Source: Spirochaetia bacterium
GTDB lineage: Bacteria > Spirochaetota > Spirochaetia > SP-2023
Assembly: GCA_965225855.1 (NCBI GenBank)
Contig: CBDDCK010000004.1
Span: 224,001-288,000 of the forward strand
Reading direction: 5' to 3'
Length of the DNA: 64,000 nucleotides
The notes under the pieces were generated by a model. That model searched no databases. It was not told where the DNA came from and saw nothing but the letters and a program-made list of their open reading frames with translations. Below are positions 1-64,000 of this stretch, piece after piece; within the stretch, counting starts at the first letter, position 1, and each line of letters starts with the position of its first letter. Position numbers and translations under genes: made by a program.

Positions 1-46
1 TTTTCACACAGCTTAAATGCCATTAATTTTTTAAAGAGATACCACG

Positions 47-581
47 ATGCAAAGCTATATATACCGCAGCATAGCGGGGCTTATTTTTTGTTGGTCTTTG
101 ATAGCCCTTGTGCTAACAGCCTGTGGTCCTGTTGAAAATATATAGGATCGATTCTAAAGAAACGCCTAAGACACCCGAAACACCATAAAACGCCTAAAGA
201 AATTGTTTGCAAGGGCATTCGTATAACTATTACCGCAAAGCCCCAAAGTAAGGGCGAGCTGAAACTGTTAATAAAAGCAGCCATTGATAAAGACGGGCCT
301 ACCGCCAACCTCAACTATATAGACACCTCTGCCATTACCGATATGTCCGAGCTATTCAAAGACAACATCAGATTCAATGGCGATATTTCCTGCTGGAATA
401 CCTCCCGCGTTACCGATATGTCTTAATGTCTTACATGTTTAGTGCTGCCCATGCGTTTAACCAAGACCTAAGCCGTTGGGAGACCCGTTTAGTTACTTCA
501 TGTTCTGGTATTTTCAGGCATGCTAAGCAGCCATCATTGAGTAGGGCAAAGCAGCCTAGCTTTAGTAAGTGTAGCCCCTAG
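47..581 (+). pseudogene. BspA/DUF285-type surface lipoprotein, disrupted
   Basis: ATG at 47 gives a lipoprotein signal peptide (…LIALVLTA-C) followed by early stops. Later frames encode DUF285 repeats (LNYIDTSAITDMSELF..FNGDISCWNTSRVTDMS and MSYMF..AFNQDLSRWET). An 8-bp tandem duplication at 418-433 breaks the frame. Confidence 0.8.
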
Positions 582-624
582 GTTAAGTTATAGCTTTAGG
601 GAATAGATTGTAAAGGGGTCTATT

Positions 625-834
625 ATGAACTTTTATATCACTGTTGAGAAAGATGGCGATGGTTATTTGGCAAAGGTAGAACAGCAGCAGCACTTGTTTG
701 CCTTTGCCTATTCTGAAAGAGAAGCCGTATTAGAGTTAAAAAATGTGGTTGAAATGCTATTGGATTATCATCTTGAGCAAATAAATAATGAAAGAATCAT
801 AAGAAATCAGCTTGTTTCTGCTGTAACAAAATAA
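625..834 (+). CDS. HicB-like antitoxin (N-terminal domain only)
   Basis: Pattern 'ITVEKDGDGYLAKV…FAFAYSEREAVLELKNVVEMLLD' matches the HicB partial RNase H fold; RBS-like AAGGGG upstream. Confidence 0.65.
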   Translation: MNFYITVEKDGDGYLAKVEQQQHLFAFAYSEREAVLELKNVVEMLLDYHLEQINNERIIRNQLVSAVTK

Positions 835-846
835 AGCCCAATCCCA

Positions 847-978
847 TATAGCTTTAGCAACACACGCAAAGAGCTTGAGGAAAATACGGGAAGAGCTCGC
901 TCTAAATACGGGAAGAGCTTGAGGAAAATACGGGAAGAGCTCGCCCTAAATACGGGAATAACTTGGGCGATATACGCA
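847..978 (+). repeat. Tandem array of six 22-bp units (C-A-B-A-B'-C')
   Basis: A = aagagcttgaggaaaatacggg (869-890, 913-934); B = aagagctcgc(t/c)ctaaatacggg (891-912, 935-956). The degenerate flanking units 847-868 and 957-978 share 15/22 nt with each other. Confidence 0.9.
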
Positions 979-1078
979 GATAGGTTTAAGCTAAAAGTAA
1001 AGACCTATAAACCGCCTTGCTTTCACAAGTTGGCAATAAATATTACAATTAGGGCACTCCAAATAAAAGAAGGCCAAC

Positions 1079-2266
1079 ATGAATAACGATCCAGAAACTT
1101 TCAAACGCAAGGCCTTAGAGCTGCATGAACGCTGTGGCGGCAAAATTGCCACGGCTATTAAAGTCCCCGTTCGCAATTTAGATGATTTAGCCTTGGCTTA
1201 TTCGCCCGGCGTGGCCGAGCCTTGCCGTAAAATTTCCCACAATCTGGCTGATGTTTTCCGCTACACCAACAAAGCCAATACGGTGGCTGTTGTATCGGAC
1301 GGCAGTGCTGTGCTGGGGCTGGGCCGTATTGGAGCGCATGCTGGGCTGCCCGTAATGGAAGGCAAAGCATTACTTTTTAAACATTTTGCCGGCATAGATG
1401 CCGTGCCTATCTGCCTGAATGTTGATTCTCCCCAGCAATTGGTGGATATTTGTTGCGCACTAGAGCCCAACTTTGGCGGCATCAATTTAGAAGATATTGC
1501 TTCACCTGCTTGCGTTATGGTCGAGCGGGCTTTGCAACAACGGCTTTCGATACCCGTTTTTCACGATGACCAGCACGGCACGGCTATTGTTTGTGCTGCC
1601 GCACTGACCAATGCGGCCAAACTTACGGGCCGAAAGCTCAGCGATATGCAATTAGTTATTTGTGGTATGGGTGCTGCGGGCACGGCTATTGCAAGGCTAT
1701 TAAAAACCATGGGCGTTGCCTGTATTTACGGCTATGATGCCCAAGGGGCTGTATCTAGTGCACGCAACTTTATAATAGAGGAACTACTGCTTGAGGGGGT
1801 TTTGGACGTTTCCAAACAGCGATCGGGGCTAGCTGATTTGCTCAAAGGTGCTGACGCTTTTATTGGCGTTTCGGTCGGTGGTGTGCTCAAGAAAGAAATG
1901 CTAGGCTACATGGCTAAAAAGCCAATTATTATGGCGATGGCCAATCCAGAGCCAGAGATCACCCCCGAGGAAGCCTTAGCGGCTGGCTGCGCCATCGTTG
2001 GTACCGGGCGAATGGACTACCCCAACCAAATAAATAATGTGTTGGCGTTTCCCGGCATTTTCTGTGGTGCACTCGAAGCTCAAAGAGAGCGCATTGCCCA
2101 AGGCTTGGCGACTCAAATTACTGATGCCATGAAACTAGCTGCGGTCAAGGCCTTGGCCAATATTTTAGGCGAACATGAACTACATGCCAAGCAGATACTG
2201 CCTGCTCCCACAGACCCGCGCGTGGTAGTGCAAATTTGCGATGCGGTGCGCCAAGCCTGCGTTTAG
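1079..2266 (+). CDS. NAD(P)-dependent malic enzyme (short form)
   Basis: Motifs YSPGVAEPC, GLPVMEGKALLFK, GGINLEDI, FHDDQHGTAIV, MANPEPEI, PNQINNVLAFPGIF. Confidence 0.95.
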   Translation: MNNDPETFKRKALELHERCGGKIATAIKVPVRNLDDLALAYSPGVAEPCRKISHNLADVFRYTNKANTVAVVSDGSAVLGLGRIGAHAGLPVMEGKALLFKHFAGIDAVPICLNVDSPQQLVDICCALEPNFGGINLEDIASPACVMVERALQQRLSIPVFHDDQHGTAIVCAAALTNAAKLTGRKLSDMQLVICGMGAAGTAIARLLKTMGVACIYGYDAQGAVSSARNFIIEELLLEGVLDVSKQRSGLADLLKGADAFIGVSVGGVLKKEMLGYMAKKPIIMAMANPEPEITPEEALAAGCAIVGTGRMDYPNQINNVLAFPGIFCGALEAQRERIAQGLATQITDAMKLAAVKALANILGEHELHAKQILPAPTDPRVVVQICDAVRQACV

Positions 2267-2290
2267 AAAATTGAGCTTTTGATGAATTTA

Positions 2291-3541
2291 CTATTTGGAT
2301 TTTTGCATGATAACAATATATTCATGGTTCATTGTGGTTGCTTTCTTTCCCGTTTGATTTGTAGGGCTATTTTTGCTTGGCATTCTTTTATTGGGTATAT
2401 TTCTAATAAAAATATTTTTATATTCAAAGCCATGTTCTTGAAATAAACATTTGGTTATTTCGTCTGTTGGCAATACCGTATCCTTTACTTTTCTATTGCC
2501 AACCACATAGCAAGCATATCCGCCTGGCTTAATTACATTGGCAACATTGGCAATAGATTTGCTATAATCTGCATAAAAACTATAAATTTCTTTGGCCCTT
2601 TTTTCGTCTTTGTGAGCAATCTCTTGGATAGTAGTATCTATAATATCAAGTCTTGTTGCTTGAATATTTTTCTTTTTGCCACCCAATAATTGGTTATCTA
2701 TTTGGTTGGCACGTTCCATGCCAAGCCACTGGTTGGACAAACGAGAGAATTGACCATAGGCAACTGTGGTCCTGCTATCCCCATAAGGTGGGGAGGTTAC
2801 CACTAAATCAATAGAGTTTTTATCTATTTCTTTGATATTTTCTGCGGAATTAAAATTATAAATATTTGCTGTAATGCCTTCTTTTGCCTTTTGATTATAG
2901 CTCTTTAGCCCGATTCGATTCCTAGCCAGTTTACTATTGATCATACCAAATACATCGGGACGAAATTTTTCCCTTTGTTGTTCTGGCATTCTATACAATT
3001 TAAATTCACTATTTCTGGTAAAAGAACTTTCTCTAATTGTTTCACTAAATGCTACCCAAAAAAATTTTTTAATTGGTTCATTTTGAATATTGTCTATAAA
3101 ATGTTTGATATTTGTCAGCTTATCTTTTATATCTTTGCGAAACCAAAAATCAATATTGTTGAAATGAACGGCAACGATATTCGGTTCTTTGGGAATGCCA
3201 TAGCTCAATGAAAATAAAAAATCGTTAAATTCTTTTAGGTACAAGTCCAGTATTTGTAGTTCTATTTTGGTTGTTTTTGCTTGCGCTATCAGTCTAGCCA
3301 TTGGGTTTAAGTCGGTTCCTATGGAATTAATACCCATTAAGCTTGCTTCCACAAGCGATGTTCCTGTGCCACAATATGGGTCAAAAAGTGTATTGGCTGC
3401 TTTACCGTATAAATCAATAAGCCTATGAGCTATTTGAGGTATCATCATTGCCGGATAATTGTGATAGCAATGGGTATATTGTTTGGTATCGGCGGTTTTA
3501 AAATCCCAAGTATTATCTACATATTTTTTACAGCTATTCAT
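2291..3541 (-). CDS. Site-specific DNA methyltransferase, N4-cytosine type (M.MvaI-like)
   Basis: SAM-binding motif DPYCGTGT and catalytic TSPPY; the start overlaps the stop of the adjacent endonuclease (3538-3541). Confidence 0.88.
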   Translation of the reverse strand: MNSCKKYVDNTWDFKTADTKQYTHCYHNYPAMMIPQIAHRLIDLYGKAANTLFDPYCGTGTSLVEASLMGINSIGTDLNPMARLIAQAKTTKIELQILDLYLKEFNDFLFSLSYGIPKEPNIVAVHFNNIDFWFRKDIKDKLTNIKHFIDNIQNEPIKKFFWVAFSETIRESSFTRNSEFKLYRMPEQQREKFRPDVFGMINSKLARNRIGLKSYNQKAKEGITANIYNFNSAENIKEIDKNSIDLVVTSPPYGDSRTTVAYGQFSRLSNQWLGMERANQIDNQLLGGKKKNIQATRLDIIDTTIQEIAHKDEKRAKEIYSFYADYSKSIANVANVIKPGGYACYVVGNRKVKDTVLPTDEITKCLFQEHGFEYKNIFIRNIPNKRMPSKNSPTNQTGKKATTMNHEYIVIMQKSK

Positions 3542-4223
3542 ACGGCAATATCTTCTATCTTGTGGAATAATAAAGGTAGTTTATCCTCGAATATTCTAAA
3601 GCCTGTTCCATGGTTTCTTGCCCTTGTTTCTTTGTCATGTAAGCGAAGATCAACCAATAAATTGCCAGTTTTAAATAGCTCAGCTAGTAAATCTTGATTT
3701 GTTTGCCTCATTAATTGAGCTCTATAAAAATGAAAATATTCTATACCAGCCCTTTCTTCTGTATGTACCGATACAAGTAGTAATGCCGGATTTTCTGTGC
3801 AAACCTTTGTGCAAGAACAGATAATGACCATATTGCTATAACTTGACCAGATATATGCTGAACAGATATTTGTGTTTTATCTACTTTTAAAAATAGACCT
3901 GCACTATTTGGTGTTAAAGACATCGTGTAATACATTCCAAGCCTTCCATTACTATCATTGCTACCATATCGCTTGATCGCTTCCAAAGGATTCATTTGCC
4001 ATGCTTTATTATTGAAAGTAAAAAGCGTAATCATACTATTAGAATTGTCTCTATGAGCTTTAATTTCAATATTATCAATATCAGGTAATGCTAGATTATT
4101 CTCGTCTATACCCATTAAAGTTTCTAATGTAAGTCCGATTCCCGTTGGACCTTTTCTAAGCGATCTTACAAAACCTTTGTTTTTTAATTCTCGAAATCTT
4201 TGGCTAAATTCTTGTAAATCCAT
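3538..4223 (-). pseudogene. MvaI/BcnI-family type II restriction endonuclease, split by one frameshift near 3786-3791
   Basis: ORF 3741-4223 has GPTGIGLTLE…ENN..PD…EIK; ORF 3538-3831 has the family C-terminal NHGTGFRI. One added base joins …AQKI to PALLLV…. Confidence 0.85.
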
Positions 4224-4328
4224 TTATTTCCTCATTATGTAATTAAGTTTAGAGTCAAGTTTACTTTTGTAATAGAATGTTTTTTATAAAGCAATCTTTA
4301 ACAATGTCTATCTTTTAGTGAGGCTAGT

Positions 4329-5150
4329 CTATTCAACTCCAAGTAGCGTTAGGAATTCTTCCGTAGATGAGGTATTGGTGATTTGGTATTTTTGCATTTC
4401 TTCTGTACTTAGAAAATGCATACTATTGGAGGGAACTGAACGCATGAAATCAAAAAATTTAGGGCTAATTCCCATTTTTTGGTAGGTATCTTTCATCAAA
4501 GCAATAGCGGGATTATTGTTGTTATAGTCGTTGTTATCTAAATGGGTAAAGTCGTGTATGCCCATTCGGGCACCAACTTCGGCATAGCGGAATTTACCCG
4601 CCATAAATATGTCTACTCCTGCCGACAATATTTCTGATTCTTTAGATGCCCAAGTACCGTAACCATACTCTCGTATCTGCTCCATGGCCTCTGCCATACT
4701 GTACATATCCACACCGCCTGTTATATTTAAAAGTCCAAGAACACGTACATCGGGAAAATTCTGCTGCAGCAATTGAATGGCAGTAGGAAGGGTAGAACCA
4801 AGATTGCCGACTAACACCGCTAATGTACTATCTCCTTCCATCGATAAATAAGAAATATTGATATCCGCAGTATCGGAATTTTCCACTTCATACATATCTA
4901 CCATAAACAGACCATCTTTAAATTGCATAATAAAATGGGGCGTTGATTCGTGTATATCATCTTGCTCTGGGATATTGATAACAACATAATTCTCTTTGGA
5001 AGTAACACTGACTTGTCCAATAGATAATTCCCTAGATAATTCCCTCATATCAAAGATAGCTACGATTTGCTCTGCGTTGTTTAGAGTAGAACAACTATGG
5101 AATATGGCTACCCATATAATAAAAAGTATGATGAGAAGATTTTTCTGCAT
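4329..5150 (-). CDS. Putative lipoprotein with ClpP/crotonase-like (COG3904-like) domain
   Basis: Hydrophobic N-terminus ending in FHS-C; C-terminal 'SAGVDIFMAGKFRYAEVGARMGIH' and 'MHFLSTEEM' patterns. ATG at 5150 is preferred over GTG at 5183. Confidence 0.55.
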   Translation of the reverse strand: MQKNLLIILFIIWVAIFHSCSTLNNAEQIVAIFDMRELSRELSIGQVSVTSKENYVVINIPEQDDIHESTPHFIMQFKDGLFMVDMYEVENSDTADINISYLSMEGDSTLAVLVGNLGSTLPTAIQLLQQNFPDVRVLGLLNITGGVDMYSMAEAMEQIREYGYGTWASKESEILSAGVDIFMAGKFRYAEVGARMGIHDFTHLDNNDYNNNNPAIALMKDTYQKMGISPKFFDFMRSVPSNSMHFLSTEEMQKYQITNTSSTEEFLTLLGVE

Positions 5151-5272
5151 ACAGAGTCTCCTAAGCTTGTTGAAGTATGCCACTCACAATAAAGTGACAG
5201 CTTTTTATTTTTTCTTCATTGGGGCCGTATTCTAAGTAAAAAATGATCAAGAAACAATCCTAAGCTAGCATT

Positions 5273-6112
5273 ATGAATTCTATTTCCCTAAAGTATCTCT
5301 TACTTAGATTTAAATGGCGTATTTCGTTTACATCTTTATTAGTAATTTTAGAATCCGTTTTAGATATAATGTTCCCATTATTCATAGGTTATGCAATCAA
5401 TGATCTTTTGGCAGGCAAATATACTGGTATAATAAGAATTTTCCTATTGGGCATACTATTGTTAATCATTGGTACGGCCCGAAGGTTTTACGACACGAGA
5501 ATATATGCTGGAATTTACAGCCAAATTACTCCTGAAATAGTTGCATCTGAATATAGCAAAAATAGCTCAGTTTCCAAAATCACCGCCCGGTCATCTTTGT
5601 TGACCGAATTTGTAGAGTTTTTAGAAAACTCAATGCCAGAAGTCATAGGAGCTATTTTTTCTTTAATTGGAATTATTTCGATTATAGCAACACTCAATAT
5701 CCAGGTATTCTATGCCTGTATCGCTCTGTTATTTCTGATTTTTATAATTTATCTGGTAACAGGGAAATTTAATTTTCGTTTAAATGCTCAATACAATGAA
5801 CAATTAGAAAAACAAGTAGAAATATTGGAAAGCCGAAATAATATATTCATCAAAAATTACTTTAAAGACTTGATGAAATGGAATATAAAACTCTCTGATC
5901 TAGAAACTATCAATTACTTTATCATATGGATAGGTATCATTGCCTTAGTTGTATTCACCCCTATAACTGTTATTGAAAGTGGAATATTAGAATATGGTTT
6001 AGTATTTTCTACATTAATGTATGTGTTTGAATATATTAATAAAATATTAGCATTTCCATTCTACATTCAGCAATTGATTCGACTTAAAGAAATTTCTAAT
6101 AGACTAAAATAA
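5273..6112 (+). CDS. ABC transporter six-TM membrane-domain protein (no ATPase domain)
   Basis: 'FPLFIGYAINDLL' and 'RRFYDTRIY' motifs of the ABC_membrane_3-like family; about 6 hydrophobic helices. Confidence 0.75.
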   Translation: MNSISLKYLLLRFKWRISFTSLLVILESVLDIMFPLFIGYAINDLLAGKYTGIIRIFLLGILLLIIGTARRFYDTRIYAGIYSQITPEIVASEYSKNSSVSKITARSSLLTEFVEFLENSMPEVIGAIFSLIGIISIIATLNIQVFYACIALLFLIFIIYLVTGKFNFRLNAQYNEQLEKQVEILESRNNIFIKNYFKDLMKWNIKLSDLETINYFIIWIGIIALVVFTPITVIESGILEYGLVFSTLMYVFEYINKILAFPFYIQQLIRLKEISNRLK

Positions 6113-6187
6113 GAATATTATTTGCATATTTAGATAATAGCTTTCTGTCTAAAAAGATGTAAATATCATATACCATAGGAGTATCGT

Positions 6188-7360
6188 ATGACAATTTATT
6201 TATCTATAGGAATGATTTTTACCATATTATTAGTTACTTATATTCTTATACGATGGGGCAATTTGCGCTTAGAAGGCTCCAAACCATTGGGCTTGTTTAC
6301 ATTTACTGCTGTTTTATTTACATCTGGTTTAGATGTAGGTTTAATTATGTTTCCTCTAACTGAATTTCCTGTATATGCAGACCTTGCCAATGCCGTAGAT
6401 TATGGTTTTACCAATCCTTTAGCTATAGAGTTTGGCTTTTGGGGGTTTCTAATTTGGGCTCTGTACTTTTTGACTACATTTTATTTTTGTGCAATTGAAC
6501 CCAAAGTATTATTTTTTGAGATTCCGCTTATTAAGTGGATTAACAATTTTGTGATTATCACAACTTGCGCTTTAACTGGTCATTTATTTTTAATCAATTT
6601 GCCTTGGTATTTGCCAATGGTGGGAGATGGAGAAACCATTGGGCCAGTATTCTACGCCATTGTATTTGGTACAATCGTATTGGCAACTTTATCTTCAACG
6701 CGTATGCGCTATGTGCGGATTTTATCGGTAGCTTCTGTTGCCCTATTTACTATACTAACGCTTGTTATGTGGTTTAGTTCTGGTATGGGCTTTGGCGGTA
6801 TGGTAGAAAATTTGGCCTTACTGGGAGACTACTTTGCCAAGTTAAATAAATTTATTTTGCCGTTTAATGACTATCATCAATTTTATTTATTTTGGTGGTT
6901 TTCTTGGTCTATCATGATAGGCCAATTTGTATCGCGTTTTTTAGGTGGGCTTTATACTTATCAGTTATTGCTGGCAATGTTGGTTATTCCATCTATTTCA
7001 TTGGCCATTTGGTTTTCTGTCCTGTACTACTACCATGTTCAAGAAATTAGTATTGTGCAGTTTAATATTGTGATGGCATTTGTAGGCACTTTATTTGTAA
7101 TCAATTCGCTAGATTCTTTGATCCGTTTATATACCGATAATATGAATTTTACTTTTAAACGCATAAGTAAAACAAAATATGGTGCTGTAAAATATATTGT
7201 AGGGAATGTTGCAGCATTGTGCACTTTAGGTTTATTATTTCATTACGGCTACTTAAGTGCTGAAATTGTAGGATCGATTGTCATAGCTATTTTCTTTATT
7301 TGCACTGTTTATATTTTAAAAAGCAAACGCAGAGAAATTCAAGATATTGGCACGAGATAG
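6188..7360 (+). CDS. BCCT-family (betaine/carnitine/choline) transporter, short form
   Basis: 'LFTSGLDVGLIMFPL' and 'FYLFWWFSWSIMIGQFVSRF' correspond to BCCT signature segments. Confidence 0.8.
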   Translation: MTIYLSIGMIFTILLVTYILIRWGNLRLEGSKPLGLFTFTAVLFTSGLDVGLIMFPLTEFPVYADLANAVDYGFTNPLAIEFGFWGFLIWALYFLTTFYFCAIEPKVLFFEIPLIKWINNFVIITTCALTGHLFLINLPWYLPMVGDGETIGPVFYAIVFGTIVLATLSSTRMRYVRILSVASVALFTILTLVMWFSSGMGFGGMVENLALLGDYFAKLNKFILPFNDYHQFYLFWWFSWSIMIGQFVSRFLGGLYTYQLLLAMLVIPSISLAIWFSVLYYYHVQEISIVQFNIVMAFVGTLFVINSLDSLIRLYTDNMNFTFKRISKTKYGAVKYIVGNVAALCTLGLLFHYGYLSAEIVGSIVIAIFFICTVYILKSKRREIQDIGTR

Positions 7361-7428
7361 CCTTAAAGCATAAATTAAAGAGATTCACAAATTCTCACAA
7401 AAAATTATTCATTTTCTTGTTTAGTCGC

Positions 7429-7456
7429 TTGACAAAGTTTTGTTGATTCAAATAAT
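7429..7456 (+). promoter_or_regulatory. Sigma-70-type promoter for the leader/cystine transporter transcript
   Basis: TTGACA (7429-7434), 16 nt spacer, AATAAT (7451-7456). The predicted +1 falls at or just before the leader ATG (7465). Confidence 0.55.
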
Positions 7457-7464
7457 GTTAGAAT

Positions 7465-7521
7465 ATGATTACTTTACACCTTGCAAATTGTTGTTGCCAC
7501 TGTCTATCGATCAGGAGGTAG
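7465..7521 (+). CDS. Cys-rich leader peptide MITLHLANCCCHCLSIRR (18 aa)
   Basis: ATG at 7465 to TAG at 7519-7521, with TGT TGT TGC CAC TGT at 7489-7503. Lies between a promoter and a terminator upstream of a cystine transporter. Confidence 0.85.
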   Translation: MITLHLANCCCHCLSIRR

Positions 7522-7566
7522 TTGCGTCTATGTGTATATAATGGCTGTATTTTCGTATTAACCAAT

Positions 7567-7603
7567 AAGGCTACCTTTATCAAGGTAGCCTTTTTTATTT
7601 TTT
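7567..7603 (+). terminator. Attenuator terminator in the 5' leader of tcyP
   Basis: Perfect inverted repeat aaggctacctt-tatc-aaggtagcctt (7567-7592) followed by a T-rich tract; upstream of the RBS (AGGAGA, 7620-7625). Confidence 0.9.
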
Positions 7604-7629
7604 ATTCACTACAATTTTTAGGAGATATT

Positions 7630-9060
7630 ATGATTGCATTACTTTATTTATCGATAGCTTTTGGCTTGACTGGTATATTTATTGCCCATCGAAAGCAATT
7701 TAGCTTTTCCGTTCAAGTATTCTCGGCATTGTTAGCGGCTATATTGTTAGGCTGGCTCATTAATGTATTGCACAATAATTGGGCCATAGAAGCATCTGCA
7801 TTTAAGAACTGGATAGCATGGCTCAATTTTCTGGGGTACGGTTATGTAGACCTGCTGCGTATGGTTTCCATACCACTGATTATGATTTCTATTATTAGTG
7901 CTTTGGTAAACATCAATTACAAAGAAGATAAAGTGCTTAAAACGGTACTCATTATTTTGGCCACTCTGTTAATTACAGTGGTTCTTGCGGCTTTGGTTTC
8001 ATTGGTTGTTTCAGTGTTTTTGGGCCTAGATTCTTCTTCTCTAACGCCGGACGAAAAGAAATTGGCCAATTGGCAAGGGCGTATTAGTAAAATTGAAAGT
8101 GTGCCCGGGCTATTGCGTAGCTTATTGCCGAAAAATCCCTTTTTGGATATGACTGGCCAGCGCAGTTCTTCTATTGCAGCGGTTGTGATATTTAGCTTGT
8201 TCCTTTCTTGGGGATATTTGAGTTTGGATAAAGATGAGCGCAATGCCCAGCACTTAGATAACTTCCGCAATAGTGTCAATGCCTTACAAAAAGTGATTAT
8301 CAGCATGGTACGCAATGTATTAAAATTAACGCCCTATGGTGTTTTTGCGATTATGTTGCGTGTGGCTTCCAGTACCAATTTTGCTGCTTTACAAGAATTG
8401 GGCAAGTTTATAGCGGCTACTTATGTGGCACTTGGGCTAGTCTTTATTTTGCATTTGATCATTATTGGCTTGTTTGGTTATTCGCCCATTACTTATGTGA
8501 AAAAAGCTTGGCCCACATTGAGCTTTGCTTTTACTTCTCGTTCTTCAGCGGGCACGCTGCCATTGACGATTGAAACTCAAGAGCAAGCATTTGGTGTGAA
8601 AAGTAGCGTTGCTTCTATATCTTCTTCGTTAGGGACAACTATAGGGCAAAACGGTTGTGCTGGCGTATGGCCTGCCATGCTGGTTGTGATGATTTGGAAT
8701 GCCATTGGCCATAATATTGGTGTTTTGGACGTGCTTAGCCTGGTTGGGGTAATCTTAATATCTTCGCTTGGTGTTGCCGGTGTTGGTGGCGGTGCAACCT
8801 TTGCTTCTATTATGGTATTGAGTACTTTGGGGCTTAGCGAGCATTTGGCATTGGCTGTTGTACTCACTTCAATAGAATCCATTGCCGATATGGGGCGGAC
8901 CTTGGTCAATGTTTCAGGTTCTATGGTTTCGGGCTTGGTAACGGGGCGCATTACCAATGGAGTCGATCTAAGTATCTACAATAGCCAAGACAGTCAGGAG
9001 GATATCGTGGAGAATATTGCCAAAAAGAAGGGTAACAATGGGTGGACAACGAAAGCGTAG
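7630..9060 (+). CDS. tcyP: L-cystine:cation symporter (DAACS/SDF family, TcyP/YdjN type)
   Basis: FAFTSRSSAGTLP, GTTIGQNGCAGVWPAML (TcyP-subfamily signature), GVAGVGGGATFA, DMGRT. Start moved to ATG 7630, which follows AGGAGA. Confidence 0.85.
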   Translation: MIALLYLSIAFGLTGIFIAHRKQFSFSVQVFSALLAAILLGWLINVLHNNWAIEASAFKNWIAWLNFLGYGYVDLLRMVSIPLIMISIISALVNINYKEDKVLKTVLIILATLLITVVLAALVSLVVSVFLGLDSSSLTPDEKKLANWQGRISKIESVPGLLRSLLPKNPFLDMTGQRSSSIAAVVIFSLFLSWGYLSLDKDERNAQHLDNFRNSVNALQKVIISMVRNVLKLTPYGVFAIMLRVASSTNFAALQELGKFIAATYVALGLVFILHLIIIGLFGYSPITYVKKAWPTLSFAFTSRSSAGTLPLTIETQEQAFGVKSSVASISSSLGTTIGQNGCAGVWPAMLVVMIWNAIGHNIGVLDVLSLVGVILISSLGVAGVGGGATFASIMVLSTLGLSEHLALAVVLTSIESIADMGRTLVNVSGSMVSGLVTGRITNGVDLSIYNSQDSQEDIVENIAKKKGNNGWTTKA

Positions 9061-9094
9061 TAAATTTGTTTAGTGTTTTTATATTTTCCAGTAA

Positions 9095-9143
9095 AGCCGT
9101 GGGGGAGCTTACAAAGCCTAGGGGCCCTGCGGCTCTCTTTTTT
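9095..9143 (+). terminator. Probable terminator after tcyP
   Basis: agccgtggg…cctgcggct stem (with G-U pairs) followed by ctctttttt. Confidence 0.45.
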
Positions 9144-9180
9144 ACTTAAAGTGAGAAAATTTATTCTAGGTATATGCCCA

Positions 9181-9464
9181 AAGTTATTTGTGTATATCAC
9201 CCAAGTTCTTCCCGTATTTAGCCGAGGCGCGAACCGTGAATTACCCGAGCAATTCACGCAGATAACTTTGCTTATTTTTATGCTGCGGTTGAGCAAGCCG
9301 TTCGGCAACAGAATATACCAGTTGTCTTGGGCTTTGGCGTTAAAGGGTCCACCGAAGTGCGCCAGCTTTGTGAGTTTGCCACAGGTTTTGTGATTGGTAC
9401 AGTTGCAGTCAAGCTGCAAGGAAATTTAATTGAGTATCGTAAATTTCTTGCATCGTTATCTTAG
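9181..9464 (+). pseudogene. trpA: Remnant of tryptophan synthase alpha chain (C-terminal third)
   Basis: One frame reads KLFVYITQV…GANRELPEQF; the shifted frame reads AVRQQNIPVVLGFGVKGSTEVRQLCEFATGFVIGTVAVK…*, resembling TrpA 'PVxVGFGI…ADGVIVGS'. Confidence 0.55.
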
Positions 9465-9568
9465 TTGTTTCTAAAATAAAGTTTAAAGTCTGTAACCGAT
9501 GGCCTTAGTATCAATTTTGATGGCAAAAAAATTAAGAAGAATTATCAGCATATATTTGAATATAATAC

Positions 9569-9597
9569 TTGCTTTCTATTTCATAAATATGTATAAT
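9569..9597 (+). promoter_or_regulatory. Sigma-70-type promoter
   Basis: TTGCTT, 17 nt, TATAAT, about 30 nt upstream of ATG 9629. Confidence 0.6.
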
Positions 9598-9628
9598 GCG
9601 TTATCGTATTCAAAAAGGAGCTTGGATT

Positions 9629-10534
9629 ATGAGATTAGTTACTCGGTCTGACTTTGATGGGATTGTATGTTGTGTTCTCTTAGAAGAGGCAGGAATTACA
9701 AATTCTCGCTTGTATTGCCACCCTAAAGATTTACAAGATGGTAAAATCCCTATTACAAAAGATGACGTGCTGGCAAATGTTCCCTATGTGGAAGGTTGTG
9801 GCCTTTGGTTTGATCATCATAAATCAAATATTGCCCACGCACCAAAAGATTTTAAGGGAAAAGCTTATTTGGCCCCGAGTGCTGCCCGTATTATTTGGGA
9901 TTATTACGGTAGCGAAGAAAAATTTGGCTGTGAATACCAACCTTTAATGCGTGATGTCGATAAAGTTGATTCGGCCTCTTTGACTAAAGAAGATATTTTG
10001 AATCCCTGTGGCTGGGTTATGTTGGGTTTTATTATAGACCCGCGTACAGGTTTGGGGCATCATCATCATTTTAGGATTAGTAACTATCAGCTAATGCAGG
10101 ATATGGTTGGACTCATTCGCACCAAGAATCTTGAGGAAATTTTGGAATATCCAGACGTGTATGATCGTTTTACTTTTTATTACCAGAAGGTTTCCGAGAG
10201 TATTTCCATTATTCAAGAAAATTGTCGGAAAGTAGGTAAGACCGTTATATTTGAGACTCGCTATATAGATCATATGCCTGTAGGAAATAGATTTTTGATT
10301 TATGGACTGTATTCGGAATGTGATACCAGTATACAAATTGGCTGGGGTAAAAATAAAGAAAAAGTGTTTATTGCAGTTGGAAAAAGTATTTTGGATCGTT
10401 CAAATAATACCGATATCAGCGCTATCTTAAGTGTATATGGTGGCGGTGGTCATAATAATGTGGGTACTTGTCAGGTTGAGCTTGATCAAGTAGACGCTGT
10501 TATTCAAGATATTACCGCTAAGTTGAATCAATAA
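9629..10534 (+). CDS. DHH-family phosphoesterase (exopolyphosphatase-related/nanoRNase-like)
   Basis: RLVTRSDFDG, WFDHH and C-terminal GGGGH motifs; AAGGAG RBS before ATG 9629. Confidence 0.85.
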   Translation: MRLVTRSDFDGIVCCVLLEEAGITNSRLYCHPKDLQDGKIPITKDDVLANVPYVEGCGLWFDHHKSNIAHAPKDFKGKAYLAPSAARIIWDYYGSEEKFGCEYQPLMRDVDKVDSASLTKEDILNPCGWVMLGFIIDPRTGLGHHHHFRISNYQLMQDMVGLIRTKNLEEILEYPDVYDRFTFYYQKVSESISIIQENCRKVGKTVIFETRYIDHMPVGNRFLIYGLYSECDTSIQIGWGKNKEKVFIAVGKSILDRSNNTDISAILSVYGGGGHNNVGTCQVELDQVDAVIQDITAKLNQ

Positions 10535-10565
10535 TAAAAATAAAATTACAAAAGGAAGGTTTTTA

Positions 10566-11753
10566 ATGGCAACAATTATTTTATCTCCCCTAGTAGTCGG
10601 TGCTGTTATTGCGTTGCTGGGGCTGTTGATTTCAATTTTAGACAGTATTGTCAATAATTATGGTGATGTGGTGGTCAATATTAACGACCATACCAAAGAT
10701 TTAACGGTTAAGGGTGGTGCGCCATTGTTGCGCAGTTTATCACAGGAAAAGATTTTCGTTCCTTCTGCATGTGGCGGTAAAGGTAGTTGTGGTGCTTGTA
10801 AAACGATTGTTAAATCTGATGTTGGGCCTCATCTGCCAACTGAATTGCCTTATCTTTCTAAAGCAGAATTAGAAAGCAATGTTCGGCTTGCTTGTCAAGT
10901 CAAGGTGAAAAAAGATATTGACATTGAAATACCAGAAGAGCTGTTTAACGTACAAGAATATCATGCTAAGGTAGAAAGCAAGCGCGTGATGACCTATGAT
11001 ATTGTCGAGCTATATTTAAAGTTAGATAATGCTATTAAATTTAAGCCCGGTATGTATATGCAGCTAATCATTCCGTCTTATAAACCAAAGAATAAAGGTG
11101 ATTTTTCTTTTAAAGGGCAGACGATGCGTGCCTATTCTATTTCTTCTCCTCCTTCTGACAATGAACATGCTGAATTTTTAATACGTTCTATGCCTCCTGG
11201 AAAACCTGGAATTGCTACTACTTATGTGCATGACCATCTGGAGGGAGGAACATCTATAGATGTTGTCGGCCCGTTTGGAGATTTTTATCTTCGAGAAACA
11301 GATGCTACTATGGTTTGTGTTGGTGGTGGTTCTGGAATGGCCCCCTTCCGTTCTATATTGCGTTATATGAAAGAACATGGAATGACTCACCGTGAGGTTT
11401 GGTATTTTTTTGGTTGTCGCGATTATCCAGATATTTATTATTTGGAAGAAATGCGAGCCCTTGAAAAAGAATGGCCTAAATTTCGCTGCGTTTACGCTCT
11501 TTCTGATAAAGAATTGCACGAGCCAGAAGAGTGGGACGAAGAAAAATTCGGTTCAAAGGATAGGATCATAACAGGGCCTAGGGCGCGAATTGATTTTGTG
11601 GTTGACGATCACTTGAAAAAACATATTAAGTCCCCTGAAGCAGGATTAGAAGGATATATGTGTGGTTCGCCCATTATGATTAAAGGTTGTACTGCAATAT
11701 TACTGGCTAATGGTATACCAAAAGACAAAATTTACAATGATGAATTCTCTTAA
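10566..11753 (+). CDS. NqrF-like membrane-anchored 2Fe-2S/FAD/NAD(P)H oxidoreductase
   Basis: N-terminal TM helix; SACGGKGSCGAC…RLACQ; RAYS; GPFGDF; GGGSGMAP; YMCGSP. Confidence 0.85.
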   Translation: MATIILSPLVVGAVIALLGLLISILDSIVNNYGDVVVNINDHTKDLTVKGGAPLLRSLSQEKIFVPSACGGKGSCGACKTIVKSDVGPHLPTELPYLSKAELESNVRLACQVKVKKDIDIEIPEELFNVQEYHAKVESKRVMTYDIVELYLKLDNAIKFKPGMYMQLIIPSYKPKNKGDFSFKGQTMRAYSISSPPSDNEHAEFLIRSMPPGKPGIATTYVHDHLEGGTSIDVVGPFGDFYLRETDATMVCVGGGSGMAPFRSILRYMKEHGMTHREVWYFFGCRDYPDIYYLEEMRALEKEWPKFRCVYALSDKELHEPEEWDEEKFGSKDRIITGPRARIDFVVDDHLKKHIKSPEAGLEGYMCGSPIMIKGCTAILLANGIPKDKIYNDEFS

Positions 11754-11799
11754 GATGGATTTCAATCTTTCTTACTTAGGTTTATTTGAGGTTTGAGTT

Positions 11800-11843
11800 A
11801 GGAACAGTTTTTCAGATTTCTGTTTATCTGTAAAGCTGTTCCT
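11800..11843 (+). terminator. Stem-loop between the nqrF-like and nifU-like genes
   Basis: aggaacagtt…agctgttcct outer stem with an inner cagat/atctg stem. Confidence 0.45.
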
Positions 11844-11873
11844 TCGTCTTATTGTACAAAAGAAGGTAAAAGT

Positions 11874-12122
11874 ATGACTTTTGATGAAGTAAATGAAGTG
11901 TTGCAAGAGATAAGGCCTGCATTACAAGGTGATGGTGGGGATATTGATCTAATAGAAGTTAAAGAAGATGGGGAAATCGTAGTACAGATGACTGGTGCTT
12001 GTCGAGGTTGCCCTATGTCTTTGATGACTTTGAAACAAGGTATTGAGCGTTATCTTATGAGTCGTTTTCCTGAAATTACAGAAGTAAATGCTATTGGGCT
12101 GGAAATACCTTTTTCATATTGA
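11874..12122 (+). CDS. NifU C-terminal/NfuA-type Fe-S scaffold protein
   Basis: IRPALQGDGGDI…GACRGCPMS…TLKQGIE. Confidence 0.92.
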   Translation: MTFDEVNEVLQEIRPALQGDGGDIDLIEVKEDGEIVVQMTGACRGCPMSLMTLKQGIERYLMSRFPEITEVNAIGLEIPFSY

Positions 12123-13231
12123 TTGCAATGTTTGATGTTTTGAATTTATTTGTAAACTGGTCAATACGTAGTATTTTTGGTTTTGTTTTTTGTTTTCTAA
12201 GTATGGCTGGTGCCCTGCGAGCGGAATCTGATCTTGTAAAAATGGGAAATGTGCTGCCAGGGGTAGATGAAATTCAGCTTAGCTCTGTAGAGTGGGAAAG
12301 TTTGGGATTTTCTTTTGATGGTCAATTTTTTGCTAGTATGACTTATGGTGTTGAGCATAATTTAGCAGAAGCTAAAAGCTATTTCTTTGCTAGATTGTCC
12401 ATTGTGCAACTTCGGGGGCAAAATGATGAATTGGTGTACGAACGGACTTTAAGGTGTAGTGGAACTTTTAAAAAAGGTCTTGTAGCTCGTTCTATTATGC
12501 AGGATTTGTTGCGGCGTGAAAGTAGGGAGCTTCGCAAGTTTCAGATTGAAGCTTTGGAACAAGGGGAAATACTACTTTCTCCAAAAATGGGTGAAAAAAT
12601 AACAGAATTAGAGAAAAAAGATGAAACGAAAGCTGGGCGGGAAGAAATAGCTGGAACAATGAACAATCCGTCAAATGGTAGTTTAGCCAATGAAGATACT
12701 AATGTTCTGTTTGTTGAAATGGAATCGAATGAGTTAAACCCTTCAGTTCAAGATAATAGCAAGAGTGATACTTTTTCTATTTTGCTGGAAAAGCTCCGAC
12801 AAACAGAAGAGATGCAAAGTATGGTAAAACAAAATATGCTTAATTTTTCTGGTATTCTAAACCGAGTTTATGTGATAACTCGAAATGTTAATACTACTGT
12901 GTTTCAACTGAAGCAGTTGCGGCTAGATAGTCTCAATTCTTTGCGAGGGCAAATCATTGTTTTGCAATCTAAAGGCTTTCCGCATAAATATGTGTTCCAA
13001 AAAAATTGGAATACGCTACTACAACATAATATTCAAAAATATACTCAACTTATTTTGCGTCCAATATTTATTACTTTATCTCCCGATATGGAACATCTGC
13101 TGCTAACCGTGCAAATACATGTTGATGATATGGAAGAAGAGAAAATGGCAGAAAATACTTTGACAATGGAGACAGAATTTGAAAACAATGACAATTATGC
13201 ATTTGCAACATTTTCAGTACAAGTTTATTAA
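12119..13231 (+). CDS. Hypothetical secreted protein (DUF2259-like N-terminus)
   Basis: Long ORF with a signal-like segment; 'LGFSFDGQFFASMTYGV' resembles DUF2259. Start uncertain. Confidence 0.45.
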   Translation: MIAMFDVLNLFVNWSIRSIFGFVFCFLSMAGALRAESDLVKMGNVLPGVDEIQLSSVEWESLGFSFDGQFFASMTYGVEHNLAEAKSYFFARLSIVQLRGQNDELVYERTLRCSGTFKKGLVARSIMQDLLRRESRELRKFQIEALEQGEILLSPKMGEKITELEKKDETKAGREEIAGTMNNPSNGSLANEDTNVLFVEMESNELNPSVQDNSKSDTFSILLEKLRQTEEMQSMVKQNMLNFSGILNRVYVITRNVNTTVFQLKQLRLDSLNSLRGQIIVLQSKGFPHKYVFQKNWNTLLQHNIQKYTQLILRPIFITLSPDMEHLLLTVQIHVDDMEEEKMAENTLTMETEFENNDNYAFATFSVQVY

Positions 13232-13265
13232 AATATTTTGATTTCAAAAAATAAAGGAGGTTTTT

Positions 13266-13697
13266 ATGAAACAACAATTACAAATCACAAACATAGAAGG
13301 CGATAATATAAAACTTAGTGCAGAGCCAGTCCGTTCCTTTATGGGGCAAAAGGAGCGCAGCTTTTGGATAAAAAATAGCCAGAATATGGAGCTAGAGCAG
13401 GGTGCTTGGGTAGAAGTTTGTTATCCTTCGAGCCGTAGTTTGTTGGATGTTTTTTTGTTGTTGATGTTGCCAGTGCTGTTAATAGTTGCAATAGCTCACT
13501 TACTTCCGGCTACTATGTCGCAACTCAATCAGGTTTTGATCTCTTTAAGTGGTTTGCCTATAGGGATAACTATTTTTGCTTTGAGTCAAAAAATATTGCC
13601 AAAAATGCAACCAGAAATAGTTCGTGTGCTTAGTCCCGATGAATATACGGGCCAGAGCTCGGGTTGTGGTTCGGGCTGCGTTTGTAAAGCAATATGA
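13266..13697 (+). CDS. RseC/MucC (SoxR-reducing system) family membrane protein
   Basis: 'LEQGAWVEV…LLLMLPVLL' followed by two TM helices and 'PEIVRVL'; strong RBS AGGAGG. Confidence 0.6.
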   Translation: MKQQLQITNIEGDNIKLSAEPVRSFMGQKERSFWIKNSQNMELEQGAWVEVCYPSSRSLLDVFLLLMLPVLLIVAIAHLLPATMSQLNQVLISLSGLPIGITIFALSQKILPKMQPEIVRVLSPDEYTGQSSGCGSGCVCKAI

Positions 13698-13749
13698 TTT
13701 GCGTTTGTTTTAGAAGCTCTGGAATCTGTTATAAAAACTAGGAGGGACT

Positions 13750-15504
13750 ATGCCTAGCATTGAAGAAATTCGCCACTCATTGGCCCATGTCATGGCTTAT
13801 GCTGTGAAAGAGCTGTATGGGAAGGTGAAAATGGGTGTTGGGCCAACGACATCGAGTGGTTTTTATTATGATTTAGATTTGGAGCATCGTATTAATCAAA
13901 GCGACCTTCAGCAAATTGAAGGCAAAATGCAAGAATTGATAAGGCAAAAGTATGACTTTGTGCGTGAAGAAGTTTCGGTAACAGAGGCCCGGCTGCGTTT
14001 TGCCGGCGACCGTTACAAAATGGAATTGATAGAGAATATTGTCCAGCGCGGTGAAAATATAAGTTTATATCGCTGTGGCGATTTTGTTGATTTGTGTCGA
14101 GGCCCCCATGTGGAAAATATGGCTCAAATTCCCAAAAAAGCTTTTCGGTTAGTTTCGATTGCGGGTTCTTATTGGCGTGGAGATGAGACAAATCCCATGA
14201 TGCAAAGGATTTATGGTTTTGCTTTTGAGAGCCCGACTGAATTAAAAGAGCATATTCATTTAATGGAAAAAATAAAGAAACGTGACCATCGTAAACTGGG
14301 CCCAGAATTGGACTTATTCTCTTTGCATGAAGAAGCTGGCTCTGGACTTGTGTATTGGCATCCTAAGGGGGGACGACTGCGTGTTGCACTGGAAAATTAC
14401 TGGAGGCAAGAGCATCTTGATAGCGGTTATGAAATTATTTTTACACCGCACATGGGACGTTCTTGGTTGTGGCAAACTTCAGGGCATTTAGATTTTTATG
14501 CTGATGGTATGTTTTTTCCAATGAAGATTGATGAGCATGAATATTATATGAAACCGATGAATTGCCCTTTTCACATCATGATTTACCAAAATAGCAAGCA
14601 TTCCTATCGGGATTTGCCATTTCGCTGGGCTGAATTGGGTACGGTTTATCGTTATGAGCGTTCGGGTACTATGCATGGTTTAATGCGAGTTCGTGGTTTT
14701 ACCCAAGATGATGCACATATTTTTTGTACACACGAACAGGTAGAAGAAGAAATACTGCAAGTACTTTGTTTTTCTTTAAATATGCTTAGAACATTTGGTT
14801 TTCAAAAAATTTCGGCTTATCTTTCAACCCGTCCTAAAAAAGCGGTTGGGGATTCTAAACGTTGGGAATTGGCCCAAAAGTCTTTGTTGGCCGCTTTGGA
14901 GAAAGAAGCAATTCCCTACAATATTGATGAAGGAGGGGGTGCTTTTTATGGCCCCAAAATTGATTTAAAAGTAGAAGATGCGATGAAACGGGAGTGGCAA
15001 CTTTCAACGATTCAATTTGATTTTAATTTGCCCGAACGCTTTAACATTTATTATACAGCTAAAGATGGTAGCAAGCAGCGGCCGTATATGGTTCATCGCG
15101 CTTTGCTCGGTTCGATTGAACGTTTTTTTGGTGTTTTGATCGAGCATTACGGTGGCTTTTTTCCATTTTGGCTCTCGCCCGTGCAAATAGCCATTATTCC
15201 TATACGCTTAGAACACAAGATGGCAGCAGATAAAATTTATGCAAAACTGAAAGAACTGGGTTTTCGGCTCAATTACCTAGAACGCGATGAGAATTTAAAT
15301 GCTAAAATTAAACGAGCTCAAAAAGATAAAACACCTTATATTCTGGTTATTGGTGATAAAGAAGCATCAAAAGGTATGCTTGCAGTGCGTATGCGTGGTA
15401 ATATTCAGCTTAGCGATGTCAGCCAATCGGCATTTGTTGCAGGCTGTATTCAACTACAAAAAGAACGCAGTACAGAATTGCTCTCAGATTTTTCTGTATT
15501 GTAA
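13750..15504 (+). CDS. thrS: Threonyl-tRNA synthetase (lacks N-terminal TGS domain)
   Basis: RHSLAHVMA, DLCRGPH, RDHRKLG, KPMNCP, RVRGFTQDDAH, AFYGPKID, HRALLGSIERF. Confidence 0.98.
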   Translation: MPSIEEIRHSLAHVMAYAVKELYGKVKMGVGPTTSSGFYYDLDLEHRINQSDLQQIEGKMQELIRQKYDFVREEVSVTEARLRFAGDRYKMELIENIVQRGENISLYRCGDFVDLCRGPHVENMAQIPKKAFRLVSIAGSYWRGDETNPMMQRIYGFAFESPTELKEHIHLMEKIKKRDHRKLGPELDLFSLHEEAGSGLVYWHPKGGRLRVALENYWRQEHLDSGYEIIFTPHMGRSWLWQTSGHLDFYADGMFFPMKIDEHEYYMKPMNCPFHIMIYQNSKHSYRDLPFRWAELGTVYRYERSGTMHGLMRVRGFTQDDAHIFCTHEQVEEEILQVLCFSLNMLRTFGFQKISAYLSTRPKKAVGDSKRWELAQKSLLAALEKEAIPYNIDEGGGAFYGPKIDLKVEDAMKREWQLSTIQFDFNLPERFNIYYTAKDGSKQRPYMVHRALLGSIERFFGVLIEHYGGFFPFWLSPVQIAIIPIRLEHKMAADKIYAKLKELGFRLNYLERDENLNAKIKRAQKDKTPYILVIGDKEASKGMLAVRMRGNIQLSDVSQSAFVAGCIQLQKERSTELLSDFSVL

Positions 15505-15673
15505 TTGTAGGAGCTAGAAGCACATTTTTAGCATTGTAACTTTGGGTAACAGCAAGCTTAATTGTAATCTAGCTTTTCCAGAATTTATTTCTTGTAAAAT
15601 AGCTGTTGTTCTGTCATATTTCTTTAGAATAATAAAAATACTACTTAAAGATAAGTAAAATAGGAATAGAGGC

Positions 15674-16633
15674 TTGGAAGATATTAAACAACTATGGGCG
15701 AATCTTGGTCGTAAACTCTGGTCTATAATTGTTCCTCCTGGGAGTCCGCAAGAATATTTGCTGGAACTGTGCTTGAGCTTTTGGGATTATGGGGCGCCTA
15801 TTGTTGGGATTCTAATATTAGCCTTGTTGCTTTATACTGGTTACAATGCTTTTGTTGCTGTTGGAGCCCAGGAATTATTATACGGAGTCTCTACTGTAGG
15901 GTTGTTATATTTGGTAGCATTAGTATTGCGTTTAGAATTTTTACTATGGGCTCTGCAGCGAATTATCCCAACTTTGGTTGTAGTATTGGCTGTTATCTTG
16001 CAGCCAGAATTGCGGCGAATTTTTGTACAAATTGGCCGCCAGAGTAATTTGTATCAGACTCAACGCCATTCATACCAAGATTTGCGTGTGATTGAGGATA
16101 TAGCTCAAGCGTGCGAAATTCTTTCTAATAGCGAGCGTGGTGCTTTAATTATTTTTAGCCGTGAGAATATTTTACGCCATATTACCAGTACTGGTACTGT
16201 TTTAGATGCTAAGCCGAGTACAGAATTAATCGTTTCACTTTTTGCCTATGATACGCCACTACATGATGGGGCTGTAATACTCAACCGTTCACGGCTAATG
16301 GCTGCGGGCTGTATTTTGCCGATAGACCCTGAAGAAACAAGTTTATTATCGATGAAATTGGGTACTCGTCATCGTTCTGCAATGAGTTTGGCGCGCAATA
16401 CAGATGCTGTAATCCTAATTGTTTCAGAAGAATCTGGCCATATTTCTTTAGCTTTTGACAGTATGATGGACTCCCATCTTAGCAGAGCCCGAACGGTAGA
16501 AATTTTGCGTGAATTGCTGCTCAATGAACATAGCGATTCTTCCAAATGGCTATCCAGATGGTTTCGCTTTGGTTCCCAGAAAGCGAAATTAATTGTGTCT
16601 TTAGTAAAGTACAAACCTAAAAATCATCAATAA
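15674..16633 (+). CDS. cdaA: Diadenylate cyclase CdaA/DacA
   Basis: Three TM helices, QPELRR, TPLHDGA, LGTRHRSA, VSEESG. Confidence 0.93.
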   Translation: MEDIKQLWANLGRKLWSIIVPPGSPQEYLLELCLSFWDYGAPIVGILILALLLYTGYNAFVAVGAQELLYGVSTVGLLYLVALVLRLEFLLWALQRIIPTLVVVLAVILQPELRRIFVQIGRQSNLYQTQRHSYQDLRVIEDIAQACEILSNSERGALIIFSRENILRHITSTGTVLDAKPSTELIVSLFAYDTPLHDGAVILNRSRLMAAGCILPIDPEETSLLSMKLGTRHRSAMSLARNTDAVILIVSEESGHISLAFDSMMDSHLSRARTVEILRELLLNEHSDSSKWLSRWFRFGSQKAKLIVSLVKYKPKNHQ

Positions 16634-16652
16634 TTTTCAGAGAATTTTGAGC

Positions 16653-17636
16653 ATGAAACAAAAAAAAGAACGTAAAAATTATACAAAGAGTAAACGATTT
16701 GCAGATTGGCTGGCCAAGCTGTTATCATTTTTGATAGCTGTGGGGCTTTATTTTTACTATCAGTCGGCAATACAAGATAAAGTTTCTTTTACATTACCTT
16801 TAAACATCATTGGCATACAGGGTCATATTGCCAGTTTGCAAGATATACAAAAAGTTACATTGCATCTTGAAGGTAAGGGGCAAGATTTGGAAAACTTGCG
16901 TAGTAGTGATTTTGAAACTTATGTGCGTTTTATTTCCAGAGTGGGTTCACAAAAATTGCCGGTAATGTATCGATTGCGCAATAATAATTTACAATTGAGC
17001 AAAAATATTCGCGTGAAAATTGAGCCAGATTTTGTTGCTTTGACGGTGGAAAGAAAGAGTAGTAAAGAACTGCCGATAAAAGTACGTATCCAAGGTTATC
17101 CTGCAACCGGTTTTAGTTTAGGTGTTTATCGTGTTTATCCTGATATGGTCAATGTTATAGGGCCGACTTCAATATTGCAAAAGCTCTCCGCTATTAGTAC
17201 CAAGTCGATAGATATTACTGGTAAAAGTGAATCATTCCAGAAATTAGTGGAATTGCAAATTCCTATATTTCCAGAAATTGAGAAATTTTTGATTCAAAGC
17301 TTGACCTTGGCTTTTGAACGTGTTCAAGTGGAAGTCCAAATTGATGCCCGCATCGAAACAAGGATTTTCCAACTGCAACCCCGTGTTACTAATTTACCCA
17401 AGAATTTGAAATTGCGAAAGATGCTGCCGAAAGCGGTAGAATTGACTTTACAGGGCAATAGCAATATTTTGCAAAGTGTTGAAAAAGAAAACTTGATCAT
17501 TATTGAACTAGATGCAGGCGATATTTTTACTTCTGGGCGTTATGCTCTACCCGTAGTTATCAGCGATTTACCTACAGGAGTTCGCTTGCTAAACAGCAGG
17601 CCGAATCGTATTAGTCTTATTCTTGCCGAAAATTAA
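16653..17636 (+). CDS. cdaR: CdaR/YbbR-domain protein
   Basis: Single TM helix (KLLSFLIAVGLYFY) plus repeated YbbR-like beta domains; follows cdaA. Confidence 0.85.
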   Translation: MKQKKERKNYTKSKRFADWLAKLLSFLIAVGLYFYYQSAIQDKVSFTLPLNIIGIQGHIASLQDIQKVTLHLEGKGQDLENLRSSDFETYVRFISRVGSQKLPVMYRLRNNNLQLSKNIRVKIEPDFVALTVERKSSKELPIKVRIQGYPATGFSLGVYRVYPDMVNVIGPTSILQKLSAISTKSIDITGKSESFQKLVELQIPIFPEIEKFLIQSLTLAFERVQVEVQIDARIETRIFQLQPRVTNLPKNLKLRKMLPKAVELTLQGNSNILQSVEKENLIIIELDAGDIFTSGRYALPVVISDLPTGVRLLNSRPNRISLILAEN

Positions 17637-18682
17637 ATATGTTTAACTCCGCTTACATATTGCAACACAACATAACTGATGTAAATGACAATCAACAATA
17701 GGCCGTACCATTTGGGAATAACCCAATGATTTTTGCGCATTTGAAACAGAAAAATTATGCGTAAAGTCCACAAGACCAATAACATTACCGGGAAATGCAA
17801 CCAGAAAAACGTTGATTCTACTTGAATTGGTTTGGTCGCTGTTGCCGCACCAACCACAAATAGAATATTGAGAATATCGGCACCCATAATATTGCCAACA
17901 CCTAGAGCTTCGGTTTTTTTGCGTACTGCGGCTAATGTTGTGATCAATTCGGGCAGGGAAGTTCCAAATGCAACTAAGGTTGTGGCAATAACGTCTTGAG
18001 AAATACCTAAGCGCAGAGCAAAAAGTTCTACTTGCGGCAAGAGTAAACGGCTGCTGCCAACGACAAAGCCCAGACCAAAAAGTAGGTAAACAATACTTTT
18101 GCTCAAACTGAACTGTTTTATATTTTGTTCTTCGAGAGTTTCCCCGTATATTGCAGATAGGTCTATATTTTCTGTTAAAGGCAAAGACGTTTTTTTAAGT
18201 TTTACCTGATTCAAGTACGTTTGCAGGAGAAACAAGATTAAGAAGGTTAAGGAAATAAAGCCAACCCAGCGTGGCAAAGTATGTTCTGGCAATAGAAAGG
18301 CAACAAGTACCAGCAAGCTGGCAGATAAATCGCGCCACCAGGAAGCATTGGAAATGCTTTTCTTTTCTAAAACTACACGGCCTAGCAAAACCAGTAGCCC
18401 CATGATCAAGGCGGTATCGGCAATAATAGAGCCTATGCCGTTGCCCAGTGCTAGGTTACTATCTCCATAAAAGGCAGCAAAAACTGAAACCATTACTTCT
18501 GGCATGGTGGTACCTAAAGAAATAATGGTAGCTCCAATAACTAAGGGCGAAAGCCCTGTATATTGCGCCAAAGAAGCAGCCCCATCAACCATTTTATCAG
18601 CGGAAAAACCTAGCACTAGAATAGATATTATTATAATGAATAATAACACCCAAGTAGGAAAAGTTTGAAAAAATTCTTGCAT
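17633..18682 (-). CDS. Ca2+/Na+ antiporter (YrbG/CaCA family)
   Basis: Two alpha repeats: GTTMPE…GNGIGS and GTSLPE…GNIMGA. Confidence 0.92.
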   Translation of the reverse strand: MQEFFQTFPTWVLLFIIIISILVLGFSADKMVDGAASLAQYTGLSPLVIGATIISLGTTMPEVMVSVFAAFYGDSNLALGNGIGSIIADTALIMGLLVLLGRVVLEKKSISNASWWRDLSASLLVLVAFLLPEHTLPRWVGFISLTFLILFLLQTYLNQVKLKKTSLPLTENIDLSAIYGETLEEQNIKQFSLSKSIVYLLFGLGFVVGSSRLLLPQVELFALRLGISQDVIATTLVAFGTSLPELITTLAAVRKKTEALGVGNIMGADILNILFVVGAATATKPIQVESTFFWLHFPVMLLVLWTLRIIFLFQMRKNHWVIPKWYGLLLIVIYISYVVLQYVSGVKHI

Positions 18683-18685
18683 AAG

Positions 18686-19186
18686 TTAACAGTTTTTGTC
18701 TTTGCCAGATTCTATTTCGTCTTGGTGTACTTTTTCAGGTAAAAGTTGTTCGAGTTCCATCATCTGTGCAACACGCATAGCATGCCGTCCACCTTCAAAT
18801 TCAGTAGCCAAATAGGCATTGAGAATATTTTCGGGGCTTTCTGAATAGTCTATACGGGCACCAAAAGCTAAAAAATTGGCATTGTTATGTTGCTTGGCCA
18901 TCTCTGCTGCATACATATTTTGAGGCAAGGCGCAGCGAATACCACAAATTTTATTGGCTGAAATGGAAATTCCAATTCCTGTGCCACAAATCAGCAGGCC
19001 AAAGGCATAGCCTCCGGTTAAATATTTTAAGCAAGCTTTTTTGGCAAAATCTGTGTAGTTTACAGAATCACTACTATGGGTGCCCAAATCTTCCACCAAG
19101 AACCCGTGTTGCTCCAAGTGTGTTTTTAAATGAAGCTTGAGCTCTAATGAACTGTGATCACCTGCAATAATTACTTTTTTTTGCAT
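18686..19186 (-). CDS. rpiB: Ribose-5-phosphate isomerase B
   Basis: GDH, LICGTGIGISISANK, HNNAN, FEGGRH. Confidence 0.95.
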   Translation of the reverse strand: MQKKVIIAGDHSSLELKLHLKTHLEQHGFLVEDLGTHSSDSVNYTDFAKKACLKYLTGGYAFGLLICGTGIGISISANKICGIRCALPQNMYAAEMAKQHNNANFLAFGARIDYSESPENILNAYLATEFEGGRHAMRVAQMMELEQLLPEKVHQDEIESGKDKNC

Positions 19187-19198
19187 AACTTAGATTCC

Positions 19199-20149
19199 TT
19201 ATTGAGAATATGATTTTCTTCTTTTCATTTTCGTCTGATTCTTTTTGGTTTTCGCTATGCCAAAATTGTTGTGCCTTTGGCCTGTAGCAGATTTTTCTCT
19301 CGGATACGGATTTGATGGCGTATTGTAGAGTCCACGTTGTTTTTGTCTTGTGGTTGCTTTTGTATATCTATCACGGTTATAATTTTTATTTTTGCCTTGG
19401 TTTGTTTTTTTCGGTGTTTCTACTTTTTTACCTGTTTGCAAAGCCCGAATCTCAAACGGCTTCAATTTCCGAAACTCTCCGGGGGCTAGGCCATAAAGTC
19501 TTACCATATCAACACGTAGGCGGTGAACTCGTTTTAAAGGAATGTGGAAATGTTCAAATACTCGTCGAACTTCGCGGTTTAATCCTTCTGTCAAGACTAG
19601 CTGAACTTTGCGTTGCCCAAGCATTTGGTAGCGGCAAAGTTTATAGCGTACTCCATTTATATGGATACCACGCTGCCAGTGTTCCAACATAAATTCTGGA
19701 ATACTTTTGCGAGTTTTTACCTCATACTCTTTTTCTATCATGGAAGAAGGGTGCTGAACCGTTTGGGCCAAATCGCCATCATTGGTAAATAAAATTAAAC
19801 CACTGCTATTTTTATCCAATCTTCCAACATGAAATAAACGTTCTTTATAAATAGGCTGGATTAAATCAATAGCACAAGGGCGATTTTCTTCTGGGTCAGA
19901 ATTCGCAGAAAGATAGCCCGGTGGCTTATATAAAGCCAGATATAGCAGGCGTTTGTTGGTTCTATCTATACCGATTCCTTCCACTTTTACATGTTGATTT
20001 TGTTCCACACTTTGCCAGGGGAGGGTACAGATTTTTCCATCTAGCTCAACTTTACCTTGGACAATCAAATCGGCAGCTTTACGCCGTGAACAATGGCCCA
20101 ATTGAGAAATATATCGTTGCAGACTGGGGGAGACTATATTTTGTTTCAT
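19199..20149 (-). CDS. rRNA pseudouridine synthase, RsuA/RluB family
   Basis: S4 domain (SRRKA), KPPGY, VGRLDKNSSGL, EGLNREVRR. Confidence 0.92.
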   Translation of the reverse strand: MKQNIVSPSLQRYISQLGHCSRRKAADLIVQGKVELDGKICTLPWQSVEQNQHVKVEGIGIDRTNKRLLYLALYKPPGYLSANSDPEENRPCAIDLIQPIYKERLFHVGRLDKNSSGLILFTNDGDLAQTVQHPSSMIEKEYEVKTRKSIPEFMLEHWQRGIHINGVRYKLCRYQMLGQRKVQLVLTEGLNREVRRVFEHFHIPLKRVHRLRVDMVRLYGLAPGEFRKLKPFEIRALQTGKKVETPKKTNQGKNKNYNRDRYTKATTRQKQRGLYNTPSNPYPREKSATGQRHNNFGIAKTKKNQTKMKRRKSYSQ

Positions 20150-20267
20150 CGGTAATCACAACTTCATTTTCTTGGAAGTGTTTTTTAGCAAGTTGAGCCT
20201 GAAATAGGAAATAAAAAACAAATTAAAGACTGAAATTTTTGAGGTGAAATTGCAAACAGGACATCAT

Positions 20268-20963
20268 TTATTTTGTTTTTGCATTTTTCATATACTTTGC
20301 TCGAATACCTTTTATGATGTCTAAAGCATAGTCTTTACCAAGATTAAATTCTTCGTCATTTGTATAACTAGAAGCTGGTGTCAAAATGGCTGTGCGCAAA
20401 AAGAAATTTTTAACACGGTAGATAAACTCAAAATATACTACATTTCTTATCGTATATTGTAAGAGCTGGCCTTTAATATTTCCTTTAGTTTTAATCATAC
20501 CCAAATTTTGAGGGTTTTGCACATAGCCATACGCTGTACGCATTAAATAATTAATGTAGGCTTTAAGGCTAACATCATGACGATTGTTAATAATATACTG
20601 GGTATAGCTGTAAAAATCTTTAGCTACAGTTCTCCCAAAAAATAGTGATTGGGTTGCACTACCAGTATTGTTTTGAGATTGAGCCATCATTTTTATATGT
20701 GATTGATCTATTTCTATATCTTTTGGATAAATTTTCCAAACTTTATCAAAGGGTATCATGAGTGTTGCAGTATTTTGTTCTTGATCTATAAGCGAAAAAT
20801 TTTTTGTTGCTTTACCTGCTTGACTAGAACTTTGGCAACTATAAAGGCCTATCAGTAAAAGTGCGGTGAGCAGCTTTACTGAAGAAAGAAATCTTTTCTG
20901 ACTTTGACTAAAAATCTTTTGATTTTTGTATTTTACCTCTATACAATATTTTATTGACCGCAC
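20268..20963 (-). CDS. Hypothetical lipoprotein
   Basis: 231-aa ORF with hydrophobic stretch and lipobox LYS-C; GGGAG before GTG. Confidence 0.55.
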   Translation of the reverse strand: MRSIKYCIEVKYKNQKIFSQSQKRFLSSVKLLTALLLIGLYSCQSSSQAGKATKNFSLIDQEQNTATLMIPFDKVWKIYPKDIEIDQSHIKMMAQSQNNTGSATQSLFFGRTVAKDFYSYTQYIINNRHDVSLKAYINYLMRTAYGYVQNPQNLGMIKTKGNIKGQLLQYTIRNVVYFEFIYRVKNFFLRTAILTPASSYTNDEEFNLGKDYALDIIKGIRAKYMKNAKTK

Positions 20964-21272
20964 TGGCTCCCTCCTAAATAATTAGCTAGTAAAAAGGTCT
21001 ATTAGGCTATTAAAAATGCTTGCTACTCTTAAGTATCGAAAATATTGACTTACATTAAATATAAAAATGTTTGTTGAATTTAGTTTTTTGGAAAATTATT
21101 TTTAAATTATTGTACATGATATAATAATAAAATTTTGTTTCAATCTGCTAGCCTAGTTCTTTAAAAATTATATAATGCTGCCCAGTTTAAATTATGTATT
21201 GCTGCCGGATTGATTTGAGATGGAATTTAAATATTACCCACAACTTCCAATGAAAATGCATCTTTATGTGTT

Positions 21273-21641
21273 TTGTTTCTTGCTGTAATTGATTTTACTA
21301 GTTTGATAGGGCCTATATTTTCTAATGAAAAGTATGATATGGAAAAATTAAGCTCCATCGACCAAGAAATGAAAGCACAGCATGAAGCTATTTGGAAAGA
21401 TTTGGATACAATGTGGAAACAATTTTGGACGGGTAAAATCAATGCTCGTTTTGCAAAATTTTATCCTTTTTTTAGTGAACTAGAAAATAGTGTAAAAAAA
21501 TCAAGTACAGGAAAGGAAGCGAGTTCCAATTGGGATATAAATGAATTTTTAAATTTTTATTATAGTTTTTTGCAAGAAAATTCTAGCTGGCAATCCTTGG
21601 CTGTTACAAGCGTGCAGCCCCTTTTATTTTCTCGCCACTAA
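21273..21641 (+). CDS. Hypothetical protein or gene fragment
   Basis: 122-aa ORF filling an AT-rich gap; no recognisable motif, start uncertain. Confidence 0.3.
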   Translation: MFLAVIDFTSLIGPIFSNEKYDMEKLSSIDQEMKAQHEAIWKDLDTMWKQFWTGKINARFAKFYPFFSELENSVKKSSTGKEASSNWDINEFLNFYYSFLQENSSWQSLAVTSVQPLLFSRH

Positions 21642-21734
21642 TTGTTTATGCTTATTTTGTAACTCAATATGCCAAAGATTTTTTCGCATCGAAAAACTAC
21701 TGTATAAAAATAATCGTATGAGTGTTTATAAATA

Positions 21735-22793
21735 ATGACTGGAATAGAAATAAAGGTTTCCACGGTTCTTGAAGAATTGAAAGAAATTGATCAATTAGTT
21801 ATGGAGCCAAATTTAATTAAAGATCAAAAACGTTATGCTGAGGTGATGCGGTTATATCAGCGGGGGGTTGAGATAAAAAGTACTTATCAAGAATACCAAA
21901 ATTTAAAGCAGCAAATTGCCGATGTTCGGATTGCTTTGCGCAATGAATCTGATAGTGAAATGTCGGCGTTGTATGAAGAAGAGCTGCCTTGTTTAGAAGA
22001 AAATTTTGGGAAAATCTGTAAAAACTTAAATTTCTTATTAGTGCCGGCAGACCCATTGAACTCACGCAACATTATTATGGAAATTCGTGCCGGAACTGGA
22101 GGTGATGAGGCTGCGCTTTTTGCTGGGGATTTGTACCGTATGTATTTGCATTATAGTGAGAGATTGAATTGGTCAACAGAATTACTTAGTGTCAATGAAC
22201 AAGAACAGGGTGGTTATAAAGAAATTATTTTTAGTATCAAGGGGAAGGAAGTATATGGTATGTTGCGCTACGAAAGTGGTACACATCGAGTGCAGCGTAT
22301 TCCGGTAACCGAATCGCAAGGCCGTATTCATACTTCTGCAGCTACAGTTGCGGTGCTGCCTGAGGCTGAATCAATGGATGTGGATATTCAAGAAAAGGAT
22401 TTGCGCATTGATACGTATCGTGCGGCTGGTGCTGGTGGCCAACATGTGAATACTACTGATTCGGCTGTGCGTATTACGCATATCTCTTCTGGCTTAGTCG
22501 TGCAGTGTCAAGATGAACGTTCGCAAATTAAAAATCGGGCTAAAGCCATGAAAATGTTGCGCAGCCGTCTGCTGGCTTATTTAACAGAACAAACGCAGGC
22601 AAAACGGGCTGCAGAGCGCAAAAAACAAGTTGGGACAGGCGATCGGTCAGGGCGTATTCGCACATACAATTTCCCTCAAAATCGCATTACCGATCACCGT
22701 ATTTCTTTGACTCTGTACAAATTGGAATTGATTTTGCAAGGGGATATGGACGAATTGCTCCAGTCTTTACGTATTGCCAATGCAGAAATCTAA
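21735..22793 (+). CDS. prfA: Peptide chain release factor 1
   Basis: [14 protein letters not shown] anticodon motif, [17 protein letters not shown]. Confidence 0.98.
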
Positions 22794-22833
22794 TTAAATT
22801 TTATTTAGCTCAAGAAATAAGTAGGTAAAACTG

Positions 22834-23622
22834 ATGGGAAAACATATTCGTAAAGCTTTTATTACTGGTGCTTCTAGGGGCATTGGCAAAGGCATTGCAC
22901 TAGCATTAGTTCAAGATGGCTATGATGTGGCTTTTACTTATGCTAGTCAGGTAGAACAAGCACAAGCTACCGTAGAGGAATTAAAGGCCCAAGTTAAAGT
23001 TCAAGCCCCTTTAAAAGAAGGCAACCCAAATGGTGTAAAAATCCAAGCCTATCAAATGCAACTCAATGACCCTAAGCAAATTGAAGCAGTGGCCGATCAA
23101 GTGTTGCTTGACTTTGATGAGATTGGCGTAGTAGTCAACAATGCTGCGATGCTGCGCAATAATGCTATTGCCCTTATGAGTAACGAAGAATGGGAAGATG
23201 TGATCGCAGCTGATTTAAGTGGACCATTTTATGTGATTCGCAGTTTTTTGATGCACATGATTAGTAACCGCTTTGGTCGTATTATCAATATTTCTTCATT
23301 GGCTCAAGATGGGGTCAGTGGCCAGGCAAATTATGCTGCAGCCAAAGCCGGTCTGGTTGGGCTAACCCAATCTTTAGCCCGTGAATATGGCCCGAAAGGT
23401 ATTACCTCTAATGTGGTTTCAGCAGGTCTGTTCGATACCGATATGAGCCGTGAGCATGCCCAAGATGAAATGGTTCAATTGCTATTAAATTACTGCCCTT
23501 TAAGGCGTTATGGTCAAATAGAAGAGCTTGCCAATACCGTTAAATTTTTAGCTGGGCCAGAGGCAAGCTATATCAATGGTGAGTCGCTCCGTGTTGCGGG
23601 TGGCCTATCTTATGTTCCTTAA
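22834..23622 (+). CDS. fabG: 3-oxoacyl-ACP reductase (SDR family)
   Basis: TGASRGIG, NNA, GRIINISS, YAAAK. Confidence 0.8.
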   Translation: MGKHIRKAFITGASRGIGKGIALALVQDGYDVAFTYASQVEQAQATVEELKAQVKVQAPLKEGNPNGVKIQAYQMQLNDPKQIEAVADQVLLDFDEIGVVVNNAAMLRNNAIALMSNEEWEDVIAADLSGPFYVIRSFLMHMISNRFGRIINISSLAQDGVSGQANYAAAKAGLVGLTQSLAREYGPKGITSNVVSAGLFDTDMSREHAQDEMVQLLLNYCPLRRYGQIEELANTVKFLAGPEASYINGESLRVAGGLSYVP

Positions 23623-23657
23623 AGATAGAGCCTAGGGTTTGTAAGCAACGGCTTAGT

Positions 23658-24236
23658 ATGGTTGGGTGCATTACCTTTGTCGGTTTAAAGCACAGTGGCA
23701 AAAGCAGCATTAGTAGGCTCTTATCTAATAGTCTGAAACGGCCTTGCTACGATGCTGATTCGCTTTTAGAACGTTTTTATTGTGCTCGGTATGGGCAAAA
23801 GTTAAGCTTTCGTGCAATCTATCGTGCACTGGGTAAAGATGGGTTTGATACATTGCAATTTGATGTTTTAAAAGGTTTTTTTACCCAGCATAGTGTAGAA
23901 CGAAATTCTATATTATCATTGGGTGGTGGTGCAGCTGATGTGGAGCCGATTGGCCCTTTGCTTAGGGCAAGAAATTGTTTCATTGTTCTGTTAGAAGAGG
24001 AGCTATCATTGCTTTTTGATCGCATCGTTGATAGCGGTTTGCCGCCGTTTTTACAGAGTAGCGCAGAATTACAAAGTAATTTTCAAAGTGCTTTCGAGAA
24101 GTTTTGCCAATTGAGTGAAGTGCGTTTGCAACGCTACCGAGCTTGGGCCCATATTACTCTGCAGTGCGGTGGCCGCAAGCCAAAGGTTCTGGCTACCGAA
24201 TTGCAAAACCACTTAGAGCTTTTCAGTAAAGTCTAA
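23658..24236 (+). CDS. aroK: Shikimate kinase
   Basis: P-loop GLKHSGKS, DAD, LSLGGG. Confidence 0.75.
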   Translation: MVGCITFVGLKHSGKSSISRLLSNSLKRPCYDADSLLERFYCARYGQKLSFRAIYRALGKDGFDTLQFDVLKGFFTQHSVERNSILSLGGGAADVEPIGPLLRARNCFIVLLEEELSLLFDRIVDSGLPPFLQSSAELQSNFQSAFEKFCQLSEVRLQRYRAWAHITLQCGGRKPKVLATELQNHLELFSKV

Positions 24237-24348
24237 ATCCATTCATGATAGGAAGCAGATGCGATTTTTTATAGCTTTGTTTTACACAGGTCGGCCTCTA
24301 CTGCTTGTGCCAAGATATCGAGCTTGGTAGCAATTCCTCTTTATTTTT

Positions 24349-26235
24349 ATGTCTAAATTAGTTGTTCTGCAGAGCCGTAAGCAAAATGCAGCTATGCTTT
24401 ATATTGCTGTTCTACTTACAGGTAGTTGCGGCCTTGCTTACGAATACACTATTAGCAAAGTGGCTTCTGACCTTCTGGGCAATAGCAGCCGCCAATGGGC
24501 CATGATTATTGGGGTGATGATGTTCTTTATGGGGCTAGGTGCAAATTACCAAAAGATACTGCGTGAGCATATGTTGTTTGCTTGGTTTGTGCTATTGGAA
24601 TTACTATTATCACTATTCGGTGGCTTATCGCCGTTGCTACTGTTGTGGACTTACGCCTATTGGCAAAGCTACTATGTGTTGTGGCAGTACCTTTTGATAG
24701 CCGCGATTGGCTTTTTAATTGGCTTAGAAATACCCATCATTACACGTATCAACGAAGGCTTTACACCAGAGCTAAAGGTGAATATAGGACGCACGTTACA
24801 AATGGATTATATTGGTGCTTTGGGCGGTGCGCTACTGTGGAGTTATGCTTTACTGCCCTATCTACCCTTGAGTCAGGCTGCGGTTATCATTGGCTTTGCA
24901 AACTTGGTGGTAACCTGGTTGTTCATGGCCTATTTTTACCGTCAGCTGCGATGGCGCAAACTGCTCTGGGTGGCCAATATTGGCATCAGTTCCCTGCTTC
25001 TATGGGCGTTTGTGAAAGGGCCTCAGTGGTCTTTACGCAGTGAACAAGGCTTGTACCAGGATCCTATTGTCTTTAGTAAAACAACGAAATATCAACATTT
25101 AGTGATGACCGAAAGTGCCCATTTGCGCCCAGCTTATTTTCAACAGGCATGGCCATATCAGAGCGAATATCGCTTGTATATCAATGGCCATTTACAATTT
25201 AGCAGCCTAGACGAATTCATTTATCATGAGAATTTAGTACATCCAGCTTTAGCATTGTTTCGTGAACAAACTGGGCGCGGTGCTAAGCGCGTTTTAATCT
25301 TAGGGGGAGGAGATGGCCTGGCACTGCGTGAGGTTCTTAAATATGCTTCGATACAGACGGTAATTCTTTGTGATTTCGATACAGACATGCTGCGCTTGGC
25401 AGCCGAACAGCCGATATTGCGCCGCCTCAATCAAAATTCGTTACGGGGTTCACCTTCCAACGGGAAAGTTACTATTATATCAACAGATAGCAAGTTGGCT
25501 AAAACAGAAGAGCAATCGTATCGTGCAACGGCTTACCTCAATAGTAAGAGCCCTGAAGCGAAAAAGTCGTCGGCAGGGAAGATAAGGGCTAAACGAGTGT
25601 TGCTACGCGATATAGATGCTGTGCGCTATATTGGTCAAGCTACTGGATCGTTCGACGTCATTATAGCAGACTTTCCCGACCCAAATAATGAAGTTTTAAG
25701 CAAATTATATTCATTGCCGTTTTACCACAACGTAAAGCGCAAGCTGGCAGACGGAGGTGTGTTTGTTCAGCAATCTACCTCGCCAGCCTACGCTTATAAA
25801 GCATTTTGGTCTGTTGGTAGGACGATGATGGCAGCGGGCTTAGAAGCTTTGCCATACAGTGATTTCGTGCCTAGCTTTGGGGAGTGGGGTTGGTGGCTGG
25901 CTCAGGTTGCTACCGATGGTAAACGAAGTATATGGCAACTGTATGAGGCTGCAAAGTTACACAATGTGGGTCTGCGTTATTTGAATGATGCGATTATGCA
26001 GGCAAACATCGTATTACCCGCATCTTTTATGGCTATGTATGGTGATAGTTTGGTATTGCTACCTCATTATGCTAGCCAAAAGATTGTTCAATATTTGGTT
26101 GATTCCAAAAGGTTTCCAAAAAGTTTGACTAATAATTTAAATAAAGTAGATACTGGTTTGCTATATTTACATTGGGTTACCACATACACCCAAAGCAAAG
26201 TATATCAGTACTATTTAGAAGCTAGTTGGTATTAG
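24349..26235 (+). CDS. Membrane-domain polyamine aminopropyltransferase (spermidine synthase-like)
   Basis: N-terminal multi-TM domain (GLAYE, GLEIP, DYIGAL); YHENLVHP, LGGGDG, DFPDP, VPSFGEWG. Confidence 0.88.
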   Translation: MSKLVVLQSRKQNAAMLYIAVLLTGSCGLAYEYTISKVASDLLGNSSRQWAMIIGVMMFFMGLGANYQKILREHMLFAWFVLLELLLSLFGGLSPLLLLWTYAYWQSYYVLWQYLLIAAIGFLIGLEIPIITRINEGFTPELKVNIGRTLQMDYIGALGGALLWSYALLPYLPLSQAAVIIGFANLVVTWLFMAYFYRQLRWRKLLWVANIGISSLLLWAFVKGPQWSLRSEQGLYQDPIVFSKTTKYQHLVMTESAHLRPAYFQQAWPYQSEYRLYINGHLQFSSLDEFIYHENLVHPALALFREQTGRGAKRVLILGGGDGLALREVLKYASIQTVILCDFDTDMLRLAAEQPILRRLNQNSLRGSPSNGKVTIISTDSKLAKTEEQSYRATAYLNSKSPEAKKSSAGKIRAKRVLLRDIDAVRYIGQATGSFDVIIADFPDPNNEVLSKLYSLPFYHNVKRKLADGGVFVQQSTSPAYAYKAFWSVGRTMMAAGLEALPYSDFVPSFGEWGWWLAQVATDGKRSIWQLYEAAKLHNVGLRYLNDAIMQANIVLPASFMAMYGDSLVLLPHYASQKIVQYLVDSKRFPKSLTNNLNKVDTGLLYLHWVTTYTQSKVYQYYLEASWY

Positions 26236-26280
26236 ATATAAGCTTTATAGCTATCTAGCGATTGCGGTGCCGTGTAGGCT

Positions 26281-27444
26281 TTATAGACAACGCAATTTCA
26301 ATATTCCCGAGATAGCTGAAAGCTCTGTTAAAGTAGTCTCACTAGGTATGGCATCGACATGAATGATAGTGTAGGCAAAGCTTCCAAGATGGCGATTTGC
26401 CATAGCTTGAATATTCAGTTTCTGCTTGGCTAGGGTGGACGATATTTGCCCTAGCATATTGGGCTCGTTTCTATGACTAAAGGTCAAGCGATATTCTGTG
26501 CCACTATGTTCTAATTCGCAGTTTGGGTAATTGACAGAGTTGCGAATATTGCCATTCAGCAGAAAATCGGTGAGCTGCTCACAAGCCATAATGGCACAAT
26601 TATCTTCTGCTTCTGGGGTAGAAGCCCCTAGATGTGGGAAGCTAATGGCACCTTTGATGCCTTTTAAGGTATCGCTAGGGAAGTCAGAAACATAGTAGCT
26701 GATACTGCCAGCCTCCAGTGCTTCGGCGATAATATCCTCATCGACTAACTCTGCCCGGGCAAAATTGATTAGGCGGCAATCTGGTTTGATAGTCTGAAGA
26801 TATTCTCTTGTGATGAGGCCCTTTGTTTCTGGAGATAATGGCAGATGTAGGCTAACATAGTCGGATTGTTTAAGCAGTTCAGAAATATCTTCAAATAGCT
26901 GAATTTGCTTAGGCAATTTTAGTGCATTGGTAACTGATAAAAACGGGTCGTAGCCAATCACTTGCATACCCAAGGCTTGTGCGGCATTGGCTACCAGTGA
27001 GCCAATGGCACCTAAGCCTACAATGCCCAAGGTCTTGCCAGAAATTTCAGGGCCGACAAACATTTTTTTACCTACTTCCAGTGCTTTCGTATCGCTTAGA
27101 TTGCATTGAGCTAACCATTGAATACTTTCGCTCAATTTGCGTGAAGATAATAACATGGCACAGATTACCAGTTCCTTCACACTATTGGCATTGGCACCGG
27201 GTGTATTGAACACGACAATACCGCGTTCACTGCATTGATGAATGGGTATATTATTGGTACCAACTCCGGCACGGGCAATGCCATAAATACTTTCTTCAAT
27301 TTCGTTACTTTGCAATTTATGGCTGCGTAGTAGTATGCCTTGAGTGCTTTGGACACCTGTTTGGCTAGCTGAATATTGGATGGAACAAGGCAAACGATTC
27401 AGCCCTTTTTGCGAAATATTATTGTAATAGCGAATGTGATACAT
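26281..27444 (-). CDS. serA: D-3-phosphoglycerate dehydrogenase with ACT domain
   Basis: ARAGVGTNNI, NTPGANANSV, GLGAIG, NFARAEL, PHLGASTPEAE, C-terminal ACT domain (HRNEPNMLG). Confidence 0.9.
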   Translation of the reverse strand: MYHIRYYNNISQKGLNRLPCSIQYSASQTGVQSTQGILLRSHKLQSNEIEESIYGIARAGVGTNNIPIHQCSERGIVVFNTPGANANSVKELVICAMLLSSRKLSESIQWLAQCNLSDTKALEVGKKMFVGPEISGKTLGIVGLGAIGSLVANAAQALGMQVIGYDPFLSVTNALKLPKQIQLFEDISELLKQSDYVSLHLPLSPETKGLITREYLQTIKPDCRLINFARAELVDEDIIAEALEAGSISYYVSDFPSDTLKGIKGAISFPHLGASTPEAEDNCAIMACEQLTDFLLNGNIRNSVNYPNCELEHSGTEYRLTFSHRNEPNMLGQISSTLAKQKLNIQAMANRHLGSFAYTIIHVDAIPSETTLTELSAISGILKLRCL

Positions 27445-27741
27445 TGATAACTCCATAAGTTTTAATTAGGAGTAAAGATTGTAGTGAAAAGTTGTTGATA
27501 TGGCAATATGGGATTTCATCCAGACTCAAAATATTTTAGAATTGTTATAACTCAGGCCTGGTATTACTTACGCTTATTACTATACTTGGCCTTATTTTAA
27601 GCTAATGCCCTATTGGGGCGGCAGCTATAGTTTTGAGCTTCACAGCTATTTTGGAGCTAGCAAAACCCTAACCAAAACTATGCAAACTATGCTATCAAAG
27701 CATATTGTAACGGTATGCTAAACTTTATGTTTATTGAAGGT

Positions 27742-28070
27742 TGCCACTAGCATTAGTCAGAGGTAGAGAGTAGTGCTAGCTAGAAGTTGTCGAAAGGTTG
27801 ACTAAAATAACTAGGCAAAGATATGCCAATTTTATGCCCATTTGGTGGGCTTTTAGTGTAGAGTTTTGGTCGGCGATAGCCAAATAACTTACTATTTTGG
27901 GCATATTTTATCTAAAAAATACTTGACTTATTACCCCAAAAAAACGATATAATGCACTGTAGGTTTTGTATAAAGCCTAATTATTAAATTTAATGTAAGG
28001 TAATTGCTTAAATAGGCAATATGCTTGGATTAGATTATACAATGGAAAACAAGACTGCAGTTGCAAAGGT
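27742..28070 (+). repeat. Repeat A (promoter plus first 10 codons of the dynamin gene); diverged copy at 30460-30792
   Basis: Co-linear similarity from tgccactagcattagtca to gactgcagttgcaaaggt. Confidence 0.9.
27923..27953 (+). promoter_or_regulatory. Sigma-70-type promoter with a long, homopolymer-containing spacer
   Basis: TTGACT, 19 nt containing C4A7, TATAAT. Confidence 0.5.
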
Positions 28071-30362
28071 ACAAGATTCTGCTATAGCTATTTTGGATAA
28101 ATTTACAGGTGTATGTACAACCTACCAACAACAGCATAGCGAAAGGTATGAAGATAAAGAGCATAAGGATTATAAAGACGAACAAGCCAAGATAACGGAA
28201 GTTCTTACATGGATAAAAACAGAACGAGATAAAGTACAAGACATGGAGTTTTCTATTGGCACCATGAAAGCTGGTAAATCTACGGTAATTAATTCTATTG
28301 TGGGCTATGATATTGCGCCTATCAAAAGTTATAATGGCAATGAACAATGGTTAGCGGAACAACACTTGAAGCAAACTTACCAAGACTTGGACAAAGTAGT
28401 GAAAGAAATATCTCCAATAATCAAAGAGTCGCAGAAGATAAAACAAGACCATTACTTGGCTAAATGACGTTTGCCGTATTGCCAAAATATTTGCAGAATA
28501 TTTAGAAAGCAAGAGGCTTGATAAGTTAATTACCGATTTACTACAGGCAGATATGTTGCGCATAGAATTGGCTTTCTTTTGTTTGAAGGATAGCTCCAAT
28601 TCTATTGGCAAGCTTTCCCTTTACGATACCGCAGGCTTTAATGAAGCATTACTAAATAAGGAATTAGAGCTTGCCACTAAGCATTTACTGAGCGATTCTT
28701 CCGCAATTGTTTATGTTGTCGATGCATCACAATCAGGTACAAAGGCCGAGTCTGACTTGAAGGGATGGGTAAAAGAAGGTAGAGAAGTCTATATCTGTGC
28801 CAATAAAAAAGATCAATATAAAGATGTGAGTGAAGGTAACGTCGATACTACCTTAGAGCAAAATAACCTAAGGAAATACAAAGAGTGTGTCCCTAACTTG
28901 AAAGAGAAAGATATATTCCCCACCAATTCAAGAATAGGGCTTTTCAGTAGTAAGCTGCAACAATATTTTCGCCTACATGAGTGCTACCCAAAACCAAGAC
29001 CGGCTGACCAAAATAACCCCATGGCTGAAATCATAAAAGAATGTTTTGGAAAACCAAAATTAAAGAACTTTGACTCTAATAAATGGCGGTTATCTGAACA
29101 AGAGAGCAATGCCTTTACAGAATATCTAATAGATGAATATAGTGGCTCTGGTATACCCAGCCTTATTAATATTGTGTTTGTAGAGACTGCCAACAATATT
29201 ATACAGAAGGTCTTTGAAAATTTTGATTGCTGGCTTACTCAAGTGGTAAAAGATTTCGAGGGGAACTTACAAACATATCAAGACGGCCTAGAGAAAGATT
29301 TAGAAGAACTACGTAATGACATAGCAATGTTGGAGAGGCTGATAGAGGATACAAACTTGGCATCAAATTCTGCCCAACAGCTTCCTGTTAAGATCAAGGG
29401 CATATTATCTACTGAATTAGGTAATATTACAACAGAAATTAAAAGGCGGGTATTAGAGGAATTCAATAAGGTTTCCGATAGTAATACTAAAGTCAATGAT
29501 GATATAAACCAAATCATGTCTAGCACTGATGGGAATGATAGTAAGTTTAAAAAAATTCCTTTAGTTTTCCTTCTTCGATGTTAAAAAAAGAGTTCAAAGA
29601 CTGGATAAGTCTGGGAATAGCACTGGTGAACATGATAAATAGTGGTAGTTTAAGTTCCGAAAATATAGAAGAGATTCGTAAAAAGAATGAGGATTTTAAA
29701 ATTCTTGTCAACGCTATTGTGTCATCTCTAAAGGAAGATTTAGAAGAAAAACTCAAGGAAAATAATGATAGATTTAAAGGGATAATAAACGAAAAAGTTC
29801 GCCCCTTGCAAGAACAATTGAATAAGATAGGGAATCAATTTGCAGAGTTTATGAAGGATAATTATAGCAATGTGCGTTTCAAAGCACCGAAATTTAGTAT
29901 ACCATTACCAAAAGTCAACATTGGTGCTATGGATGATTTTATGTACAGTCATTCAAGATACGTACCTAAGAGCGGGGTTTTAAATCTTCTTAAACGTATT
30001 CCTGGTTGGATATTTGGGAAGCCTTGGGGTAGGGAAGAGATTACTGAGTATACTTTTGATGGTCAGAAAGCAAAGAAGCAATTTGAGCGCTCAATTAATG
30101 AATGTTTAAAGGGTATAAAAGATGGTTTGCTAACTTATGTGGAAGAGGATTTAACAGAGGAAATTCGCAAGGTTTGCTCTAGCTTAGAAAATCAATTAGG
30201 TGATAAACTCAGAGCCATTGCTTCAGCACTTACCGATACTCAAATTCCAAATAAAGAAAAAATTGAAGAAGCAAAAAAAATACACAAACTTTGCTTACAA
30301 CCTTAGAAAGTATTGAAACGGAAATACCAGAATTTAGGAAAGAAGCGGAAAAGATAAGATAA
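28042..30362 (+). pseudogene. Bacterial dynamin-like GTPase (CrfC/YjdA-like), fragmented
   Basis: G1 GTMKAGKSTVINSIVG, LNDVCRI, G3 LYDTAGFNEA, G4-like ANKKD, helical C-terminus. Frameshifts near 28455, 29550 and 30275. Confidence 0.8.
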
Positions 30363-30370
30363 GGTTGGGC

Positions 30371-30458
30371 TCAAAGTCTAGGTGGCAATCACTTAGACTA
30401 TTTTTATATAGTCTTATGATTAGTTTGTTCTAGCTTTGTATTAAAGAGCAATTACAGA
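30371..30458 (+). repeat. Repeat B (terminator-like hairpin plus rsmI-type leader); second copy at 30805-30892
   Basis: tcaaag(t/g)ctaggtggcaatcac(t/c)tag…gagcaatt(a/g)caga, 88 bp with few substitutions. Confidence 0.92.
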
Positions 30459-30459
30459 C

Positions 30460-30792
30460 TGCGACTAGCATTAGTCATAGGTTGCGAGTAGTATTAGCTA
30501 GAGTTTGTCGAAATTTTGAATGAAATAGCTAGGCTAAGATATGACCTTGATTTTATGCCATTTTGGTGGTATTTGAGGTACGTTATTTCTAGCGCTAGCC
30601 AAATAATTTTCTATTTGGGTTATATTTTATCTAAAAATACTTTAATTATTACTAAAAAACCGATTTAATGCAATGTAGGTTTTTTATAAAGTTTATATTA
30701 GATTTAATGTAAGGCAATAGGTAATTGCTTAAATAGGCAATATGTTTGGATTAGAGTTATACAATGGAAATCAAGACTGCAGTTGCAAAGGT
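30460..30792 (+). repeat. Repeat A' (degenerate copy of 27742-28070)
   Basis: Same order of blocks; both promoter hexamers are altered to TTTAAT. Confidence 0.9.
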
Positions 30793-30804
30793 TGTTTTAA
30801 AGGT

Positions 30805-30892
30805 TCAAAGGCTAGGTGGCAATCACCTAGCCTATTTTTATATAGGCTTATGATTAGTTTGTTCTAGCTTTGTATTAAGGAGCAATTGCAGA
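30805..30892 (+). repeat. Repeat B' (hairpin aggctaggtg-gcaat-cacctagcct and RBS of rsmI)
   Basis: Direct copy of 30371-30458, ending at the rsmI ATG. Confidence 0.92.
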
Positions 30893-31621
30893 ATGAATAA
30901 TGAAAGTAATGTTTTAGCAGGTATAGACAATGCCATAGCTAAGCATTTATATATAGTAGCCACTCCCTTGGGCAATTTGCGCGACATTAGTTTAAGGGCT
31001 TTGGACATACTTGCTTCAGTTGATATTATCGCCTGTGAAAGCTTGGCGCGCTCTAAAAATTTACTGCGTGAATATGGCATTCAGCCACAGCAGCTAGTGG
31101 TTTGCCAAGCAGGCAACGAAGCTGCCAGTGCCGAAGGTTTGGTCAAACTATTAAAACAAGGGCACAGCATAGCATATATCAGTGATGCAGGAACCCCTGG
31201 TATTAGTGACCCGGGTACCAAACTTGTTGCTAGAGTAAAGCAAGCTGGCTTTGTTATAAAAGCCCTTCCGGGCCCTTCTGCCTTGACATTGATTGCAAGC
31301 TTAGCAGGTTACCCTTGTAAACCATTAGCTTTTATCGGTTTTTTAAGTACAAAAAACGGGCGAAGGAGGCTTGAACTACAGCATTGGCTAGAACAAGAGC
31401 ATTGCTTTGTATTGTATGAGTCGCCATTTCGTATTATTTCTACTTTAAAAGAGTTAGCGAGTTTGGCGCCCAAGCGCAAGATATTTTTAGGGCGTGAAAT
31501 GACAAAAAAAAGCGAACAGTTTTTATCAGGAACTTCCGATTATATACTAAGTCATCTGGAAGCCGTTAGCTTTTCTATTCGTGGGGAATTTACTTTGTTT
31601 ATTGCAGCGGAATCAGTGTGA
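30893..31621 (+). CDS. rsmI: 16S rRNA (C1402-2'-O)-methyltransferase
   Basis: LYIVATPLGNLRDIS, SDAGTPGISDPG, PGPSA, YESPFR, REMTK. Confidence 0.96.
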   Translation: MNNESNVLAGIDNAIAKHLYIVATPLGNLRDISLRALDILASVDIIACESLARSKNLLREYGIQPQQLVVCQAGNEAASAEGLVKLLKQGHSIAYISDAGTPGISDPGTKLVARVKQAGFVIKALPGPSALTLIASLAGYPCKPLAFIGFLSTKNGRRRLELQHWLEQEHCFVLYESPFRIISTLKELASLAPKRKIFLGREMTKKSEQFLSGTSDYILSHLEAVSFSIRGEFTLFIAAESV

Positions 31622-31683
31622 TAACCTTGAGTTAAAGAGGTTGATTTTCGCAAGGATTGCGATTTGCAAGGAAGAGATTTATT

Positions 31684-31983
31684 ATGCCTATTGATAAGAT
31701 TGGTTCTACAGAGAGTTATGCTCCTGTTAAGCGAAGTTTTGCAAAGCCTAAACCTCAGTTGCGGCAAATTAGACAAGATACAATTAGCTTAACTCAGACA
31801 GCAAAACAGAATGCGGAACTATTGAGAATTCATGATTTGGCGATGGCTGCTCCTGATATACGTATGGAAAAAGTTATAGAATTGCGGGATAAGCTTCAAA
31901 TCCCTTCTTATCCCGATCACGCTATTATTGCTAGCTTGGCAGATCGCTTGTCTGAATTATTTATAGGGACTGGACAAGATTAG
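31684..31983 (+). CDS. flgM: FlgM-like anti-sigma-28 factor
   Basis: 'DTISLTQTAK' and 'PDIRMEKVIELRDKL..PSY' fit FlgM; 99 aa. Confidence 0.7.
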   Translation: MPIDKIGSTESYAPVKRSFAKPKPQLRQIRQDTISLTQTAKQNAELLRIHDLAMAAPDIRMEKVIELRDKLQIPSYPDHAIIASLADRLSELFIGTGQD

Positions 31984-32226
31984 AAAGAATTTTGGCGTAA
32001 GGGCTTTTAACGAATTTGTGCTAGGGCTTGTATTTCTGTATTGCCTCTGATAAAATAAACAGATACTTCAGGTGATAAATTTTTAATCATATGTTCAAAA
32101 AAGAAATCATCAAAATCCCACAAAAAGTACTTGCGGTTGGTTTCCAATCCCGAAAGAATATAATATGTGTACAGTAGCCTGTATATGGGTTTGCGAACTT
32201 TTTTCTCTTTTTTAGGAGGTGTACTT

Positions 32227-33051
32227 ATGAATAAGTATACATTATTTGGGGCTAAGCCCACTAGGCCTATTATTTTGCCAATAATATTGTGCATATACTT
32301 AACGGTCTCTTGCGACCCAGATGAGGATAAGTCTTCATCTAATAACACTCCAGCGCGTAGTGTATTACATTTATTGCAAAACCATACAACCCAATACGCT
32401 AAATATCAAAAAGGTAAGGAGTACAAAAGTGCCGAGTGGGACGGCAATGTTTTGACAAGGTATAATGCGGATAAGACAGTAAGGTCCAAGGTCACCTATG
32501 ACTATAGAGGAAGAATTACAAAGTATGTATATACCTTAAGTGGTTCTCAAATTACAGATGAGCATCGTTACGAAGGCGATGGCAATGCTTTTACTTTCTA
32601 TGATAGAATATTTTTAACCAGAAACGGTGGCAAGGAATATAGATATGCAAAGCGTCAAGGCAATGTCGTGCGAACTTATGATGATAAGGGCAACACGGCT
32701 TCTACTACTACCTTTGATTCTAAGGGTAGATTCCAAAGGCAAGTATATGGTTCTACTAGCTATACTTATCGCAGTGTAGGTGATGGCCCTGAGATTGCCG
32801 CCATTGTATCTAAAGACTACCACTATTTAGGGCAATTAAAATTTAAATTTACTACCCAATACATTAAGGAAGGTAGTAAAAAAGAATGGAAAGTATATGA
32901 ATGGATAAAGGAAAAGGGGCAAGATGTACTTGTTAGACACGGCTATGGTAAAAAGACCTACTATTACTATGACGCTAAAGCAAGAGTGGTAGAGGAGGTT
33001 GAGGTAGAAATTGATGATTCTTTAATTACCACTACCTACCGTTATGAGTAA
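32227..33051 (+). CDS. Lipoprotein with YD-like internal repeats
   Basis: AGGAGG RBS; lipobox TVS-C; two similar modules (GKEY…GNV…Y…TY/FD..GR…VY); Tyr/Lys/Thr-rich. Confidence 0.7.
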   Translation: MNKYTLFGAKPTRPIILPIILCIYLTVSCDPDEDKSSSNNTPARSVLHLLQNHTTQYAKYQKGKEYKSAEWDGNVLTRYNADKTVRSKVTYDYRGRITKYVYTLSGSQITDEHRYEGDGNAFTFYDRIFLTRNGGKEYRYAKRQGNVVRTYDDKGNTASTTTFDSKGRFQRQVYGSTSYTYRSVGDGPEIAAIVSKDYHYLGQLKFKFTTQYIKEGSKKEWKVYEWIKEKGQDVLVRHGYGKKTYYYYDAKARVVEEVEVEIDDSLITTTYRYE

Positions 33052-33144
33052 GCGTTGGTAGCATTACTTTGGCATTGATGTTAATGATTAAAACAATTTA
33101 ACTTCCTTTAGGGAGTTTAAAAATTATAATGAAAGGAGAATCTT

Positions 33145-33366
33145 ATGGCAGTTATCAGTGAGTTCATAAAGTCAAATAAGTTGCCCGGTATACCTCAAAC
33201 TAATGTTAAGGCAGAATATTGCTTTGATGAGTCCACTTTTCGGCTGCGTACTTATAAAAGTGGTGATACCAGACGGGAAGAAGGTAGCAAACAAAATATC
33301 CAGTTAAGTAAGCCTATGGCTAAAGAATTAGTGCAAATACTCCAAGAGTTTATTGCTAAGACTTAA
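33145..33366 (+). CDS. Small hypothetical protein (beta strands plus C-terminal helix)
   Basis: AAGGAG RBS; 73 aa; followed by a strong hairpin. Confidence 0.65.
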   Translation: MAVISEFIKSNKLPGIPQTNVKAEYCFDESTFRLRTYKSGDTRREEGSKQNIQLSKPMAKELVQILQEFIAKT

Positions 33367-33417
33367 CAAAAATTATTTGCTATAACTTTTGGCTTTAACT
33401 ATTGGGCAGTAAGGCAA

Positions 33418-33453
33418 AAAGGTAGGTAAAGGGGTTGCCCCTTACCTACCTTT
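33418..33453. terminator. Bidirectional terminator hairpin
   Basis: aaaggtaggtaa(a)gggg-ttg-ccccttacctaccttt between convergent genes. Confidence 0.8.
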
Positions 33454-33534
33454 GGGAGTTGTGTTTTAGACAAGCAACTAAAGCCAACTATTTGGCTTTT
33501 GCCGTTTTTATTAAAGTGTTAATTTAAAAAATAG

Positions 33535-33966
33535 TTAGCTTGGCTCTGGTTCTAAAACCAGCTTAACCCCGCGTATTTCACGAATGATGCCGTAGCAACC
33601 TTGGTTTATGGAGCAACCTTCCACGGTAATTGCGCTCCATATTTGGCTGTTGATTTTGGCTTGGCCTAATTCAAAACAATTGATATTGCTTATGGCCAAA
33701 GCGCGCGCTCCAATTAGCGCAGCTATATTGGTTGACTGCGTTGCTTTATGGAGTATGCGCACAGAAAGAGGACGCAGCAAAAATATGCACAATAGAGAAA
33801 TAGCACTGAAACATACAATTTGCCAAGTAAACGATAATTGGAAACGTTCTGCAACTAAACCTGCCAAAGACCCTACTGCTAACCAGATGGTAAGAAAGCT
33901 TTGTGATAAGCCTTCTCCTATCAAAAAAATAACGAGCAAGGCCACCCATATTAGCCATGATTCCAT
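33535..33966 (-). CDS. NfeD-family protein
   Basis: Three TM helices plus OB fold (LIGARA…GQAKINSQIWSA); downstream of an SPFH gene. Confidence 0.9.
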   Translation of the reverse strand: MESWLIWVALLVIFLIGEGLSQSFLTIWLAVGSLAGLVAERFQLSFTWQIVCFSAISLLCIFLLRPLSVRILHKATQSTNIAALIGARALAISNINCFELGQAKINSQIWSAITVEGCSINQGCYGIIREIRGVKLVLEPEPS

Positions 33967-33972
33967 TTGGTA

Positions 33973-34860
33973 TTATTGACTCAATTCTTTTAATGACACA
34001 GCCCAAGCTGATAAATCTTTCATATCTGCAGGCACCACAATTTTCGTGGCCTGGCCTTCGGCTAAATTGCCAATGGCTTCTAAACTTTTTAATGCCAAAT
34101 ATGCTTGATCCGGCCCTGCTTGTTTTATCAAACCAATAGCTGCTGCAGTAGCTTCCTGAATGCGCAACAACGCTTGGGACTCGCCTTCAGCTCGGCGAAT
34201 TTGGGCTTCTTTATCTGCCTCTGCTTGTAAAATGATGGCTTTATTCTTGCCTTCGGCTTCTAAAATAGATGCGGTCTTTTGGCCTTCAGCCCGCAAAATT
34301 TGTTCCCGCCGCTCGCGTTCAGCCCGCATTTGTTTTTCCATCGCATTTTGAATATCTTCCGGCGGCAAAATATTTTTGACTTCTACGCGGTTGACTTTTA
34401 TACCCCAGGGGTCTGTAGCTTCATCTAAAATATTGCGCATTTGAGTATTGATAATGTCTCGCGAGCTAAGGGTATCATCCAGCTCCAATTGGCCAATAAT
34501 ATTGCGCAAAGTAGTTGCACAAAGATTTTCCAGCGCAGCACTTGGGTTGGAGACCCCGTAGACAAATAATTTGGGGTCGGTAATTTGGTAATAAATTACT
34601 GTATCTATTTGCATGGTAACATTATCTTTGGTAATTACCGCTTGCGGTTCAAAGTCAACAACATGTTCCTTTAGTGAAACGGTGGCCACAATGCGGTCTA
34701 TCAAAGGCAACTTTAAATGCAGGCCTTGTTCCCAATTGCATAGGTAGGAGCCCAAACGTTCCAGCACATAGGCATTGGATTGCGAGACGATTCGTATATT
34801 AAAAAAGACTAAAACTAATACGATGACAATCAAAACAATAATTAAAATATCCACAAGCAA
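33973..34860 (-). CDS. SPFH/band-7 (QmcA/stomatin-like) protein
   Basis: ERLG, VITKDNV, TTLRNIIG, WGIKVNRVE, MEKQMRAERERR. Confidence 0.95.
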   Translation of the reverse strand: MLVDILIIVLIVIVLVLVFFNIRIVSQSNAYVLERLGSYLCNWEQGLHLKLPLIDRIVATVSLKEHVVDFEPQAVITKDNVTMQIDTVIYYQITDPKLFVYGVSNPSAALENLCATTLRNIIGQLELDDTLSSRDIINTQMRNILDEATDPWGIKVNRVEVKNILPPEDIQNAMEKQMRAERERREQILRAEGQKTASILEAEGKNKAIILQAEADKEAQIRRAEGESQALLRIQEATAAAIGLIKQAGPDQAYLALKSLEAIGNLAEGQATKIVVPADMKDLSAWAVSLKELSQ

Positions 34861-34917
34861 TACTTTTCGAGTTCCTTAAATTTAGAAATGAGACTTTATT
34901 AGATAATCGATTTAGTG

Positions 34918-35560
34918 TCAAGAGACAAAAGAAACTAGTTTTTTATTTTTGCGCGTTGTTTGGCTAGCCCCAACATATAAGCTATAGTCTAAATACCAAG
35001 GGCCTTCTTTTGTGCGTTGTCGTAAACTAAAAGGTCTGCGTTTATTGGTTTGTATAATTTCTATTTTCGTTTCTGTATTTTGTTGCGAGAGTTGTTTGAG
35101 TAATTTTTGCTCTTTTGGGCTAAGCGGATAATTCCTTGGCCATACTGCGGTAATAACAGGATAAGTATCGTGATGCTTTGTTTTACGGTAAGAATTGAGT
35201 AGGTAGCTGCTTTGAGGCAGAAATAATTTTAAGTCGCTCACTTTATTCATCGTAATAAAATGGGGTAACTGCCAATTTCCATAGGGCGTGTAGCCGGTAT
35301 AGCTGTGCGGATCACGGCTAAAATATACCGCCCAAGATTTGGCAGAATTATAATTGCAGCCATTTTTGGCAAAAACCGCTAGCAGCTCTAGCAGCTTTTG
35401 GGAAAATTTTACGTGAACGGTAGTACTTGTGCTGGGCTTTGGGTCTACCGGGGGGTTGCATGTTCGCTAAATGGGCTGCTATAACAAGCACTAATAGTAA
35501 GACAAACAAAGAAAATACCCAAAACCGAACCAGAATCCAAAAAATACGAAGATGATTCAC
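34918..35560 (-). pseudogene. Probable lipoprotein gene split by one frameshift near 35463
   Basis: ORF 35348-35560 supplies the signal peptide. The other frame is open from C-N-P-P-V-D-P-K-P through ORF 34918-35250. Removing one A gives lipobox LAT-C. Confidence 0.6.
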
Positions 35561-35677
35561 ACGGTGCCAATAATATTGAAAAGTTTGCCAATTCCGAAAC
35601 AGCCAAAAGTATTTTTTATTTGTTTTAAATGCTCTTCCCTTACAAGGGTAGAGCTACGGTATAATCTGCGTTCATTG

Positions 35678-37633
35678 ATGAACTTTTCTAACCGTATATT
35701 GATTTTTTATACCATTGTTGCCGTTTTTTTTAGCGGAGTTGTTTTGGTTAAATTTGGCGAGCTAATGCTCAGCCCAAAAGGGCCGGGAAATACCACGGTA
35801 AAGTCTAAGTCAATCGTTGTGCGTGGCTCGATTTTTGACCGTAACGGTAAACTATTAGCAAACCAAATTAAACGCCATTCGTTAGATGTATGGCTTCCCA
35901 GTGTGCGTGATTTAACGCTTAGTGCCCAAATTATTGCTCCCATTTTAAAACTAGATGTTGAAATATTGTATCAACGACTTATTAATTCTAGGCGCAATTA
36001 TATGTGGATCAAACGCTTTCTCAGCGAAACAGAGGCTGAAGCATTGAGCAAATACATAGATCGTGGTGAATTGCCGGGTTTTAAATTGCGTGAAGAATAT
36101 AAACGCTATTACCCGCTTGGTGAATTAGCCTCCCATTTAATCGGTTTTACCAATATAGATAATGTGGGTTTAAATGGTGTTGAGCTTAGTTTGGAAAGTT
36201 GGCTCAACCCCAAAAATGTTTCGTATAATAGCAACCAAAATATTCAGTATGGCAATCAAGTCTACCTTTCGATCGATATTGATACCCAGTATATCATTGA
36301 TAAAATTGCCCGTAAGACCATGATTTTTACGAAAGCTGATAGTTTGGTGGCAATATTGATGGATGCACGGAGTGGCTCTTTGGTGGCCTTTGTTAGCTTA
36401 CCTGAATACGACCCAAACTTGTTTAACCACTATTCCGAGGAAATTTTGCGCAATCAAGCGATTAGCACGGCTTATGAGCCCGGCTCGGTATTTAAAATTT
36501 ATATCATGGCTATAGTACTTGACGAAAAAATTATTGACATTAACCATATTTTTGATATAGGCACAATTTACAATCCACCTATATTCCAGCGCAAAAAAAT
36601 ACAACCCATTCGCGATGTTACATCACACGGGGCCCTATCGGCTACCGAAGTTTTGATTTATTCGAGCAATGTGGGTATGGCTGTGGCTGTTGAAAATATT
36701 AGCAAAGATTTGCTATACTACAAATTGCGTTTGTTTGGTTTTGGTAAAATTACCGGTGTCCAGTTGCCCGGTGAATCCAACGGTATTTTAAAACAGCCTT
36801 CAAGTTGGTCCCTTCGCTCAAAACCAACGATTGCGTTTGGCCAGGAAATTGGTGTTTCGGCAATACAAATGGTATCGGCAGCAACGGTATTTACCAATGG
36901 GGGGCTATTGCTTTCTCCCATTATTATTGATCGTATCGAAGAGTCGAATGGTAATGTTCGCCTACAAAATACTCGCCAGCCAAAATATGAAGTGATTTCT
37001 CCGATTACAGCGAAAAATATGCTGCTAATGATGGAGCAAGTTGTAGCTTCTGATTTGGGCACGATGCGCGGTTCTCGTGTTGAGGGTTTGCGTATTTCTG
37101 GCAAATCGGGGACGGCCCAAGTATATAACCCTAAATCTGGTAAATATTATCCAGAACGTGTCAATAGCTCTGCTATTGCAATTTTCCCAACCGATGACCC
37201 GCGATTTGTTCTTTATATTAATATTTTTAATCCGAAAAGTTTGGTGCGTTATGGTGGCCGTTTGGTTTCTCCAATGGTGTCAGAGGCGATTAGTGATTTG
37301 ACCACTCATTATAATTTGCCACTCAAAGGCAATCGTATTGCGTACTTTAATGAAGATGTTTCGGTTTTGATCGAAGAGCAATTGGAAAAGCGATTGGTGC
37401 AGAAAAAATTAGCACAGGATTTAACAAAATTACCGAATCTGAAGGGTTTATCAAAACGCAAGTTATTACCGCTGCTGCGCATTCCCGGCTTGCATGTGGA
37501 AATTATTGGGGAGGGGCATGTGGTGCGCCAAAGCTTGCCTCCAGGTACAGAGTTACCGGGCAGGGAATTACCTCAAATAAAAGCAGGGGCGGAAAATGCA
37601 AGTCCCTTGTTATTAAAAATTTGGTTGCAATAA
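35678..37633 (+). CDS. Class B penicillin-binding protein (FtsI-like) with PASTA domain
   Basis: RGSIFDRNG, RYYPLG, YEPGSVFK (SxxK), SSN, KSG(T), C-terminal PASTA. ATG 35678 precedes the TM helix. Confidence 0.92.
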   Translation: MNFSNRILIFYTIVAVFFSGVVLVKFGELMLSPKGPGNTTVKSKSIVVRGSIFDRNGKLLANQIKRHSLDVWLPSVRDLTLSAQIIAPILKLDVEILYQRLINSRRNYMWIKRFLSETEAEALSKYIDRGELPGFKLREEYKRYYPLGELASHLIGFTNIDNVGLNGVELSLESWLNPKNVSYNSNQNIQYGNQVYLSIDIDTQYIIDKIARKTMIFTKADSLVAILMDARSGSLVAFVSLPEYDPNLFNHYSEEILRNQAISTAYEPGSVFKIYIMAIVLDEKIIDINHIFDIGTIYNPPIFQRKKIQPIRDVTSHGALSATEVLIYSSNVGMAVAVENISKDLLYYKLRLFGFGKITGVQLPGESNGILKQPSSWSLRSKPTIAFGQEIGVSAIQMVSAATVFTNGGLLLSPIIIDRIEESNGNVRLQNTRQPKYEVISPITAKNMLLMMEQVVASDLGTMRGSRVEGLRISGKSGTAQVYNPKSGKYYPERVNSSAIAIFPTDDPRFVLYINIFNPKSLVRYGGRLVSPMVSEAISDLTTHYNLPLKGNRIAYFNEDVSVLIEEQLEKRLVQKKLAQDLTKLPNLKGLSKRKLLPLLRIPGLHVEIIGEGHVVRQSLPPGTELPGRELPQIKAGAENASPLLLKIWLQ

Positions 37634-37651
37634 TTTTGAATATTGGAATTT

Positions 37652-39667
37652 ATGGCAAATGCTTTTTCTACCTCGGTTAGTGTTTCTTCTACTGCTGTTT
37701 CACCTGATTGGCAATCTGAAGTGTTTCTAGCCAATTTCGAGCACAATTGTAAGGTCTTGCGTCCTAGGGCCCCTGAATTAGTGCAACAGTTGAAAGCATG
37801 CCCTTTCCCGCCTTCTGCTTCTGGGTCTAATTCTAGCCAAAATACTCAAGCTTCTACAGTCACCAGCCCAGCGGATTTGATGGCTGTAGAAGCAGCATCG
37901 ATTAGCGTGCAGCTTAGCCGAGACGGCCATTGGGTGCTGCACTTTCAAAATAAGCCTTTATATTCGCGCTACAGACCTATTGAAGAATGTAAAAAATGGA
38001 TTGGCAAAGATTTACATAAAGATACCAATTCGGCAATTTTTGCGGGTTTTGGCTTGGGTTATCAAATTGATGAATTTTTAAGCTGCCGTTCTAAGGCGTT
38101 GATTTTGGTTGTTGAATCCAGCTATGCTTTATTCAAAGCTGCATTGTGTTTGCGGCCACTGGAGCACTTATTGGGCAATCCGAAATTTTTTTGTTCGGTT
38201 GGGCCAGCGGCTAATTTGGAATTATACTTACATCACTTTTCCGAACGCAATTTCCAATTTTATCAGTTGCAGAGTTTGTTTCGTTTTCAAAGTAGTTTTT
38301 ATCAACCATTACAACGCCGCATCTTTAGTTTGCTCAGCCGTTTCCGTATCAACACCAATACGCTAAATCGTTTTGGTCAGCTTTGGGTAAAAAATATTGC
38401 TATGAATTTAAGTTCGGCAGCCAATGCAGCAGATGCAGGTTTTTTTTATCGGCGTTTTGAAGGGTTGCCTTTTTTGCTTCTTGCTGCAGGGCCATCGCTG
38501 GAAAGTTTGCTTACTATTTTGTCGCAATTGCGCGAGCGCTTTGTTTTATTGGTAGTCGATACCGCCCTTAGTGTAATTTTACAACAGGGTATTCAGCCAG
38601 ACTTTGTGATCAGCGTGGATCCACAATTATTAAATGCCCGGCATTTTGATTTTTGTGAAGCACCCAATTCTATTTTAGTTTCAGAATCATGTATTTATCC
38701 TTCCATTTTTGAGCATCGCTGGCGTTTTCATGCTTTATTTCATTCTAGCTTTCCTTTAATGGCTAGGTTAGAAGGGGCTTTGAAAACGGTTTCGGCTAAG
38801 TCACAATTGGCCCAAATTCGCAGTGGGGGGTCGGTGGCTACGGCAGCGTGGGATTTTGCCCGAAACTGTAAAGCTTCAGCTTTATATATTGCAGGCTTAG
38901 ACCTTTCTTATCCTACTTTGCGTTCCCATTGTTTGGGAACCATGTCACAACGCCAAAGCTTGATTCGTGGTAAACGCTTGCAACCAGTAGAACATTTGAA
39001 TTGGCGGGTTACGGTTTCTGCTGGAGTTGAGCGGGTTTATTCTTGGCAAGGGCTTACAGTGCTTAGCGATAAGCGTATGAATGTCTATCGCAATTGGCTT
39101 GAAGAGAGTTTGAACAATATTTCTGCGAATATGCCAGCTTGGCCCAATTATATTATTGACGGCTGTGCTGGCCGTGCTGCTCAAATTACAGGCATGAAGT
39201 TAATTCTTGTCGAGCAAGCTTTAAATGAAACAAAGTGCCGCAAGCAAATTAACCAACGCTTAGAAGCAATTCTTAAGCCTTTGGAAGCATTGGAGCCGCA
39301 AGGGCAGTGTGTTCTGTTGCTCAATGGTATTACCAATTTGCTTGGTGAAATTCGCGATATTTATCACTGGAGTGCAGAATTATTGATTTTGTTTTGTTAC
39401 AACCGGCGCAGTAACAGCCAAGAAAAGCGTTTGCGTGAACTACAGAATAATATTTCTCAATCGCCGAGTCGCAATATTGTTAGCTTCTTTTTTACCGATA
39501 CGCTCTCCCAAATTGTTGGACGCAGCCCCGAGCAAGAAGAGTCTAGTCAGTTAGAGCGCGACCGCCTAAAAATTTACCAACGTTTTTATCTAGCTAGTAA
39601 ATTCCATCTATATTGGTTAGAACATGCCCGGCGACAAGTGCTTGGTTTGTTAGAAGAATCTGAATAG
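37652..39667 (+). CDS. Motility-associated factor (Maf/DUF115) glycosyltransferase-family protein
   Basis: LYSRYRP, GFGLGY, AAGPSL, VVDTA, PDFVISVDPQ, GGSVA, GLDLSY. Confidence 0.85.
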   Translation: MANAFSTSVSVSSTAVSPDWQSEVFLANFEHNCKVLRPRAPELVQQLKACPFPPSASGSNSSQNTQASTVTSPADLMAVEAASISVQLSRDGHWVLHFQNKPLYSRYRPIEECKKWIGKDLHKDTNSAIFAGFGLGYQIDEFLSCRSKALILVVESSYALFKAALCLRPLEHLLGNPKFFCSVGPAANLELYLHHFSERNFQFYQLQSLFRFQSSFYQPLQRRIFSLLSRFRINTNTLNRFGQLWVKNIAMNLSSAANAADAGFFYRRFEGLPFLLLAAGPSLESLLTILSQLRERFVLLVVDTALSVILQQGIQPDFVISVDPQLLNARHFDFCEAPNSILVSESCIYPSIFEHRWRFHALFHSSFPLMARLEGALKTVSAKSQLAQIRSGGSVATAAWDFARNCKASALYIAGLDLSYPTLRSHCLGTMSQRQSLIRGKRLQPVEHLNWRVTVSAGVERVYSWQGLTVLSDKRMNVYRNWLEESLNNISANMPAWPNYIIDGCAGRAAQITGMKLILVEQALNETKCRKQINQRLEAILKPLEALEPQGQCVLLLNGITNLLGEIRDIYHWSAELLILFCYNRRSNSQEKRLRELQNNISQSPSRNIVSFFFTDTLSQIVGRSPEQEESSQLERDRLKIYQRFYLASKFHLYWLEHARRQVLGLLEESE

Positions 39668-39745
39668 TGCTTGTTCTATTACATAAAAACTCATTAAATT
39701 AGTTGCTTGTTCGCACAATAAATCATTTAAAATGGGAAAAATCAA

Positions 39746-40405
39746 TCATTGCCTAGGTCTGCGAATCTCTTCAAGAAAAGAATATAAAGCATTCTTGGAT
39801 ATATCATAGTAAGCACAAACTTGTTCATTAGATTTTTTTATCAAGAACACACCGCGCTCATCGAGATAGCGAATACCTGTATACTTTTCTTCTTTGTTCA
39901 TCAGGGAGCTTGGCTTGCCCACATAGTCCATAGATTCTTGAATTAAATCCGTTAACAGCGAACCTATATCGCTAGCAAAAAATTCTTTCGTTTTGGACTC
40001 TACATGTACAGGATTGAGACCCATTAAACTACGAAGGCTGTTCTCTGCAATTAAAAGCTGGGAAATATCCAGATTGATACACAAAGAGCCAATTATCTGT
40101 TCGTTGGAATTCCTAAAATAAACGGAAGAGCTGCGCAGAGTTTTGCCGGTTGCGGTTTTCGTTATATAGTTAATCTCATCACCGCTTTCTGGTACCAGAT
40201 TGCGCAAAAATTCCAAGCCTTTGTTGGTGCTGGGATCACCGACTTTTCTTCCAGTTATATGGCCGTTGCGAATGGTAATAATACTGTGTTCATATGGCAT
40301 ACCTTTAAGATCATGCAAGACGATTTCGCAGGAATCCCCAAGAGTTCCCGCCAGAGCGTCCATAATTTTGTCGAAGACATCTCGTAATTCTGCTATGTTT
40401 TCCAT
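39746..40405 (-). CDS. YheO/DauR-type PAS-HTH transcriptional regulator
   Basis: CEIVLHD, NGHITGRKVGD, LRSSS, LCINLD, LDERGVFLIK. Confidence 0.92.
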   Translation of the reverse strand: MENIAELRDVFDKIMDALAGTLGDSCEIVLHDLKGMPYEHSIITIRNGHITGRKVGDPSTNKGLEFLRNLVPESGDEINYITKTATGKTLRSSSVYFRNSNEQIIGSLCINLDISQLLIAENSLRSLMGLNPVHVESKTKEFFASDIGSLLTDLIQESMDYVGKPSSLMNKEEKYTGIRYLDERGVFLIKKSNEQVCAYYDISKNALYSFLEEIRRPRQ

Positions 40406-40520
40406 ATTATCTCACCTATGACTTTCCCGATTTTATGATAGCCTTTTTCTCAAAAACATTTTCAAGCTCTATCCCAATCCCTACTTAGCAATTCATTAAG
40501 CTAGGTAATTAACACTAAAA

Positions 40521-40571
40521 ATAGAGAAATACAATTTTATTGGGCTCACTAATAAAATTGTATTTCTCTAT
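40521..40571. terminator. 21-bp perfect inverted repeat after the solute-binding protein gene
   Basis: atagagaaatacaattttatt, 9-nt loop, aataaaattgtatttctctat. Confidence 0.7.
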
Positions 40572-40582
40572 AACAAGCTTGC

Positions 40583-41851
40583 CTATAGAGCTTTTTCCAG
40601 CTCTTGTTGCAATTGGCGCAAGACATAATCAATCGGTTTATCATCGAGTATGAGGCTTTGCAAAGCGTTGATTACAGAAGCTTGATAAGCTATAAAATCA
40701 CGGAATTTAGGCTCTCCTTTACTGTCATTTAAAACGCTGATAAAAGACTGGTAATAAGGGTCTGAAGCATATAGTTTCTGTGAATCTGCATCATTGCGAA
40801 TCATTAGCAAACCATCAGACTGTTCATAAGGGAATTGAAATTCCGGGCTGATGAGAATCCGCCCAAACTCTGCCCCCATATCGGGATTTTTTGAATCTTT
40901 AAAAACTACCAGACTGTCCACCAAAACTTGAATAGCCGAAACTCCTAAACTACCATGAGGCAGCTCGGTCAACTTCCAATTGACTTGATTGATAACATCA
41001 CGATTTCGGGTGCCCGTGTTAACAATGAACATACCGACTTGAGCATTGCCAAAAATTGCCCGAAAATCCCTTTGTTGATAAGCCGCCATTCCGGGCACGG
41101 AAAATGGTTTTAGTTGCTGGAATAACTCCAAAACCTCCCACAAGTTCGGGTTATTTTCTACATAGACGGCATTATCTTTAATCAGAGTACCACCGTTAGC
41201 ATAGAGAAAATTGATTAAATTAAAAACCACGGTGTCATCACCTGTTTTGAGAGCCATGCCATAACCGGGAATACCCGTACTTTCTTGAATCGCCTGCGCG
41301 ATACGCACTAAATCCGAAAAGGTTTTCGGTGGGGTTTCTATTCCGGCCTGAACCAATAAATCTTCATTGTACAGCAAAGCCCGGGAACTCATCGCTCTGG
41401 GGAAACCCCAATATTCAGTACTATACTTTACGGCATCGAGAACAGAGCGAAAAAAGCTATTTTCATCTGCAAAGGTTATTGGGACCAGTAAATCTTGAGA
41501 CACAAATTGGGGAATAGTGCGAGAACCGACTTGGGCTATCTCAGGCGCATTGCCAGCGGCCACATCTTGCATTACCTGCTGCTGGGAAACAGACCAGGGT
41601 AAAGTCTCTGCTTGGACCTTAAAGTTCGGAAATTGCTCTTCAAAGGCGGCAATAGCTTCATTCGTCATGGCATTCAGTTTATCACCACTCTGAACATAAC
41701 GAATAGTCTGTATCTCCGGTTGCTTTTGCTTGGGTGCACAGGCCATTGCCAAAGCTGCGAAAATAGTTAGGATATAAACTAATACTTTCTGCCATAGTTT
41801 CTGAATATTGGGCACAACAGCTATTTTCAGATTAAATTTTAGGATATTCAT
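40583..41851 (-). CDS. Carbohydrate ABC transporter substrate-binding lipoprotein
   Basis: Lipobox AMA-C; AAGNAPEIAQ, WGFP, LLYNEDL..AGIETPPKT; AGGAGG RBS. Confidence 0.9.
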   Translation of the reverse strand: MNILKFNLKIAVVPNIQKLWQKVLVYILTIFAALAMACAPKQKQPEIQTIRYVQSGDKLNAMTNEAIAAFEEQFPNFKVQAETLPWSVSQQQVMQDVAAGNAPEIAQVGSRTIPQFVSQDLLVPITFADENSFFRSVLDAVKYSTEYWGFPRAMSSRALLYNEDLLVQAGIETPPKTFSDLVRIAQAIQESTGIPGYGMALKTGDDTVVFNLINFLYANGGTLIKDNAVYVENNPNLWEVLELFQQLKPFSVPGMAAYQQRDFRAIFGNAQVGMFIVNTGTRNRDVINQVNWKLTELPHGSLGVSAIQVLVDSLVVFKDSKNPDMGAEFGRILISPEFQFPYEQSDGLLMIRNDADSQKLYASDPYYQSFISVLNDSKGEPKFRDFIAYQASVINALQSLILDDKPIDYVLRQLQQELEKAL

Positions 41852-41864
41852 AGTAAACCTCCTG

Positions 41865-42725
41865 TTATCCTTTAATACTGCCAGATATACCTTCCACGAT
41901 ATATTTCTGCATAAATAAAAATAATAAGATTATTGGCAAACTAGCAACGAGCGATGCCGCCATAAGCTCATTCCATAAGACGTCTTGTCTACCAAAAAAA
42001 GCGTATAAACCTTGAGTGATCGGCATCAGCTCTTGCCTTCGGTTGAATGTAATTGCAAAAGCAAATTGTTGCGCATAAGCTGCAATAAAGGTTCGAGTTC
42101 CCAAAACTACCAGAAAAGGGAGTAAATTGGGAAGTATCACTAGAGTAAGTATCTGGAATGTATTCGCTCCATCGCTGTGAGCTGCTTGGTCTAGCTCACA
42201 GGGCAATTGCTCCAAATACGTTCTTAGTAGCCATATATTAACGGGTAAAAGGGAAATACTACCAACAAGAATCATTGGCCAGTAAGTATTTAGCAATCTT
42301 AACTGTTGGAACATCTGATATAAAGGTATCAATAATAATACACCAGAAATCATAGACAAGGAAAGTAATAGCATTTGGGCGGCTTCTTTGTGCCGGAAAT
42401 CAAAACGAGAAAACACATATGCAGCCGGTATACCAAGGAATAAATTAAATAAAGTTACACTTAGGCCAAGGAACAAACTATTCGCCATATAACGCCCCAA
42501 ATTGGGAACAGTCTGCCAAATATTTTGATAATTTTCCCAGTGAAATATCGTAGGCAAAAGCCGATAGGGAAATGTTTTGGCTTCAGCAAGGGATTTGAGT
42601 GAGACAAAAAACATCTCAACAAATGGCAAAAGCATAAACCCGAGAAAAATAAAGCGACCAATGATCACAGCGACAGTTTCGCCTTTATTTAAGCGATTGT
42701 AATTAGCAAGAGTAGATTTAGGCAT
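41865..42725 (-). CDS. Carbohydrate ABC transporter permease (MalG-like)
   Basis: NSL, PAAYVFSRFDF, EAA-like loop (ELDQAAHSDGAN), FLFMQKYIVEG. Confidence 0.92.
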   Translation of the reverse strand: MPKSTLANYNRLNKGETVAVIIGRFIFLGFMLLPFVEMFFVSLKSLAEAKTFPYRLLPTIFHWENYQNIWQTVPNLGRYMANSLFLGLSVTLFNLFLGIPAAYVFSRFDFRHKEAAQMLLLSLSMISGVLLLIPLYQMFQQLRLLNTYWPMILVGSISLLPVNIWLLRTYLEQLPCELDQAAHSDGANTFQILTLVILPNLLPFLVVLGTRTFIAAYAQQFAFAITFNRRQELMPITQGLYAFFGRQDVLWNELMAASLVASLPIILLFLFMQKYIVEGISGSIKG

Positions 42726-43590
42726 ATTTCTGTCCTCTCTTCTTGATACCTAAATAAATAGCAACTAATAGAAATAATAAAAAGCTCATAACAACACTTT
42801 GGGCAGCACCTAAGCCTAAGTCAAAACGCTTAATAGAAGTGCGATAAGCCAAAATGGGTAAAGTGGTTGTGCCGTCACTGGGCCCCCCTTGCGTCATGAT
42901 CCAAATCACATCAAAGGAATTAAACGTAAAAATGGTAGTTACCGCAGCCAGTGAGAAAATTGCCGGTAGAATTTGTGGCAAAACTACATAACGTATTTTC
43001 TGCAAGCGCGTTGTTCCTTCGATAACAGCCGCTTCTAACGAGTCAATAGGAACGGATTCCAAAGCAGCAATCAAAAAAATGGTAATGAGTGGTACACCCG
43101 CCCAAACATCTACCAATAGCACCGATAATAGCGCGGGATTGCGCGAACCCAGAAACTCAAAAGGCTCTGCAATAAGCGATAAATTTTGTAGCCCATTGCT
43201 AATCAAACCAAATTGTCCATTTAAAAGCCACGTCCAAACAATCGCACTGATGGTTAAGGGCATGACCCATGGAGGAAGCACTAAAGCCCGGTAAACCCCT
43301 CGCAAACCTAAAGGAACATTGAGTAATAAAGCTCCCCCAAGGCCGAGACCAATTTTTAGGGAGACTCCAGATATTGTCCATAGCATGGTTCTCTGTAACA
43401 CCGGCCAGAACTTACCATCAAACAGAAATTCGCGATAATTGGCTAGCCCGATAAAATCAATATTCTTACCAATAGAGGCATTGGTAAAGGAAAGCCGAAT
43501 CAATTGGAACAAAGGAAAAATAAAAATAAACAAGAGCGCCAAAACACTTGGTAGCAACAGCAAAAATAATGTTTGTTTATGTATCTTCAT
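42718..43590 (-). CDS. Carbohydrate ABC transporter permease (MalF-like)
   Basis: FIGLANY, EAAVIEGT, FDVIWIMTQGGP. Confidence 0.92.
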   Translation of the reverse strand: MKIHKQTLFLLLLPSVLALLFIFIFPLFQLIRLSFTNASIGKNIDFIGLANYREFLFDGKFWPVLQRTMLWTISGVSLKIGLGLGGALLLNVPLGLRGVYRALVLPPWVMPLTISAIVWTWLLNGQFGLISNGLQNLSLIAEPFEFLGSRNPALLSVLLVDVWAGVPLITIFLIAALESVPIDSLEAAVIEGTTRLQKIRYVVLPQILPAIFSLAAVTTIFTFNSFDVIWIMTQGGPSDGTTTLPILAYRTSIKRFDLGLGAAQSVVMSFLLFLLVAIYLGIKKRGQKYA

Positions 43591-43673
43591 TTTTTATATA
43601 TTCCTGATAGCAAGTAAGGCTCTCCTAAAAAAATTAAGGCAAGCATTGCCCTGATAATTGAATTACTTGGCCA

Positions 43674-44063
43674 TTACTTAGGCTTGGCCGCCCACATCTC
43701 AATTTCTATTTGAAACGTATAAAGCAAACCTGCCTGCACGGTAGTACGACAGGGTAGAGGTTGCTTAAAATAACTAATATACACTTCATTGAAGCGGGGC
43801 CATAGTTCCAAATCGGTAAGATATATATTCACCTTGAAGACATCATCAAGGCTGCAATTTGCATAACCGAGCTGCTTGATACAATTTTCCATAGTAAAGC
43901 GAGTTTGCTCTTCGATGGTATCGCCAATAATATTTCCATCTAGGTCTATGGGTGTTTGTCCTGAAATAAGCACTAATTTAGATGCATCTACTTCCAGAAC
44001 CGGAGAATAGGGACCCGCAGTGGAATGTTGTATAGCTCCTACCGGTATTTTTTTAGTGGACAC
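43674..44063 (-). CDS. RidA/YjgF-family imine deaminase
   Basis: GPYS, ISGQTP, FNEVY, PCR, IEIE. Confidence 0.92.
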   Translation of the reverse strand: MSTKKIPVGAIQHSTAGPYSPVLEVDASKLVLISGQTPIDLDGNIIGDTIEEQTRFTMENCIKQLGYANCSLDDVFKVNIYLTDLELWPRFNEVYISYFKQPLPCRTTVQAGLLYTFQIEIEMWAAKPK

Positions 44064-44210
44064 GTTCCAACTCCTTATAAAATGATTGTTTATTTGTTTT
44101 AATATTTATAAATATTTAAGAATTCATCTCAATCATAATCTTATTTATATGTAGATCAAAAATCTTACAGAAAATCACTTAGCCATCAATTCATAAAGTA
44201 GTTTAGTTGA

Positions 44211-45491
44211 TCAAGATAGATTCACCATTAATTCCGATATCCATGGATTCATAGTAATAAAAATATAAATAACAAGAAAAACCACAATAAAAAAGAATGC
44301 ATACTTCATAATATAAATTGTTTTGGCCCCAGAAATAGCCTGACCAATAAATAAATTCACTCCCACTGGCGGAGTAACTGCCCCGAGCATAGCCCCTAAA
44401 GTTAAAATAATACCGAAATGAATAGGACTAACTCCCATATTTACCAATATAGGAAGGAATAACGGCGTGAAAATCAAAATCAATGGGGTAGCATCCATAA
44501 ACATGCCGGAAACAGTAATTAAACAAACGAACAAGAGCATCATCACAGATGAATTTTGCGTAATAGATGTAGCCCAAGCCCCAATTTGCTGGGGCACCTG
44601 ATTCAAAGTCAAAAGGCGTCCCAAAACGCTGGCAAAAGGAACAATAATAATAATAGAGCCCAAAGTTCTAATTGTCTTAGCAAATATTTCAAATAAGTCT
44701 CGAAATTTTATTTCTCTATGAATAAATAAACCCACAATTAAGGAATAAACCGTAGCAATAACCGCTGCTTCTGTTGCAGTAAACACACCGGTATAAATTC
44801 CTCCTAAGACGAGAACAGGTGAAAAGAGTGCCCATTTAGCATGCCAAAAGGAAGAACGAATATTATTCCAACTAAATACAGATTCTTTCTCTGGCATATC
44901 AATTCTATTAATTATTGCATAAACTGTATTTACAATAATCAGACCCGCTGCCAAAATTAAGCCGGGTAAAAAACCAGCCAAGAACATACTCGCTACCGAG
45001 ATTTCTGCAGTGATGGCATAAATAATCATAACGATAGAAGGAGGGATCATCGCTCCAAGAGTCCCGGAGACTGCCGACAGTGCCCCAGAATACCCTTTAG
45101 GGTAATTTCTTTTTATCATTTCCGGGGCTAACATTCCGCCTATTGCCGCAGTCGTAGCACTCGCAGAGCCACTGATCGCTCCAAAAAACGTACAGGACAG
45201 GATATTAATCGAACCCAAGCTGCCAGGCATCTTCAATAGCAAACTCGAAGAAAAATTAACAATACGTCTCGAAAGGCCACCGGTCTCCATTAAGTTCCCT
45301 ACCAAAAGAAATAAAGGCACCGCTATATAAGCAAAATTGTTCAGACTTGAAAATGCCGTTTGCGGAATAATAGATAAAGGAACTCCTGTTAAAAGGCATA
45401 AGGCAAATACTCCAATGCCCATCGAAATTGCAATAGGAATATTCGCAAAAGATAAAAGTATAAACAAAATAAACGTGGCGACAATTTCCAT
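44211..45491 (-). CDS. dctM: TRAP transporter large permease
   Basis: AVPLFLLVG, FGAISGS, IPPS, TATEAA, TPPVG. Confidence 0.93.
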   Translation of the reverse strand: MEIVATFILFILLSFANIPIAISMGIGVFALCLLTGVPLSIIPQTAFSSLNNFAYIAVPLFLLVGNLMETGGLSRRIVNFSSSLLLKMPGSLGSINILSCTFFGAISGSASATTAAIGGMLAPEMIKRNYPKGYSGALSAVSGTLGAMIPPSIVMIIYAITAEISVASMFLAGFLPGLILAAGLIIVNTVYAIINRIDMPEKESVFSWNNIRSSFWHAKWALFSPVLVLGGIYTGVFTATEAAVIATVYSLIVGLFIHREIKFRDLFEIFAKTIRTLGSIIIIVPFASVLGRLLTLNQVPQQIGAWATSITQNSSVMMLLFVCLITVSGMFMDATPLILIFTPLFLPILVNMGVSPIHFGIILTLGAMLGAVTPPVGVNLFIGQAISGAKTIYIMKYAFFFIVVFLVIYIFITMNPWISELMVNLS

Positions 45492-45511
45492 TTTTACAAA
45501 CTCTCGAATAA

Positions 45512-45991
45512 TCAAGCAATAAATGATTTTGCTTTACTGTCTTTTTGTATGCTAAAAAGCTGCATAAAATAACGGGCAGCCATTAAAAAATATAAAAGCG
45601 CTTGTATCGCATACAAAAAGAATACCGGCAAACGTAAAGCCGGGCTTACCTGGCCAACATTAAAAGCATTCATCAATGGGAATACAGAGTAAATGGCCAC
45701 AAAAAGGGTAAATAACATACCCAACAAATTAACTATATTTTCTGTTATATGGGAAACTTTTTTATTTTTGATTAACAATTCCAGAAATTCGATTCGGATC
45801 ATAGTTTTATTTTTAATTGCAATAGATGTTGCTAACCCAACCATAAAAATATAAGTGAAACGCGAAAGTTCTTCAGACCAAGCAAGAGGGAGATTCAAAG
45901 CAAAGCGAAAAATGACCTGCGAAAATGTTACTAGAACAAGAATCGCCAAAAGCAAAACGCTGATTATCATATCAATTTCTTTTGCCTTCAT
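45512..45991 (-). CDS. dctQ: TRAP transporter small permease
   Basis: QVIFRF…WSEELSR; four TM helices. Confidence 0.92.
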   Translation of the reverse strand: MKAKEIDMIISVLLLAILVLVTFSQVIFRFALNLPLAWSEELSRFTYIFMVGLATSIAIKNKTMIRIEFLELLIKNKKVSHITENIVNLLGMLFTLFVAIYSVFPLMNAFNVGQVSPALRLPVFFLYAIQALLYFLMAARYFMQLFSIQKDSKAKSFIA

Positions 45992-46018
45992 AATCCCTCT
46001 ATGTTGGTAATCGGTAAA

Positions 46019-47035
46019 TTAAAGCCCCAATTCTTTTTTCAACACGGCAAAGAGTTTCGGGTTGACCTCTTTGCCAAATTTCTCAATAACGGGATAGCCT
46101 TTTAAGAATAACTCGTTTTTGGTTTTGTCGCTAACCTCGTTAATTTCGACCATACCACTATTTATTAGAAGATCGCGAGATTTTTGCTCTTCGCGCACCC
46201 ATTCTTTCTTCATGTAATTCTGACTGATTTTAACACCTTCTTGCAAAACTTTTCGGTGTTCTGGAGCTAAAGAATCGTAATAATTCTTACTCATGGTAAA
46301 AACAACAAGCGAAGCAATATCGGAACTTAGCGAGATATACTTCTGAACTTCCTGAAATTTGTTGGTATAAATGGTTGTCAGCGGGTTAAATTGCCCATCA
46401 ACAACGCCTTGCTGTAAAGCGGAAAATAATTCTGTAAAGGACATTGGCACCGGATTGGCCCCTACCGCGCGATAAAATTCCAGTAGCAAAGGGTTTTGTA
46501 CGGTGCGTAATTTAATCCCTTTTAAATCCGCAGCATTCACAATCGGCCTTTTACTGTTGGAAATATTGGTAAAACCCATTATGCCAAAACCAAGACCTTT
46601 TAACCCAGATTTTTCCAGTGTTGCCAACAGTTCTTTACCAAATTGACCTTCCAATAGACGATCGACATCTTTCTGATTTTTAAACAAATAAGGAGCAGAA
46701 AAAAGCGTAAAACTTTTCTCAAAATTCGATAACGCAGAAGTTCCAGTAGGGTTCATCTGCACAATACCTTGCTGAATTAATTCAATAACTTCTTTGTCAT
46801 CACCCAATTGATTGGCAGGAAATATTTGTACATCAAAAGCACCATTCGTATTTTCTTCGACATACTTAGCCAACAAGTGATAGGACTTTGTTGAGTAATG
46901 GGACTCTGGCAAACCGCTGGCAATTTTGAATACAGCCGTTTTATTGCCCCCTTTATTCCCAGTTGCAAAAACAGCTTGGGCCATAAATCCCGAGATAAAC
47001 AAAATTACCCCTAGAAAAACAATATATTTTTTCAT
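46019..47035 (-). CDS. dctP: TRAP transporter substrate-binding protein
   Basis: FPANQLG, DLKGIKLR, ELFSALQQGVVDG; signal peptide from ATG 47035. Confidence 0.93.
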   Translation of the reverse strand: MKKYIVFLGVILFISGFMAQAVFATGNKGGNKTAVFKIASGLPESHYSTKSYHLLAKYVEENTNGAFDVQIFPANQLGDDKEVIELIQQGIVQMNPTGTSALSNFEKSFTLFSAPYLFKNQKDVDRLLEGQFGKELLATLEKSGLKGLGFGIMGFTNISNSKRPIVNAADLKGIKLRTVQNPLLLEFYRAVGANPVPMSFTELFSALQQGVVDGQFNPLTTIYTNKFQEVQKYISLSSDIASLVVFTMSKNYYDSLAPEHRKVLQEGVKISQNYMKKEWVREEQKSRDLLINSGMVEINEVSDKTKNELFLKGYPVIEKFGKEVNPKLFAVLKKELGL

Positions 47036-47130
47036 ATAAAACTCCCTTATAAAACCTATATAGGTTTTGTCGCAATAAAATTTTCCCTCTCCCTTTTCGT
47101 ATCTCAATAGAGATTTTTACAAATTGCTTA

Positions 47131-47898
47131 TTACCTCCTTTCTAGTTGATTAATATTATGGAGTAAAGATTTTAAGCCTGCCATAGCCACCTTGAAAATT
47201 TTCTCGCCCTTTGCGCGACTAGCATTAGCGGTTAGGCCGTAGGTTCCATCTTCAGTCATCTCTTTGAAACTGCGCAATAAATTGACCGGGGAACCTTGCA
47301 ACAAATCCCCTCTAGCTTCAGGTAAGGGAATCTGCGGTGTAGCTCCCGAGCTTCTGTCCGCATAATTTACTAGGTCTTGCTGTAAATATTCCATTAGAGA
47401 AAACTCAAATTCTGCCGCATGGCCATTGCCTATAAAGCCAGATTCTTTTAAGGCCTCCAATTCTGCAACGCAAAGTTTCCACCATGAAGTACCCATAATA
47501 TTCAGATGCTTGTGTTTATTTCCCAACTTTTCTACACATAACTGCATGAGAGCCTGATTGCCACCATGGCTGTTGAAAATTAATATATTATAGTAACCTT
47601 GAGCTACTACGGACTCGACAATATCACAAATATAGAGTATTAAAGCCTCATGGGAAACGGTCAGACTGCCTGGAAAATCCATGTGATGTTGTGAATAACC
47701 TATTTTAATTTGAGGCAATATCAAGACTTGCTCTCGATAGCAGCGGTTCAATTCCAAGCAAAGTTGCCAACCAATTAGGTTATCCACACAGACAGGCAAA
47801 GCCGGCCCATGTTGTTCAATGGACGCAACCGGCAGTATCACCGCTGTATTTTGGGGAATTTCTTTATGCTGTAATGATGTTAAATCTTGCCACAACAT
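47131..47898 (-). CDS. Creatininase/amidohydrolase-family protein
   Basis: EQHGPALP..D, HHMDFPGS, NSHGGN, HAAEFE. Confidence 0.92.
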   Translation of the reverse strand: MLWQDLTSLQHKEIPQNTAVILPVASIEQHGPALPVCVDNLIGWQLCLELNRCYREQVLILPQIKIGYSQHHMDFPGSLTVSHEALILYICDIVESVVAQGYYNILIFNSHGGNQALMQLCVEKLGNKHKHLNIMGTSWWKLCVAELEALKESGFIGNGHAAEFEFSLMEYLQQDLVNYADRSSGATPQIPLPEARGDLLQGSPVNLLRSFKEMTEDGTYGLTANASRAKGEKIFKVAMAGLKSLLHNINQLERR

Positions 47899-49041
47899 TT
47901 AGGCCACCTCGAATGATTTTGTTCGGTATTGTTCTACAGACTTATGGTCTAAACGGATACCCAGACCAGCACCATCTTGGGGTAAATAAGCGTAAGAATC
48001 CTGAATCTTAATAGGAGTTTCCAGCAAATCATGGCTGCGTATTAGACGCCCGAAAATATCACTAGGCCAAATACAACTAGCCGCCGCGTGAACTTGATGA
48101 ACATACATGGCCTCTAGTATACCGAGATCGATTTCCGAGCCATGCCAGCAATACATATTAGCAATGGAAGCAACCGCATCCAGCGTGCGGAAGCGATGCA
48201 AACCAGCATTAAAATTAAAACCATCGGCACTGCAATGCTGGATACAATTGATTATGTCATGAGCTCGTTGGCCTTGGTATATATATGGCAAAGAAATATG
48301 GCGAACAATGCGAATAGATGAAAAATTCCGCAGGCTACGATAATCTTCGAGCATCCACAGAGGCATAGGGTCTTCCAGGATCATTACATTGCCAATTTTT
48401 TCTAATTCACGCACCAGATATTTAACTTCCCCCAGATTCTCCCAACGCTGATTTGGGTCATAAATAATTTTCATTCCGGGAGCATAAGAGCGAATTTCTT
48501 CAGCCCATTCAATCACTGGGTCTTGCAATTCTGCCTTGAGCTTAATGCAATCATAGCCTTCTTTTTGGTATTTCGCGGCAATAAGCCCCATCTCTGCTTT
48601 TTCCCGATAACTAGACCAAGAGCCCACTTTAATCTTTTTCTGCACTACCCCGCCTAGCAATGCAACTAGCGGCATTTTCTTCCACTTTGCATAAGCATCC
48701 CAAATAGCGCACTCGAAACCATCGTGTTCACGATATAAGCCAATTGGGAGTTTTTGCAAGCATAATTGAAGAATATCTTGCCCTAACAGGCTCTGTGCAA
48801 TCGTCTGGACTAATTCGGTATTGTGATCGCGATAAAATTCTCCCAAACCGACTATACCATTGCTTAATTCCATCTCAACAATAAGTTTGGGGAGCTCATC
48901 AAATTGCATTGCCCAAGTATCGGTAGCCTTGCAGACAACAGGCAACATATGCAAAGGTTTATACACATTTTTACTGTTAATTGCTTCAGGCTTTGCAGGA
49001 ACAATTACCTCGGTAAAAGTAAATTTTTGTATACAGCTCAT
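47899..49041 (-). CDS. Enolase-superfamily (mandelate racemase/MLE-like) enzyme
   Basis: GIVGLGE, AIWD, KLK, DPNQ, EDP, GAGLG; ATG 49041 follows AGGGGGA. Confidence 0.88.
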   Translation of the reverse strand: MSCIQKFTFTEVIVPAKPEAINSKNVYKPLHMLPVVCKATDTWAMQFDELPKLIVEMELSNGIVGLGEFYRDHNTELVQTIAQSLLGQDILQLCLQKLPIGLYREHDGFECAIWDAYAKWKKMPLVALLGGVVQKKIKVGSWSSYREKAEMGLIAAKYQKEGYDCIKLKAELQDPVIEWAEEIRSYAPGMKIIYDPNQRWENLGEVKYLVRELEKIGNVMILEDPMPLWMLEDYRSLRNFSSIRIVRHISLPYIYQGQRAHDIINCIQHCSADGFNFNAGLHRFRTLDAVASIANMYCWHGSEIDLGILEAMYVHQVHAAASCIWPSDIFGRLIRSHDLLETPIKIQDSYAYLPQDGAGLGIRLDHKSVEQYRTKSFEVA

Positions 49042-49360
49042 AAATGGCGATCCCCCTATCGAGCAAGCAGTATACAATAGAAATTAAGTTCGTCAATAAA
49101 AAGTTTGTTTTTATTTTAAAATATTTATTTAATAATGATTCCCAAATTTAAAGTAGAGGATCAGAAGGTAAAATGTCTATGTTTCGTTTGTAAAAAGGGA
49201 AGAAAAAATTCATGTAAATATCCTGAATATTTATAGTAGGCATAATTATTGTCAATGATAGGGATTCAACTTATCTAGCCTCTAAATTATAGGATTACCG
49301 TTATAGGCTAAAAATATTGGGTATGAATATTTTAAGTTTTGGTAGAGCAGACATTCCTCT

Positions 49361-49478
49361 TTTCTCATATAAACGCACCTATAAAACCTCTTTTAAATAA
49401 TATCCCCAATGGATATTATAAATAGTTTAAATTATCTCCTTTCTATTTGATTAATATTATTGAGTAAAGGCTTTCGCC
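49361..49478. repeat. Degenerate copy of 47028-47178 (creatininase 3' end to dctP start)
   Basis: 49431-49469 matches 47130-47168 at 36/39 nt; flanking blocks are co-linear. Confidence 0.85.
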
Positions 49479-49746
49479 CCCACCATTGTTCGGCTTATAG
49501 CAAATTCCCTCTATTAAGGGTGGCTACCCTATAATTGAGAATTTAATGCGTCAACAAAAAATTGATTTTTGTGCTGCAAAATAATCTGTATAAAAATGGT
49601 TTGGGAATATCGACCTAAATCGGTATCTAAATCTTGTTGTTTTTTTGCTAGGCTATAAAAATATGACTATGGCTATTTTATAGATACAATTAAAGCGTAT
49701 ATAATGGCGTGCATTGATTTAAGCTATAAAATGTTAGGAGAATCCT

Positions 49747-51135
49747 ATGGAATACGATTATATTTGTATTGGTGGTGGTAGCGGCGGTATTGCTTCTGCC
49801 AACCGGGCAGCGATGCATGGGGCTAAGGTTGCTCTTATAGAAGGGAAAGAGTTAGGGGGTACGTGCGTCAATGTGGGCTGTGTACCCAAAAAAGTTATGT
49901 GGTATGCTTCCCAAATTGCGGAAGCTATGCACTATGCCAAAGATTATGGCTTCCCTTTAGATGCAGGCCAATCTTTAGCTAGTATGGATTGGGGCAAGCT
50001 AATACGCAATCGTCAATCTTATATACAGCTCATTCATCGCTCTTATGATAAGATTCTGGCTAGCAATAAAGTGGATGTCATTCGTGGTTATGCTCAATTC
50101 ATTAAGCCAGATGAGATTGAGGTCCATATTGAGAATGAAGAGAAGAAGTATAGAAGGCTGCATGCACCCCATATCTTAGTAGCTACCGGCGGGCACCCCG
50201 ATATACCCAAAATTCCGGGAGCGGAGTTGGGTATAGATTCAGACGGTTTTTTTGCCTTGCAAAGACGGCCTTCCTGCGTAGCCGTGGTTGGGGCGGGCTA
50301 TATTGCTGTAGAGCTAGCCGGTGTTTTGCGCTCTCTGGGGGTCAAGACAGATTTGTTTGTGCGCAAAGAAGGTCCCTTGCGCAGTTTTGATGAGATGCTG
50401 CAAAAGACTTTACAAGATGAGATGGAAGCAAATGGCATTGTGCTACATCGCCATTCGGCAATACAAGAGCTTACCAAAGAAAGTGATGGCAGCTTAACGC
50501 TACACTTTGAAAATACTAAAAGTAGCCACAACGCAGAGCAAGTAATTTGGGCAATTGGACGCAGCCCCAACATGGCTTTACTCTCGCTGGAAGATGCTGG
50601 CATTGCTTGCAACGAGAACGGTTATATTCCAGTAGATGAATATCAAAATACCAATGTTCAAGGAGTCTATGCCATAGGCGATGTAATACAAGATGGTGTT
50701 GAGCTTACGCCTGTAGCGGTGAAAGCGGGCCGTTTGCTAGCCGAACGCTTGTTTAATGCTAAATCTTACAGCGACATGCCGAAGATGGATTATAAGTTAG
50801 TTCCTACCGTGGTGTTTAGCCATCCGCCAATCGGCAGCATTGGCCTCACGGAAGCAGAAGCAAAACAGCAGTACGGCGAAGAGCTAACGGTATACACCAG
50901 TAGCTTTACTGCAATGTACACAGCTATTACCGAACATCGTCAAGCTTGCCGTATGAAACTACTTTGTGCGGGGTCAGAACAACGGGTTGTAGGGCTACAT
51001 GGTATTGGTTACGGAGTCGATGAGATGATTCAAGGTTTTGGCGTAGCGATGAAGATGGGGGCCACCAAAGCAGATTTTGACAGCGTGGTTGCTATCCACC
51101 CCACCGGCTCGGAAGAATTTGTTACTATGAGATAG
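49747..51135 (+). CDS. gor: Glutathione-disulfide reductase
   Basis: [46 protein letters not shown]. Confidence 0.96.
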
Positions 51136-51497
51136 CAAAAATTAGAAGGACTGCTTACCAGTCCAAAACCGAAAAAGAGCAAATCAAAATTTTGGGGTCT
51201 GGACAATATTAAAGAAGATTTTAGCGCAAAATAAAATAGCAAAAATTTTTTCTTGGCCTTTTGTTGGTCTATGGGTCAAAATACTACATTTATTCAGTAA
51301 CGATAATTTTCTGTGTAAAGTAGGGTCAAAATTACTAGCAAAATTTTATCGATACAAGCTGTATGTTTCTTTATGACACGGTTTACAGCAATTAAAACCG
51401 AGCATTATGATGCGATAAAACAAACTATATCATTTCTAAATAGAAAGATGTATAAAAAAATAAGTAAAAGACACCGTTTGGAAAACATTTACAATTG

Positions 51498-51513
51498 TGG
51501 CATATAATTTGCT
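51498..51513 (+). promoter_or_regulatory. Sigma-54 (-24/-12) promoter
   Basis: TGGCATATAATTTGCT has exact GG-N10-GC spacing, 45 nt upstream of the sigma-factor ATG. Confidence 0.75.
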
Positions 51514-51558
51514 TGTAATGCATATAAAAAATACTATTGTCAGTTTGGAGACGAAAAT

Positions 51559-52392
51559 ATGGATGAAAAAGATGCGCTAGGTATCTATTTAAAAAAGATC
51601 AAAAAACTTCCCTTAATCACCAGTGAAGAAGAAAATAAATTGGCTTTGGCTGCTCAAAAAGGTGATGTTGCTGCGCGTAATAAGTTGGTACAATCTCACC
51701 TGCGCTTTGTGATTAGCGTAGCCAAAAAATATCAAAACAATGGTTTGGCGCTGGAAGATTTAATTAGTGAAGGGAATATTGGTTTGATTCAAGCTATTGA
51801 ACATTACGATGTAAGCCGCGGCTTGCATTTTATTTCCTATGGAGTTTGGTGGATACGCCAATCCATTATGAAAGCCTTAAATGAGCAAGTACGCAGTATT
51901 CGCTTGCCTACAAACCGCAGTAACCAACTGCGCCAAATTGAAAAACGTAGTAAAGAAATTTTGCATGATTCGGGCCAATTGCCAGAATTTGAGGAAGTTG
52001 TCAAACTTTTAGAGTATTCGTTAAATGATATGCGTGAAATACGCAACATTGCCCAAGAAATGATTTCGTTAAATCAAACGCAATCGGATGACTATTCTAT
52101 CCGTTTGGAAGACCAGATGACTTATGAAACTTATTCCTCAGAAGAACAGGCTATTCTAAGTTGCATGTGTAAAGATGTTTTTAGTGCGCTAGCTATTTTG
52201 CGTAAGAAAGAAGCTGATATTGTTATAAAGCGTTTTGGCTTAGATGGTAAACAAGACCCTATGTCGTTGCGTCAAGTTGCAGAAGTTTACAATTTGACTA
52301 AAGAACGTGTACGCCAAATTGAAAAGCAAGCCTTGCAAACTCTGCAAAATTCTCCAAGGACTCGCCATTTAGAAGAATATGTTGCTTCATAG
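51559..52392 (+). CDS. Group-2-like sigma-70 factor (RpoS-like, lacks region 1.1)
   Basis: Region 1.2 (IYLKKIKKLPLIT.EEE), 2.x (HLRFVISVAKKY, EDLISEGNIGL, VWWIRQSI), 4.2 (LTKERVRQIE); 277 aa. Confidence 0.88.
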   Translation: MDEKDALGIYLKKIKKLPLITSEEENKLALAAQKGDVAARNKLVQSHLRFVISVAKKYQNNGLALEDLISEGNIGLIQAIEHYDVSRGLHFISYGVWWIRQSIMKALNEQVRSIRLPTNRSNQLRQIEKRSKEILHDSGQLPEFEEVVKLLEYSLNDMREIRNIAQEMISLNQTQSDDYSIRLEDQMTYETYSSEEQAILSCMCKDVFSALAILRKKEADIVIKRFGLDGKQDPMSLRQVAEVYNLTKERVRQIEKQALQTLQNSPRTRHLEEYVAS

Positions 52393-52704
52393 TTTTCTTA
52401 ATTCAGTTAAGCAATTGTCAGGCTGAATTTTTAGCGATTCTAAAATTACTTTTGGATATTGATTTCATTAGTATAAAAAATAGGGAATTGAAACATATAA
52501 TAAGATTGATGGTATTTCTTGAAATTTTGGTATAAATAGCCGCATCTTTGGTCGTTTGGGAGGCAAGCTTCATCATGAGCAAAATAGTAGATAATTTGCC
52601 AAAATTTGGCTTACAAAAGATTTGTGTTTTTACAATATTTATTTCCCAAACAACAGTTAGATTGAAGTTATAGTCGAATAAAGTAAGCGCCCAAAGAATA
52701 AAAA

Positions 52705-54144
52705 TTATCGCGGGCTTTTTGTTGGGCCTTTAGCAAAATTCTTCTTAGAGCCCCTTCGGCTACTTTTACGAGGATAACCATAATTATTCTGTCTATCTCG
52801 GTAACCTTTTGGACTATGAGACATTCTATCTACTAAACGGTTAATATCCCTTTCAGACTTGCCGATATAGTTATTGCCCTTAACAGAAAATTCTTTAGAC
52901 AACATGGAAGCTAATTTATATGCGATGGTAGAAATATCAAAATCTTCTTTTAATTCCTCTACTAAATCCAGAACCTCATCCTTTACTTCCTGTTCCTTGA
53001 TTTTAGAAATTAAACTATTGACTTTCTTTTCTTGCACCTTCTGGATATTGGGGACGACCTTTGCTTCTAGCTTGCCGCCCGTCTTTTGCTGTATTTTCTG
53101 CAACATTCTAAATTCATGAGGCGTTACAATTGAAACAGCCGTACCCTCTTTGCCAGCCCTGCCCGTCCTACCGATACGATGAACATAGGACTCTGAATCA
53201 AACGGCAAATGATAGTTAAATACATGGCTAACATTATTGACATCTAAACCCCGAGCAGCAACATCTGTGGCAATCAATACCTCAAGACGGCCCTTCTTAA
53301 AAGCATTGATCACTTCTTCGCGTTGCCGTTGTTCCATATCCCCGTGAAGGCCCTTGGCAAAAAAACCTTGGGATATTAAATATGTCGATAGCCTATCTAC
53401 TTCTTTTTTTGTGCGACAAAAGATAATAGATTTTTCCGGATTTTTAAAATCAAATAACCGTAACAAAGCATCATCGCGTTCATACTCATCAACCACATAA
53501 AAAGTTTGCTTAATCAAGGAGTTGCTCATCTCTTTTTTGGTGATGGTGATAAACTCGGGCTCATTCAAAATGGATTTTGCCAAATTCCTAATGGCTGTAG
53601 GCATGGTTGCAGAAAACAATAGAGTCTGCCTCTGCTCTGGAATATAGGTAAAGATTTCTTTGATCTCTTCTAAAAAACCCATATCCAACATCTCATCGGC
53701 TTCATCTAAAACGACATATTCAGGCTCTATGTTTATCTTATGGCCCTGCAGTAAGTCGATCAATCTCCCGGGCGTTGCAACCACTACCCCAGCATTCTCA
53801 ATGTGTTTTAATTGTCTTGCGTAGGATTGCCCACCATAAACTGTTGCAGTATTTATGTTTAAAAATTTTGCAAAACGGTATAACTCATCGGATACCTGCA
53901 TGGCCAACTCCCTAGTAGGAACAACAACCAAAGCCTGTACCCCACTTTTGGGTTTCATCATTTGTATCATCGGTAGGCCAAATGCTGCGGTTTTCCCCGT
54001 ACCCGTATGTGCTTGGGCAACAATATCTTTACCATCTAAAACAATCGGGATTGCATCTGCTTGAATGGGGCTCGGTTCTTTAAAGCCAGCTTCTGCAATA
54101 GCTTGCTGCAGCTTATCTGTAAGATTAAAATCTCTAAAAGTCAT
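52705..54144 (-). CDS. DEAD-box RNA helicase
   Basis: Q motif, TGTGKT, PTRELA, DEAD, SAT, HRIGRTGR. Confidence 0.96.
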   Translation of the reverse strand: MTFRDFNLTDKLQQAIAEAGFKEPSPIQADAIPIVLDGKDIVAQAHTGTGKTAAFGLPMIQMMKPKSGVQALVVVPTRELAMQVSDELYRFAKFLNINTATVYGGQSYARQLKHIENAGVVVATPGRLIDLLQGHKINIEPEYVVLDEADEMLDMGFLEEIKEIFTYIPEQRQTLLFSATMPTAIRNLAKSILNEPEFITITKKEMSNSLIKQTFYVVDEYERDDALLRLFDFKNPEKSIIFCRTKKEVDRLSTYLISQGFFAKGLHGDMEQRQREEVINAFKKGRLEVLIATDVAARGLDVNNVSHVFNYHLPFDSESYVHRIGRTGRAGKEGTAVSIVTPHEFRMLQKIQQKTGGKLEAKVVPNIQKVQEKKVNSLISKIKEQEVKDEVLDLVEELKEDFDISTIAYKLASMLSKEFSVKGNNYIGKSERDINRLVDRMSHSPKGYRDRQNNYGYPRKSSRRGSKKNFAKGPTKSPR

Positions 54145-54379
54145 CTTTTTCCTTATGTAAATTTATTATTGATAGAAAATATTAGGAACACCCACAATTA
54201 GTCTCTTTTCAACAAAATATAAAACAGTCACAAAGCCCTATGATTAATATAGCTAACTGGAAATAATTGAATAAAATATTTAAAAGAAGAAACAAAAAGC
54301 TGAACAGACTAAGCACTTCGAGCCTTGTTCAACTTCTCTCACTCTACCTGAATTGAAATCTCCAGAAAACATATATTTT

Positions 54380-57300
54380 TCATTCTTCATCTTCTTCCAA
54401 ACCTTCTTCTAAATTTGCTTCTAATTCATCAATTGGATTCTTTACCGTTTCAGACGAATAAGAGCTCGCATCATCAAAAAATGGAAATGGATCTTCTTCA
54501 AGCAACAATTCTTCCTTTGCTTCTAGCTCTAATGCCTTTGCTTCAGCTTCAGCTTGTTCAATGCGTCTCCGCTCTAAAATTTCTTGAATATGGGCATCTA
54601 AATCATCCATATCTTCAGTATAAAGCTGCAATTCGCGGTACTTTCTCATTCCCGTACCCGCAGGAATCATATGCCCGATAATAACATTTTCTTTCAATCC
54701 ATTTAGTGGGTCTACATTCCCCGCAATAGCTGCATTGGTCAATACGCGCGTAGTCTCTTGGAATGAAGCCGCAGAAACCCAAGAATTGATATTCAACGAT
54801 GCCTTGGTAATACCTTGCAACAGTGGTCTAGCTACAGCAGGGCGCCCACCTTCACGGATAACATCATCATTTTCGGTTCGGAAAGTATATTTATCCACTT
54901 GCTGGCCATAAATAAACTGGGTATCTCCCACATCTATCACTTCCACTTTCCGCATCATCTGGCGAATAATCACCCCGATATGCTTGTCATTAATATTGAC
55001 GCCTTGCATACGGTAAACTTCTTGGACTTCGTCAACCAAAAAACGCTGCAAAGCATTTTCCCCTTGAATTTCCAGCACCGTATGCGGATCGACAGGGCCA
55101 TCACATAAAGGCTCGGCAACGACAACAGGGTCGCCATCACGCACCAATAAATGTCTGCCCTGTGGAATTAAATGCCGGCTTTCATTGCCATATTGATCTT
55201 CGACAATCACTAAACGCTTACCTTTAAAAAGGCCACGGAATAATACAGTACCCGTAATGGAAGCCAGAACGGTAGCATTTTTAGGCCGCCGAGCTTCAAA
55301 AAGTTCCACAACGCGCGGCAGACCACCGGTAATATCTTGCGTTTTTGCACTTTCTTTGAGCAACTTTGCCAAGATGCGCCCCGCCAAAATCGATGCTCCA
55401 TCTTCGACATTTAAATAAGAACCACCGGGTAAAAAGTAATTGCCAATAACCTCATCTTCTTGATCCAATAATTCAATGCGCGGTTCTAAACTTTGTGAAA
55501 ATTGATCGGCAATCTTTTTCTCAATATTTCCCGTTTCTTCGTTTAGCTCTTCACGCAAGGTAACACCATTGATCAAATCCACAAAACGAACCGTACCCGC
55601 CTGCTCGGCAATAATCGGATCACTAAAAGAATCAAATACCGCTATAGGCTCATCGATACCGACTATTTGGCCCACAGTAACACTAACATTCGAGCCATTT
55701 CTCACTTCTAAACGCTGTTCTTGAGCCACTAATAACAAGATATTATCACTATAAACTAAGAAAGCGGTTTGATGGGCTTCAATAATATCGCCTTGGCTAT
55801 CAATAATCGGGACACCCTTTACCACTCGCTCGCCTGCTTCCAGCAATAACTTATCACCTTCGGCTAACTCATGCCTATCCAAAATCTTGGAAACAAATAT
55901 ATATCCTTTACGAGTAAACAGTAGCCGATTATTGCCCATATTCAAATAATGGCCCTGAATGCTGCGCACCAACACTGGATATTTTAGAGCAATTTTATTG
56001 TCTTCGGCAATAGTTGAAGCCGTACCGCCAACATGGAAAGTACGCATAGTAAGCTGGGTACCCGGCTGGCCAATGGATTGTGCTGCCAAAATACCTACTG
56101 CTTCACCCACATTCACCGTCTTGCGAGTAGATAAGTCGCGGCCATAGCAACGGCAACAAACACCGTAGCGGGCCTCACAAGTTAGCACGGTACGCACGCG
56201 TACTTCTTCAATGCCAATTTGTTCAATACTATCGGCCAGTGTGTCCGTAATTTCTTCATTCACATTGAGAATAAGCTCGCCTGTAATGGGGTGTTTCACT
56301 CGTTCAAGCGTATAGCTGCCACGAATGCGATCAGCCAAACTCTCAACAATTTCTTCACCGTCTTTAAGGGCAGACATCACGATACCGTTTATGGTTCCGC
56401 AATCTTCTTGATTCACCACTACATCTTGTGAAATATCAACTAGGCGGCGGGTAAGATAACCGGCATCGGCTGTCTTCAAAGCGGTGTCAGCTAAGCCCTT
56501 ACGCGCACCATTAGTCGAAATAAAAAATTCAATTACCGAAAGGCCCTCTTTAAAATTGGAACGAATTGGCAACTCAATAATATCACCAGACGGCTTGGCC
56601 ATGAGTCCACGCATACCAGCCAACTGGCGGATTTGGTTGCGAGAACCACGAGCCCCGGAGTCCGCCATAATATAGATATTGTTAAAACCTTGCTGATCTT
56701 CAGAAAGCAAATCCATCATCAAGCGCGTTAAATCTTCATTAGTTTTGCTCCAAACTTCCACTACGCGGTTATAACGCTCTTCATTGGTAATATGGCCTGA
56801 ACGGTACTGTTCTTGAATTTTGGCCACAGCTTGGTTGGACTGTTCGATCAATTCAGGTTTTTGTTTGGGCACCAAAATATCGTCAATGCCAATCGAACAA
56901 CCCAATAAAGTGGCGTTGTGAAAACCAATTTCTTTAATACAATCTAACAATTCTACCGTAACCGATGCTCCATTTTCTTCAAACGAACGCTCAATTAAAC
57001 TGCGTAAACCCTTATCACCTAAAGTTTCATTGACAAAACCAATCTTTTTGGGGATACCTATATTAAACACCACACGGCCGGGAGTGGTCTCCAACCAACG
57101 AGATTCTGTTTCAGTATTTTCTTTCTTTAAGTATGGGTTTGGCACTTTAATCAGAGAGTGATGGGTAATTTGTTTAAAATCTAAAGCTTTAATTACTTCA
57201 TTAAAACTAGAGAAATGGCGTCCTTCACCTTTATCACCCTTGCGGGGTTTGGTCAGTAAATAAATGCCCAACACCATATCTTGCGATGGAAAAACGATGG

Positions 57301-58759
57301 ACATGCCATTGGCAGGGTTCATCAAGTTTTTAGAAGCCAACATCAAAGACCAACACTCTACTTGAGCTGCTTGAGTTAGCGGCAAATGCACCGCCATTTG
57401 GTCTCCATCAAAGTCCGCATTAAACGCATGGCAAACTAAAGGATGCAATTGAATGGCTTTACCTTCTACTAGCACCGGCTCAAAAGCTTGAATACCCAAG
57501 CGGTGCAAAGTCGGCGCACGATTGAGCAATACAGGATGCTCACGCACCACTTCATCGAGCACGCCCCAAACTTCCTTGGTAGTTTGCTCAACTAAAGTCT
57601 TTGCTTTCTTGATATTAAAAACGACTTCTTTTTCTACTAATTTGCGCATGATAAATGGCTTATACAATTCCAAAGCCATTTTGGTTGGCAGACCACATTG
57701 GTGTAATTTAAGCTGTGGCCCTACTACAATTACAGAACGGCCAGAATAATCGACACGTTTACCCAACAAGTTTTGGCGGAATCGGCCCTGCTTCCCTTTG
57801 AGCAAATCAGATAGCGATTTTAAAGGACGATTAGCAGGCCCTTTATTTACTTTTTTGCGTTTGGAATTGTCCAGCAATGCATCGGTAGCTTCCTGCAACA
57901 TGCACTTTTCATTGCGGATAATTACCTCTGGAGCCGTCAGGCTCAGTAGCCTTCTAAGCCGATTGTTGCGATTGATCACACGGCGGTATAAATCATTCAA
58001 ATCCGAAGTAGCAAAACGCCCGCCGTCCAATTGCACCATCGGGCGCAAATCCGGGGGAATAACCGGTATAACATCGAGAATCATCCATTTGGCTTGGTTG
58101 TCCGACCGATTAAAATTTTCTACAATTTCAATGCGCTTGAGCAATTTTTTATCCGCTTTTGCACCTTTCTCAATCATCTTAGCGCGCAATTCTGCCGACA
58201 GTGAATCTAAGTCCAAATTTTCCAACATTTGGCGAATACATTTTGCACCGATGCCCGCATTAAAAGCTTCGCCAAAACGGTCGCGCGCTTCTGAATATTC
58301 TTCCTCCGTCAAAAGCTGATGGACCTCCAACTCCGTATTGCCCGGATCGACCACAATATATTTTTCGTAATACAAAATGGCACGCAACGCACTTTGAGAA
58401 AGGCTTAACAACGCCCCCATACTCGATGGGATCGCCCGGTAATACCAAATATGCGATACCGGAGCAGCTAACTCAACATGCCCCATGCGCTCGCGCCGCA
58501 CGCGACTGTGAGTGATTTCCACACCACAGCGGTCGCAGACAACACCTTTATATCGAATAGATTTAAACTTACCACAAAAACATTCCCATTCTTTAGTCGT
58601 GCCAAAAATACGCTCACAAAATAAACCATCTTTTTCTGGGCGAAGGCTACGATAATTTATCGTTTCGGGTTTTCGAACTTCACCGTAAGACCAACTGCGA
58701 ATTTGATCAGGCGAAGCCAAGCGAATTTTTAAACTATCAAATTCTTGAATATCTTTCAT
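54380..58759 (-). CDS. rpoC: RNA polymerase beta' subunit
   Basis: [10 protein letters not shown], Zn-finger cysteines, QLTMRTFH. Confidence 0.99.
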
Positions 58760-58779
58760 TGGTATAACTCCCTACTTTT

Positions 58780-61700
58780 TTACAAAGTATCTTGACTATT
58801 GTTAATCAATTCTTCATCGCGTTCGGTTAAAGGCAATTGTTTGCCATTGCCATTGTAAACCGAAACATCTAAGGCCAAACCACGTAACTCTTGCACCAAC
58901 ACATTAAACGATTCGGGAATACCCGAAGCCGAAGCGGGGTCGCCTTTGACAATACTTTCATACACATGAACTCTACCATTCATATCATCTGACTTAACGG
59001 TCATCAATTCTTGCAAGGTATGGGAAGCACCGTAAGCCTCCAAGGCCCATACTTCCATTTCTCCAAGGCGTTGGCCACCAAACTGGGCTTTACCACCTAA
59101 AGGCTGCTGAGTTACCAATGAATACGGGCCAGTCGAACGAGCATGCATCTTATCATCAACCAAATGATGCAGTTTCAAATAGTACATATAACCAACCAGT
59201 ATGGGGTTATCAAAAGCCTCTCCAGTCTTGCCATCAAAAACTTTCATTTTAGAAGAACCAGAAACACCAGACTCTTCTAATAAACGACTAACTTTTTCTA
59301 CATCGGGTGAGAGAAAAACAGGGGCTTCATACAGTTTGCCCAAACGTTTTCCAACATGACCCAACATCGTTTCCAATATTTGGCCAATATTCATACGCGA
59401 AGGAATACCCAGCGGATTCAAACAAATTTCCAAAGGGGTGCCATCTTCTAAAAATGGCATATCTTCTTCTGGCAAAATGCGAGCAACAACACCTTTATTT
59501 CCGTGCCGCCCAGCCATTTTATCCCCTTCTTTCAGTTTGCGCTTAGTAGCCAAAACAACCTTGACAACCTCATTAACACCCGGATCGAGGTTATCACCAG
59601 CCGAACGAGCCAAACGCTGAATTTCGACAACAGTACCTTCTACTCCGTGAGGCAACTTGAGCGAAGTATCGCGCACATCACGGGCTTTTTCACCAAAAAT
59701 GGAGTTGAGTAAACGAAATTCGGGGGTAATATCCGATTCCGATTTGGGGGTAATTCGTCCAACTAAAATATCGCCAGAATGAACACGGGCACCAATGCGA
59801 ACAATCCCTTCTTCGTCTAAATGCCCTAAATTTTTGTCAGCGATATTGGGTATATCACGAGTAATTTTATCCAAACCCAATTTGGTTTCCCGAATTTGAA
59901 TCGAAAATTCTTTAATATGAATAGAGGTATAGTAGTCATTTTTCACAACTTTTTGCGAAATCAATACCGCATCTTCAAAATTATAGCCATTCCAAGGTAC
60001 AAAACCTACCAATAAATTTCGACCCAAGGCCAATTCACCTTTATCGGTCGCCGGCCCATCGGCAATCAAGCCACCTTTGGCAACTCTATCTCCTTGCTCT
60101 ACCAATGGACGCTGATGGAAGGCGGTATCTTGGTTGGTTCGCCCATACTGAACTAAAGGATAAACCGTCTCTTTTTCTTCCCCATCATGCAAAATACGTA
60201 TTTCACAAGATGTAACATAGGTTACTTCACCTGCTTCGCGCGCCTTAGCCACCACTCCAGCATCATAAGCAGCTTTGGCTTCCATGCCCGTACCCACTAC
60301 TGGTGCTTCAGGAAATAATAATGGCACAGCTTGGCGTTGCATGTTACAACCCATCAAAGCACGGTTTGCATCATCATGCTCCAAAAAGGGAATCAATGAA
60401 GCTGCTGTGGAAATAATTTGGCGTGGAGAGACGTCCATGTATTCAATTTCTTCGGGCATTTTATTGGTGTAATCGCCCGAACGCCGCACAGCAACTAACT
60501 CATCGATAAAATTGCCATCACTGTCTAGCTGCGCCGAGGCTTGAGCAATATAGCATCTCTCTTCATCAATTGCTGAAAGATATTCAATTTTATCACTGAC
60601 TTTGCCCTCTATTACTCGGCGGTAAGGAGTTTCCAAAAAACCAAATTCATTGATGCGAGTATAATTTGCTAGCGACACAATCAAACCGATATTCGGGCCT
60701 TCTGGTGTTTCAATAGGGCACATTCGGCCATAGTGAGAATAGTGCACATCGCGAACTTCAAAACCTGCACGATCACGCGAAAGGCCACCCGGGCCTAACG
60801 CATTCAACCTACGCTTATGTGTCAATTCCGCTAAAGGGTTTATTTGCTCCATAAATTGAGACAATTGACTGCTACCAAAAAACTCTTTAATGGCAGAAAC
60901 AATCGGCTTCGTGGAAATCAAGTCTTGAGGGTTCAAAGTTTCCGCATCTTTGAGCGGCATGCGCTCACGCACAATGCGCTCCATACGGTTAAAAGCTGTC
61001 TTGAGTTGATTCGCCATCAATTCCCCTACCGAACGAACCCGGCGGTTTCCCATATGATCGATATCATCGACTGACTCATAGCCTTCATAAACTTTTATTA
61101 AATGCTTAGTTGCTAAAATAATATCTTCAATACTCAAAACTTGTAGATCGCTAGGAGATTGGCTATTCAATTTTTTATTCAATTTATAACGACCCACCTT
61201 TCCCAAGTCATAACGACGGGCCGAAAAAAATATACTCTGCAATTCCCTATCTGCTATTTCCACCGTTACCGGGTCTCCCGGCTGTAAAGTGGAATACACC
61301 AGACTCAGTGCATCTTCTCGCGAAGGCTCATCTTTTTTGTTCTCTAAATTCTCTGAAAACAAACCACCTTCGCGCTCAAAACAATTTAAGATCAACACAG
61401 AATCTAATGAATCCACAGCATGCATATCGATAACGGTTATGGAACTCACTTTACTATGCTGTAAATCATCAATATCGTGGGGCATCAATTTTTCACCAGC
61501 GCGGTAGAGTTTGCGCTCATTGCCATTTTCATCGACAATGTAGACCGCTTTTGCCAAATACGAACCTGGCAGCTCTTTTGCTGATTTTTGCGATAGTTTG
61601 ACAACTTTCGATTTGTAAAAAGCGGCAATAATTTCTTCACGGGTACTCAAACCCAAAGCACGAAAAAACATAGTCGTTAAAAATTTTTTTCTGCGGTCAA

Positions 61701-62298
61701 TTTTGGTATAGAGAATTTCTTTTTTTGCATCTATTTCTAAATCTAACCAAGAACCACGATAAGGTATTACCTGCGCAGAATAAACGCCTTTATCATAGTT
61801 GAAAATTACACCCGGCGAACGGTGCAATTGAGAGACAACAATACGCTCAATACCATTGATAATAAAGGTACCGCGATCAGTCATAATGGGAATATCTCCC
61901 ATATAAATTTCTTTTTGACGAATTTCGCCCGTATGCTGAAAAATTAAGTTGATCCGTGCTTTTAATGGAACAGCATATGTATGCCCTTTGCGTTTACACT
62001 CCGTTTCGGAAAAACGCACACCATGATAATCAAGAGTAAAATCGACATATTCAATCAACAAATCACCACTGGGGCTTTCAATAGGAAACACAGAATTAAA
62101 AACATCTTCAAGGTTTTGACTAATTTTCCCTTCTCCAGTAGCCCCAGTAGATAAAAAGCGATCATAAGATAAGGTCTGAACTTCTACGAGATTCGGCAAC
62201 GCTAAGACTTCATTGTATTTCTCACCAATATAAGTTCTCTCACTTTTACTCATTGGGCTTTTTAAAGCAATGTTTTTTGTCTCTTCGCCCACAGACAT
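58780..62298 (-). CDS. rpoB: RNA polymerase beta subunit
   Basis: [40 protein letters not shown] 62298 follows GAGGAG. Confidence 0.99.
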
Positions 62299-62360
62299 CT
62301 CTCCTCGTATTTTCAAAATAATGTTCAATCACAACCACTCAAAGTTACCAGCTTTACATT

Positions 62361-62401
62361 AACAAAGACGGAGTATAACCGAAATTACAACTCCGCCCTT
62401 T
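62361..62401 (-). terminator. Terminator/attenuator-like hairpin between rplL and rpoB
   Basis: Minus strand gggcggagt…actccgtct followed by ttgtt. Confidence 0.55.
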
Positions 62402-62568
62402 ATAAGTTTGTTCTGTATATCTTTGGATAAAACAGATGCGAACGCAAATAGACTTTAGGCTGCAAACACCAGAAACACAAAGCCAACATTCCATTATGCA
62501 ATTATTCCATGAAATAAAACGAAAATGAAATTAAGCTTGTCTTACAAACTGTACCTATATAAGCCCAA

Positions 62569-62940
62569 TTATTTGACTTCGACTTTTGCACCAGCAGCCT
62601 CAAGTTTCCCTTTAAGCGCTGTAGCCTCTTCTTTTGAAAGACCTTCTTTCACAGTTTTCCCTGGATTTTCCACAAATTCTTTGGCACTCTTCAAGTCTAA
62701 ACCTGTAACACTGCGAATTTCTTTAATCAAAGGAATTTTCTTGCTATCATCGATACCCGCCAGAATTACGTCAAATTCGGTCTGCTCTTCTTCTGCGGGA
62801 GCACCAGCTGTTGGCATCGCCATTGCAGCTACAGGCGCAGCAGCACTCACGCCAAATTTTTCTTCCAGTGCTTTGACCAATTCTGAAACTTCCAACACTG
62901 TCAATTTACTGATTTCTTCAACCAGATTTTCTATCGCCAT
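62569..62940 (-). CDS. rplL: 50S ribosomal protein L7/L12
   Basis: [33 protein letters not shown]. Confidence 0.98.
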
Positions 62941-63047
62941 ATTATCTTCCTCCTAATTTAATTTTTATTAGACAGCAGCATGACGATAGCAAAAAATTGC
63001 CGAAGGCTGGCTGTCTATTTTTTATCATAGTTATACTCTTGCTTTTC

Positions 63048-63566
63048 CTACTTTTCCTTGATGGCATTTAATGCATAAAGCAATTGAGCAATAGAAGCAT
63101 TTAACACGCCCACAGTTTGTTGCGCAGGGGCATTCAGTGTAGCGAGCAATTGAGCAATAAGCTCGGACTTACTGGGTAATTTAGAAAATGCGATTAAACG
63201 CTCTTGATCAAAAAGATTACCATCAATAACACCACTCTTCATATCTAGCGGATTATCCCTAGGAAATTCTACAATCGCTTTAACAGCCCCACTGGCATCA
63301 TCAGACATAACCGCAATAGCCGTTGGCCCTTTAAGCGATTCTTCTTGATAAGGCTTTTGTTGTTGATCGAGCGCAATTTTTAAATAATTATTTTTAATAA
63401 CATGAAATCGCGCACCTTGCTGACGCAATTTTTTGCGTAGATTGGTAATCTCTTTTACGGTCAGACCACGGTAATTGACAAAAACATAATTATTGCAATC
63501 ATCTAGCAAATTCCGTAACTCTACTACGGCATCTTTTTTGTATTGCTGAATTTTCTTCTCCATCAT
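63048..63566 (-). CDS. rplJ: 50S ribosomal protein L10
   Basis: YRGLTV..ITNLRKKLR, VIKN, GPTAIA, KLPSKSEL. Confidence 0.97.
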   Translation of the reverse strand: MMEKKIQQYKKDAVVELRNLLDDCNNYVFVNYRGLTVKEITNLRKKLRQQGARFHVIKNNYLKIALDQQQKPYQEESLKGPTAIAVMSDDASGAVKAIVEFPRDNPLDMKSGVIDGNLFDQERLIAFSKLPSKSELIAQLLATLNAPAQQTVGVLNASIAQLLYALNAIKEK

Positions 63567-63574
63567 AATCCTCC

Positions 63575-64000
63575 TTATACCGTAACACTGTTTAAATCAA
63601 CCGAAACACCAGGGCCCATAGTCGAAGCAATAGAAAGCCTCTGAATATATTCGCCTTTAACATCGCTAGGACGTTTTGCTTGAAGACTTTCCAACAGAGC
63701 CAAAAGATTCTGTTTGATTTTGTCATCATCCATCGACTTTACTTTGCCAATAGCCAAATGAACAACTCCGCCTTTATCTGCCCGAAATTCAGTGCGCCCT
63801 TGTTTGAGCTCTGCCAATGCACCTTTCACATCCATCGTAACAGTACGAGTTTTGGGATTCGGCATCATGCCTCTGCGCCCCAAAATTTGACCCAGCTTAC
63901 CGACATTTTTCATCATATCAGGTGTTGCTACGCAAACATCAAAGTCAAGCCAGCCACCTTGAATTTTTGTAACTAAGTGCGCACCTCCAACATAAGTAGC
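63575..64000 (-). CDS. rplA: 50S ribosomal protein L1 (5' end outside the window)
   Basis: ATPDMM..VGKLGQILG.RGMMPNPK, STMGPG. Confidence 0.97.
   Translation of the reverse strand, partial: ATYVGGAHLVTKIQGGWLDFDVCVATPDMMKNVGKLGQILGRRGMMPNPKTRTVTMDVKGALAELKQGRTEFRADKGGVVHLAIGKVKSMDDDKIKQNLLALLESLQAKRPSDVKGEYIQRLSIASTMGPGVSVDLNSVTV

Follow-up and report, generated by a model that had tools for sequence, protein, structure and literature searches.

The region at positions 7429–7632, upstream of a transporter gene, tcyP, in a Spirochaetia bacterium, is probably a ribosome-mediated, Cys-sensing transcription attenuator of that gene. The DNA comes from assembly GCA_965225855.1 (contig CBDDCK010000004.1, positions 224,001–288,000 of the forward strand), and by the window we mean this whole stretch of 64,000 nt. 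Classical attenuators consist of a promoter, a leader ORF with cognate codons late in its frame, 1:2, 2:3 and 3:4 helices, a U tract and the regulated gene. An earlier sequence-only reading had proposed such an arrangement for Cys, and this reading was the best fit to the Cys run, the TcyP gene, the placement of the helices, the folding under ribosome masks and the lack of a later promoter. The layout stood as described, but the reading had overlooked that the leader ATG has no Shine–Dalgarno sequence (SD) and that the promoter can be read in a second way. The features are as follows:

6188–7360, + strand: upstream BCCT-like transporter gene, with the same gene order in a relative (joint 7314–7628)
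7429–7456, + strand: promoter, reading A (TTGACA at 7429–7434, 16-nt spacer, AATAAT at 7451–7456; 11/12 match)
7456–7464, + strand: promoter, rival reading B (extended −10, TG-n-TAGAAT)
7465–7521, + strand: leader ORF MITLHLANCCCHCLSIRR (18 codons, ATG at 7465, TAG at 7519–7521), no SD
7489–7503, + strand: putative sensor codons TGT TGT TGC CAC TGT (Cys9, 10, 11 and 13)
7494–7504 with 7509–7521, + strand: 1:2 protector helix predicted by folding
7509–7523, + strand: putative antiterminator strand (core 7514–7523, extension 7509–7511), covering two Arg codons and the leader stop
7530–7541, + strand: three-codon ORF (Met-Cys-Ile-stop), 11 nt past the AGGAGG of the antiterminator strand
7567–7603, + strand: intrinsic terminator, a hairpin at 7567–7592 (perfect 11 bp, −15.6 kcal/mol) plus a U tract (T4-A-T6)
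7620–7624, + strand: SD of tcyP, AGGAG (−7.3 kcal/mol)
7630–9060, + strand: tcyP, encoding a 476-aa DAACS/SDF transporter (PF00375, E 5e-85)
9121–9136, + strand: terminator-like hairpin 3' of tcyP

The 18-codon ORF with Cys in four of five positions is present as claimed and goes beyond chance. Of 5,000 dinucleotide shuffles of the 269-nt intergenic region, 2 contained a short ORF that was Cys-rich and began with ATG, and 9 contained a Cys run when a start codon was not required. The Cys codons occupy 7489–7497 and 7501–7503, and the density of four Cys in five codons was found in a single one of 1,049 upstream regions genome-wide, that of tcyP. Among 85 short-ORF-plus-terminator pairs in the genome, the tcyP leader was also the sole one with a Cys-run ORF. 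Nine further Cys short ORFs (3-of-6 or 4-of-6) precede unrelated genes, and searches of the genome yielded no second convincing leader-peptide attenuator. The leader shares the frame of tcyP but is ended by its TAG; readthrough of this stop codon into tcyP was considered and had no support. As a separate observation, the start of the leader and the transporter's own start are alike at 16 of 22 letters, and the leader may derive from a duplicated gene start.

The promoter reported ahead of the leader was recovered as reading A, the top of 11 promoter-like sites within 6800–9400. Genome-wide, the 16-nt spacer was counted 57 times; leaving 17 nt aside, the remaining spacer lengths were counted 14–49 times. 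Transcription from this promoter is predicted to begin at ~7463–7465, which would make the leader ORF leaderless or nearly so, and the leader ATG scored +0.2 kcal/mol against the anti-SD, that is, as having no SD site. No clear leaderless signal emerged genome-wide, with TANNNT counted 30–32 times at −14/−12 versus 12–36 times elsewhere among 570 genes lacking an SD. The sequence-only reading had named a main tcyP start past the hairpin as evidence that would refute it; between the terminator and tcyP, a site scan and inspection by eye found no usable promoter that would leave the SD intact.

Reading B, with a predicted start at ~7471, downstream of the leader ATG, would fit a different switch, driven by an RNA-binding protein, a small ligand or an antisense RNA, with the Cys codons incidental or a relic. 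The extended −10 sequence has a purine at +7 (7471), TG is enriched at this offset genome-wide (783 versus 600 at a control offset), the leader ORF lacks an SD and the stretch seen conserved in a relative (7515–7592) is the RNA part. That stretch was seen in one 151-nt contig (depth 2.1) beginning at 7515, past the Cys codons. By-eye alignment showed 46 of 54 letters identical to 7515–7568, followed by a variant terminator in which G-C is replaced by A-U at 7569/7590 (a compensatory change) and U-A by U-G at 7572/7587, while the loop differs and the 5' arm is identical at 7570–7578. We nonetheless consider a non-translational switch unlikely because it leaves the run of four Cys in five codons before a predicted cystine transporter unexplained (2 of 5,000 shuffles, or 9 of 5,000 startless). 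Moreover, no Rfam family matched at the gathering score anywhere in the window, and the T-box (RF00230) had no match in the genome, including the window. Relaxing the E value to 10 gave 11 sub-threshold matches within 7300–7700, mostly on the hairpin, and Phe_leader reached 25.4 bits on the tcyP leader against a cut-off of 55, on the terminator part only.

Returning to the Cys attenuator, the perfect 11-bp hairpin and U tract were confirmed. The terminator lies 27 nt upstream of the tcyP SD, and the competing helices stop at 7592 while the SD begins at 7620. Its 5' arm and loop (7569–7581) are the target of the antiterminator. The pairing described earlier, between 7514–7523 and 7569–7578, was recovered exactly as the best of the individual helices with the terminator arm (10 bp, six Watson–Crick and four G-U), and the MFE fold contained nine of these ten pairs plus 7509–7511 with 7579–7581. 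This helix was equalled in 26 of 3,000 shuffles, and a helix both equally strong and inside the switch window arose in 5 of 3,000. Across 143 distinct terminators in the genome it was joint best (1 of 150 shuffles), with only four terminators scoring at or below 2 of 150. In a test that scored the gain in ensemble energy, the antiterminator did not reach significance (216 of 2,000 shuffles; rank 29 of 151 terminators); that test ran first, and the significant single-helix test was designed later. The antiterminator fold had a z score of −0.17, and the whole-leader fold (z −0.81) was uninformative.

Folding with and without ribosome masks, proposed earlier as a check, gave the right sign: a mask for a ribosome stalled on the Cys codons favored the antiterminator, and no ribosome or a ribosome at the stop favored the terminator. 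At nascent ends of 7580–7587, the probability of the antiterminator was 0.97–1.0 under three +12 stall masks and 0.55–0.99 under the most intrusive (+15) stall mask; it was 0 when the mask reached 7519, and without a ribosome it dropped from 0.78 to 0.27. The preferred 1:2 helix joins 7494–7498 to 7517–7521 and 7483–7486 to 7522–7525 (−9.7 kcal/mol over 7463–7530), and it uses the Cys codons themselves, not 7468–7481 as first suggested. Beyond a nascent end of 7589–7590, the terminator was preferred at equilibrium under every mask. Because the finished terminator wins at equilibrium, the switch requires kinetic trapping.

The dominance of the terminator at equilibrium and the non-significant ensemble test also agree with a constitutive, leaky terminator that ends the BCCT transcript or a small RNA, with tcyP expressed by basal readthrough and regulated at initiation, and with the ORF and helix due to chance. 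Terminators 200–300 nt past a gene are unexceptional (10 of 64 lie within 300 nt), and no strong terminator lies directly 3' of BCCT. Such an arrangement is nevertheless improbable: the Cys run, the helix position and the identity of the transporter would have to coincide, the 11/12 promoter sits between BCCT and the hairpin, and an importer that is probably essential would be crippled by a perfect 11-bp terminator 27 nt ahead of its SD. The least probable alternative is that the ORF is translated but its peptide (HxxxCCCHC) senses metal or thiol redox or acts in trans, as its likeness to metal-binding Cys/His clusters might suggest, or that the Met-Cys-Ile mini-ORF is the sensor, given that AGGAGG is a perfect SD 11 nt before the ATG at 7530 (anti-SD duplex, −11.6 kcal/mol); yet Cys13 lies just five codons before the stop, a spacing also seen in codon-sensing leaders, the neighboring gene is a predicted cystine transporter, and a ribosome on the mini-ORF, which is probably incidental, would cover the antiterminator strand, such that a Cys stall there would increase termination, opposite to what an importer needs.

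Under the Cys-attenuator reading, transcription would begin at ~7463–7465, and a ribosome would initiate at the leader ATG without the help of an SD. When Cys is plentiful, the ribosome would reach the UAG and cover 7514–7523, the 11-bp terminator would form and the RNA would end at ~7596–7600. When Cys-tRNA is limiting, a stall on codons 9–13 would remove the 1:2 protector and free 7509–7523, which would then pair with 7569–7581 before the 3' arm of the terminator is made; the antiterminator would be kinetically trapped and the polymerase would pass into tcyP. If the leader is not translated, the 1:2 helix would compete and termination would be the default.

The SD and ATG of a transporter with the TcyP signature were found as read earlier, including the motif IGQNGCAG (NGCAG type). 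The product groups in the TcyP clade with support of 100/100, and its named homologues (42–48% identity) are mostly annotated 'L-cystine transporter/TcyP'; its predicted substrate is L-cystine. It resembles BB0729 of Borrelia, a TcyP assigned by homology and phylogeny according to PMC12830385, in its DAACS family, TcyP clade and NGCAG motif, but falls within a separate four-member clade (P0001–P0004). A 512-aa frame started by TTG at 7522 was rejected as the start of tcyP: this codon is only 3 nt past AGGAGG, the frame crosses the terminator and the orthologues start at the Met at 7630. Because cysK and cysM had no match in the 94%-complete genome and cysE only a weak partial match, uptake is probably the chief source of Cys. 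Two genus mates (G001 and G002) carry both cysK and cysE. The genome's cysS sits closely behind another gene and has no such leader.

Conserved Cys runs in tcyP upstream regions, another proposed check, were not observed: none of 29 upstream regions, all from distant tcyP loci and drawn from 51 further matches in the class (E 1e-60), contained a Met-led Cys short ORF. The 294-nt intergenic stretch of a second relative gave no alignment at 80%. No Cys leader was found before cysK in 30 loci examined out of 164 matching genomes, the lone Met-led match (L121) lying within the upstream gene in another reading frame, nor at 12 JGI loci, nor upstream of cysK and cysS in genomes G000–G004. A Cys3-plus-T6 pattern yielded 51 matches in five order mates, and the 30 loci examined included no intergenic ATG-led leader with a terminator. 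Searching three genus mates with the leader DNA gave matches at chance level only, and the antiterminator-plus-terminator pattern was found 0 times in JGI metagenomes and 0 times in viral contigs. Scanning GTDB with the transporter protein returned one locus, 44% identical and without a Cys leader, and no other members of the P0001–P0004 clade appeared in the order (6 genomes), class (401) or phylum (401) samples. So far the element has been seen in a single genome and a single fragment, and the surprise is limited accordingly.

We compared the tcyP leader with several described systems. It shares its order of parts with the classical leader-peptide attenuators trpL, hisL, thrL and pheL (described in 10.1101/834739) but differs from them in sensing Cys, in controlling an importer rather than biosynthesis and in lacking an SD. 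Novelty had been claimed too strongly, in that a Cys uORF followed by an intrinsic terminator, uORFC-8-2, was already predicted before Rhodobacterales cysS, with 2 tandem Cys at codons 14–15 and 145 representatives (Brewer et al. 2021, PMC8632094). According to that account, uORFC-8-2 likewise has a short Cys-clustered uORF, a first stem containing the Cys codons and an intrinsic terminator with a U run, and readthrough on Cys-tRNA shortage was proposed there too. It differs in its cysS target and alphaproteobacterial host, whereas the tcyP leader has a transporter target, a spirochaete host, four Cys in five codons and no SD. Comparing the two by description, we infer that they are of independent origin.

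Poly-Cys leaders of mycobacteria and other actinobacteria (10.1101/834739, PMC1262725) are alike, on the reading proposed here, in having a poly-Cys first ORF, in being probably leaderless and in sensing charged tRNA-Cys. For the mycobacterial leaderless sORF Ms5788A, translation attenuation was shown and termination was excluded for Ms5788 (Canestrari et al., 10.1101/834739). As described in these reports, such leaders hide the SD of the next gene by pairing it with the Cys tract and have no conserved terminator hairpins, whereas the tcyP leader has a terminator and an SD outside the competing helices. The Cys-specific T-box, as presented in PMC2566862, has uncharged tRNA-Cys as input and antitermination as output, the same as proposed here; the tcyP leader is too short to be a T-box and carries an ORF instead.

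We regard the tcyP leader, with its transporter target, its spirochaete host and its probably leaderless start, as a variant of a textbook principle, not as a new one. A broader claim, which we put forward tentatively and hold to be somewhat doubtful, is that a leaderless Cys terminator/antiterminator attenuator arose de novo in a small spirochaete lineage, on the cystine importer of a cell that has lost cysteine synthesis. Spirochaetota would thereby gain its first leader-peptide attenuator, and leaderless poly-Cys sensing of the mycobacterial kind would for the first time be combined with a trp-style intrinsic terminator. In the literature found, classical transcription attenuation for Cys is only predicted (Rhodobacterales cysS), and the poly-Cys system that has been shown is translational (mycobacteria). 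The 140-nt element is compact with all parts in view and could give the first demonstration for Cys. If the reading is true, leader-peptide attenuation would be extended to spirochaetes, where the literature found contained no example, and its absence in genus mates suggests that switches of this type arise anew on a nutrient importer once biosynthesis has been lost.

The leader of tcyP, the gene for a TcyP-clade transporter (P0001; 7630-9060, plus strand), is probably a cysteine-sensing, ribosome-mediated transcription attenuator of the classical leader-peptide type. With cysteine plentiful, the ribosome would reach the UAG and mask 7514-7523, the terminator would form and the RNA would stay short. 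With Cys-tRNA scarce, it would stall on codons 9-13, and an antiterminator (7509-7523 with 7569-7581) would form first and last until the polymerase passes, so that tcyP is made; without leader translation, termination would be the default. The parts are present in the DNA, and from them we infer where transcription begins, that the leader is translated with stalling, and the kinetics and response of the switch. A promoter-like TTGACA-16-AATAAT (score 11/12) and the following elements, all named in the sequence-only reading, were found in place:

7465-7521, plus strand: leader ORF of 18 codons (sequence)
7514-7523, plus strand: antiterminator strand (sequence)
7567-7592, plus strand: 11-bp terminator hairpin, then a U tract (sequence and folding)
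7620, plus strand: tcyP Shine-Dalgarno (SD) AGGAG (sequence)
7630, plus strand: tcyP start ATG (sequence)

Two attenuator features are present outright, a terminator between leader and tcyP and a Cys-codon run before a TcyP-clade gene. An Rfam search at the leader returned no family above its cut-off. Leader ORF and tcyP share one frame (7465-9060), open through the terminator, with TAG at 7519-7521 the sole stop between them. A 22-nt direct repeat (73%) links the leader start (7455-7476) to the tcyP start (7625-7646), and both N-termini read MI-x-L with LSI further on; this is possibly a duplicated gene start, or else chance in AT-rich DNA. The antiterminator strand also contains a perfect SD, AGGAGG, 11 nt ahead of a Met-Cys-Ile-stop mini-ORF (7513-7541), which A7538G in sequencing runs X4 and X5 would make Met-Cys-Met-stop while turning a predicted A-U pair into G-U.

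No other single result of the analysis is as strong as the rarity of the Cys run. Dinucleotide shuffling of the intergenic region produced an ATG-led ORF (5-50 codons) holding 4 Cys within 5 codons in 2/5000 trials. Among 1049 upstream regions of the source genome, G000 (2.7 Mb, 94% complete; the window is C4:224001-288000), one has such an ORF, namely the tcyP leader itself. Relaxing the criterion to 4 Cys in 6 added one ORF, and 3 Cys in 6 gave 10; the genome's nine other Cys-rich short ORFs precede unrelated genes. Among its 85 short-ORF-plus-terminator pairs, the tcyP leader alone carries a Cys run.

The downstream gene encodes an SDF/DAACS transporter whose nearest relatives, the orthologues P0002, P0003 and P0004, are 89%, 71% and 61% identical. 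The remaining 116 among the matches listed show 42-48% identity, those named being mostly 'L-cystine transporter' or TcyP, and the closest named homologue among the matches listed is labelled Spirochaetota. A 33-row tree placed the transporter together with these matches in a 100/100 clade, apart from NMDG-type DAACS proteins. Judged by protein sequence, its substrate would be cystine; a passage of PMC12830385 takes Borrelia BB0729 as TcyP. We found no cysK/cysM match in G000 (94% complete) and only a weak partial match for cysE; genus mates G001 and G002 have both. Because G000 encodes two full-length PF01053 enzymes and is incomplete, cysteine auxotrophy is at most likely. In a third genus mate, G003, which has no cysK match, locus L004 (G003:C1:2110735-2115066) holds a long-branched tcyP of only 38% identity, before which no Cys leader lies; two independent tcyP acquisitions within one genus are possible. 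The BCCT-like transporter gene upstream (6188-7360) is short (390 aa), divergent and just above the Pfam cut-off, and its order with tcyP is common to a relative.

We folded transcripts of increasing length, leaving out the 5' portion that a ribosome would cover. This comparison of masked and unmasked folding, proposed with the sequence-only reading, agreed with its mechanism: a stall favoured the antiterminator, and a ribosome at the stop, or none, the terminator. With the mask of a stalled ribosome extending 12 nt beyond Cys9, Cys11 or Cys13, P(antiterminator) was 0.97-1.0 for nascent ends to 7587 (0.55 for a +15 mask on Cys13), with 7509-7511 additionally paired with the terminator loop. 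With a mask reaching 7519 it was 0, and the terminator formed at the first opportunity. When no ribosome was present, a 1:2 helix of Cys codons and antiterminator strand (-9.7 kcal/mol) competed and the terminator took over earlier (0.46 at 7586, 0.96 at 7588). At equilibrium the terminator (-15.6) outweighs the antiterminator (-14.0) under every mask once the end lies beyond 7589-7590, and antitermination would therefore have to be kinetic. The modelled mask dependence resembles that of trp-type attenuators. An RNA switch working without leader translation is unlikely.

Two tests of the antiterminator helix disagreed and together gave moderate support beyond chance. The ensemble-energy gain when the terminator arm may pair upstream was matched by 216/2000 shuffles (not significant), and ranked tcyP 29 of 151 terminators; the antiterminator fold had z = -0.17. 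A best-single-helix test, designed after that non-significant outcome, recovered exactly the 10-bp helix from 7514 predicted from the sequence; it was equalled in 26/3000 shuffles, or 5/3000 with a start required within 7510-7528, where a ribosome can switch the helix. By this score the tcyP terminator was joint best among 143 distinct terminators; of the three further top scorers, two are copies of one repeat. A constitutive leaky terminator behind the Cys run strikes us as improbable, and sensing of something else by the peptide or a mini-ORF as slightly more so.

The attenuator reading is weakest at leader initiation: no SD precedes the leader ATG (+0.2 kcal/mol, compared with -7.3 for tcyP). 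The TTGACA-16-AATAAT promoter (7429-7456) predicts a start at ~7463-7465, giving a leaderless or 2-nt-leader mRNA, in which case the leader would resemble the leaderless mycobacterial poly-Cys ORFs; part of PMC9031893 treats leaderless mRNA. An extended -10 (7456-7464) predicts a start at ~7471, downstream of the leader ATG, and no other in-frame ATG, GTG or TTG lies ahead of the Cys codons. Genome-wide counts lent weak support to both promoter types alike, with no clear leaderless peak. The BCCT gene lacks a strong terminator of its own, and transcription running on from it could alternatively place the leader ATG in RNA. A promoter scan and inspection by eye found no promoter between hairpin and tcyP that would spare the tcyP SD, so tcyP RNA must cross the terminator. 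The genome encodes rho.

No other holder of the P0001-P0004 clade appeared among sampled GTDB genomes or JGI contigs. Four sequencing runs compared with 7100-8100 yielded two informative records. One, run X3 record 1, comes from a relative that keeps the gene order and shows ~82-84% identity across the two flanking genes; its intergenic stretch (294 nt versus 313 nt in G000) gave no alignment to G000 at 80%. Run X5 record 7 (151 nt, depth 2.1), a single low-depth contig that starts 3' of the Cys codons and is reported because it exceeds 80% identity, is identical at 46/54 positions over 7515-7568 (binomial P 6e-5 to 0.05 at neutral identity 0.60-0.75, for a piece selected by passing 80%), followed by a variant hairpin. 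Aligned by eye, pair 7569/7590 goes from G-C to A-U and 7572/7587 from U-A to U-G; the loop is altered and 7570-7578 unchanged. A constant 5' arm with an altered 3' arm fits an arm that pairs with two partners. If U7523 is kept, the substitution at 7569 would convert its antiterminator pair from U-G to U-A. Cys leaders were absent before distant tcyP genes (0/29), before cysK genes (0/30, after discarding one out-of-frame match), at JGI loci (0/12) and in the order-mate loci examined, and the element therefore looks confined to the small P0001-P0004 clade.

Other elements were seen in passing. At G000:C4:328192 (minus strand, outside the window), a TTGACA-led short ORF with 6 Thr/19 codons precedes a terminator, its TAGAAT adjoining the ATG much as in the tcyP leader; we rejected a Thr attenuator because no same-strand gene follows, and a small RNA or peptide gene is possible. 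A minus-strand frame of 135 codons at G000:C4 ~329000-329400, apparently short or broken, is by its motif presumably ammonium-transporter-like. Identical 37-nt intergenic stem-loops at G000:C1:131133, C5:174595, C5:4022 and C5:1452545 form one of several repeated hairpin families, and L155 in genus mate G001 (G001:C4:1367895-1370983) carries evenly spaced 36-nt repeats separated by unique spacers, resembling a CRISPR array. By eye, window 2291-4223 (minus strand) holds a DNA methyltransferase-like ORF (416 aa), ahead of which lies a restriction-enzyme-like gene in two pieces, 160 aa and 97 aa, in different frames.

Among known systems, we rejected a T-box (0 matches anywhere in the genome), the mycobacterial translational class (a strong intrinsic terminator is present) and uORFC-8-2, which sits before cysS in Rhodobacterales and not tcyP. 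For the mycobacterial case, sections of 10.1101/834739 demonstrate a translational mechanism and describe uORF attenuation for cysteine as not previously described, and text from PMC13236596 still terms it translation attenuation; actinobacterial Cys leaders are reported without terminators in a portion of PMC1262725. Excerpts of PMC2965389 give leader peptides from Proteobacteria, Actinobacteria and Firmicutes and do not mention spirochaetes, for which an earlier prediction may still exist beyond open-access text; the available text of PMC10319736, on Borrelia 3' ends, mentions neither cysteine nor cystine, and PMC11109978 yielded nothing. A Cys uORF with an intrinsic terminator is predicted before Rhodobacterales cysS (145 examples) in part of PMC8632094, with no follow-up found in open-access PMC/bioRxiv text. 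A Cys leader with a terminator has already been predicted, then, and the tcyP leader, which would work like classical leader-peptide attenuators, would be a variation on known attenuators.
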